Assembly (NCBI GenBank): GCA_964016885.1
Contig: OZ024740.1
Coordinates: forward strand, 111,166,001-111,230,000
Length of the DNA stretch: 64,000 bases
Source: Eledone cirrhosa
Lineage: Eukaryota
Reading direction: 5' to 3'
This document shows positions 1 through 64,000 of this stretch, one piece after another. Below the pieces are notes generated by a model. It was not told where the DNA came from. It saw only the letters and a list, made by a program, of their open reading frames with translations, and ran no database searches. The position numbers and the translations under genes are program-made. The first letter of the stretch is position 1. Each line of letters opens with the position of its first letter.

Positions 1-292
1 TGAAAACTCAGAGCTGTATGGGAGCCTCCCAAAAGTCAGCTCAAAAATGACACGGAGGAGACTGAGGTTAGATGGATATGCTCACCGACATCCAGGGTTG
101 ATATTGCACTCAGTGCTCCTGTGGGAGCCCCTACATGGACACTCTGGGAAGAGGAAGACCAAGGTTAAAGTATGTTGATGCCCTAAGGACAGACACTGGT
201 CTATTGGAGACGCAGGACATGGCAGCGTTAATGAGGGACAGAGACCGCTGAGAGAACTCGTCCATGGAACTCGGGAATTTTACCCGCCCTAG
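1..292 (+). mobile_element. RTE-clade LINE 3' end (degenerate copy of 60423-60716), cut by the window edge
   Basis: Aligns by eye along its whole length with the end of the 58647-60716 RT ORF, with small indels; same terminus GAATTTTACCCGCCCTAG. Confidence 0.92.
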
Positions 293-451
293 AAATATAT
301 GCTACTAGTTGTTTTTCAATAGGTATATCAAAGATACTTTTTTCTATATCGTTTAAATTTGTATATACTCTGAGCTTAGTGTTCTTTGAGCTTCCTTTGT
401 TGAGGATCTTAATCAATATACATTATATATGTATAGATTTACATAATTATA

Positions 452-663
<212 letters not shown>

Positions 664-774
664 CAGACATACATACATGCATACATACATACATATATAT
701 CTATATCTATCCCATCTTTTTCTCCTTCAGAAGATATGCCGAAATATAGCAACGATTCAGATATATGATATGTA

Positions 775-1530
<756 letters not shown>

Positions 1531-1550
1531 GATATATATGTATATATATA

Positions 1551-1598
<48 letters not shown>

Positions 1599-1599
<1 letters not shown>

Positions 1600-1750
1600 G
1601 GAACCAGTAAGACCCCGACAGCTGAGCTCAAGCCGTTTCGACAGCTCAGCTGTCGGGGTCTTACTGGTTCCTGTTACCCACTCTACTACCTCAAGTATTG
1701 AGTACTTTGGTGCGTTATGGTCCACCTGGTTCCTTACCACATTTCCTTCG

Positions 1751-1753
<3 letters not shown>
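1599..1753 (+). mobile_element. Family A fold-back element (derived from HHR 3' half) in (TA)n
   Basis: 30-bp inverted arms 1599-1628/1643-1672 plus an ~80-nt tail ending TTCCTTCGTTA; same family at 18278, 18981 and 27216. Confidence 0.85.
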
Positions 1754-1791
<38 letters not shown>

Positions 1792-1906
1792 TCGTGATAT
1801 CTTCCTGAAGGTAGTATATATACATTGCAGATACATCTCCGATTTCTATCTTATGTAATATATACTATATATATATAAAGAGAGCTATATATAGATATAT
1901 ACACAT

Positions 1907-1938
<32 letters not shown>

Positions 1939-2075
1939 TATGTATGCGTATATATATGTACATATAACTCTAACAGGTCGATGATCATTAAAAACATGGA
2001 AACGGAACTTCATCGGAAATTAATAAGAGTTAAACACACTTCTTGTGCATCGAGTACTCAAACACAAACGCACAC

Positions 2076-2127
<52 letters not shown>

Positions 2128-2277
2128 CACACACATTTATATATATATATATATATATATATCATTACCGAGATATCTATATATCATTATATATATATCA
2201 TTAGCTTAATATCTATTTATTATTTCGCGATCGCTTTAACATTGCTGTAGCTCACATCCGTTCTACTAAACTATATA

Positions 2278-2390
2278 ATTGTTTCTACTATTGGCACAAG
2301 GCCAGCAATTACTCAGTGCATTACTGGTACTTTATTTTATCCACCCCGTAAGGATGAAAGGCAAAGTTAACCTCGGCGGGATTTGAACTC
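2278..2390 (-). mobile_element. tRNA-derived SINE (abundant family, Meta-domain-like core), partial
   Basis: Reverse complement has B-box GAGTTCAAATCC and the core CTTTGCCTTTCATCCTTACGGGG..GATAAAATAAAGTACCAG. Confidence 0.85.
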
Positions 2391-2440
2391 AACTATATAA
2401 TAGTTAACTATACCATAGTTTCTCTCTCACATACTCTCTC

Positions 2441-2498
<58 letters not shown>

Positions 2499-2512
2499 AC
2501 TCTCTCTCTCTC

Positions 2513-2610
<98 letters not shown>

Positions 2611-2651
2611 CGAAACATAAGTCAATTGCATGAACTCATAATCCTTTATTT

Positions 2652-2707
2652 ACTGCTATATATATTTCGATGATAGCCATTGAATGGCTATGACCTCATC
2701 AGGCAGT
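2652..2707 (-). ncRNA. Type I hammerhead ribozyme in a ~165-bp insert (2607-2771) between TA arrays
   Basis: Minus strand: ACTGC-CTGATGA-GGTCATAGCCAT-TCA-ATGGCTATCATC-GAAA-TATATA-TA-GCAGT; 5-bp stem I, long stem II, palindromic stem III. Confidence 0.88.
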
Positions 2708-2767
2708 TAGGCAGTTATTATATATGCCAGCTCTGTGTGTATAGTGTTTATGGTATCAGAGCCTTGG

Positions 2768-2798
<31 letters not shown>

Positions 2799-3364
2799 CG
2801 TGAGATGTGTGTGTGAGTGTGTGTGTGTGAATGTGTGTGAATGTGTGTGTGCGTGTGTGTGTGAGCGTGTGTGTGTGTACGTGTGTACGTGTGTGTGTGT
2901 GCGTGTGTGTGTGTGTTTGATTCTTCTGCGGTATGTTTCTGGCAGGTGTAAGTATATAGCTTGCGTTTGCTTGAATTCGTAGGGAGCATTGAAAATGATA
3001 TGAATATATATATTTATATTTATAAATATATACGTGCCTGTATATATGTATATATCCCAGAAGAGTGTTAAAAATAGGACTGATAAAAGCCAATTGAAAT
3101 TTGAATACTTTTCCAACCCACTACACACTCATTGATCTGATGAAATAACAATTAGCTTTATTGTTAATAATGCTTCATACATCTGTTCTATGTAGAAAAT
3201 ATGATATGATATAAAAGCAGATGATCAGATATGTTGTCTGTGTGAAGGTGATACAAGCTAAAAGATATATAAACCAAGTGACACGCTCACGCACACACAC
3301 TTATAATCTCTCACACACTCATGCAAAAATAAACAGAAATTACAAAGGAAACGACACAATACAG

Positions 3365-3432
3365 CGAAGAATTATATTAGTTTAACGATTGAAATAGCAG
3401 GACAAGATTCTTATCGTTTCATCAGAAGATAG
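3365..3432 (-). mobile_element. Remnant of the HHR-bearing repeat seen at 20010-20095, stem II deleted
   Basis: TTGAAATAGCAGGA...TCTTATCGTTTC-ATCAGAAGA matches 20034-20089 but lacks GGACGCTAGCCCTTC. Confidence 0.7.
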
Positions 3433-3454
3433 AAAGAGAGAGAAAAAGAGAGTT

Positions 3455-3850
3455 TATATGTCTTAATCCGTATGGTGAGCAAATGGGGTCCCACGTGTTG
3501 GCCTCCACACAGCCCCGGCGGACATAATGGAGAAGTCGTTTCCCCGGAAGATGGTAAGCGAGATGCGCTGGAAGAGCCATTCCAGCTCACGAGCCTCACA
3601 CATGCAGCTGGCCAGCTAAGCGCCTATGGTGGTGAATAGGGAGGTAGCCCCAGGGCTAAGGACACCAGAGTCTCCACTGCCAAGGTAACGACCGCGAACC
3701 TGTCGGAGAGCGACCGGTACCTGGAGAGTTTGGCCTCCCCAGCCCGACGTGCAGCAGTACCTGGGTTAGTCGCAGACTGCACCAGGTTGTGGCTGGAGAA
3801 AGTGCCGCTGCAAGTGACATCCCAGACGAGGGATTTGCCACCGCGGAACG
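3455..3850 (-). mobile_element. CRE-like non-LTR retrotransposon 3' fragment (restriction-like endonuclease), frameshifted
   Basis: Minus-strand translation across a frameshift: GKSLVWDVTC...EAKLSRYRSL...LAVETL...WLFQRISLTIFRGND, matching the CRE-clade RLE pattern (WDVTC, E..K..Y, ET, QR.S..I.RGN). Confidence 0.75.
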
Positions 3851-3925
3851 AGAATGAGAAGAGAAATGAACAGAGTGTAGGTGTTTGGATATCGTTGGTA
3901 ATTATGTTATTTCTATTGTTTAATA

Positions 3926-3995
3926 GATTCTGAGGAAATCTGTACAGAGAAAATAATGTAATTTCTTACTGTGTTGATAGAAACGTATGTAAATC
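3926..3995 (+). ncRNA. Type I hammerhead ribozyme, extended stem II
   Basis: GATT-CTGAGGA-aATC..ACAG.AGAAA..TTTCT..CTGT..GATa-GAAA-CGTATG-TA-AATC. Confidence 0.75.
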
Positions 3996-4341
3996 AATTA
4001 AATAATTTAATATAATTCAATCCTGGTTACGCTGTTAATATATATATGCTCTGTGATATTGTAAAACTACTGTGATTGGATATTAACGGAGTGGATTAAA
4101 TATCTGAACTGTCTTTTACCTATCTTGCTGTGGACTATAAAATAACATTGAGCTTTCAATTATCATCAATAGGGGGCGCATAAGACAAAGGCAATAGAAA
4201 AACGAACGTTCCCATCTCTTCAGTCAACTTCTGGAATTCCCTATAGAATTGGTGCTCTAAAGTTGACGGTCATGTATGTGTAAATATAAATATACACACA
4301 AAAAATCATACGCACACACGCTCCCTTCACACACATGGTCT

Positions 4342-4372
<31 letters not shown>

Positions 4373-5454
4373 TGAAAGAAAAATACATGCTCTTCGGTAG
4401 AGTGAGCCCCTACCCGGAGTATCCCTGGATGGAAGATATGGGAACGACCTCTAATATATAGGGTTTAGCGTCAAATATGAAAATAACTTGTCCTTAGCCA
4501 ACATACGAGCTGTCCTTGAATACGCGACAGGCACCTGGCCTAGTATCGCAGACGAAGCTATATTAAGCAGCGTAGTGGGTGTGCAGTCTTGGTGAAAGTA
4601 TCAACTAAGGACTAACGGTGATACAGTCGATGTTAGGCATGGCTCTCTCTGATCAATAATCAGAAACATTAATTTCCAGAATTGTACTGTTGCTAACATC
4701 CATAATCTTGGCAACCAGAGATTTGTTACCGAAAGATTTGTGAGTAATTCAAGCATGTTCCACTAGATGATGATATATATGATATGAAGTGTGGATGCAT
4801 AAACAGATCAAGTGACTGATACGATATAGAATGAAACGTGAGTATCCCACTGGTCACTGGTTTATATAAAACCTATAATTGAACCAGTAGTTCAAAGACA
4901 ATGTAGTATGAGATATAGTAAAGAATTGTAGCCTTCGGAGTATTTACGAAAGCCTATGTTTTAAACACTAAAATACTTTCTCCGTCAATATTCTATATAA
5001 AATCTGATCACAATCTGGTTGCGCAATATCATGTTAAGATTTATAAATTCGTATCTTTTATTTTTCTTCTTGTATGTTTAACTTTTACGTTTTTGTCACG
5101 AAATGACCACTTACAACGAATTCTTAATCGGCTTCCGAATGATTTCTGACCGCTAAATACTGAATGAAAGTGTCGTGGCGAATTTAGATGGAAGAAAATT
5201 GCATTCATGAAGACTAAGATATATTCTGTGTTATCAAAGATCAAATAAATTACTGCAGACAATACATCAAGAAACAGCGATCTGTTGTATCTTAACAACA
5301 CCGTTAAGATGCAAGACCGATATTAAGTAGTATTTGAGGAATTTTGTAAGATCGGCATTTTCTTCTTTATCTTCTATAAATACTCCCATAGGTGGGTGTT
5401 GGTCTGTCGAAACTTCGTTACTTGTTCCTTCTTTCATATTTGGTAATTTGATAT

Positions 5455-5905
5455 TTGTCTTTCTAGTAATTCTCAGACTTTTACTCTGACTGTCTTTCTA
5501 GTAATTCTCAGTCTTTCTCCGTGGTGTGTTTCTAGTAATACTCTACCTTTTCCTGTGATTGTCTTTCAAGGAATTCTCAGTTTTTTAAATGTCGTTGTCC
5601 TAGTAATTCCCAGCCTTGTCTTTCTAGTAATTCCCAGCCTACCACTGTGTTTATCTTTCCAGCAATATCATGTCTTTCACTGTGGCTGTCTTTCTATTTC
5701 TAGGAATTCTCAGTATTTCACTGTGGTTGTCTTTCTAGTAATTCTTAGGATTTCCCTGTTGTTACCTTTCTAGTATTTCTGGCCCTATCACTGTGGTTGT
5801 CTTTATAGTAATTCTTAGGATTTCCCTATTGTTACCTTTCTAGTATTTCTGGCCCTATCACTGTGGTTGTCTTTCTAGTAATTCCCAGCCTAACACTGTG
5901 GTTGC
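5455..5905. repeat. Degenerate tandem repeat of ~30-32 bp
   Basis: Recurrent CTGTGGTTGTCTTTCTAGTAATTCTCAG-like units. Confidence 0.8.
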
Positions 5906-6775
5906 TCTCTCTTGTAAGTAGTTTCAAATCTAGCAGTTTGTTTCCTCAAAAGTCTATCCTATGGAACTTACTCTTCTTTTTCTTATGCATACAATCTTAA
6001 TTCCTTTAAATATTCTGCTGATCGTTTTGTGATTTCAAGAGCAAAGTACCATTACATTTGTTCTTACACGCTTTTCTGTTATAATTCCAAACAAATCAAA
6101 TGGTTTACCGGGATCTATTGTATCTTTGGTTACTTGCCGGGTGAATTACAAAAATATAATGAAATGGTAGAAATTTAATCCTTGAGTAGCAGCTTTTAAC
6201 ATATGAGAAACTTACGTCATTTACGATTCACTTTCCACGATCAGCATTCAGTTGTTTGGTCTACGTAATGTCCAGTTCCTTTAATCAACGTGTGAATATT
6301 CGGTAAACACGTCTAACTGTAACGTAATTCCTAAACTAAATCAACGTAAAATAATGTATGCCAAATTGAATTACGGAAGCAGTTCATTTGACGAACTTTC
6401 ACACACTTTCCCTCAGCCCAATTTGATTTAGAAGGCTTCAGTGGACCCAGCTTATGGTAAAAGACACTTGGAACCAACCCCGGAATCAATCTTGTGATTG
6501 CGAAGCGAACTGCGTAAACACTCATCTATACATTTATACGCTTTACGATACCAGGGAATAATTGTACGTATTTCATTTCTTCAAATAAATTAAATCCGTT
6601 AAATGTCGCAAAATACATATACAAATTCTCAACGTTAAAACATGTTTAAGTGTGACCCAATACAAAATAACTCACCCTAAATTTTAACCCAATGGTGTTG
6701 CTACAACAAAACACATTGGAGAATGTCCGAATCTAAACACGCATTCATCAACAAGCTTCACCATAATCACGTCTG

Positions 6776-6809
6776 TCATCATCATCATCATCATCATTAT
6801 CATCATCAC

Positions 6810-6850
<41 letters not shown>

Positions 6851-6851
6851 C

Positions 6852-6884
<33 letters not shown>

Positions 6885-6935
6885 CACCATCATCCTCATC
6901 ATCATCATCACCATCATTATCACCATCATCATCTC
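6776..6935. repeat. (CAT)n microsatellite
   Basis: Seen directly; source of the poly-His/poly-Met ORFs. Confidence 0.97.
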
Positions 6936-7724
6936 ACCATCAACACAGTCGATCGAACGGGCATCGAAACAACTGCCAATGCAGTTTCTCTCAAAAAGCT
7001 TGATTCCACCCTAGACTAATGTAAATGCCACTGGAACGTAGATGTCACGCCGTAGGATCGAACCTGCGATCTAATGATTACAAAACGAATTTCTTAACCA
7101 TTCGGTCATGCTGCGTCTCTCATTATTATTACCTCACACTACTACTTCATCTAATCACCTTCAACACCCAATACTTCTCCTCCCCACCATTTTTACAATT
7201 CCATATCCGCTTCCTCTTCCTGCAACTCCATCACTTTTGTGTACTAATCCACCTTCCACCCCCCAAACAATTCCCTCCGTCCAGCTATCTCACCCCTCCA
7301 CTCCTCTCGATGTTTCTCCCCAAACCCAAACACTACCCCTTCCTCCGCCTAATTATACCACCGACTACCCCATCATGCTTCCTCCCATTTCTTTACCACC
7401 CTACACCACCCCTAGCCTGCCCTCCGCCAAATTATCCCACCTCCTCTCAGTTCCATACTTCACCCCAGCAAACCACACCACAGCACATCCCATCCCCCTC
7501 ATCCTCACCTTTACCCATACTCCCTATCCCCACCCCATTCTCCGAGAAAGCAGCACCATTAATTCAACATCTCATTTGGCGTGGCGTCTTAAGACACTCG
7601 TAATTCTTCATCCAACACTTCATTCACTATACTCTACTCCCACCACTACTCCATCCTTTTCTCTCCCACCATCACCATCACCATCACCATCACCATCACC
7701 ACCACCGCCCCCACCATCATCGCG

Positions 7725-8065
7725 TTCCTCACCATGACTACCTCCACCACTATCACTATCGCCACCCTGCTCGCACCATCATTCCCACCACCACCACCAT
7801 CCTCCTCACCACGACTGCCACAACCACTAATACCACCACCACCACCACCACCACCACCACCACCACCACCACCATTACCACCACCACCACCACCTCCACC
7901 AGCACCGCCTCCACCATCATCACCTTCATCACCATGACTACCTCCACCACTATCACTATCGCCACCCTGCTCGCACCATCATTCCCACCATCACCACCAC
8001 CATCCTCCTTACCACGACTACCACAACCACTATCGCAACCACCACCACCACCACCACCACCACCA
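7725..8065. repeat. 200-bp tandem duplication in (CCA)n-rich DNA
   Basis: ATGACTACCTCCACCACTATCACTATCGCCACCCTGCTCGCACC at 7734 and 7934. Confidence 0.9.
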
Positions 8066-8324
8066 CCTCTGTCATACTGCGGCCTCCCCTTCCTTACCAC
8101 CGCCACCACTAATAATCTAACTCACTCACTCTATGAATTTACCTACCTCACATTTACTTCATTATATGATAACTTTTACTACTACCGCCGCCACCACCAT
8201 CCATACAACCACCACTAACACCATTATCATCATCATCACCCTCAACATCAACAGCATTACACCATCGCCATCACCAACATTATAACCGATGCCACCACCA
8301 TCATCATTATCAACAACACTAATA

Positions 8325-8521
8325 ATGGTTTCTTATATAGGCACAAGGCCAGTAATTTTGAGGGAGGGGAAAGTCAATTAAATCGACCTCAGTACATTAC
8401 TGGTACTTTATTTTATCGACCCCGTAAGGATGAAAGGCAAAGTCAACCTCGGCGGGATTTGAACTCAGATCGTAAAGGGCCGTAACTCTTTGCGTCAAAG
8501 CATGGCGTCCGACCTTCTATC
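8325..8521 (-). mobile_element. tRNA-derived SINE, near full length
   Basis: Same family core and B-box as 61367-61582. Confidence 0.88.
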
Positions 8522-8979
8522 AACCATCAAAGCACTGTCAACATGATCATCATCAACACAATCACATATACCCCCACCCCTATCATCATCAAATACATTA
8601 TGATCAACAGAAACAATGACAACGACAACAACAACAACAACAGCTCAACCACCATCACCACCACCACCAGTACCACCACCACCACCACCACCACCAGTAC
8701 CTCCACCAACATCACCACCACCACCACCACCAGTACCACCACCACCACCACCAGTACCACCACCAACATCACCACCACCATCACCACCACCACCAGTAAC
8801 GACACTACCACCACCACCACCACCACCACCACCACCAACATCACCACCACCACTACCACCACTATCACCCCTACCAACATAACTATAGTTTCACCGCTAT
8901 TATCATCTGCAATATCATCACTATCGACATCAGCAACGCCATAACAATGGCCTTCACAATCACCTAGAGGACCACAACT

Positions 8980-9810
8980 ATCACCACCACCACCACCACA
9001 ATCACCATCAATAAGACCTCTACCACCAGCACCACCACTACTACAACCACCACCATCATCAACACCTCCACCACCAGCACCACCACTACTACAACCACCA
9101 CCATCATCAACACCTCCACCACCAGCACCACCACTACTACAACCACCACCATCATCAACACCTCCACCACCAGCACCACCACCACCACCACAATCACCAT
9201 CAATAAGACCTCCACCACCAGCACCACCACTACTACAACCACCACCATCATCAACACCTCCACCACCAGCACCACCACTACTACAACCACCACCATCATC
9301 AACACCTCCACCACCAGCACCACCACTACTACAACCACCACCATCATCAACACCTCCACCACCAGCACCACCACTACTACAACCACCACCATCATCAACA
9401 CCTCCACCACCAGCACCACCACTACTACAACCACCACCATCATCAACACCTCCACCACCAGCACCACCACTACTACAACCACCACCATCATCAACACCTC
9501 CACTACCAGCACCACCACTACTACAACCACCACCATCATCAACACCTCCACCACCAGCACCACCACTACTACAACCACCACCATCATCAACACCTCCACC
9601 ACCAGCACCACCACTACTACAACCACCACCATCGTCAACACCTCCACCACCAGCACCACCACTACTACAACCACCACCATCATCAACACCTCCACCACCA
9701 GCACCACCACTACTACAACCACCACCATCATCAACACCTCCACCACCAGCACCACCACTACTACAACCACCACCATCATCAACAACTCCACCACCACCAG
9801 CACCACCTCC
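8980..9810. repeat. 48-bp minisatellite (CCA-rich)
   Basis: Unit ACCTCCACCACCAGCACCACCACTACTACAACCACCACCATCATCAAC; gives the 16-aa period of the minus-strand ORFs. Confidence 0.95.
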
Positions 9811-10304
9811 CCCACCAACATCACTATCATGAGCATTACCATCTTCAACATCATCATCACCACCACTACCACCACCACCACCATCTCCACCATCATCACC
9901 ACCACCACCACACCTACCTACCCAGCTACCCACCTTAACTACTTTCCCCACTAACATACTACCTACCTCATCACATTACCTCACTTCACTACTTTCACTC
10001 AACCTCCCGCCCCACTCACACCACACCCTCTCTCATCTTCACTCCAGGCTTCTCCTCCCCCACCCCTGCCAACACATCTTTGGTTTAAATAATCCGTAAT
10101 CAGGCAGACTTTAGTGCCTACCACCCGTCGTCCGGCTCTCATCTCAATCATGTCTCTTAATCGGTATATGTCTGTCTCTCTCCCACCCTGGCTCTCTCCT
10201 TCTCTCTCTCCCCACCTCATTCTCTCTTTGTTTCCCCCTTCTCTCTATATATATATCTATATTTACATACATACACGCACAAACACATACTACACACACG
10301 TTCA

Positions 10305-10539
<235 letters not shown>

Positions 10540-10580
10540 GCATGTATATATATATATATGCATGTATATATATATGTATG

Positions 10581-10611
<31 letters not shown>

Positions 10612-11554
10612 TTCTCTCTATCACCCTCTCTAAATCTCCCTGTCTCTTTCTTTCTGTCTCTTTCCATGCCCTCCTCCCACTCCTCGACTTATAGTCTAAT
10701 ATTTTAATATAATTTCCTTAGCTCTGTCACATGACTTATCTTGCGCTGCATACCGTTCCTGGCCCCGCAAATAATTATTTTCCTTCTCACTGTCTCTCTA
10801 TTTCTATTTATAATTTTCTCTTTCCTCCCTCTTTTTTGTCTCTCTTTAGTTAATAATACCTCCTCACATTGGCGAAAACCTAGAAAATCGTGATGGAGGA
10901 AAACATCTAATTAAATCGACCTAAATACGCTACTGGTATTCATATTAACTAAAGAAGGGGTATGTATGTCTGTCAGTCAAATTGTTAAAAATAGCAGCCA
11001 AATCTCCCTCAAATCAAAACCTATCTTCTTTCAAACAAAATAAATAATGAAATCCTAATCAGTGAACCTCGATATTCTTATAAAAAAACGGAATGGATGT
11101 CAATGGCTGGAATGCCTTTGATGATGCAGATCTCTGGTTATAAAGAAAAAACCCTGATATTTATTTCGATAAAAGTGTGTGGTGAAAATCAAAATCAAAT
11201 TCCGTCTCAAACCTAGACCTCCACAAGGCCGGAGCTTATCAGGATTGTATTGACATTGACAGACTAAAGGTAGAAACCCTCCCATCATTGGACAGAGCAT
11301 CTATCTGTCAAAAGTTAATTTCTAGTTGATGTTGGTGGTGGGATTGATTTTGAGCTAGGTGAACTGAAGATGTGTGCAAATGACACAACGCCCTCACCTC
11401 TTCGATTTGGAAATCGATTTCACGACCATACGATCGTGAGCCGAACGTGCTTATCATTGAGTCACGTGCCTAGACATAATTCCATGCAGATGGTTGGTCA
11501 TAGTTAGAACGCCTTTGACTCATAAGTTTGTTAGGTCAACAATTATTATTTGTA

Positions 11555-11670
11555 GGTTCAAATCTCGCCTTTCATCCTTACGGTGTCGATAAAATGAAGT
11601 ACCAGTCCCACAGCGGGGTCTATTTAATCCACTTTCCTCTCCCCTTCAAATTGCTGGCCTTAAGTAGAAA
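11555..11670 (+). mobile_element. tRNA-derived SINE, partial
   Basis: GGTTCAAATCTCGCCTTTCATCCTTACGGTGTCGATAAAATGAAGTACCAG. Confidence 0.8.
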
Positions 11671-12239
11671 TAATTATTTGTAGGTTCATCTATATTGATG
11701 TAAGAGACTGACCACGACGAAAGTTCTTCTCCGAGGCACAAGCCTGGATAAGGAGTTTTTATGGGAGACCTAGACGCCATGCATGCTAATATCCTCCAGT
11801 CAAACGCCAGGGCTGATACACCAGTGACGTCACTAGTAATTGTTTCCAATTGAATAGAATGGGGCAACTTGAAATGAATTATCTTGCTCAACTACACAAC
11901 GTGTCATCCACCCCAAGAACCGAACTCACGACCTTTGCATCGTGAGCCCATCTCCTTAACCATTAATCCGGTATTAGTACAACAAGAATAAACATCACCG
12001 TTGGTGGAAAAAAATCATGAAATGCTAGGGACAGCTACAACATTCGTAGAAAGCCATATATATGTATGTATGGTCCTGTAACTCCTGGGGAAATCGTAGG
12101 GGCACTGTATAAGCATGTCGTTCATATAAATTTGTAGCATGTATTTATGTAGTGATTTTAAGAATATTTATTGGTTACTCATTCGAACTTGGTCTTCATG
12201 TTTTAACCAAGAAAATCCAATACACACACATGCAAATAT

Positions 12240-12285
12240 ATGATGATTTCTCCCGAATGAAACAGTTTTAGCCCTGTAGAAGCTT
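12240..12285 (+). ncRNA. Decayed family C hammerhead
   Basis: aTGATGA-TTTCTCCCGAAT-GAAA-CAG-TTTTAGCC-CTG-TA-GAAGC, homologous to 20586-20630; first core C and the 5' strand of stem I are lost. Confidence 0.6.
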
Positions 12286-12307
12286 TTTCTATATTATATA
12301 TATACAT

Positions 12308-12346
<39 letters not shown>

Positions 12347-12773
12347 GTATGTTTGCGTGTGTACATACATACGTATACATATATGCATGCTTACATATAA
12401 ACCCATTCATATTTGCCTACGTATATACATTTACATGTAAAAACACGCCCTTCATTAGTACCAAATTGTCCATACCTATTAGATTAAACTGCCACCCACA
12501 CAACAACCCAAAGAATATCAATAGTCTAATATTGCACTAAACAATAACCCATACAACACCCGAAAGACGTCCTTTCGATGATGATTCGCTCCTTCAACAA
12601 CAACAGCAAACAACAACAACAGCCAAGCTTTCATCAATTACTCAAGGTTAGGAAATTGCTCCTTGATACGAACTTTTAATCACAAGCACTGTCATAAGAG
12701 TGGACAGCTATTTGAATCAATGTCTGGCTGTATGTCAATTTCAATATATCCTTCTGTCTGTATTTCTTTAGCT

Positions 12774-12888
<115 letters not shown>

Positions 12889-13389
12889 ACTCTCTCCCCT
12901 CTCTCCCTCCCCTCAGCCAAATCTCTCTATCATTATCTCCACTCTTTTTAACATTATCTCGCTGTCTTTTACTCAATCTCTGTCTTTCTCTATTGTCTGT
13001 AGATCCTCAGTGGACGAGGAGAATCGCCATGACATCTGGCACAACTAAAATCTATGTTTATCTTTAAAAGCAACGCATCAAATGATGGATGGAACATTAT
13101 TTCATTGTATAAAATCCATTTCATTGAAACATTTTTCTATCATATTTATTCCTACTGACGAAGCCCTGCAAGATTTTGAAATCCCAACGTTCTTTTAGTC
13201 TTTTACTAATATCAGTCATTACACTGCAGCCATACGTAAGCACAATTTGAATTTAGTCGATCATACCAACTCCAGTACATATTATGTCAGGTCTGGTACT
13301 TACTGTATGGATCACTTTTCTTCGAACTGAAAAGTTATGGGACATATCACAGACATAGACACAAACCTAAACATGGGCAGAGAACACCC

Positions 13390-13481
<92 letters not shown>

Positions 13482-13485
<4 letters not shown>

Positions 13486-13670
13486 GTTTCTACTTTAGGC
13501 ACAAGGCCAGCAATTACCCAGTGCATTACTGGTACTTTATTTTATCGACCCCATAAGGATGAAAGGCAAAGTCAACCTCGGCCGGATTTGAACTCAGATC
13601 GTAAATGGACGTAACTATGCTGGAAAGCATGGCATCCGACCCTCTACCGATACTGCCAATCCACCGCCTT
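13482..13670 (-). mobile_element. tRNA-derived SINE, full length
   Basis: Minus strand starts AAGGCGGTGGATTGGCAGTATCGGTAG and has the B-box, core and AGAAACAATT tail. Confidence 0.9.
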
Positions 13671-13683
13671 ATATATATATATA

Positions 13684-14060
13684 TAATACCTACAGAAAAG
13701 AAACGTTATCGCTCTACATGGCTGCATACAATAAATGTAATCTGAGTTTTTCGAATATTAATAATAATATTCGATTCGTTTGCAATTATGCAAATAAGCC
13801 TGTCTGCTAATATGCAAATCAGGCCGATCAGTCACTGTATATTCACTAGCTCTGACAGTTTTGCAGGTGAACAGTGAACTGCACTGATGAAGGGTGATAC
13901 CTAGAAACATTAGTGTCTGCAGTTCTGTTTACATAACAACACAAGAGCAAGAATGAAGGGCTCATTCTACTGACATGGCATAAAAGAGGATTGTTTGTAT
14001 AATTGCAAACGAACCGAAATTTATTATTAATATTCGAAAAACTCAGATTACATTTATTAT
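13684..14060. mobile_element. HHR-bearing element with ~70-bp inverted repeats (13730-13800 / 13988-14058) in (TA)n
   Basis: AATAAATGTAATCTGAGTTTTTCGAATATTAATAATAA... is present at both ends in inverted orientation; two ATGCAAAT octamers (13788, 13812). Confidence 0.8.
13876..13925 (+). ncRNA. Type I hammerhead ribozyme
   Basis: GAACTGCA-CTGATGA-AGGGTGATACCTA-GAAA-CATTAGTG-TC-TGCAGTTC; perfect 8-bp stem I, GUC cleavage triplet at 13915-13917. Confidence 0.9.
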
Positions 14061-14109
14061 ATATGTGTATATATATATATACGAACGCACACATGCATAT
14101 ATATATATA

Positions 14110-14663
14110 TAGGGTGTTCCAAACGTATATGTCACATTACGACACTTTATATCTTAGTAACTATTGAGGGTATCAGAATACAATTTACATTTCCTGAAAG
14201 TTAATATTTTCAAGCTTCCGTAGAAACAATTTGAACACAAACGTGCAAGAAATGAATTTATTATTAAACTATGGGGATGTGTTCAATGTGCGCACCGGGG
14301 GTTACACGACACGCATCCAAATGATAATCCATTTCTTCCCAAATCTGACCTAGCATAGCGCTGTCGATGGTTGCCAAGGGTTCTGTTATTCGAGTCTTCA
14401 GGTCATCCACGTCTCTGGGAAGGGGAGGTACGTAGCCCAGGCCTTTTACATACTAAGAGGAAGAAGTCACATGAAGTTAAGTCTGGAGACCTAGGGGCCA
14501 TCGCAGGAGCACGTGATCAGTTTCTCCGGAACGTCCAATCCATCTGTCAGTCAGAAAACCTGATGATTTTAGCTTTTAAATGATACCAGTTTCATCTTGT
14601 TACCATTTATAGTTCATGATACATGGATTCTTTGAATGTGACATATACATTTGGAACACTCTG
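14110..14663 (-). mobile_element. Internally deleted Tc1/mariner DNA transposon
   Basis: ~29-bp TIRs (AGGGTGTTCCAAACGTATATGTCACATT / AATGTGACATATACATTTGGAACACTCTG) flanked by TA; minus strand encodes a WP.RSPDLTSCDFF transposase motif near 14460-14500. Confidence 0.88.
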
Positions 14664-15499
14664 TATATAGACGAGCTTCTGTAATTTCCGTCTACCAAAT
14701 TCCACTCACAAAGCCGTTTGTGAAACTGAAGCTATAGTAGAACACATTTGCCGAAATTGCTGCACAACTGTTTATTAATTTATATGATTTAGATGTTATA
14801 TTTATTATGAATAAAAATACGTAAACTATTTCAAATGATGCTGTTTCGATGCTTCGTAGGTACCTATGCCTACAGTTCCGGCTCCACGTTTACTTTACCC
14901 GATTTTTAAAACTATTATTTAAAGTGATCTTCGATGGGTCACACACATTTTCAAATAAAATATTTCGATTGATTTCCAATAGATTCCGTATTTGTTGTTT
15001 CTAAGGAAACAGTTTGTTATAGTTACAAAAATCGGTGGATCCTCTGTCGATGTCAATGATCAACATTCAATTGTTCAGTCAATTGTACTTCTGCTCGTGA
15101 ATTAATGTGCAAGTGGCTGAGTATTTCACAGACACCTATACCCTTGACCATAACATCATTCTTAAGCAAAAACGTTTGAATTACAGGTGCTGTCTATCTG
15201 ACAGACGTCCACACAATTTCAGTCTACTCAATTTCATTCACATGTCTTGGATCCACTTGACGTTAGACCACCGTCCTTTGCCCGAGATGCAAAACAGTAT
15301 GATCGAACTTGGTACTTCAGGACTGGGACCCATGATTGCGTTCAATTGCCAAAATATAATTATGCTGATTGAAATATTTGACTTTGATTGACAGTTAATT
15401 AGCCAGTCAGAGAAAAAAAAAAGTTAAACAGTTAGACAGATATATAGATAACTAAATAGACAGACAGGTCGATAGATAGAGAGAGAGAAATGGGAGAGG

Positions 15500-15642
<143 letters not shown>

Positions 15643-16129
15643 GGAAAGAGATATATGGCGATTAAGATATTCGGTAAATTTTCGAAGATTTTATACACTG
15701 AAAATCTCCCTGGTAATTCTGTCACATGATGTCCACATGTCAAACTTGTGCAGCTGGAAGTCGGTCAGCTACTAATGCATCGTAAGCATTTTCGTATTTG
15801 CTGCCAGCACCGTGGCGAAATGAAAATGACAAACTGGATAAGATGTCACTCTCACGGTCTCAACTGGATCCACCGTGTGGTTTTCCTTGTGAAATGCAAT
15901 TGTAACATATTTTGTCTGACTCACATAGGTTGTTCTTACAATTATGCATAAATACCAACGGTATAGTGGCCATTCAAAGCAATGAAGAACTAGTCGGACA
16001 GTGCAATTGACTAAACGGCGACAGCATTGGCTTTAAACATTCATACTATTTCAACTTTAATCCATGCCAAGAACTATTTAGTGTTACTCACCTCTAAACC
16101 CACCATACACACACGCACAAACACACACA

Positions 16130-16253
<124 letters not shown>

Positions 16254-16557
16254 AGATTTGCATAAAAGATATCCAACTAAACCAACATTTATTGCTATTA
16301 TATTACACCACTAATATTATGGTAGCTCAACATGCTTTAAATTACAACCTATTCGCTTAAAAAGAAAAATACACATTGGGTAATGTAGCCTTAGATACAC
16401 TATGCCTGTAAACGATGGAATAGCCACGGTTGTAATTGTCAATCAGGGCAGACTTCTGCTTAAATAATATCAAGAACAACTACACTATACTACATATCTG
16501 CAATAGCTCTCCTAAGGATTCTTTTTACTCAATTGAATAGTGAATAGCATTTAAATA

Positions 16558-16718
16558 CCGTATTTCCTGGCGCTGAAGACGCTTCGTCGTCGAGGACGCA
16601 CCCTAATTTTGACAACGAAAATAAAAAAAAAAAAAAACCTTCGGCCTCCAGGACACATAGTAGATTTTTGAGACTTATTTTAGGAAAAAAGTAGCGTCTT
16701 CGACGTTGGGAAATGCGG
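16558..16718. mobile_element. MITE (Tc1/pogo type) with TA target duplication
   Basis: TA-CCGTATTTCCTGGCGCTGAAGACGC ... GCGTCTTCGACGTTGGGAAATGCGG-TA, imperfect TIRs. Confidence 0.75.
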
Positions 16719-17991
16719 TACATTGAAACACCCTGAATTCTTAAAAATAGAACGTAACAGTAAATAATGTAGTCATAGATACATTATGCCTGCAAAATAT
16801 GTGGTGATTGCAAATGGAAGCTTCAAACAGTGTTTATTTGAGACAAAATATCATCAACAGCACCTATAATACATTGTAACCTCGCATCTGAGCCTCTATG
16901 AGAGCTCACTTGATCAGCTATATTCAGCAGCCAAATCCCCTTCACATACAAGTTTATTCGGTTAAAAAGGGGAAGGTACATTGGATAATATAATCTAAGA
17001 TTATCTGGTTTGAAAGAACCCTACAATGTACTCTAACTCTACACCAGAGCTCATATCAGCTACATCGACTTATTAAAATAGCAGCCCTATTGCCGTCAAA
17101 TCACATTCTATTTCCTTTTTATACATGCACGTTGGATAATAACGCTTTGGATATAATACGTCTGCAAAAGTCGGAATGGACACATCTGAAGCACTCAATC
17201 AAGACTTATTTTGAGATAAATAACATCTAAAACAATTTCCCTGAATTCTAACTTTGTAATAGTCTCTATACATTCGTTCTACTTGAAGCAAATAAATGTA
17301 AATTGATTTTAAACTAATCCGAAACGAAAATAACATTCAGGGTTCAACGAGTATACGAAAGTAAAGGTATTTTACACAGACGTAATATTAACACAAGTTT
17401 GATTGTAACATGTTGGAGAGGCAATAAATATTGCTATTGTGGTTGTTAAAGTTCCAATGTAATAGATATAAAAGTAAATGAGAAAGACACCAAATATTTT
17501 TATAGAAGCAACGAATGGTTTTTAATTTAGACACATTTTCATGACGTGAGATAGAAACATTACAGATGATATCAAGATTACAAAGTACAGGCTCTTCCAT
17601 TAGTGATTCAGTGAAACGTAATGAAAAAAATCTGACATGTGTTTGGAACATATTGTACTTAACTTATCACATGACTTTTCTTTAAGATATTGAAAGTTTT
17701 GTCTGCTAGCAACTGTTGATTGTATTATGTTTGGAAATGATTTTAACGAAATTAAACTTTCACGTTTACATATATATATAATACATATGTAATGTATATA
17801 CACAGATAGATTAACCTCGTTGTAGCTCTTAACACACTGACACACGTAGCAATGAACACATGTCCACACACAGATTGACAAAAAAAAACAAACACACACA
17901 CATACACTTACATACACGGGTTCATGAGTATATTAAAGTGCATATAGGTATAATTAAATAAATACAATATATTTTGTCTGTGAATGTTTGC

Positions 17992-18066
<75 letters not shown>

Positions 18067-18185
18067 GAGAGAGAGATAGAAAGATAGATAGATATAGATG
18101 TGTGTGTGTGTGTGTGTGTGTGTGCCTGTTTATGTTTATCTGTCCATATATAACTATTTCTTTCTTGCGCTTTCTTTTTTTTTTG

Positions 18186-18229
<44 letters not shown>

Positions 18230-18242
18230 TATATATAAATAA

Positions 18243-18277
<35 letters not shown>

Positions 18278-18279
<2 letters not shown>

Positions 18280-18424
18280 AACCAGTAAGACCCCGACAGC
18301 TGAGCTCAAGCCGTTTCGACGGCTAATTCTGGACTCGGTTCCTATTACACACTCTACTACCTCAAGTATTGAGTACTTTGGTGCGTTATGGTCCACCTGG
18401 TTCCTTACCACATTTCCTTCGTTA
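18278..18424 (+). mobile_element. Family A element: inverted arm plus tail in (TA)n
   Basis: Same outer ends as 1599-1753 but a different internal junction (...CTGGACTC|GGTTCCTATT...). Confidence 0.85.
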
Positions 18425-18445
18425 TATATATATATATATATATAT

Positions 18446-18867
18446 AAACGGAAAAAATGAAACGATATTTCATTTCCCACTCTTAGTACGGCTGTTACTT
18501 AAATATAAGTATATACACGTACATACATATATGTATACCGACGTACAGTAGTATGTATATATATATATACATACATGCACACATATATATATGCGCGTAT
18601 GGATTCACCGAACATTTATTATAATGCTCGGTGTGTTTGTAAACAAACATCCCGTATTAAGCCGTAGTGTCTAGCAACCACCGTTGCTCGTTTGTTCAAC
18701 ACTGACAAAGGAACGCTGTACTAGTTTCAAGCTTGTTAGCTATCGTCAGCAACGTATACCTTCCTGCCAGATTGTTGAACGTATATACTTACCTTATGCA
18801 TATTAACGGCTGAGTAGCCCAATTTGCATATCGAGTGGGTTAATCGGCCGGGTGCACCGAAAACGAT
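18446..18867 (-). mobile_element. Family B retrozyme-like element, exactly one ~422-bp unit in (TA)n
   Basis: Homologous to 52524-53452; its two ends are adjacent in the tandem junction CGAAAACGAT|AAACGGAAAAATG at ~52898. Confidence 0.85.
18713..18755 (-). ncRNA. Type I hammerhead ribozyme (family B)
   Basis: ACGTTG-CTGACGA-tAGCT-AACA-AGCTt-GAAA-CTAG-TA-CAGCGT; 6-bp stem I, palindromic A-CTAG-T stem III. Confidence 0.9.
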
Positions 18868-18920
18868 ATATATATATAAATAAATAAATAAATATATATA
18901 TAAATATATATATAAATAAA

Positions 18921-18980
<60 letters not shown>

Positions 18981-18983
<3 letters not shown>

Positions 18984-19174
18984 CGAAGGAAATGTGGTAA
19001 GGAACCAGGTGGACCATAACGCACCAAAGTACTCAATACTTGAGGTAGTAGAGTGGGTAATAGGAACCAGTAAGACCCCGACAGCTGAGCTCAAGCCGTT
19101 TCGACGGCTAATTCTCCGAGAATTAGCCGTCGAAACGGCTTGAGCTCAGCTGTCGGGGTCTTACTGGTTCCTAT
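18981..19174 (-). mobile_element. Family A element with a perfect 57-bp-arm palindrome (19060-19116 / 19118-19174)
   Basis: Each arm holds the HHR 3' half GAAA-CGGCT-TGAGCTC-AGCTG-TC-GGGGTC; the tail extends left to the TA array. Confidence 0.88.
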
Positions 19175-19604
19175 ATATATATATATGTATATGTATGTAA
19201 GCATAGATATATACATCGATATGTGTAATCTGTAATATTACATTATGTTTTCTAGTTAGATATTTTTTGTAAAACATGTGGAAATATATAAATACATGAA
19301 CTAAAATTCAGTTCTTATATATATTGTTGATGTTTTTATTATTGTTTTCGTATAAATTATATATACGAAAAAGTAAATGATCTATTTCGTTATACACACA
19401 CTACATATTTACATGCATACATACATGCATACATACATGCATACATGCATATACACATATTGCATACATATCTGAATAGGTGCACATAACTGAGTCTGAT
19501 TGTGTCAATGCCTGAGTATGTTATTTAATTATACTTTATCTGTCTTCGTGTGTGCCTGTCTCTATATGTATGTGTGTGTCTACGTAGTTTTCTCTCTCTC
19601 TCTC

Positions 19605-19650
<46 letters not shown>

Positions 19651-19869
19651 TACCTCTCTCTCTCTCTGTATATGTGTGTTTATGTATATGTGTGTTTATG
19701 TGTATGTGTGTTTGTGTCTGCACTTGTGTCTGTGTGTGGGTTAATCTATGTACAGTCACACATTATATAGCTCGGTAAGATTTGAAATGAATGAATGAAA
19801 ACATGTGCATCCTGGTTATACATACTCAATTTTTAAGAGAAAGAATATACATGTACACAAACACCCCAC

Positions 19870-19976
<107 letters not shown>

Positions 19977-20053
19977 AAAGGTAACAGAAATAACAACACA
20001 ATCGTTGTATGGAAGAATATATTAAGTTAACGCTTGAAATAGCAGGAAGAGGG

Positions 20054-20089
20054 TCTTAACGTTTCGGACGCTAGCCCTTCATCAGAAGA
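20054..20089 (-). ncRNA. Minimal type I hammerhead (Penelope pLTR type) in insert 19975-20186
   Basis: TCTT-CTGATGA-aGGGC-TAGC-GTCC-GAAA-CG-TT-AAGA. Confidence 0.85.
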
Positions 20090-20289
20090 AAGAATGAGAA
20101 ATAAGATAGGTTGAAGGGACGGGCGGGTTAGAATTGGAAAAAATCTCTTTGGATAAATATAACAGATCCATTCCTGTTGAAAACTCATATATATATATAT
20201 ATAGTAAGTTATTCCGGGTTAAATCGGAGGTAACCACAGTAAGTAAGGTACTCAATACATAGCAGAGTATAAAAGTTTTAAAATAGATG

Positions 20290-20340
20290 AGATTCTACAG
20301 GACTAGAACTGTTTCATTCTTGAGAAATCATCAGGAATCT
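20290..20340 (-). ncRNA. Type I hammerhead ribozyme (family C)
   Basis: AGATTC-CTGATGA-tTTC-TCAA-GAAt-GAAA-CAG-TTCTAGTC-CTG-TA-GAATCT. Confidence 0.88.
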
Positions 20341-20579
20341 GACTGTCCAAGTAAATATGGTGGTATTTATATCTTTTCTGGCGGTAGGAGAGGGTGGGGA
20401 GTGGGGTGGGTGGAGGTCATTGGTTAAAAGAAAAGGGAATTCATTAAAAGCTAATTCTAATAGCTTTAAAGAATTAGCTTTTAATGAATTCCCTTTTCTT
20501 TCAACCAATGACCTCCACCCATCCCACTCCCCACCTTCTCCTACTACCAGAAAAGATATAAATATTTACTTGGACAGTC

Positions 20580-20630
20580 AGATTTCTGATGATTTCTCAA
20601 GAATGAAACAGTTCTAGTCCTGTAGAATCT
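20580..20630 (+). ncRNA. Type I hammerhead ribozyme (family C, mirror arm)
   Basis: AGATTT-CTGATGA-TTTCTCAAGAAT-GAAA-CAG...CTG-TA-GAATCT; one G-U pair in stem I. Confidence 0.86.
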
Positions 20631-20695
<65 letters not shown>

Positions 20696-21213
20696 TAAGG
20701 TTATATCTGTATAAATGTAAACTTGCGTAATTGAGAATGCACCAATCATGCCGGGAAATACGAACTTCCATGTAAACATGAAAAACAACCTTTAGAATGT
20801 GCAACAAAGACTATACTAACGTATACAAATATATAAATATAATGTGTTTATACATATATAACTTTATCATAGACTTCGACAGCTGGCGCTCTCCGAACTA
20901 TATAACTCAATTAATTACCACAACGAACGGTAATTTTATGCAAATTTGTACCTCCATTTCAGAATAATACTATGCGAGAATGGGTACATATACACATCAA
21001 ATACATGTGTCTTTGTGGTTGATTGGATGAGGTAGGGACCAATTAACTCAAAAAGTCGATTAATAATGTTTATCATTTTAAAATTTACATGGAAATTTTC
21101 CTACATGTTACCTATGTATACAAATTTATTACATGCTGGTGCTGTCTCGGTTACACATTCTGTATTTATACAGATTATAACTTTATCATACACTCTAATA
21201 GCTAGCGCATTTC

Positions 21214-21215
<2 letters not shown>
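20696..21215 (+). mobile_element. Old element with the same inverted arm + ~319-bp unit + tail layout, decayed HHR
   Basis: 20698-20750 is the diverged reverse complement of 21131-21184; ATAACTTTATCATA recurs at 20858 and 21177; octamer at 20938; GGATGAG...CTC-AAAAA-GTCGAT-TA at ~21025-21062. Confidence 0.55.
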
Positions 21216-21256
<41 letters not shown>

Positions 21257-21389
21257 ATGTATATATAGAGAGATAGATAGATATAGATATATACATACAT
21301 GTATACATGTATATATATATTCATTTATACATACATGTATATATATACATGTATGTTTATGTATGTATACCTTACATATGTATATGTGA

Positions 21390-21437
<48 letters not shown>

Positions 21438-21648
21438 TTATATTTGTCTACGTACACATAAGAATGAACTGTATTGGATTAAAAATCAAAATACATAAAA
21501 TGGTAAAATGGCAAACAAAATTATATTTAAGATGATTATTGAGGGGAAGAAAAAATTAAATCTCTGATGTTATTTGACTGACATTTGATTGCCAATGGAT
21601 CAGAGGATAATAGTAATAATAATGATTTCTTTATTTCAGAAGATAATC

Positions 21649-21692
<44 letters not shown>

Positions 21693-22074
21693 TGTACTAA
21701 TAATAATAATAATAATGATAATAATAAACATAAAGAACGGCAGCGACCTGTAGGGTTTTATGCAGACAAATATATATGTATAGACATGCTTGTAAATATT
21801 ACGCACCAGAGATAGACAAACACATTCTTATATGTACATACGCATGCACACACATACACAGATACACACATATATACATGTGTGTGTGTGTGTGTGCGCG
21901 CGCCCGCGTGTGTGTGTGTATGTGTGTGTGATATATGTAAGTTGATGTATTTTTATATTTCATGCATACTATTCCTCTATGCATAAATCCGAAGTTATAC
22001 ATACATGTTGCGTGCGTACACACAAACATACACCACATTACACGTGGAAACACTTACACACATACACACACACA

Positions 22075-22106
<32 letters not shown>

Positions 22107-22163
22107 CATATATATGTATACAACTACATAAACCAGCATATTTACATACATATATATATATAT

Positions 22164-22654
22164 TAGACCTTGATTTTATGTTCTGGCTTGTTAATTTATT
22201 AACCCGCCATAGAACCACATTGGCATACGGTTGGATAATACTTGTTTCCCTATATGTATTTTTACACGTAGGAATTCATACTTTATTATTATTGATCTCC
22301 CCCTAAGGTAGAGATAACATTTTGGGCGTTTGGACTGCTGCTATTTCTAGTGGCAGGACATTGACCTTTTCACCCTGCCTTTTGTCTTTGCACACGGCAC
22401 CAGACAGAATTATTTCTTTCATCATTCACTTTCATTTGGGAATGGCTTTGTATGGCCTCAGTTTGTGATTTGGACTCGGGAATTTTATATTCTCCGAGGG
22501 AGAAGAGCCTTCTGAAGATTGCTCACTTCTCAATGAAATCCGCTTGGATTTTCCGTTTATTCTGGAGTTGAAACCGCGGTAAAGGCACTTATAGTAAGTA
22601 CAGCGAATTTTTAAAAATTCATTTTAAAACTTTTTCTCTATTTGCTAGACCTTG

Positions 22655-22661
<7 letters not shown>
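22164..22661 (+). mobile_element. Family H retrozyme-like element: one 482-bp unit plus a 16-bp terminal direct repeat, in (TA)n
   Basis: TAGACCTTGATTTTAT at 22164 and 22646; internal HHR. Confidence 0.8.
22507..22586 (+). ncRNA. Type I hammerhead ribozyme (family H)
   Basis: GCCTT-CTGAAGA-[~50-nt stem II, GCTC/GAGT and ATCC/GGAT]-GAAA-CCGCGG-TA-AAGGC. Confidence 0.87.
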
Positions 22662-22718
<57 letters not shown>

Positions 22719-22999
22719 CGTGTGTGTGTGTGTTTGTTTGTGTGTGTGGGTGAGTGTGTATTAAATTGTCCCGCCTATTTAAGCCCATATCGAACCGAAT
22801 CAAAACGGGGGCGCACAAGAAAAAGACAACGGAAAAGACCCAGAAAAATGAACAGTCCCTTCTCTTTAGATAACCCCTCGAAATCCTTATAGATTTGGTG
22901 CAGTCAATTTGAGACTCTTCATTCTAATGCTTAATCAATGATAACAGAACAATACATAGAAACAGAGGACAAATTGTGACTTTCGGCGAATTACACAAA

Positions 23000-23190
23000 T
23001 AATTGTTTCTACTTTTGGCACAAGGCCAGCAATTATTCCAGTGTATAACTGGTACTCTATTTTATCGACCCCGTAAGGATGAAAGGCAAAGTTAACCTCG
23101 GCGGGATTTGAACTCAGACCATAAAGGGCGTAACTCTATGCTGCAAAGCATGGCGTCCGACCCTCTAGCGATACTGCCAATACACCGTCC
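23000..23190 (-). mobile_element. tRNA-derived SINE, full length
   Basis: Same family as 13482-13670. Confidence 0.9.
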
Positions 23191-23354
23191 TGAATTAAGG
23201 CGGTGAATTACACAAATAATGAAATAAAAAAGAAAGGCTACAAACCAATGTGCTTCAATTTATAGGGAGAGATGTGTAATAGCCTTGCCAAAAAGAGCAA
23301 GGTATATATTTACATATCTATATATATATGTATGTATAAATATATATATAAATA

Positions 23355-23612
23355 TACTTTCTGTCTAAAGCCCAGCATCTAACCGGGCCGCTGTTCATCC
23401 CAGTTCCACCGGCGTTTAACGCCTAAGAAAAAAAGTCTCCTCAATGGATAGGACGCCAGTCCATCGCAAGTTTAACCCCCAACTGCTCCTGGTACTCTTT
23501 TCAGCCGTGAAATGATTTGTTTTGCTCAAGATCAAAACACCCCTCACGGTCCGTGAGTCGAACCCAAGACGTTATGTTCGCAAGTCCTACACTCTAACCA
23601 CTATACCACGCA
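23355..23612 (-). mobile_element. Second tRNA-derived SINE family (V/CORE-like body)
   Basis: Minus strand has A-box GTGGTATAGTGGTTAG, B-box GGTTCGACTC, and GCGATGGACTGGCGTCCTATCCA; related pieces at ~11100-11470 and 34185-34270. Confidence 0.7.
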
Positions 23613-23639
23613 ACATTATTTATATGTACACAGAGATCT

Positions 23640-24210
23640 AAAGTTCACATGTATGAATGCTCGGATATGGCTTTTCAAGCCAGCTTGCACTTCTTCACAC
23701 ATTGACGACAACTATGGAGCTCCCTAGCCACATGTCTTGCATCAGGTTGCCTGTGAACCTTCACATGCCGCTTCATTCCTGCTACAGATCGACATTTTTT
23801 GCCCCATTCATTACATTTTTCTATACCGTTGAGACCATAGTTCGCTACTTCTACTTGAACATGGCTACGACTGTCGCTCCTGAAACCAGATTTCTCAAGT
23901 GCATCTTTCCACACTCAGGACACATCAATTCAATGGAGACACCAATCGTTTCGAGAGATACATCAAGGCATTGCTTACGCACATCCCATTTCTTCTTCTC
24001 GTCCTCTTCGCGTCCCTCCTCAAAATGTTGACCCCTTCATTCACCATTCCACGCCAAGTTTCTCTTTCAATGGCTTCTAACTCCCCAGTCAACCACCATT
24101 AAACCAGATTTTTCAATGAGTCGTTTAAACAATCTTTGAATCGGAGCTTTGGATTGTGAGGTGGTCTCTTACCTTTATAAAGCTCGCCATACAAAAGCTG
24201 TTTCGGTATT
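23640..24210 (-). mobile_element. RTE (BovB-like) LINE 3' fragment with terminal C2H2-like motifs
   Basis: Minus translation IPKQLLYGELYKGKRPPHNPKLRFKD...RETWR...KCNEWGKKCRSVAGMKRHVKVH. Confidence 0.8.
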
Positions 24211-24246
24211 ACATACATAAATACATGATGCATACATACATAAATA

Positions 24247-24743
24247 CCTGATGACTGCCGCCTCGTTATCGAGTATGGCCATATCAGGATATAACATTAT
24301 TAATACTTATCAATTAATGATATCGTGCAATACCTGTGCGTGAATATTTTTTTTAAGTGAGGAAACACTGTGCACTGAGCCAATCGCACTCTCTGAACGA
24401 CAGTAACTAAAACCCGAAAAGAAGAAAAGACCAACATCATCGGTAACAACTGAGCCGTAGGTTTTATGTCGGAGTTATCCCAGTTTCCTGAGTTGCCTTC
24501 TCTTAGAAGTATGCCCTGACAAAGGCTAGGGGTCCTTCGCACCCAGTAGTTTAACCGCGCATGTACTCGCGCATATATACACATATGTATACAGGTATAT
24601 ACATATATACATATGTATACATACACGCATACATACACATATGTATACTTGGTGGGGTTTGCAGGTTTAGTGGCCGACGACCCGACCATGTGACACGTTG
24701 TACTGGGTTACATGTTACCAGTAGCACTCAAGTGTGAGCCGAC
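24247..24743 (-). mobile_element. Diverged relative of the 51067/57193 non-autonomous element
   Basis: Shares 5' GTGCTACTGGTAACATGTA..CCCAGTACAAC and 3' GGCC.TACTCGA.AACGAG..GGCAG ends. Confidence 0.7.
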
Positions 24744-24795
24744 ACAAATACATACATACGTACATACATACACACAAGCACGCACACATACACAC

Positions 24796-24858
<63 letters not shown>

Positions 24859-26667
24859 CGTGTGAACATCTAGTTGACTTCAGAAACATTGAGAACATTT
24901 GAAATATAGTCGTCCCGATGTAAATGACTGAAACGATAGTCGATCGCTATAAATAATGGTTGAGAATACTTGATAAAGTACACCTTGTGACGGAACATGT
25001 GAACAGAGAACAAGGTGTGGCCAGGGACCTCTTAGAGTAATGGTTAACGTACTCACCTCGCTTGAGTCTCTGTCTAGTTTCTTTTTGTTTCCGGTTCAGA
25101 GTTACTCTACTCAACTTCCTCAACAATTACTCATAGTAAACGACTGCTGTTACAGTCATTGGATCTCAAATTTTTATCTTCGTTACATAAAATACATGCG
25201 ACCCATGACAATATTTTCGTACTTCCAAACAGATCCATTAAGTAGGATATTATTAGATGTAGCATTTATGCTAGTTTCCGCCGTTTAATAACATCTGTGA
25301 AGCTTTGCAAAAAGTAAAGCAACATAAATGTAAAATGGCTGCAAAATAATACATAATTTGATCCGACACTTTAACACAGTTGAAATAATATTCCAATCGT
25401 TAAATAAATGAAGGAACCATTATTCCTATTGTTCATATATTTTGTATTTTTTATATTTCTTTTGGTGTTGTTGTGTTCATGTCCTTTTTCTCTATATTTT
25501 CTTCCTTCTACTTACCTCCCACCTCTACTCACTACATTACACACTTTCTATTTTACCCCCACGTTATTTTTTTGTGTTCCATTCACTACTACTGTTTATT
25601 TATTTTTCTTTTTTGGATTATTTTGCAGCTTGTATTCTCGTTCACTACGTTATGAGATCAAATCCTGCCAAAATCATTTAAAACTTTTATCCTTCTTGGG
25701 GTCGATAAAATAAAGTAGCAGTCAAGTGCTGGTGTCTATAGAATCGATCTTTTTCTCCACATCAATTGCTGAACTTCAATCTGGGGTCAAGATGATTGTT
25801 TTGTGATTTGCTTGAAATTCCCAGTACTCGGTGAAATATGTATAACGGAGTTTTAAACAAAACTGAATCAACTGAACATAGCCTCCAATCTCTTATTAAC
25901 TATATAAATATACATATATTTGTGTGTGTATGTATATCGCTCAACCTTCATATATATACATATATACATATATATATAAAGATACGAAGTTTGCGCGAGA
26001 GAGATAGAGTGACAAAGAAAAAGTTGGTGAATTGGTATTCTTTAAAGTATCGATAGAAGAAGCGAGGGTTAACGTTTGGGAGCATTCGATTCACGGTCAT
26101 AAGATCGTAATTTCCATTCCACGCGGTGCGTTGTGTCCTTAGGCAAGATACTTTATTTCATGCGGCCTCTTTGCATTCAGCTGACAAATCCAAAGGCCAG
26201 ACATGTGACATTCTCTCATGCTGAATCTCTTCGAGGACAAAGTTAAGGGGTTATGGGTATACGTGTCTGAGTAATGCTCTGTCATTTTCACGTTAATATA
26301 ACGAGTAGATTTATGATGATCATATAAATTGGTACACTCATCCCTGTAACGTTACGGTAATTATTTCGCCTATCTATGCCGAAGACTACTTTTAATTCTA
26401 TCTTTTCTGGGTTGAGAAAGAAAGATTTAGTTCACTGCTCGTAGATCTCTCTACACTTCTCGTTATTATATTCAAGGTCGAGAAAGAAAGAGCTAGAGTA
26501 TTTCTCGTATAAGTCAATACTCTGCTGGCTGTCATATTCAAGGTGATCTTCTAGATCAAGTTTAAGAGAGCCAAGAGGATAAAATAAAAGAATGGCGCTG
26601 GTCATCTAATAAACATAGCGAAATGAGGCTGTTTGCTTGAAAATGAATCGCAGCTGGAGTTCGTTTT

Positions 26668-26715
<48 letters not shown>

Positions 26716-26717
<2 letters not shown>

Positions 26718-27028
26718 CTTTGATAATTTTGACAGTTTTCGGCCAGTGTCGCCCTGGCCATATCTAAATATCTAACACCAACTGGCCATGTGTTGGACAC
26801 CGTGTTCCACTCAAGTAAAGTGATGTTGTTTTAGGAGATATATCCAGGTTGCATTTTATAGGATCCGTTTATCTTGATATATTTTAGTATGGTATTAAAG
26901 AGAGTGGGACGAGCTGCGGTGAAATAGCTGTGTCGTATTGTTGCTATGAATTGCAGGTTCTATTTCTCTGGCGGGCGGATAGCACCGAGGCTAACTCTGC
27001 GCTGGATTTTAAAGGTGATGGTAACATA
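26716..27028 (-). mobile_element. Old CR1-group LINE 3' fragment related to 42341-43447
   Basis: Minus translation ITFKIQRR...ATIRHSYFTAARPTLFN matches IAFKIHPR...[17 protein letters not shown]; similar 3' UTR and TCAAAGTTA tail. Confidence 0.82.
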
Positions 27029-27144
27029 TATATCTATTTAGCATTGATGGTTGTGAGGATGAATACTCAGTAAACAGTACAATAGAAACTCAAGAATAAC
27101 AGGACACTGACACGACCAGAATAAATTTACACACACACTCGTAC

Positions 27145-27215
<71 letters not shown>

Positions 27216-27216
<1 letters not shown>

Positions 27217-27404
27217 AACAAAGGAATTGTGGTAAGGAGCCAGATGGACCATAACGTACCAGAATACTCAATACTTAGGGTAGTAGAGTGGGAAATAGGA
27301 AAAAGTATGACCCCGACAGCAGAGCTCAAGCCGTTTCGACGACTATTTCTGGACTGAAATAACCATCGAAACGGCTGGAGCACTGCCGTCGGGGTCATAT
27401 TTTT

Positions 27405-27410
<6 letters not shown>
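27216..27410 (-). mobile_element. Family A variant fold-back element with diverged arms
   Basis: Tail homologous to family A; the 55-bp arms differ at 8 positions; a 20-bp orphan arm lies at 27488-27507. Confidence 0.85.
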
Positions 27411-27472
<62 letters not shown>

Positions 27473-28159
27473 GAAAGGTATATATATAGGAAAAAGTATG
27501 ACCCCGATATATATATACACACACACAATATGTATGCATGCATGTATGTATGTATGTATGTATCTATGTATGCATGTATGTATGTATGTATGTATGTATG
27601 TATGTATGCACAAACCCACTAATAATTCAGACAATTATATACATCCATTAAATGTATGCAAAAAAGAATAGAAAAGAAAAACGAGCCTGCGTGTGTGAGT
27701 AATGAACAGAAAGTATTTAGTTATGCAAGATATATAAGTGTTTTTGTTCATACGGCTGTGTTACGAATGACTTTTGACACCTTCATTTTTAAATAATGTT
27801 TCTTTTTCCATTCCACATCACGAACCATACCATTTTTTTTTTCACAGCCATCGATGAAGAGAAACGAAGGCCCAGTTAATAGAGTTTTTTTATTCTTTTG
27901 TGTCTGCTACCCGTATTGAGGTTATTGTATATTTAGTGTTGATGTTATCGTTGTTGCTGTTTTTGATCCTTGATATATTTACACTTTTTTTTTAACAGTA
28001 AAAGTCTAATACGTGGTTGTTACTGTTGTTGGGTTGTTTTTAAAAGCTTTTCGTATTGTAGAGGTGTTTGGTGGTAGAGTGGATGGGAGGGGTATTTACT
28101 GTTTGTGAGTGGCGGTGTTCGGTGGCAAATTTTGTCTTTAATCCTAAAATAAGTCTTGC

Positions 28160-28191
<32 letters not shown>

Positions 28192-28270
28192 CACAAATAT
28201 ATGTATAAATATGTATATATACACACTATATGTACAAACATATATATAAATACATACACACGCAAGCCCC

Positions 28271-28348
<78 letters not shown>

Positions 28349-28414
28349 GAGAGAGGAGAGTGAGAGAGAGATTCAAAGAGAAATAGATATCGATATGTAC
28401 AGTATAGATACATT

Positions 28415-28479
<65 letters not shown>

Positions 28480-28502
28480 ATAAATATATATATATATATA
28501 TG

Positions 28503-28585
<83 letters not shown>

Positions 28586-28656
28586 TGGATAGATATCGAT
28601 ATGTATACTTTTACACACACAGTAACACACATACACAGATATATATAGATATATAT

Positions 28657-28698
<42 letters not shown>

Positions 28699-28741
28699 TA
28701 TGATATTAGATAAATGGAAACTATATTTATAAAACCATATT

Positions 28742-28806
28742 TATTTTATTATATATATTTCAAAGGCAACTAAGCCAACGTTGGTGCGCTTTCATCAGAT
28801 AAAATA
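28742..28806 (-). ncRNA. Hammerhead in the inverted pLTR arm
   Basis: TATTTTAT-CTGATGA-AAGCGCACCAACGTTGGCTTAGTTGCCTTT-GAAA-TATATA-TA-ATAAAATA. Confidence 0.82.
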
Positions 28807-29164
28807 CAAAGTTTGTTTCATAAATAAAGACGTACCCATGAAGATTCAACCTTATCGGTCGGAAATTCGCTGGATAGTGGAAACATATTAGGGAATATTC
28901 AAAGTTATGTATGAATATGCAAATGAATGTGTAAATAATTGTAAATATCTCACCTAAATATCTCACCTAAAACTATGGAACGGTACTAGTGCCGTTCCAT
29001 GGTTTTAGGTGAGATATTTCTTTAAGTTGCGGCATGATTCTATCTAATATATATTTACTAACTATGCCTAAATCTGATTTAGATGGTGCTATAAGTTTAA
29101 CTGGTACTTCTATTTGAAAGTTTCTTTTGTGGTCTTTCAGGTTAATTTTTGGTTTTCTAGGTAA

Positions 29165-30770
29165 AAAATTAACCTGTAAGACCACAAAAGAAATTTGAAA
29201 TAGGACTACCAGTTAGACTTATAGCACGACCTAAAACCATGGAACGGTACTAACGAAATTATAGATTGGTTCAATAACACTAAATTTAAACATAACAAAA
29301 AATTCATTCAATTGGATATTGCAAATTACTACTCCTCTATCACTCCTAATTTACTTAACAAAGGCCTTATCTATGCATCTAAACATACATATTTATCTAG
29401 TGAAGAAATGCATATCATTTTAACTGTACGGAAAACTTTAATTGAATTCAACAACCATCTCTGGACTAGAGCGGACAGAAAAAATAATTTCGATATCACC
29501 ATGGGGTCATCGGTCTCGGCGCAAATAACGGATCTTGTGGGGCTATTTATTAATAATACACTACATAGAAAAATACCGGAGACGACCGGAGGTTTATATC
29601 GTGATGATATGTTACTTTTAATTGAAAATAATAGTAATTGTGAAATTAATAGAAAAGAAAATTCAATAATACAATTTTTCAATAGCTATAATCGTAAGTT
29701 AGAAATAGAGAATAACTATAAAATTGTTAACTTTTTAGACGTAACATTAAACCTTAACACAGGGCACTACTATCCATTACATAAAATTAATGAGAATTTA
29801 AACTATGTAAGCTTCAACACTAATCAGCCTAGATCTATTAAGAACACTACTGTAAATTCTATACAACAACGTATTTCTCGAATCTCCGCTAATAAAAACA
29901 TTTTTGACGATAAGGCAGAATATTATAATGAAGCTTTAAATAAATCAGGCTATATAAATAAGATTAAATACATCGACAACAGTGATAAGGGAAATAACCA
30001 TACTATTAATTATAATTACAATAAAAAACTTAAATGCTAAAACTAACAGAAGAAATATAACTAGAAATATAATTTGGTATTCACCTCCATTTTCATTAAG
30101 CGTTAAAACACCTTTAGCTAAACTATTCTTTAAAGCTCTAGATAAATGTTCGGCTAAAGCCCATAGATATCACTCAATCTTTAATAGACATACAATAAAA
30201 CTATCTTACTTAACTACTACGAACCTAGCACAAAATATACATAGAATCAATAATAGAAATCTAAACCATAACCAAAATAGCAGTATTATCACTAGCAATA
30301 TCCAACATAATAATACCGTTCCGAATAACATCAACTCCGCTAAATGTAATTATAGAATTAAATCAAACTGTCCTTTAAAAAACAAGTACTTAGATAAGGA
30401 TGTGGTCTATAAACGCACAGTCAAAACCAGTGAAAATATATTTAACTATCTAGGTTCAACTTCTACAGACTTTAAAAATCGTTTTAATAATCACAAATGC
30501 TCGTTTAATAATATTGGTAAAAAAATATTCAACTTCTCCATCAAACCTGATATGGAACTTGAAATCCAAAAATATTGACTATTCTTAACTATTCTTTAAC
30601 TTGGGAAATAATTTCATATGCATCTGCCTAGCGAAACACAGCTTTATCAAATTGTGTGTTGGGGAAATTTTCTTCATACTTAAATGTAAGAACTCTATTA
30701 AAATACGTACGAATTTATTTAGTTCTTGTAAACATCGCCTAAATTCAACATTTAGAACTATATATAAATT
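29165..30770 (+). pseudogene. Penelope-like RT + C-terminal GIY-YIG endonuclease, frameshifted (YRDD type, tentatively Nematis-like)
   Basis: FIQLDIANYYSSI, MGS..SAQITDLVG, GLYRDD, VNFLDVTL; then CN.RIKSNCPL and VVYK...NYLGST..FKNRFNNH. Confidence 0.92.
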
Positions 30771-31909
30771 ATAATTACACTTATAATATTTCTACTTATT
30801 TCTATATATTGTTTGCTATATTTTCACTTCTTATAACTTCACTTATTAACACTTCTTAAATTATATACATATAGGATCCGAAAATTTTTAAATTTAAATT
30901 TTAACTTTAATTTTAATATTTTTTAAGGTTTTTTAATTCTTTATTTTTTATTATTATTTTTTTTACTTCTTAAATCTTTCTTTTTCATTATTTATTATTT
31001 TCTACTTCCAAAATATTTTTACTTCCAAAATATTTCATATATTTAAAAATTACTTATTTTTAAAAAATTACTATTTTTTTAAAAATTACTTATTGTTTTA
31101 AAAAATCTACTTATCTCGTATATAATATTTTAAAATAACTTTTAAGGTTTTTTTAAAATTTAAATAAACATTTAAAAAAAATCTTTTTTAAAGATTTTTT
31201 AAAGGATTTTTTTATATTTTTTAAATATTTAAAAAATATTTTAAAAATATTTTAAAAGTATTTTTTAAGTATTTTTTAAATATTTTAAAAACGTTTTTTA
31301 AAATGTTTTTAGAGTATTTTAAAATTATTTTCCCATAATTTTCCAGAATATTTAATATTTTTTTATATTTTTTAATGGAAATTTTTTTATTAGATTTATA
31401 ACCAATAACTCATTAAAACAATTATATATAACAAGATATGCCCATCTATCCATTCATATATCTATTTTTCTATATATCTATTTTCTATCTATTGATTCTT
31501 CTATATATCTAGCTTTCTATCTATTTAGTTTTCAACTTATTTTTCAACATAATTTTTATAAAATTTTTATATATCTATTTTTTCTATCTACTTATAATAG
31601 TAAATATACGTACCATTAGTAGATATAAACTTATAACTTATTTACGTTACATGAGTTCTATTCATCCTCTTGTAAATGTCATCTCTCTTTCTATCTCACA
31701 ATATTAATATTTTTTCATCTCTCTCTTTCTTCCCTATCTCTCCCCAGCATCATTTAAATAAACGGTTGTTTTTTCAATTATTTACACATTCATTTGCATA
31801 TTCATACATAACTTTGAATATTCCCTAATATGTTTTCACTATCCAGCGAATTTCTGACCGATAAGGTTGAATCTTCATGGGTACGTCTTTATTTATAAAA
31901 CACACTTTG

Positions 31910-31974
31910 TATTTTATCTGATGAAAGCGCACCAAGGTTGACTTTGTTACCCTTGAAATATATATAATAAAATA
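31910..31974 (+). ncRNA. Hammerhead in the 3' pLTR
   Basis: TATTTTAT-CTGATGA-...-GAAA-TATATA-TA-ATAAAATA; 8-bp stem I, stem II more decayed than in the 5' copy. Confidence 0.78.
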
Positions 31975-32106
31975 AATATGGTTTTATAAATATAGTTTCC
32001 ATTTATTTAATATCATGGAATATTTACTCCAGTAAACTGTTGAGTGCTCTACATCAGTTATAAACATTTATGTTTGTCGGAATTCCAACAAATTAAATAC
32101 AACTTC

Positions 32107-32181
<75 letters not shown>

Positions 32182-32274
32182 ATATGTATGTGATGAAACA
32201 CAGATACCAACACATCTGTATATATATTGCAAAAGAAAAATTTAGCCAGATTGAAGCATATCAATTTGTCCCTG

Positions 32275-32402
32275 GATGTTTACTGAGGAGATCAGGACAT
32301 GATATTCCTACACTTATTTAACTCGAAACATATTTGGATTTTAAAGTTTAAACTTATTTACGGAACAGGTTTGATTTTGAAATTTAAATGTGTCTAAACA
32401 TC
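32275..32402 (+). ncRNA. Type I hammerhead with long stem III (family F, copy 1)
   Basis: GATGTTTA-CTGAGGA-GA...TC-GAAA-CATATTT...AAATGTG-TC-TAAACATC; predicted cleavage after C32394. Confidence 0.9.
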
Positions 32403-32790
32403 ATAGCCTCTTGGCAATACAGTTCGTCTTCGTTGATTTATTATTTTAAATCGATATGGACAAACTGTAGTATAATAATTAGTATACTTCAATCTGGCTA
32501 AATTTTTCTTTTGCAATATATATACAGATGTGTTGGTATCTGTGTTTCATCACATACATATTAGTTTATACACGGCTCAGGGGGTATTTTCCTCCTTCGA
32601 GCTAATTCCATTGTAAAAGAATTCATTACCTTATTAATTTAACTGCTCCTAGTTTGAGCTGCAAGCCGCCTCATATATACGACTGTTATTTCTAGCAGTA
32701 CGGTTATGAGACTAGTTAGATACTGTAAAACCATGTGCGTCACGCAGTCTTTTAAATTATTTAGAAGTGAAGCATATCAATTTGTCCCTG

Positions 32791-32918
32791 GATGTTTACT
32801 GAGGAGATCAGGACATGATATTCCTACACTTATTTAACTCGAAACATATTTGGATTTTAAAGTTTAAACTTATCTACGGAACAGGTTTGATTTTGAAATA
32901 TAAATGTGTCTAAACATC
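32791..32918 (+). ncRNA. Type I hammerhead (family F, copy 2)
   Basis: Same as copy 1; predicted cleavage after C32910, 516 nt downstream. Confidence 0.9.
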
Positions 32919-33184
32919 ATAGCCTCTTGGCAATACAGTTCGTCTTCGTTGATTTATTATTTTAAATCGATATGGACAAACTGTAGTATAATAATTAGTA
33001 TACTTCAATCTGGCTAAATTTTTCTTTTGCAATATATATACAGATGTGTTGGTATCTGTGTTTCATCACATACATATTAGTTTATACACGGCTCAGGGGG
33101 TTTTTTCCTCCTTCGAGCTAATTCCATTGTAAAAGAATTCATTACCTTATTAATATATATATATATATATATATATGTTACAGT

Positions 33185-33309
33185 CGCGGTTAACTTTGCC
33201 TTTCATCCTTACGGTGGTCGATAAAATAAAGCACCAGTAATGCACTGGGGTAATTGCTGTCCTTTTGCCAAAAGTAGAAACAATTATTATTATATTCTTC
33301 CACCTCCTC

Positions 33310-33362
<53 letters not shown>

Positions 33363-34112
33363 CAGCATATTGTTATTAACATCTAGTTCTTGTATTACGT
33401 AACAATAAGACTACTTTTACAAGAATCATTTTCCAATGAATTTTCTATTTTTTGTTTCTATTTCTAAATAAATATTGTTACTGTAGATGCTGCGACTGTT
33501 GCAAAATTAAACGCATTTATTATTTCCATAATTAAAGTGGTGGGTTGGCAGATTTGTCATCACGTCGGATAGAATGCTTGGTGGTATACTTTCAAGCTTT
33601 CTGCACTCTGAGTTCAAATCCCGCCAAGGTTAACTTTGTCTTTTATTTTAAGAGGGCGGTGGATTGGCAGTATCGGTAGAGGTTCGGACGCCATGCTTTG
33701 CAACATAGAGTTACGGCCCTTTATGATCTGAGTTCAAATCCAGTCGAGGTTAACTTTCCTTTCATCCTTACGGGGTCGATAAAATAAAGTACCAGTCACG
33801 AACTGGGGTCGATTTAATCGACTTTCCCCTCCCCTAAAATTGTTGGCCTTGTGCCTAAATAAGAAACCATTATTACCATAACTGGCCTTGCGCAAAAAGT
33901 AGAAACAATTATTACCATAATTAACTAGAGTAATTGGCAGTATCGGTAGAGGGTCGGACGCCATGTTTTTCAGCATAGTTACGTCCCTTTCCGGTCTGAG
34001 TTCAAATCCTACCGAGGTTAACTTTGCCTTTCATCCTTACGCGGTCGATAAAATAAAGTACCAGTAATGTACTGGGTAATTGCCGGCCTTGTGCCAAACG
34101 TAGAAACAATTA
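33185..34112 (+). mobile_element. Cluster of same-orientation SINE copies (33185-33285, 33535-33640, 33652-33870, 33930-34112)
   Basis: Repeated TTGGCAGTATCGGTAG head, GAGTTCAAATCC B-box and core. Confidence 0.88.
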
Positions 34113-34421
34113 TTTACCATAATTAACTAGAGTCGTTGGATCATCGGAGAAAATTCCTGCGGAATTCGTTCTGGCGCTTTACTTCTGCCCTGTGATGGAC
34201 TAGCGTCCCGTCCAGGGAGGAGTTTTGTTGTGTCGGTTAACCCCTGTGGAACCGGGATAAGCAACGGACTGTGTTGTCTAGGGGTAGTGTTATCGTGTTC
34301 GACAGGAAATTATAATTATGATGATAATGGTAATGAAGATGATGATGATGATAGTGATGGGCGTCTGTATGTGTGTGAATGCTGATGATCGTGATGATAA
34401 TGGTGATGATTGTGGCAGTGA

Positions 34422-34464
<43 letters not shown>

Positions 34465-34715
34465 CGTGTGTGCGTGTGTGTGAGCGTGCGTGTGTGCGTG
34501 TGTGTGTGTGTGAGAGTGTGTGTGTGAGTGTGTGTGTGTGTGTGTGTGTGAGTGAGTGGGTGTGTGTGAGTGTGTGTGTTTGAGTGTGTGTGTGTGTGAG
34601 TGTGTGTGTGTGTGAGTGTGTGCGTGTATGTGTGTGTGCGTGAGTGTGTGTGTGTGTGTGTGTGTGTGAGTGTTGATAAATATGGTGATGGTGGCATTAA
34701 AGAAAACGATTATGG

Positions 34716-34716
34716 T

Positions 34717-34757
<41 letters not shown>

Positions 34758-35245
34758 AATCCCCCGTCCTCCTCCTCCTCCTCATGATCATCATCATCGT
34801 CACTATCATCATAATCATCCTCTTCTTTATCATCACCACCACCACCACCATCACTATTACACTCCACCTAACAATCATTATCATAATTGTTATTTTCCTC
34901 ATCACCAACATTATTAACATAATCATCGATATCATGATCGTCGTTATCTTCATCATCATCATTATCATCATCATCATCATTATCATCATTATCATCATCA
35001 TTATCATCATCATCATCATTATCATCATTATCATCATCATCATTATCATCATTATCATCATCATTATCATCATCATCATCATTATCATCATTATCATCAT
35101 CATTATTATCATCATTATCATCATCATCATCATTATCATCATCATTATCATCATTATCATCATCATCATTATCATCATTATCATCATCATCATCATCATC
35201 ATCATCATTATCATCATCATCATCATCATTATCATCATCATCATT

Positions 35246-35292
<47 letters not shown>

Positions 35293-35473
35293 TATCATCA
35301 TCATTATCATCATCATTATCCTCATCATTATCATCATCATCACCATCACCATCACCATCACCATCATCACCATCATCACCATCATCATCATTCTCATCAT
35401 CATCATTATCATCACCATCATCACCACCATCATCATCACCATTATCATCATCATTCTTATCATTATCAGCAGT

Positions 35474-35504
<31 letters not shown>

Positions 35505-35612
35505 CCACCACCATCATCATTATCATCATCATTAGCATCCTTATCATCATCATACTTATCATTATTATCATCATCATCAGTATCATCATCATCATCAACC
35601 TCATCATCATCA
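34716..35612. repeat. Long (CAT/TAT)n array
   Basis: Seen directly; source of the poly-Ile/poly-Met ORFs. Confidence 0.97.
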
Positions 35613-36604
35613 TTGCTTACCGTTACGAACGTTGCTTATTTGGTTTGTTTCTTGTATATATTTAATAATCATTGTTTGTTCAGTTTTTCCCGCCTGCTCA
35701 TATAATGTATGAATGTTCTCTTATAGTTTTATTTTATGATTCTTTATTATTTTCCCATTATTATTATTTTACGTTGTGGTGACGTAATTATTGACGGCCA
35801 TTTTGGAATTTGCTTCCTCGTTTGATATTTTCAAAAATAAATGTAAAGATAGAACAAAATATAGAAAATAGCAATAGAATGAAATAAACAGCATGCAATG
35901 AAATTGAAAAACAAACGAACAAACTCCTCCACAATGGTATAATAGGGATGGTGGAAAGGAAGAATGATAGAGGGGAGAAAAGAAGGGGGGGGGGGGATAA
36001 TGAGGGTGGAATGATCTAGAACTGAAACATAACAGCAATGAAATCTATAAAATAAATATTTTGCTGAACGACAATAATAACAACAATAAAAACATCAATA
36101 GGTACAATAACAGCGACACCTACGTTAACAACAATGTTATCAGTAAGGACAGCACCTACAATAACAAAAAAAATTGCTACAGAAATAACAATAATAAAAA
36201 TAACAACAATAATAACAATAACATAAACAACAGCAATAATAATATTAATAATAATAATAATAATAATAATGATAATAATATATTTATTTATTTATTGAAT
36301 AATAATACTTTTTTTATTGTCCACAAGGGCCGACATTGTATTGTCCCCTATTGAACAATATAAAGAACAGAGACAAAAATTGAGCACAAAAAGGATATAA
36401 CAAATAATAATAAACAATACAATTATAACAATGAAAATTCCTCAATAGGGGGGTACCACTCAGGGGTGACTTAGGAACCGCACCAATTCTAAACCACCCT
36501 ATTCCCCAGGAGCACCCTAGAAGGGCGCTGCTCTCCTGTCCAAACTAGCCTGCCTACAGAGTAGTAAGCTAGCCCGCTCTGTAAGATCTGTGAAGAAAGA
36601 GAGT

Positions 36605-36668
<64 letters not shown>

Positions 36669-36719
36669 AACTGTGGCTTACATCGTATCCAAGTGTAAAC
36701 ACCTAACCAAGACTCATTA

Positions 36720-37210
36720 TAAAGGACGGATGCATCATATCACAGGAAAAGTGTTCCACTGGTATTTATGCCAACTAAATAATTTACCCGACTTTAAGAA
36801 GTGTTGGTGATAGAACGCGATCTAGTGAAGGTGTAGCGGGATTTCAGTGTACAAACAGATAAAGAATTAAAACGCAATAGGCTTCGCTTGGTGGTTTTTG
36901 TCAAAGAAAAATGATCTTTTTTTTTTATTATAAACGTAGCTAGTACCTTTGACACAAGAGTGCAAGAAAAGGAGATGGAGACATTTAACCGGTACCAGGA
37001 TCTAAAGTGTGAATTGAAAAAGGTTTTTGACTGTCCTGAGTTCGAGGCCGTCCTCGTCGTTAGAGGAGCACTAGAAGAAATTTCAAGGCTGGCTAAAGAA
37101 CATTAGGCCAGCCACCTTTTTTGGGAACACTTCAAAAGGCATGCCTACTGGAAACAACATGGACCCTCTGATACGTCCTGAATATCTGAGGTTGCAGGTA
37201 GTGGCTTGAT
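36720..37210 (+). mobile_element. Decayed R4/Dong-like LINE 3' fragment (RLE domain)
   Basis: DFSVQTDKELKRNR...IINVASTFDTRVQEKE...RYQDLK...VVRGAL...LQKACLL, with stops and frameshifts. Confidence 0.75.
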
Positions 37211-37279
37211 GTCCATTTGGGCAAATTGCTGAATTAAATAACATCAATGTCTGAGATATCAAATTCATAATAATGATAA

Positions 37280-37705
37280 CAGTTTCTGATTTAGGCACAA
37301 GGCTAACAATATTGGAGGAGGGGAAAGTCGATTAAATCGACCCCAGTGTATTACTGGTACTTTATTTTATAGACCCTGTAAGGATGAAAAGTAAAACTAA
37401 CCTCTGCTTGATTTGAAATCATAGTCTAAAGGGCTGTAACTCTATGTCGCAAAGCACATTGTCAGACGCTCTACCGATACTCCCAACAACAACATTAATA
37501 ATTGTTTCTACCTTTGGCACAAGGCCAGCAATTATCCCAGTGTATTACTGGTACTTTCTTTTATCGATCCCTTAATGATGAACGGCAAGGTTAACCTCGG
37601 CGGTATTTGAGCTGAGATCATAAAGGGCCGAAACTCTATGCTGGAAAGCATAGCATCCGACCCTCAACCGATACTGCCAATCATGGTTTCTGATTTAGGC
37701 ACAAG
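37280..37705 (-). mobile_element. Two tandem SINE copies
   Basis: Family core at ~37340-37410 and ~37540-37610. Confidence 0.85.
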
Positions 37706-38453
37706 GGTAAATAACATTCACAGTAATACTAATATTGATGATGATGATGATGATGATAATAACAATAATGATAACAACAAAAATAATAACAATGGTAATG
37801 ATAATAATAATATTTCTTTTTTTTTAAATTTATTATTTTCAATAATATCAATAGCAGTAACAAAAACAATAACAAATACACCTACATTAACAACAACAAC
37901 AACTAACATATCAACAAAAACAATTAACAACAAAATCGATAACGATTACAATAACAACAACTATAAAAACAGCAGCAATAATTAAAACAATAACATCTCC
38001 GTTAATATGGAAGAATGAAATGTTTTCAATAATGGTTAATAATGATATGTTGTGTTTCCATAATTATTGAAATTGTATGGTTTTTGTAATGGCCACGTCA
38101 ATTACAACGAGTCTGTTGTGATGCTGATGATGATGATGTTGATTATCATCATCTCCCACCACTACCACCATCACCACCACCAACAACTACAACACCTTTC
38201 TCATGCTTATGTTCCTTCTCATTATCCTCATCGTCATCGTCATCATCATCATCATCATCATCATCACCACCGTCGCCATTAATATCATCGCATCATCATC
38301 ATTATCCCCATCTCCATCACAAGTATCATCATAACCGGACAAACCCGACTACCACAAACCCCACCAATACGCCACACATGCTGACACTCTACAGCACACA
38401 CAACACACGTATGCACTCATACATACTGCATACCGTACACACACACACAAACC

Positions 38454-38525
<72 letters not shown>

Positions 38526-38562
38526 CTCTCTCCATCTCTCTCCCCGTCTCTCTCTCTCTCTC

Positions 38563-38596
<34 letters not shown>

Positions 38597-38611
38597 ATTT
38601 TCTCTCCATCT

Positions 38612-38648
<37 letters not shown>

Positions 38649-38658
38649 CTCTCCATCT

Positions 38659-38743
<85 letters not shown>

Positions 38744-39159
38744 TTCACATTACGCAAGCACTTGTATTCCTATATACGCTATTCCTCACATCAATACACA
38801 TTCGCTAACACTCCTTCACGCGACACCCCACGCACACATACACACGTACATATACACACATCTACACCCCCACCCACACACACACACACACCTACACACC
38901 TACACACCTACACATACACACACACCTCCACACACACATGCACATACACAGACACATTGCCCTCGAACATATATATAAACCTTGAGAGACGATAGTTAAA
39001 AAATATATTAGCAGATAATATTTTTGCCCCAAATTCTTAGTGACCCCCAAACAGAGGTCAGAGAGAATTTCATGTAGGATAAAGAGCTTAATGCGGGATA
39101 TATATATGTCTAAAATCTGAGGATGGCACGTGACAAGTTTAAAGTATTATATGTAACAT

Positions 39160-39840
39160 GGACAACAACAATAACAATAACCACAAAAACAACCAAATAA
39201 ACAATATCAGCCACAACAACAATACCAACAACAAAAACAACCACAACAACAATATAACTATCACAACAACAACAAACAACAACAACAATACAACCACCAC
39301 CAACAACAACAACCACCACCAACAACAACCACCACAACAACACTACCACCACCACCAACAACCACAACCGCAACAACAACAACCACAACCACCACCACAA
39401 CAACAACAACCACTACAACAATACCACCACCACCACCACCAAAACTACAACAACAACAACAGCAACCACAACAACAATACAATCACCTCCACCAACAAAA
39501 ATAACAACAACCACCACAACCACAACTCCAACAACAACTACAACTACAACAACAACAATAACAACAACAACCACTACCACAACAACAACAACACCAAAAA
39601 CAATAATAATGGCAACAACAAAGGATACAGCAACAACAGCAACAAAAACAACGGCTAGAAGAAGAACAACAACAATGGCACTAATGATAACAGGATAGAT
39701 TGTAAAGACAATGGCAACAACAACAACAATAAATTACAACGACAACAACATCAACAACAACGGTAATAACTACAATGAAAACAACAAAAAACAACGAAGA
39801 CAATAACGACAACAACAACAATAACGACGATGATGATAAT
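39160..39840. repeat. (AAC/CAC)n low-complexity tract
   Basis: Seen directly; source of the N/Q/H-rich ORF. Confidence 0.93.
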
Positions 39841-40407
39841 AATTGTTTCTACTTTTGGCACAAGGCCAGCAATTAACCAGTGTATTACTGGTACTTTATT
39901 TTATCGACCCCGTATGGATGAAAGGCAAAGTTAAACTCGGTGCGAGTCCGAGTCATGAAGCACGCTGTTTTCGAGGAAAAGTTGCCGCGCTGGCTGGATG
40001 TGGATGGTAGTGTAATCTCCATTCTTTTACAAAACATTTGGGGCCGTAATTTTAAATTTAAAGTTCACATATATTTGGGCCAAAGGTTCAAATATTATAG
40101 GGTGCCCCTTATTTAGGGCAAAGACTTGTGGCTTTTCAAAAAAATACCAATTTAAATAGGTGAAAACAAATTAAACTTACGGAGCGATGTATACACACGT
40201 CGGGAGAGACTCAACAACAAAGCAAATAATTGTTTCTACTTTTGGCATAAGGCCAGCAATCACCCAGTGCATTACTGGTACTTTATTTTATCGACCCCGT
40301 AATGATGAAAGGCAAAGTTAACCTCGGCGGGATTTGAACTAAAATCATAAAGACAGGTAACTCTATGCTTCAAAGCATGGCGTCCGACCTTCTACCGATA
40401 CTGCCAA
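39840..40407 (-). mobile_element. SINE copies (39840-39940 truncated; 40228-40407) around an unclassified ~280-bp insert
   Basis: Family core and tail in both copies. Confidence 0.8.
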
Positions 40408-41407
40408 GGTATAGAATATAAACTGAAAGTAAGGGAACAACGTCATGATAGTTTATACCATTGACTGTTGTTCTCTATATTGACTAAACCAGGAATTAAG
40501 ATCAATCCTGAGGAAGGAAATGAAAATAATAAATGGTTTCCTTTTGTAGCCTCAAGAGCCCAAGATGTTAGGGCTAATACATGGGTGAAACAAAAATGCA
40601 ATATAGCATAGAATGGGGTTTATATTGAGTCAAGGGAAGAGCATATCAAACAAAAGGAAGATCGCCAAGCGAATATTTTACTACAATACAAAATTTAATT
40701 CTGAAATAACATTATAATCATACATTGGCATAACAGGGATTAATGCCCGAACAAGGCATATTTACCCGCGTGGAATATTTCACAGATTTCCATAATAGAG
40801 TTCGTTTTCTGAAAGACCGAGAGAAAGAGAGAAAGAAGATGGAGAAAGACAGTGAAGAATGAATATTTTTATCATTCTTCCTCTTTCAGAAAGATGTCAA
40901 GAAAAAAAAACAAATGAAAAAGAAGTGCGTTTAAAAAACCCCAGCAAATAACAATAATACAAATATTTTGTTTAACCTTGTATTTGATGAATCAAAGATA
41001 ATTGAGCATGATTCTTAGCGTTTTGTACAGAACAGAAAATGGCGAATGTTTGTCCGGATTTCAAGCCGACATGTAATTTAGATTTGGAAAATGATATTTT
41101 ATTTTCTAAAATAATTGTTGTTGGTTGTCGGGTATTTTTTTTTTTTTCATTATTGACTTGTTGTTTATTGAAATGTGTTAGTGTTAATATTTATATTTGT
41201 TTATTTATTTTCAATTTTATTGCTTGTTTCACTAAATGATCTATTCATATCGCAATAGCATCACATTTGCCCTCTTTCTCTCTCGCTTCCTCTCACTCTC
41301 TCTGTATATATACGTATATATACATACAAATATATGTATATATATATATATATCAATACACATAAACGAACCAAAACACACACTCACAAGCACGCATACA
41401 CAGACAG

Positions 41408-41467
<60 letters not shown>

Positions 41468-41601
41468 TCACATACACACACACTCTCTACACTCATATGT
41501 GTGTGTGTGTGTGTTTGTGCGTTCGTGTGTGCGTGTGTCAAAAAGTAAACAGAAATAACAAAGAAAACGACACTTTACAATAAAGAAATGTATTAGTTTA
41601 A

Positions 41602-41662
<61 letters not shown>

Positions 41663-42120
41663 ACACACACATATATATATATATATACTTTTCTCTCTCT
41701 GTCTGTCACTCTCTCTCTCAATCAATCTCTGTTGAAACCTCAACTCCTAATGGAATCGTAGATTTGCTGTTATGAAATATGGCGTACCTTAGGTATTTAA
41801 AGCCTCATGGAAGCTATCACTCTTCAGGTGTGACCACAGACAATTTTTTCCCTATCAACACTTTCTATATTTTCATGAGTTATTGGTGAATTTTCCTCAC
41901 CACATCTAACATTCCTGCCATTGCATTTATTATGATAGTAGATCTCCCACTGCCATCACCGTCATCCCTACCACCACCACCACCGCCACCACCACCACCA
42001 GCACCAGCAAGAACAACAACAGTAAGAAATATATCATATAAACTAATAGATGAAGGTACACAGGAAATTCATCAAAACCGTTATCACAGACACACATACA
42101 CACATACACACATACACACA

Positions 42121-42197
<77 letters not shown>

Positions 42198-42203
42198 ATA
42201 TGT

Positions 42204-42281
<78 letters not shown>

Positions 42282-42340
42282 GTATATATATGTATGTATA
42301 TATATATATATGTATATATATGTATATATATATATATATA

Positions 42341-43565
<1,225 letters not shown>

Positions 43566-43601
43566 TGTATATATATGTATGTATATATATATATATGTAT
43601 A

Positions 43602-43745
<144 letters not shown>

Positions 43746-43979
43746 CATCGCAATGAATCCGAACCAAAGCCAGCTACAACACCAACAACATCACCAACCA
43801 CACGTGCGCGCGCACGGAAAAACATTCCTAGCAACACCTAAATCAATCTAAACGAGTACCAGTAGCAGCAACACCATTTCTAGTCGCCCAGACACACACT
43901 CCACCTCCACCAGAATCACCACTACCCCTCCATTTACACTCACCCACAACCTCCACTACTATCACACCATGTTTAGCCC

Positions 43980-45605
43980 ATCACCATCACAACTACTACA
44001 CCTTTTCCAGCCACACCACCATCACCACTACCACACCTTTTCCAACCACACCACCTTAATCACTACCACACCTTTTCCAGCCACACCACCATCACCACTC
44101 CCACACCTTTTCCAGCCATACCACCATCACCACTACCACACCTTTTCCAGCCACACCACGATCATCACTACCACACCTTTTCCAGCCACACCACCATCAT
44201 CACTACCACACCTTTTCCAGCCACACCACCATCACCACTACCACACCTTTTCCAGCCACACCACGATCATCACTACCACACCTTTTCCAGCCACACCACG
44301 ATCATCACTACCACACCTTTTCCAGCCACACCACCATCATCACTACCACACCTTTTCCAGCCACACCACCATCACCACTACCACACCTTTTACAACTACA
44401 CCACCATCATCACTACCACACCTTTTCCAGCCACACCACCATCACCACTACCACACCTTTTCCAGCCACACCACCATCATCACTACCACACCTTTTCCAG
44501 CCATACCACCATCACCACTACCACACCTTTTCCAACTACACCACCATCAACACTACCACACCTTTTCCAGCCACACCACCATCACCACTACCACACCTTT
44601 TCCAGCCATACCACCATCACCACTACCCCACCTTTTCCAGCCATACCACCATCACCACTACCACACCTTTTACAACTACACCACCATCATCACTACCACA
44701 CCTTTTCCAGCCACACCACCATCACCACTACCACACCTTTTCCAGCCACACCACCATCACCACTACCACACCTTTTCCAGCCACACCACCATCATCACTA
44801 CCACACCTTTTCCAGCCACACCACCATCACCACTACCACACCTTTTCCATCCATACCACCATCACCACTACCCCACCTTTTCCAGCCATACCACCATCAC
44901 CACTACCACACCTTTTCCAGCCATACCACCATCACCACTACCACACCTTTTCCAGCCACACCACCATCACCACTACCACACCTTTTCAAGCCATACCACC
45001 ATCACCACTACCACACCTTTTCCAGCCATACCACCATCACCACTACCACACCTTTTCCAGCCATACCACTATCACCACTATCACCACTACCACACCTTTT
45101 CCAGCCACACCACCATCACCACTACCACACCTTTTCCAGTGACACCACCATCACCACTACCACACCTTTTCCAGCCACACCACCATCACCACTACCACAC
45201 CTTTTCCAGTCACACCACCATCACCACTACCACACCTTTTCAAGCCATACCACCATCACCACTACGACACCTTTTCCAGCCATACCACCATCACCACTAC
45301 CACACCTTTTCCAGCCATACCACTATCACCACTATCACCACTACCACACCTTTTCCAGCCACACCGCCATCACCACTACCACACCTTTTCCAGCCACACC
45401 ACCATCACCACTACCACACCTTTTCCAGCCACACCACCATCACCATTACCACCACCACCACTACCACACCTTTTCCAGCCATACCACTATCACCACTACC
45501 ACACCTTTTCCAGCCACACCACTATCACCACTACCACACCTTTTCCAGCCACACCACTATCACCACTACCACACCTTTTCCAGCCACATCACCATCACCA
45601 TTACC
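43980..45605. repeat. 35-bp minisatellite, roughly 45 copies
   Basis: Unit CCACACCTTTTCCAGCCACACCACCATCACCACTA; explains the 576-aa ORF. Confidence 0.96.
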
Positions 45606-45894
45606 ACCACCACCACCAATATCGCCACCATCACCATCACCCCTACGATTTCTATCACCACGCCATTGCCAGCCAAACCATATTTCTCTTTCGTTGTAAA
45701 AGCAAATGGCATTTTTTTATAGGGGTGCGAGGAACATCAGGTCATTCTCTGTTCAAAGGTATATGAGGAATATTCCGGGATAGATGAGCCCATCGGCTGA
45801 GGAGAAGAGACTGGAACACTGACATTTAACGAAGAAGAGAGAGGAGTTGGAGAGAGAAAGAGAGAGAGAGGGGGGAGAGAGAGAGCGAGAGAGA

Positions 45895-45978
<84 letters not shown>

Positions 45979-46179
45979 GAGAGAGAGGCAAAATGAATGG
46001 CCGTGGACATTTGCCACCTCGTCCTTCATTCTGATATTTGTTTTCAACGCTGCAATGCATCCTCAAACGTATTGGTGTCTGGCTGAATTCGTTAGCTACG
46101 TGATGGGAACGCTTATACGAGGATAAGGAAGGAGTACAGTTAGTTTTGAGATGGCTACACACGTGTGCATGGATGCGTT

Positions 46180-46224
<45 letters not shown>

Positions 46225-46968
46225 GCGTGTATGTGTGTGTGTATGTGTGTGCGTGTGAAGTTCAGGTAAATAACCTTTCATAAACATGGGTGCATGCTGA
46301 AAGCTGATTTGATGTTTTCAAGAGACGGAGTTCGGCGTATATAGTCAGATCATCTGTCATAATCATCATCATCATCATCATCATAATCATCACCATCATA
46401 ACCACCGCCATCACCATCACTAACACCATCATCCATATTACCATCCTCATCAGCAACAGCGGCACCCTCAATAATCTCCACCATCACCGTCATCGACACC
46501 ATCATCGTCATCGTTGTTATCATCATTACCATCGATGTCATCATTGACATCATCACCATCACCAACAGCAACACGTATGCGTGTGTATAAATGTATACAT
46601 GCGTAAATGTGTGTATAAATGTATGTATTATATATATGTAACTTTTTTGAAAAAAAATGGGTGAATAAGTTATTTGATACGATTTTTCTTCCACTTCTTC
46701 CACTTTCCTATCATGTCATCTCCACCCCCATCATTATCAATGCTCCACCACCACCTCCACCAGCATCACCACCACTACCACCACCAGCACCACCAGTACC
46801 ACAACCACCAACATTATCATCATCATCATCATTTCCCATGTGAAACGTAACAGTGGCAAATGTAAAGAGAGTTTCCTTATGTTGAAAATTTAGATGTGAT
46901 GGAACAACTGAAACCGGTAATGTTGTAAGTAAATCTTAATGACTCCAATTGTATTTTCAACTTCGTTT

Positions 46969-47003
<35 letters not shown>

Positions 47004-47008
<5 letters not shown>

Positions 47009-47318
47009 ATGAAATGACAGGAGGCTGGATTTGTGTAAATCCTTGAAAGGTTTATTATACTATGATCATTTCAATGACCGGAACCCGGTCATTGAACCCG
47101 GTCATTGAAATGATCATAGTATAATAAACCTTTCAAGGATTTACACAAATCCAGCCTCCTGTCATTTCATTATAATATTTAACTCCGTAATAGCACCACC
47201 AACTACAAAAATAAAGACGGTTGAACTGCTTTACGTTGAGTACTCTCTATATTATTGCATTACGATTGACCATACGGAATAGACCAGCTCTATACAGTGG
47301 TGAACCTCAAACCTGAAT
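47004..47318 (+). mobile_element. Family D fold-back element: ~77-bp arms (47005-47081 / 47098-47174) plus ~140-nt tail, in (TA)n
   Basis: Palindrome centred just 5' of GAAA-TGATCA-TA (HHR 3' half); GAACCCGGTCATT is duplicated at the centre. Confidence 0.85.
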
Positions 47319-47599
47319 ATATATATATATATATATAGCTCTTAAACATCACTGGAATTCTATGAGAATCCAGCTTCTATAAGTCTCGGCGGAAGCGAAG
47401 GGATATGCAATGTTGATAACCGCTAACGAGCGAGAAATGGACTTCGGTTGCTTCCCTTTGTTTTTTCAGAGAGTAAGTAAGTGACATAGTAACTACTTTA
47501 AAACTCATAGCGAATGACCTTCAAAATGTTTTTAAATAAACATACAGTATATTATCAAATATACTATACATACATTCATTTATATATATATTATACACG

Positions 47600-47648
<49 letters not shown>

Positions 47649-47949
47649 AAGTATATCGATGGAAAAATCAACTATCTTTTGAAAATATATTTAATACTTC
47701 ATACATGTTTCAAGGTAAAAATGGTCACACACATTTTCATTCATATTAAAACTATTATCGCACCTATGAAGAGAGGGAATGAACAATTATAATAATATAT
47801 CAATGCCTGTACAAGGATACGGATTATGAGAAATGTTTCATAACATTTCAAATGATTCGATGTAGAACTCCTTTGAAACATATGTAAGTAAATAAATATG
47901 GTTTTAAAATCAAGAAGTTCATTTCTCCGTCCATAATAGTACTTTGACG

Positions 47950-48410
47950 CTAAACTCCGCCAGTTGCAGGCTGTGCTTCAACATGACATATATTTCTCCA
48001 CAAAGTTCGATCACCAACAGCAGATTTCAAAGAGCAAAGGTCAAGTCCAGTCCAGAAGTTGACATTATCAGGCCATCGTTTAGGCTGCCGGATTCTGCTT
48101 CTCTCACCAGCCAACCTTCCTTCCAGGAGTTGATCTTTTTATATCGCCGTATAGTTTGAGTACTCTTGACTTGATAATTGATGTAATTGGTCTAAGTCAG
48201 GTAATGTTGAGTAGCTCACTGATACAGATACGGTCGCTGAACCGCTTGCCAGTCATATGTCTCATGATGTGTTTCTGGAATATGGGGTCCTTCTGAAGTG
48301 ATCTTGTCATCCAATTAACACAGTATATCCATTGATATACTTGTTTATATTTGCTCTGCGTTGATATCCCTATCTCCAAATCTTTCGCACAAAAAACTTA
48401 TTTGTCTTCA
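47950..48410 (-). mobile_element. Old RTE-like LINE remnant
   Basis: Minus translation FQKHIMRHMTGKRFSDRICISELL...IIKSRVLKLYGDIKR resembles the post-RT region of RTE elements. Confidence 0.55.
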
Positions 48411-48599
48411 AACCTATGTAATATATAAATACATCTAACTAATTCTGAAAGAAACGTGGCAATTATTTACTATCATATATAATTCTCTACTCTCATTCGA
48501 GCATATATATGTGTGTGCGTGAGTGGGTGTGTGGGTGTATGTGTGGATGCATGTGTGTGTGTATATAATATATATACATACACATACACACACACATAT

Positions 48600-48930
48600 A
48601 TGTGGCTTAGTGCTTGGAGCGTCGGGCTTACAATCGTGAGATTGTAAGTTCGGTTCTCGGACCGAGCTTTGCATTGTGTTCTTGTGTTCACTTTATTTCA
48701 CGTCGCTCCAGTTCACTCAGCTCTAGAAATGAATTGTGAAATCACTGGTGTCAACTGTATTGGCTTTGCGTTTCCCATGGACAAATTGGTGGCGTGGAGA
48801 GGGGATGTTGTTATGCATGGGCGATTACTGGTCTTCCACAAACAACCTTGCCTGGACTTGTTCCCCGGAGGGGAACATTTTAGGTCCAAATCCTATGATC
48901 ATTCATGACTGAAGGGGATCTTTACTTTAC
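48600..48930 (+). mobile_element. tRNA-derived SINE (CORE/V-like body); related decayed copy at ~26075-26350
   Basis: A-box GTGGCTTAGTG, B-box-like GTTCGGTTC, TTGTGTTCTTG..CACTTTATTTCAC, CTTTA tail. Confidence 0.72.
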
Positions 48931-49648
48931 TGTATATATATATATATATTCTGCATTGTTTTTTTTATGTGAAATCGTATGTTGAAACCGCTATTGTTAT
49001 ATTTGGGAATGATCATCTTACCAATATTGTCAATAGAAAGAAACACACACCACATCATTTTCACTTTATCTTTATTGTTCGTTATTCATTTGTTTATCAA
49101 AGTTCTTTCGTCACTTATTCTGTGACCTCTTCTATGATTATCTGTTTTGCACCTCCTCTTTTTCATGGTCTTAAACTTCTACTCTATCTTGTCATTGTTT
49201 CTTTTGTGGTGAGTTTTTTTTTTTGTGTTTTATGTCTGAGCATGCATTTGTGACTGTGTCACTGTGTGTGTGTATGTGTTTTGTGTCTGACATGTCTACG
49301 TGTGTTTTATGTGTGTGTGGGTTTATATCGTTTGCTGTTTTGCTGTTTGTGTCCTTTGTTTGTTTGTGTCTTTATTTTGTCTTCCGTCATTAAGTTGCAG
49401 GCTGTTACTATTTCACTCTTATTTTCTGTTCAGGCTAGGATTATATTCTATTATGTGCGTGGCCTCCGTAGTTTGTCTGGGTGTTGCGTTAGTTCCATGT
49501 GTAGATAGGAGTATCCTCTTATTTGTACTATCTGTTCTATTGAATTTTATTTATTGTCTGATGCTCCTATTAGGAACAGGCGAAATCCCAGAGTAACAAG
49601 AGTATCAAGACTAACTATTAAACCTTAATGAAATGAATATAGATACTC

Positions 49649-49805
<157 letters not shown>

Positions 49806-50960
49806 ATGTTAGCTATGATGCTTCCATAGGCGGTATGCCGGTTGAGCACTCTATGTTCTTACAGAGCAGAGTATGATAAAAAGAAAAATCAGTGATACAT
49901 CTGGACTTAATTTATTGTGTGTTACAATTGTTTCGCCGATAGACAGCTCGAAACACGATCATTGTATGGGAAACTGCAGGTTCGTCGGACACTGCCAATA
50001 AATCTGGATCAAATTTTTTCCCTGGGGTGTTAGCGCCAAAAAAAAACTTCCTCGCTTGTCCTGCTGTTGGCTGTTGTTTTTCTACGTCATCATAAATTAT
50101 GGCCAATAGTTGCTGTCAGCATGTCCATCAGCTACCCTCTAGCTGACACACTTCAATGTATTCATGCTGGGTTAGGTATTTCACAATCCACTCGCACACA
50201 CATATACCCACACACATACATACACATATACACATACACACATACATACACATATATACCTATATATACATATATATATATATATATACATACATACACA
50301 CACAGACTCACATACACACACACACACAACCATATAACTAACAACATACGCGTCCACAGACGCCTGCCTACATGCTCGCGTACATTGGCTCTCACACGCA
50401 CACACAGTCGCGCACACACGCACTCATGCACACGCATACATGGACACACACATGCGTGCACGTTAATCTGCTCATATACACAAACATGTACAGACTTATA
50501 CATAGACACGCACACGTACATAAACACACGTGTCCGTGTATAGAGGCACAAAGACAGACTCGCTCCCAAACACACACACATATATATATATATGTATATG
50601 TACACACACATAAATGTACACACAAACAAATAAGCCCTTACCCCCACAGTAGGTGCACGTACACACACAGACACACTGGTTCATATACATTCAAAGAAAT
50701 ACGCGCCCAATTACCACCGTGCCCACGTACATCTACAACGATACATACACGCATACATATATCTGTCCGTACTCAAATATGATAAACTCACAGTCATATA
50801 AAACTGCACAATGGGTCGTACAGGTTCATCCAAGAAAGGATGCATCTTGTTATACACATGCACAAATATAAACAACGTAACCAAATACATATATCCATAC
50901 ACATACATGCATGTATACATATAAATAAATAAATAAGTAAATAACAAAATAAATAAATAA

Positions 50961-50991
<31 letters not shown>

Positions 50992-51066
50992 TACACACAG
51001 ACACATATATATATATATACATATATATATACACACACACACACACACAGACACATATATATATAT

Positions 51067-51672
51067 ATGGTGGCTGCCAACTCGTTTTCGAGTACGGCCA
51101 CTACTTTATATCCATGTAGGAGAACCCCTACTGATGCGCTAAAGGAGTGTGACTTTTCAGTCCAGCCAGCGACTTGAAAACTCGGGTACAAACACTACAC
51201 TTGTGACAATTATTGACACATAGTGCTGGGCCCATGGTACCATGTCACGACAAGTGCAGAGAGATCTCCAGATATAAAGCAATGCCTGTGCCGTGAAGCT
51301 TTTATAGTGAGCAAAGGCACTGCACAAAGCCAGTCCCACTCTCTTAACCAAGATGATATTTACCAAAAAGAAGAACAAGTCAACATCATTGGATACCATC
51401 AGAGTTGCAGGTGTTATATCAGAGTTTTCCTTCTCCTAGAATTCTGCCTTGACAAAGGCTAAGGGGTCATCTCTCCCGGTGATTTTGGATGGCCATTGAC
51501 TCTTAAGAGCTCCTTTGCCCTTTGACAGGTTTTGTTTTTAGTCCTGCAGGATGTCCAAAGTCACCCTCCTCACCAAGCAACCTTGGTGGGGTTGCCAGTT
51601 TAGTCGCCAACGAGCCGACCATGAGACAGGTTGTACTGGGATACATGTTACCAGTAGCACCAACTGGGGACC
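51067..51672 (-). mobile_element. ~605-bp non-autonomous retroelement (RTE 5'UTR-like head, stem-loop 3' end)
   Basis: Near-identical full-length copy at 57193-57801; contains CTAGGAGAAGGAAAACTCTGA; no real ORF. Confidence 0.78.
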
Positions 51673-51858
51673 ATACATATATATATACACACACACACAC
51701 AGACACATATATATATACATATATATATATACACACACACACACAGACACATATATATATATACATATATATATACACACACACAAACACAGACATATAT
51801 ATATATATATACATATATATATACACACACACACATATATATATATACATATATATAT

Positions 51859-53452
<1,594 letters not shown>

Positions 53453-54109
53453 TATATATATATATATATATATACATACATATAGATATATATATGCACA
53501 CACACATATATATGTGTACATACACATACATACGTACGCATCTATAAAAAAAAACTACAATATACTAAAATATACGTATAACGTCATACGTTAAAAGATG
53601 CATCTTGTACTAAACATGCACAGATATAAACATTATAATCATATACAGACATCCATACGCATTCACGTAACATATACATATATAACTGTCTATACATACA
53701 CACACATATATATACGTACACATACGCATACACGTATACAGACATATAAAACAATAAAATAAATATACAATATATTAAAATTTTATGACAATATATGCCC
53801 CGTGGGGTAAACCAAAATAACCCAAGATGCATACTCGACTATAGGACAACATACCTCAACCACAGTGACATACTCCAATATGACCGGGCTACGCACCCCT
53901 ATGCAAATTCAGAAATTTCTACTTATACAATGACCATTCTAAATCCAAACTTAGAATACCGAGTCTCATCATGAGATTAATTTACTATATAAAAACGATA
54001 TACAATTTTTAAGGTAAGGCAAAACGTTATATATATAATAATAATAATAATATTTCAAGAATTATTAATAGTCAATATTTTTTTCTTTCTTCATAGTCAG
54101 TATTTTTTT

Positions 54110-55560
54110 CAAAATTTGTATAATGCTTGAAATGTTCTTACAGACTTATGTAGACAACATCCGAATAATTCTTTTTTCTTATTAATTAAATTACCATAAA
54201 TTGTAATTATTAATAGAGTTTCCAAATTGCAAAGATTGCAATTTGGTGAAATGGAAGCGTTTCGATAGGAAACAGAATCCTTTAGTTTACTTCAAGAAAT
54301 TGAGTATTTAATATTTTTCTCTTTTAAAGACCATATTAATTGTGATAATGATGTAGAACATTTTTTATCTGGATTAGAGAATGAATGTTTTTGATTGGAA
54401 AAGCGAAACTTAAAGTTCGATGAAGTGGCACCAATGTAGTTATAAGTATTATTATTACTTGTCTTAATGGTACATTTATATACTATATTCTTGTCAAGGC
54501 AATTATTTTGTAAAGGGCATTCAGATTTCCGTCTACAATTTCAGTTCAATTCAATGTTATTTCTATAACCTAAACTATTCGTATTATCATTATTATTTCT
54601 AGGTGTTCTACTATTAATCGTATTTAAACTATTATTATTGTTATTCACATTAACTAATGTATTATTATCATTATTATATTTTTGTTATGATCGCTGGTTC
54701 AAATTAAGAATTTTGCTATTTATTTTTGCAATATTTTGAGCAATATTCATAGTTGTTGAATAAGAGAGTTTAACTGTGTGTCTATTGAAGATAGAGTAAT
54801 ACTTATGTGATCTAGGGAAACATTTATCCAAGGGTTTAAAAAATAAATGTGCTAAAGGTGTTTTAATAGCTAAAGATACTGGCGGAGCATACCAAATTAT
54901 AGATCTAGTCCAATTCGCCCCCCCCCCCCCCCCCTGATTTATTCCTCAAGTTGTTATATTTACACTCAGTTTTATTTTTATTATTATGAATAATGTGTTT
55001 ATAATTAATATTATTTATTTCTACATATTCAATATTATTTTTATATCCTGCTTTATGTAACGCTTCATTATAATATCCAGCTTTACTATTAAAAATGGAT
55101 CTATTAGCAGATAGTCTGGATATTCCTTGTTGGACACTATTGACTATTGCATTTTTAACACTTTTAGGATGATTAGAGTAAAAGCTAAAATTATTTAAGT
55201 TTTCATTGAGTTTATAGAAGGGGTACTACAGGCCTGAGTTTAAATTAAGGGTTATATCTAAAAAGTTAACTATTTTATTGTTATTTTCTACTTCTAATTT
55301 CAGGTCATAATTTTTAAAGAATTCTATAATTACTTTCTTTACTCTATTTAATTCGCTATTATTATGTCTAACTACAGTAAATAATATGTTGTCTCTATAT
55401 AAACCACCGGTAATCTCCGTCAGTTTTCTATTTATCATATTAAGGATGAAAATTTCCACAAGATCGGTAACTTGTGCCGAATCGGACGAGCCCATAGTAA
55501 TGTCAAAATTCTTCAGCCTATCAGATCTATTGCAAAAATCATTATTAAAATCAATCCTTT
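54110..55560 (-). pseudogene. Second, diverged Penelope-like RT + GIY-YIG remnant
   Basis: MGSSDSAQVTDLV, GGLYRDN, VNFLDITL; NCRRKSECPLQNNCLDKNIVYKC...NYIGATSSNFKFRF. Confidence 0.9.
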
Positions 55561-56079
55561 GTTTACATTCTTCGTAAATAATTTTGTTCTGTCCAAATGG
55601 ATTGATAATGTATATTTAACATGATTTATACAGTTTAATAATATACGAAAAATCCTTAAAGGGAAACTATATATAATAAGATGTAATTACGGAAGTAAAA
55701 TCGAAATAATAATACTTTTAAGAGTAAATATAACTACTAATTAATCCTGTAATGAAATGACAACCAATGAATTGAAATGATTTTATAATGAAAATAGAAT
55801 AATTCAGATAATACTTCTTAACATTATATAAAATATATATACTGATGGTGATATATGCATGGGTTTTAGTAAATATCCTTATACATATTTAATAGGTATT
55901 TAAACTTGCTTTAAAGTTAAAAATGATTTTGAATATTGTAACAAAATATTTAGTAAATATATTAATTAAACTATGCTTCTGATTACTATAGAAAATATTT
56001 TTATATTGTTTAATTTTGATATAATATATTAGTATAATTAGCTTAAACATAACCAAATACCAAAGATATTAAAAAATTT

Positions 56080-56185
56080 AATTGTTTCTACTTTTGGCAC
56101 AAGGCCAGCAATTACCAGTACATTACTGGTACTTTATTTTATCGACCCCGTAGGGATGAAAGTCAAAGTTAACCTCGGCGGGATT
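56080..56185 (-). mobile_element. SINE, partial
   Basis: Family core and tail. Confidence 0.85.
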
Positions 56186-56558
56186 AATTTAATGGTATTC
56201 ATTTGGTCGCTTCTATTTGACTTAATATTTGAAAGCAACAGTCACACATCATTTCCCTTTCTTTCTTTTTCGCCGTTACGTCTTTCTTCTTCTCTCTTCT
56301 ATCCTTTTTCTTCCCTAACACGTATATTTACACATTTAAATATTTATGTATGTATTTATTTATTTTCTTCTTGCATTTTCTCATACTCACCCCTCCTTAT
56401 GCCTATATCTCGCTCCACATGCTCTTCTTCATTATATTTAAGTTTGTTATGTTATTATTTGTGGTATATAAATGTTGAGATTTGTTGTAATAAATCACTG
56501 CCAATACTGGAATTGAAGCATCAAGACCGTTGAGGTATGTCATGCATCAATTCATGTA

Positions 56559-56620
56559 TTTTATCTGACGAGGACGTACTGAAAAAACAGCACAGTACCT
56601 TCGAAATATATATAATAAAA
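56559..56620 (+). ncRNA. Hammerhead in a pLTR homologous to 31900-32060, opposite in orientation to the 54-55.5 kb ORF
   Basis: TTTTAT-CTGACGA-GGA.GTACTG...CAGTAC.TTC-GAAA-TATATA-TA-ATAAAA; downstream ACTCCAG..AAC...GAGTGCT as in the 32 kb tail. Confidence 0.87.
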
Positions 56621-56940
56621 CAGATTTTTTTAATTATATGAATGTCTTCATTTATTAATATTATGAATAATATTAATAACTCCAGAAAACTTCTTTGTAG
56701 AGTGCTTTTAATCTATTTTAAAACTATTTCATTGAGTAATCAATGAACCATATTAATCTTTGGTCATATATATATATAAGTAGTAGAGGTGCAATTGGAT
56801 TGCGTTCAGAGGTGGTATGCCAAGATGAACACTCGGTGCTATTGGGGAGCAGAGTATCAATAATAATAAATACGGAACAAAGAATCAGTATTGCATCATA
56901 TACATATTTGATTATATATTACATGTATTTCACTGCCGAT

Positions 56941-57041
<101 letters not shown>

Positions 57042-57059
57042 GTGTGTGTGTGTGTGTGT

Positions 57060-57096
<37 letters not shown>

Positions 57097-57192
57097 TGTG
57101 TGTAAATGTAAGTATGCTAGGCGAGAAATAAAATACTAATTTTATTTGTTATATATATACATACATACATACATACATACATACATACATAC

Positions 57193-57801
57193 ATGGTGGC
57201 TGCCAACTCGTTTTCGAGTACGGCCACTACTTTATATCCATGTAAGAGAACCCCTACCGATGCGCTGAACGAGTGTGACTTTTTAGTCCAGCCAGCGACT
57301 TGAAAACTCTGGTACAAACATTACACTTGTGACAATTATTGACACATAGTGCTTTGCCTTTGGTACCATGTGACGACAAGTGCAGAGAGATCTCCAGATA
57401 CAAAGCAATGCCTGTGCCGTGAAGCTTTTATAGTGAGCAAAGGCACTGCACAAAGCCAGTCCCACTCTCTTAACCAAGATGATATTTACCAAAAAAAGAA
57501 CAAGTCAACATCATTGGATACCATCAGGGTTGCAGGTGTTATATCAGAGTTTTCCTTCTCCTAGAATTCTGCCTTGACAAAGGCTAAGGGGTCATCTCTC
57601 CCGGTGATTTTGGATGGCCATTGACTCTTAAGAGCTCCTTTGCCCTTTGACAGGTTTTGTTTTTAGTCGTGCAGGATGTCCAAAGTCACGCTCCTCACCA
57701 AGAAACCTTGGTGGAGCTGCCTGTTTAGTCGCCAACGACCCGACCATGAGACAGGTTGTACTGGGATACATATTACCAGTAGCACCAGCTGGTGACCTGA
57801 C
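57193..57801 (-). mobile_element. Second copy of the ~605-bp non-autonomous element, in (TACA)n
   Basis: Colinear with 51067-51672. Confidence 0.8.
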
Positions 57802-57880
57802 ATACATGCATACATACATACATACATACATACATACATACATACATACATACATACATACATACATACATACATACATA

Positions 57881-58356
57881 CTAAGGAATACTGGTGGAAC
57901 CTGAAAATAAAAACTGCCACCAGATTAAAGCACAACCGGCCTGATATTGTAGTTTGGGACCACACATTGAAAACGTGTTCTGTTGTAGAGATCAGCTGCC
58001 CACTTGATGTAAACGTTGTCAGAAAAATACAGGAGAAGGAGGACATCTACGGACCATTGATGAGGAGTTTACAAATCCAGTATCCAAGATACACCTTTAG
58101 CTTCATACCCATCATTATTGGTGCTACGGGTTATATACCAACCCGCTTGGACCAAAGTATGACTGAACTTGGATTTGCGGACAAAAAGCGCAGCTCCCTA
58201 ATTCATAGTCTACAAATGGCTGCGATAGCTGGCACCTTCAAAATTTGCAAAACATTCTTGCGATTCAAGGGATGACAATTTCTTTTCTTTTACAACCTTG
58301 CCACCAGGAAGGTGGCCGGTCAAAAAAATATACTCAAAATTAAGAGAAAGAGAAAA
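57881..58356 (+). mobile_element. R4/Dong-like LINE 3' end (RLE domain, open frame to 58275) in (CATA)n
   Basis: YWWN...HNRPDIVVWD...VEISCP.D....EKEDIY...IPIIIGATG; (CATA)n on both sides. Confidence 0.85.
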
Positions 58357-58442
58357 CATACATACATACATACATACATACATACATAGATACAAGGAAG
58401 ATTAATCATTTTAAAAGGTATCTATATTTAAAGTTCTAGTTA

Positions 58443-58604
58443 AACTTTAATTAGTTACCTACATAGCTGTGAGTGCTTACACACTTTACAAATTATTCCC
58501 TGTGATTGTTTCATATGTTTATATATATATAACTTTAATTAGTTACCTACATAGCTGTGAGTGCTTACACACTTTACAAATTATTCCCTGTGATTGTTTC
58601 ATAT

Positions 58605-58617
<13 letters not shown>
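58443..58617 (+). repeat. Exact 88-bp tandem duplication ending in (TA)n, resembling a PLE-type tail
   Basis: AACTTTAATTAGTTACC...GTGAGTGCTT...ATGTTTATATA at 58443 and 58531. Confidence 0.85.
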
Positions 58618-58646
<29 letters not shown>

Positions 58647-58648
<2 letters not shown>

Positions 58649-60716
58649 CAGGTTTAGTGCTCTGTGTGGAGAGTCAGAGGAGAGAGAGATTGGATGGACT
58701 GAGGAGAGTGTGACGAGGAGGTACGGGCACTTCACCAATGCAGTGGCGAAAGCAAGTGAAACCCTGGTGCCGAGGAAAAAGAACAAATGGAAGCACGTCA
58801 GCTCTGCAAACCCAAAAGTGTGTGCAGCCAGAGAACACCTGAAAGCTGCCAGGGACCAATTCTATGCTGATCCTACGGAGGAGAGGATGGAGACTGTGGA
58901 GGTGATGAGGGAAGAGCTCTGTACCGCTTACACTGAGGTCAGAGAGGAGGCACTGATAGAGAAGATCAGAAGTGTGGAGAGAGCGGTTGACAGATCTGGA
59001 TGTAAGGAGAGCTGGATGATCATCAACGAGATCACAGGGAGGAAGAAAAGGTGTTCGAGTCAGATCCAGGGAACGGGGCCCGAGGATAGGAAGAGGAAAT
59101 GGCTAGACCATTTTAGGACCCTACTAGGAGAGCCACCCTCCACAGCCCAGAGCACTGGGGAGATCAGGCGGCTGTTTGAGGAACTGGATGTTGAGACAGA
59201 GCCCTTCACCAGAGAGGAGCTTCAGAGAGCCAAGAAGAAGATCAAGGAGGGCAAGGCTCATGGAGAGGATGGAGTGGCATCAGAGGTGATGAAGAGGTGT
59301 GATTTTGATGATATCATCCTGGGGTTCTGTAACGGGGCACTGGAGAAAGGAGTTGCCCCGAATCAGTGGAGGATCAGTAACATCGTCCCAGTGCCAAAGA
59401 AGGGAGATCTCTCTAACACCAACAACTACCGGGGGATCTCACTGACGTCACTTGTGGCAAAGACCCTCAACAGGATGATTCTTAACAGGATCCAGCCTGA
59501 GATGGAGAAGAAGCTCAGGGACAACCAGAACGGCTTCAGAGAGGGTAGATCAACCACCAGTCACATCCTGATGCTGAGGAGGATATTAGAGGGAGCTAGA
59601 GCAAAGTGCCTTCCTGCGGTCATGGTTTTCATTGACTTTAGGAAGGCCTTTGATTCTGTGGACCGTTACTGCCTGATGAAGATCTTACAGGCTTATGGAA
59701 TCCCCAAGAGGATAGTGGACCTGATATCACTGCTCTACACCAACACCAAAGCCCAAGTCATTACACCTGATGGGATGACAGAGTTCTTTGAGATACTGGC
59801 TGGAGTGCTCCAGGGAGATACATTGGCTCCCTACCTTTTTATCATCGTAGTGGACTATTGTATGCGCCTTGCACTGGAGAAACACCAGGACTCTGGCTTT
59901 ACTGTGGCACCGGCTCAGAGCAGGAGAGTTGGGGCGAAAAAGGTATCGGATGCTGAGTTTGCCGACGACATAGTTTTGGTGACAAATACAGTGAAGGAGG
60001 CAGGGGATTTGATGCGGGAGGTTGAGACTGTGTCGATGAGTGTGGGGCTGAGAATGAATGAGACTAAAACAAAATATCTGGTAGAGAATGTTGAGAAGCC
60101 AGAGGGGATCACTAATGTAGGCGGGAAGCCGCTGGAATTGGTTGAGGACTTCCTGTATTTGGGAGCAAAGATTGGGAATACGGAAGATGATGTGATTGAG
60201 AGGAAGAGCAAGGCCTGGGCGGCGTGTCACAGCTTGAGATCGGTGTGGAAGTCAGACCTTCGTAGAGACCTGAAAATCCGCCTCTTCATTGCTGTAGTGG
60301 AGTCTGTGCTGCTGTATGGGTCTGAGACTTGGACACTGACCAAGAGACTCACTCAGATGGTGGATGGGTGCTACACGAGAATGCTGAGGATGGCTCTGAA
60401 CATTAATCAGTATACACTGAGGATGAAAAACTCAGAGCTGTATGGGAGCATCCCAAAAGTCAGCTCAAAAGTGACACAGAGAAGACTGAGGTTGGCTGGA
60501 CATGCTCACCGACATCCAGAGTTGACATTGCACTCAGTGCTCCTTTGGGAGCCCCTACATGGACACACTAGAAGAGGAAGACCAAGGTTAACATATGTTG
60601 ATGCCCTAAGGACAGACACTGGTCTGTTGGAGATGCAGGATATGGCAGCGATAATGAGGGACAGAGACCGCTGGAGAGAACTCGTCCATGGATCTCGGGA
60701 ATTTTACCCGCCTTAG
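58647..60716 (+). CDS. RTE-clade LINE reverse transcriptase, 5'-truncated (no endonuclease), about 689 uninterrupted codons
   Basis: PKKGD..NYRGISL, QNGFR.GRST, FIDFRKAFDSV, GVLQGDTLAPYLF, FADD, FLYLG, LLYGSETW, RGRP; flanked by (TA)n. Confidence 0.95.
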
Positions 60717-60859
60717 ATAGATATATATATATATATATATATATGTCAATCAATTTCTAGTTGATATAAAATGCTCGGATCTTTTCATTGGAATCTCTGA
60801 GCATATTCTACAGTGGATATGGTACATGTCTCTCGGACATGACACCCTTAATTTAATTT

Positions 60860-60939
<80 letters not shown>

Positions 60940-61366
60940 TTAGGGGGTGCATGAAGAATCACGCAAACTGAGAAATTTAAGTTAAGGGGTTTTCATAGGA
61001 TAGGCTATATAGTTCATGTTGATTAAGGACACGTGGAAGTAATAAAAGGTAAAAGTAATATTTCAAAGATTTATTTCTACTTATTTATAATTACATAGAT
61101 TTTCTGCATGTATGTACAAATGACATACAGGATTAATTGTATGAGTAATGTTGGATTAACGTTGAAAGCGAACTTTGTATTGACAAGGTTCGGAAATGCA
61201 TCGTGTGTTTATATGTGTCTGTATGTATGTATATGTGTGTGGGAGTGTATGTGTGTATGTGTCTGTGTCTATGTGTGAGTGTGAGCGTTTGGTAATAAAA
61301 TGTAATTTGTTAAGATGGCGATATAAATAAATATACAAATGGCGTATTTGTATGGTTGATACAAGT

Positions 61367-61582
61367 GCGGTGAATTGGCAGTATCGGTAGCGGGTCGGAC
61401 GCCATCCTTTGCAGCATAGAGTTACGGCCCTTTATGATCTGAGTTCAGATCCCGCCGAGGTTAACTTTGCCTTTAATCCTTACGGGGTCGATAAAATGAA
61501 GTACCAGTCACGCACTGGGGTCGATTTAATCGACTTTCCCCTCCCCTAATATTGTTGGCCTTGTGCCTATATAAGAAACCAG
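61367..61582 (+). mobile_element. SINE, full length (further copies at ~62860-63060, 63110-63230, 63664-63860)
   Basis: Head, B-box, core and GGCCTTGTGCC...AGAAAC tail. Confidence 0.9.
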
Positions 61583-62403
61583 TATTATGGTTCATACAAT
61601 TCTATATAAAACTCGACTCCTTTAATGTTTCGATATTGTTGCTGCCCTGTAAGATCTGTGCCTTGGGCGGCTGCCTAGTTGGCTTTATAGAATCGCCGGT
61701 CCTGACTCTAGGACAAATTATGAAGAGCAAGATAGACATAACCAGTACAAGTGTAGAAATAATTCATAAGCATCAACTTACAGGACAAAGGAATTCCTCA
61801 CCAAACAATAAAATATGTTTCCCTCTTTCTTTTTTTTAAATAAAACCAACGCCACAACCTCCATTCTGCAACCATGACAACCACTATTATTACAACAACA
61901 ACAACAACAACAACAACAACATGCGATGCAGCATAAGAAAGAAATAAAGAAGTTGGAATGGAATAGAAAATAAATGAAACATATACCAGAAAATATATAA
62001 AAATGGAAGATATAAAGAAAAGAAAGAGAGCGGGGTGGGGGAAAATAGAAACGAGTCGTGTTATCTGTAATGTATCTAGTATTTAGCGAGGGAGAGTCTA
62101 GTTTTTGTCGTTTGTTCCTTTTTTGTGGGAGTGGGGGAAATGTTGAATGGGCTTATTTTGGGGGCAGACAGCAATTCCCTTCTGGGGCTAAGAACCACGT
62201 TGTAGTAAAAATGGTGTTGGTGGTGGTGGTGGTGGTGGTGGTGGTGGTGGTAGTGGTGGTGATGGTGGTGGATGTAGTGGTTGTCGTTTTTGGTACTAAT
62301 TTTGTTTTCTGCTCTGCTCATTTCTTTATCATCCACCATGACTTGTCAACATCACTATTATATTTATTTATTCACACACACACACACGCACGCACACACG
62401 CAC

Positions 62404-62485
<82 letters not shown>

Positions 62486-64000
62486 TATATACTTTGATTT
62501 GAATTTCGGCTGTTGATTTTGGAAATAAGAAATAATTAAAACAAATTAACTCGGACGTGCATATATATATATATATATATATATATGCATGCACACAGAA
62601 GCACGCACACAGACACACACACACATATACACACATACACACGCACAACATATCGAATTAATATGGGAACTAGTAAGTGACAATCAAACAAAAAAAGAAG
62701 TGTTGCAGGAGGAATATTATACAAATATTTATAGAAATTGTGTAGATTTTAATGTTGTTATTGGACTCCACAACCTTTTTCATTGATATTTATACTGGTA
62801 TTCCATTCTGACTAATATCATAATTATTGAAATAATTCAATTGCTATTATCCTTATGATTGACAGAATCGCTGGAGCGTTGGACTTGCTTTGCGGCATAT
62901 AGTTACGTCCATTTAAGTTCAAAGTTCAAAATCCCACCGAGTTTAACTTTCATCCTTACGGGGTCGATAAAATAAAGTACCAGTAATGCACTGGTGTCGA
63001 TTTAATCGACCCCCCCCCCCCTTCAAATTGCTAGCCATGTACCTAAAGTAGAAACCATCATTAGAGCATCGGACAAAATGCTTTGCGGCATAGTGTTACA
63101 GCTGATGTTTATGTTCCTTTTCATTTTTCATTCTTACAGGGTCGATAAATAAAGCATCAGTAATGCACTTGTGTCGATAATCAACTTTCCCTCCCTCGGA
63201 AATGCTGGCCTTGTGCCTATAGAAGAACTCATTATTAATATTATGAACGCAGTGGAGCCGAAAGATAAAGAGGTTTGCCTCGCAATCATTAGGTCCCCGT
63301 TTTGATCCCAATGCGTGACATTTTGGGTAGATATCATTTACCATAGCCATAGGTTGACCTTTGCATTGTTGGTGAAATTAGGTAGACGAAAACTGAGAAA
63401 TACGTTAATGGTACACGTGTCTATGGAATGCTCAACCACTTACATGTTAATTTCATTGATCGCGAAATTGCAACAATCATCGTTGAAATCGACGAAGGTT
63501 AATTCCATGATTATCATTAACATTACTGATAATAAGAGGGCACCAACTGAAATTGTACGAGAGGCTTGTAGGATAACGAAGATATCTGGCATGAAGCCGT
63601 TTAGTGTTTCTTTGTTGATATTTGGTGGGGCTCTGTTGAACAGTTGTTATCACGTTTCGGAAGAGCGGTGAATTGGCAGTATCGGTAGAGAGTCGGACAA
63701 CATGCTTTGCAGCATAGAGTCACGACCCTTTATGGTCTGAGTTCAAATCCTGCCGAGGTTAACTTTACCTTTCATCCTTACGGGGTCGATAAAATAAAGT
63801 ACCAGTAATGCACTGGAATAATTGCTTGCCTTGTGCCAAAAAAAAAAACAGTTATTACGTTTCGGAACGGATCCGGATCTATTGGGAAGGTCGATCAAAC
63901 GATTTACTTTGGCTTGTAATCGCATGCAGACATCTTCTGGTTTGTGGCCATGAAGAAGGAATATATTGTTGTGGCAGCTCACACCTAGCTGGCCTTGTAC

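Follow-up and report, generated by a model that had tools for sequence, protein, structure and literature searches.

The repeat described here has its closest published relatives among retrozymes, Penelope-type elements (PLEs) and hammerhead-bearing satellites, which are summarized from the accessible parts of the cited sources. Retrozymes have non-coding units of 150-450 bp with a GC content under 50%, and those of coral, mussel and axolotl have been detected as circular RNAs by northern blot (PMC7229834). PLE RTs have been proposed to copy such circles into longer-than-unit cDNA (PMC7229834, PMC4209133, PMC7761336), and the circular-template model itself is already published (PMC4209133, PMC7229834). 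Animal retrozymes are said, in the accessible part of PMC7761336, to lack any motif pointing to their mobiliser, and a preprint ties non-LTR retrozymes to PLE pLTRs by homology and records many solo monomers (bioRxiv 10.64898/2026.07.22.740005). PLE insertions characteristically consist of partial tandem copies that have an inverted arm at the 5' end and a tail on one side (PMC8557442). Among PLEs, the Hydra clade is defined by the motifs RWK, DKT and CxCx5C, targets (TA)n and carries canonical hammerheads (HHRs) (PMC8557442, section 11). In an Anolis PLE, two internal RT start sites were described in vitro, the tail being the stretch between them (PMC11167929). In the literature that we searched, which was largely open-access, we found no mapping of retrozyme insertion ends in laps of the unit.

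Here we analyzed a 64-kb stretch of DNA (the window) in which blastn of positions 18446-18867 against the whole stretch detected three copies, at two loci, of a repeat that we call family B. Unit positions are numbered on the HHR strand, nucleotide 1 being 18867 and nucleotide 422 being 18446. The copies have two 3' ends, ~60 nt apart, named S1 (unit 422; copies 1 and 3) and S2 (unit ~360-365; copy 2). The copies and their surroundings are:

18446..18867, minus strand: copy 1, one full family B unit of 422 nt, non-coding (blastn, doubled-unit alignment)
18446..18505, minus strand: 60-nt tail between S2 and S1, unit 363-422 (copy alignment)
18423..18445, no strand: (AT)n target on the 3' side of copy 1 (sequence)
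18868..18982, no strand: (AT)n/(AAAT)n target on the 5' side of copy 1 (sequence)
52522..52966, minus strand: copy 2, inverted arm lacking the tail, 3' end at S2, ~6-13 nt longer than one lap (doubled-unit alignment)
52965..53451, plus strand: copy 3, tail plus full unit, 3' end at S1, 5' end at S2 (doubled-unit alignment)

On the doubled unit, copy 1 covers positions 1-422, copy 2 runs from 353 to 422 and on from 1 to ~364, and copy 3 from 363 to 422 and on from 1 to 422, which corresponds to 1.00, ~1.03 and 1.14 laps, respectively. The first-pass annotation had described copy 1 as exactly one lap of a circularly permuted unit that measures 427 bp at 52.9 kb, and the alignments bear this out: copy 1 is a single 422-nt unit, its two ends are joined head-to-tail at 52.5-53.5 kb, where the junction is read directly in both copies 2 and 3, and copy 3 has a period of 427 (52965 vs 53392). 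The end that it quoted for copy 1 is indeed joined to the opposite end in the 52.9-kb copy, but read along the HHR strand it is the 5' end. Copies longer than one unit, which it had expected, are represented by copies 2 and 3. The discrepancy between 422 and 427 is due to indels in copy 1, and unit size in family B ranges from 422 to 431 nt. While the head-to-tail junction is present, we found neither a tandem array of family B nor a copy with two HHRs in the window. With a maximum of 1.14 laps, one HHR per copy and no array of at least two units there, family B is unlike what the 'active retrozyme' rule describes in the accessible part of the preprint (bioRxiv 10.64898/2026.07.22.740005).

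The flanks of copy 1 continue the circle for 1 nt on the 5' side and 2 nt on the 3' side, so that its lap is exact apart from a 3-nt ambiguity, these nucleotides being common to the unit and (AT)n. The chance of such an exact lap in a single copy is 3/422 (0.7%) if the end falls uniformly and 1/56 to 1/21 (2-5%) if an end must share 3 nt or more with (AT)n, both values having been computed post hoc for copy 1. Formally, copy 1 could also be the product of a single crossover at this 3-nt AT homology, that is, of an excised DNA circle recombining into (AT)n, and the inverted locus at 52.5 kb could be an assembly fold-back artefact. We regard such explanations as highly improbable: recombination should prefer the long AT run at unit 299-310 over S1, S1 doubles as the 3' end of copy 3, 8 of 274 aligned core positions are substituted between the two arms formed by copies 2 and 3, whose flanks also differ, and the same anatomy recurs in unrelated families of the window.

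Mapping of the copy ends gave a picture familiar from PLEs. None of the six ends of the three copies lies at the predicted cleavage site; termination of all copies there was what the first-pass annotation had named as refuting its reading. The single fixed 3' end that this annotation anticipated was not found; the copies use S1 and S2, and the intervening stretch, with a 10-bp hairpin at ~18454-18476, amounts to the known Penelope tail. Copy 1 has no LTR, and copy 3 bears a 60-nt terminal repeat that is this same tail. All 5' ends fall at most 10 nt from S1 or S2, zones that make up 10% of the circle; copy 1 ends 0 nt and copy 2 ~6-13 nt past its own start, and these starts differ (S1 and S2, respectively). 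Copies 2 and 3 stand head-to-head with a 2-nt overlap and an 8-nt central loop, their 3' ends pointing outward into (AT)n, and both loci abut (AT)n at each of their two outer ends. A fold-back in which copy 3 came first was considered and rejected, as the loop belongs to the cDNA strand of copy 2.

At 52.5-53.5 kb, a partial tandem is combined with an arm inverted on the 5' side and a tail on one side; together these are PLE anatomy, from which we conclude that family B inserts like a PLE. A one-sided extension of 40-129 nt abutting (AT)n was present in 9/9 of the inverted-arm inserts measured, which include a Hydra-like PLE and were chosen by eye from a self-comparison of the window. Small inverted pieces within the 28.7-32.1 kb insert were excluded from this count, and a short insert at 18278-18424 (family A) was omitted because it is without an internal inverted arm. 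As described in the accessible parts of the sources, Hydra clade PLEs (PMC8557442) and the Anolis element Poseidon PAc (PMC11167929) share with family B the partial tandem, the head-to-head inverted arm, the tail, the (TA)n target and an HHR upstream of two 3' ends. In contrast to endonuclease-bearing PLEs, as far as these sources describe them, family B has no ORF, its unit is 0.4 kb rather than ~2-3 kb and its tail is 60 nt rather than 30-40. We are confident that family B is a PLE-mobilised HHR retroelement.

Additional features within the unit of copy 1 are:

18713..18755, minus strand: type I hammerhead motif, the core starting (C3 nucleotide) at 18749 (descriptor and fold)
18506..18596, minus strand: AT-rich microsatellite-like segment, predicted long hairpin (sequence, fold)
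18822..18829, minus strand: octamer-type motif, possible promoter element, 80 nt upstream of the HHR core (sequence)

All conserved type I elements, namely the core, helices I-III and the NUH cleavage triplet, are present in copy 1. Helix I has 6 bp, helix II has 4 bp and sits on a U.U pair (10.1-11.1), and helix III has 2 bp inside a 6-nt palindrome. The cut is predicted after 18719 (unit nucleotide 149), at a GUA triplet, which leaves 149 nt of the unit before it and 273 after; the hammerhead is thus internal, as had been claimed, although 'in the middle' was a loose description. The active fold lies 1.4 kcal/mol above the MFE. A descriptor composed after the motif of copy 1 had been seen matched 7 times in the window (100 shuffles averaged 0.02 matches and never gave more than 1), and the bare core pattern occurred 15 times against 2.5 in shuffles. 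Judged as a sequence motif, the hammerhead of copy 1 is real and far above chance. Among the three copies it is kept intact only in copy 1, since copy 2 carries a 5-nt deletion in helix I and a mismatch in helix II and the core of copy 3 has changed from GAAA to GCAA.

Database searches added little. Rfam returned 0 matches at gathering level over the entire window, and the 87 matches with E up to 10 between 17.5 and 21 kb, mostly miRNA models on hairpins or AT repeats, included no hammerhead; on a 111-nt stretch, HH9 matched weakly (19.2 bits vs a gathering level of 52, E 0.009). A 19-nt HHR pattern had 0 matches in bacterial and archaeal genomes, which is uninformative for an animal repeat, and a 10-nt HHR motif had one match, within an unrelated ORF, in the accessible part of the supplement of Craig et al. 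Copy 1 has a GC content of 38% and a longest stop-free stretch of 53 codons (six frames, doubled unit), on which ground a protein-coding role for family B was rejected; an RT or GIY-YIG ORF is absent from its six frames. Folded as a circle, the unit is predicted to be more stable than any of 60 shuffles (z -5.8), and the unit without its microsatellite part, folded as a linear molecule, more stable than any of 100 (z -5.4).

In its size (422 nt), GC content, type I HHR, lack of an LTR in copy 1, dispersed monomers and strongly self-paired predicted circle, family B resembles metazoan non-LTR retrozymes. Axolotl HHR_Amex2, according to the accessible part of PMC7229834, likewise has a U.U at the foot of helix II and is similar to family B in its short helix III. 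Similarly, newt satellite 2 and Schistosoma Sm-alpha are described in PMC6155905, as far as accessible, as few-hundred-bp repeats that contain a type I HHR whose helix III is weak, and the newt hammerhead works as a dimer (PMC6155905). Unlike these, which are mainly tandem satellites, family B is dispersed in (AT)n and, unlike animal retrozymes as PMC7761336 describes them, has ends that map to PLE-type start sites with an inverted arm and a tail. Newt monomers whose termini do not coincide with the cleavage site probably occur in vivo. Family B is a previously undescribed family of a kind already known, the non-LTR retrozyme or non-autonomous PLE.

Further type I HHR motifs lie in unrelated (AT)n-bounded inserts at 2657-2702, 13884-13917, 20058-20085 and 56565-56614, and at 13884 helix III is longer and helix I spans 8 bp. 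The motif at 18822..18829, which we take to be octamer-type, is one of 11 in the window (13788, 13812, 18822, 28917, 31792, 52853, 53062, 12230 and three others) compared with 5.0 +/- 2.1 in 200 shuffles (maximum 10). Seven of them precede an HHR core by ~70-130 nt; these belong to three unrelated families, and several are copies of one another. By analogy with newt satellite 2, as described in the accessible part of PMC2220036, the motif is a possible snRNA-type promoter element.

The window also holds a candidate for the type of element that mobilises family B:

28698..32108, plus strand: decayed Hydra-like PLE, candidate mobiliser type (homologs, motifs)

This element retains an RT piece (29225-30040) and part of a GIY-YIG domain (29958-30578) in two frames, a 3' HHR at 31918, an inverted arm whose HHR is at 28798 and, on one side, a tail of 91 nt. 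Its assignment is based on 14 homologs of the RT piece, with 34-48% identity, and on motifs aligned with three homologs: two of the three carry RWK, DKT and CxCx5C and the third CxCx5C only, and the RT piece of the window has a degenerate CxCx5C. Pfam yielded no family for this RT piece and sub-cutoff matches only for the other PLE pieces. The inverted arm, one-sided tail and (AT)n target are common to family B and the Hydra-like PLE, in which the 3' ends lie 52 and 142 nt past the cut, compared with 213 and 273 nt in family B. A search with unit 1-270 of family B against seven other elements of the window found no significant similarity (best E 0.012, an AT-rich 12-mer). A second decayed Hydra-like PLE at 54500-56770 is 68% alike to 28698-32108 over 830 nt; both copies have an inverted HHR-bearing arm, and their hammerheads share an extended helix II region and a palindromic helix III consisting only of A and T.

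Other repeats were observed in the window. Family A comprises four short fold-back inserts (1600-1751, 18278-18424, 18983-19171 and 27218-27409) that all use one pair of 3' ends, ~80 nt apart, and in which no valid HHR was found; in 18278-18424 the tail-bearing arm consists of the tail plus ~6 nt, as if cDNA had stopped at the second start. Copy 1 of family B is flanked by two family A copies within one (AT)n tract. A non-coding-looking 516-nt unit is inserted at 32177-33157; it runs for 1.75 laps (32.25-33.16 kb), its inverted arm measures ~90 nt and its tail 70 nt, and it has two copies of a degenerate HHR-like core, both of which failed the descriptor. Near-perfect long inverted inserts at 20203-20633 and 51890-52390 carry a tail on one side only (80 and 129 nt, respectively), and the former has in both arms an HHR-like core that fails the full descriptor. 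LINE-type RT ORFs (Pfam RVT_1) are found at 58539-60716, open for 725 codons and with homologs up to 78-79% identical, and at 42428-43441; the few named homologs of the former are for the most part from marine invertebrates. A 298-nt repeat (3-300 and 60427-60724, 92%) matches the 3' end of a LINE ORF, and a 604-nt repeat (51069-51672 and 57195-57797) has 96% identity. Finally, a SINE-like high-copy repeat of ~200 nt, presumably akin to octopus SINEs, is present at 2256-2412, 13483-13668, 22996-23191 and about a dozen more places, and the repeats of the window as a whole may resemble those of octopus.

What was the template of family B? With none of six ends at the cut and two copies longer than one lap, we reason that the template ran uninterrupted through the cut site and had terminal redundancy; a terminally redundant template of some sort is highly probable. 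All three copies read through the cut, which, barring a precise RT jump in every copy, eliminates an HHR-cut linear monomer as template, as the first-pass annotation had argued. Its further step, that the template was a circle or an uncleaved multimer, survives as regards terminal redundancy but not as an exhaustive choice, because an uncleaved linear RNA of 492 nt with a single HHR (unit 353-422 followed by 1-422) contains all three copies. For the same reason an exact lap alone does not prove a circle; such an RNA would be the kind of longer linear master that the first-pass annotation had itself named as refuting its reading. Nor does the internal position of the hammerhead argue for a circle, as had been suggested, an HHR with 3' ends downstream being the normal PLE layout.

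We consider the best explanation, with a probability of about 0.55, to be that family B is a non-autonomous Penelope-type non-LTR retrozyme copied from a unit circle; for the template being specifically circular RNA we see an even chance. Since no copy in the window has two HHRs, this explanation places the source locus elsewhere. A source with at least two HHRs would be transcribed, and the transcript would be cut by HHR dimers and ligated into a unit circle, as in the published model. A (TA)n-targeting PLE RT/GIY-YIG protein, Hydra-like or similar, would then nick (AT)n, the target in which the copies are found. cDNA would be primed at internal site S1 (unit 422) or S2 (unit ~362), where both 3' ends are observed, and the RT would pass through the intact HHR site, as it does in the copies. 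It might tend to stop or be resolved on returning to its own start, giving copy 1 (S1 to S1) and copy 2 (S2 to ~10 nt past), and priming at both target ends, with or without cDNA fold-back, could have produced the 52.5-kb locus. PLE RTs are not known to have RNase H, and ends near their own starts, as in copies 1 and 2, would be expected if the RT stalls on meeting its own cDNA.

Several observations weigh against the circle. There are only two independent family B loci, and the unrelated 516-nt unit, although also longer than one lap, halts at 1.75 laps with an arm of ~90 nt, which means that a one-lap stop is not general in the window. In vitro, mutation of the HHR left insertion of the Anolis PLE undiminished and, in the accessible text, no RNA-seq reads from this element end at the cut (PMC11167929), and 8/9 Xenopus dimers did not cleave in vitro (bioRxiv 10.64898/2026.07.22.740005).

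A possible but rather unlikely alternative is that a source in partial tandem gave a linear transcript that stayed uncleaved and was either terminally redundant or multimeric, as envisaged for Penelope. Copy 1 would then be 5'-truncated and would have reached S1 by (AT)n microhomology or by PLE endonuclease trimming at the tail boundaries. Besides the 492-nt master, the confinement of all 5' ends to the S1 and S2 zones agrees with this alternative. The accessible parts of earlier reports point the same way: endonuclease resolution at the tail has been proposed (PMC8557442), the main in vitro substrate was unprocessed RNA (PMC11167929), and Penelope copies without terminal repeats, or with the tail repeated at both ends as in copy 3, are described (PMC2377424). 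Without trimming, however, a linear template requires two coincidences, the exact end of copy 1 (0.7-5%) and the end of copy 2 at most 13 nt from its start (~3%), and it cannot regenerate the upstream repeat, a problem named as open in the accessible part of PMC2377424.

The exact end of copy 1 would need no coincidence at all if the template were a linear uncleaved monomer with true ends at unit 1 and 422, copy 1 being a full-length SINE-like copy and the junction an RT template jump. The junction occurs at one locus only (52.9 kb), possibly from one event, and carries the 3-nt AT homology of the target, which would make a jump reproducible. As far as the accessible sources go, a weak palindromic helix III is expected to cleave poorly as a monomer (PMC4209133), and the newt HHR satellite owns an snRNA-type promoter (PMC2220036). 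We nevertheless judge this monomer improbable, as it leaves the end of copy 2, ~10 nt past its own S2 start, unexplained and would need a promoter or start at unit 1.

Returning to the unit circle, two copies with different starts, at two loci, both stop at or just past one lap. Conceivably, copy lengths are the genomic footprint of an RT travelling around an RNA circle and stalling at its own cDNA, with length peaks at whole laps, although we think this doubtful. In its strongest form, two RTs may work on each circle, one copying the tail while the other laps and folds back, which would account for the one-sided tail and inverted arm of all PLEs. Family A does not confirm this two-RT form because the loop-bearing arm is inconsistent among its hairpins; by eye, the loop belongs to the tail-less arm at 1.6 kb and to the tail-bearing arm at 27.3 kb.

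In summary, family B is not unusual in kind: it is an animal HHR retrozyme whose insertion ends are of PLE type, and its value is that of a test case. It bears on the debate over how PLEs regenerate their terminal repeats and what their HHR does, in which, as far as the accessible sources go, a circle model (PMC4209133, PMC7229834) is set against cleavage that is dispensable in vitro (PMC11167929). A non-coding HHR repeat is here tied to PLE machinery by insertion anatomy, whereas the accessible part of the 2026 preprint (bioRxiv 10.64898/2026.07.22.740005) used homology and co-occurrence. The short unit and two distinguishable RT start sites make the PLE template question reducible to a histogram of 5' ends. 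If true, a whole-lap footprint would be in vivo evidence for a circular template and would offer a means of settling the purpose of the PLE hammerhead.
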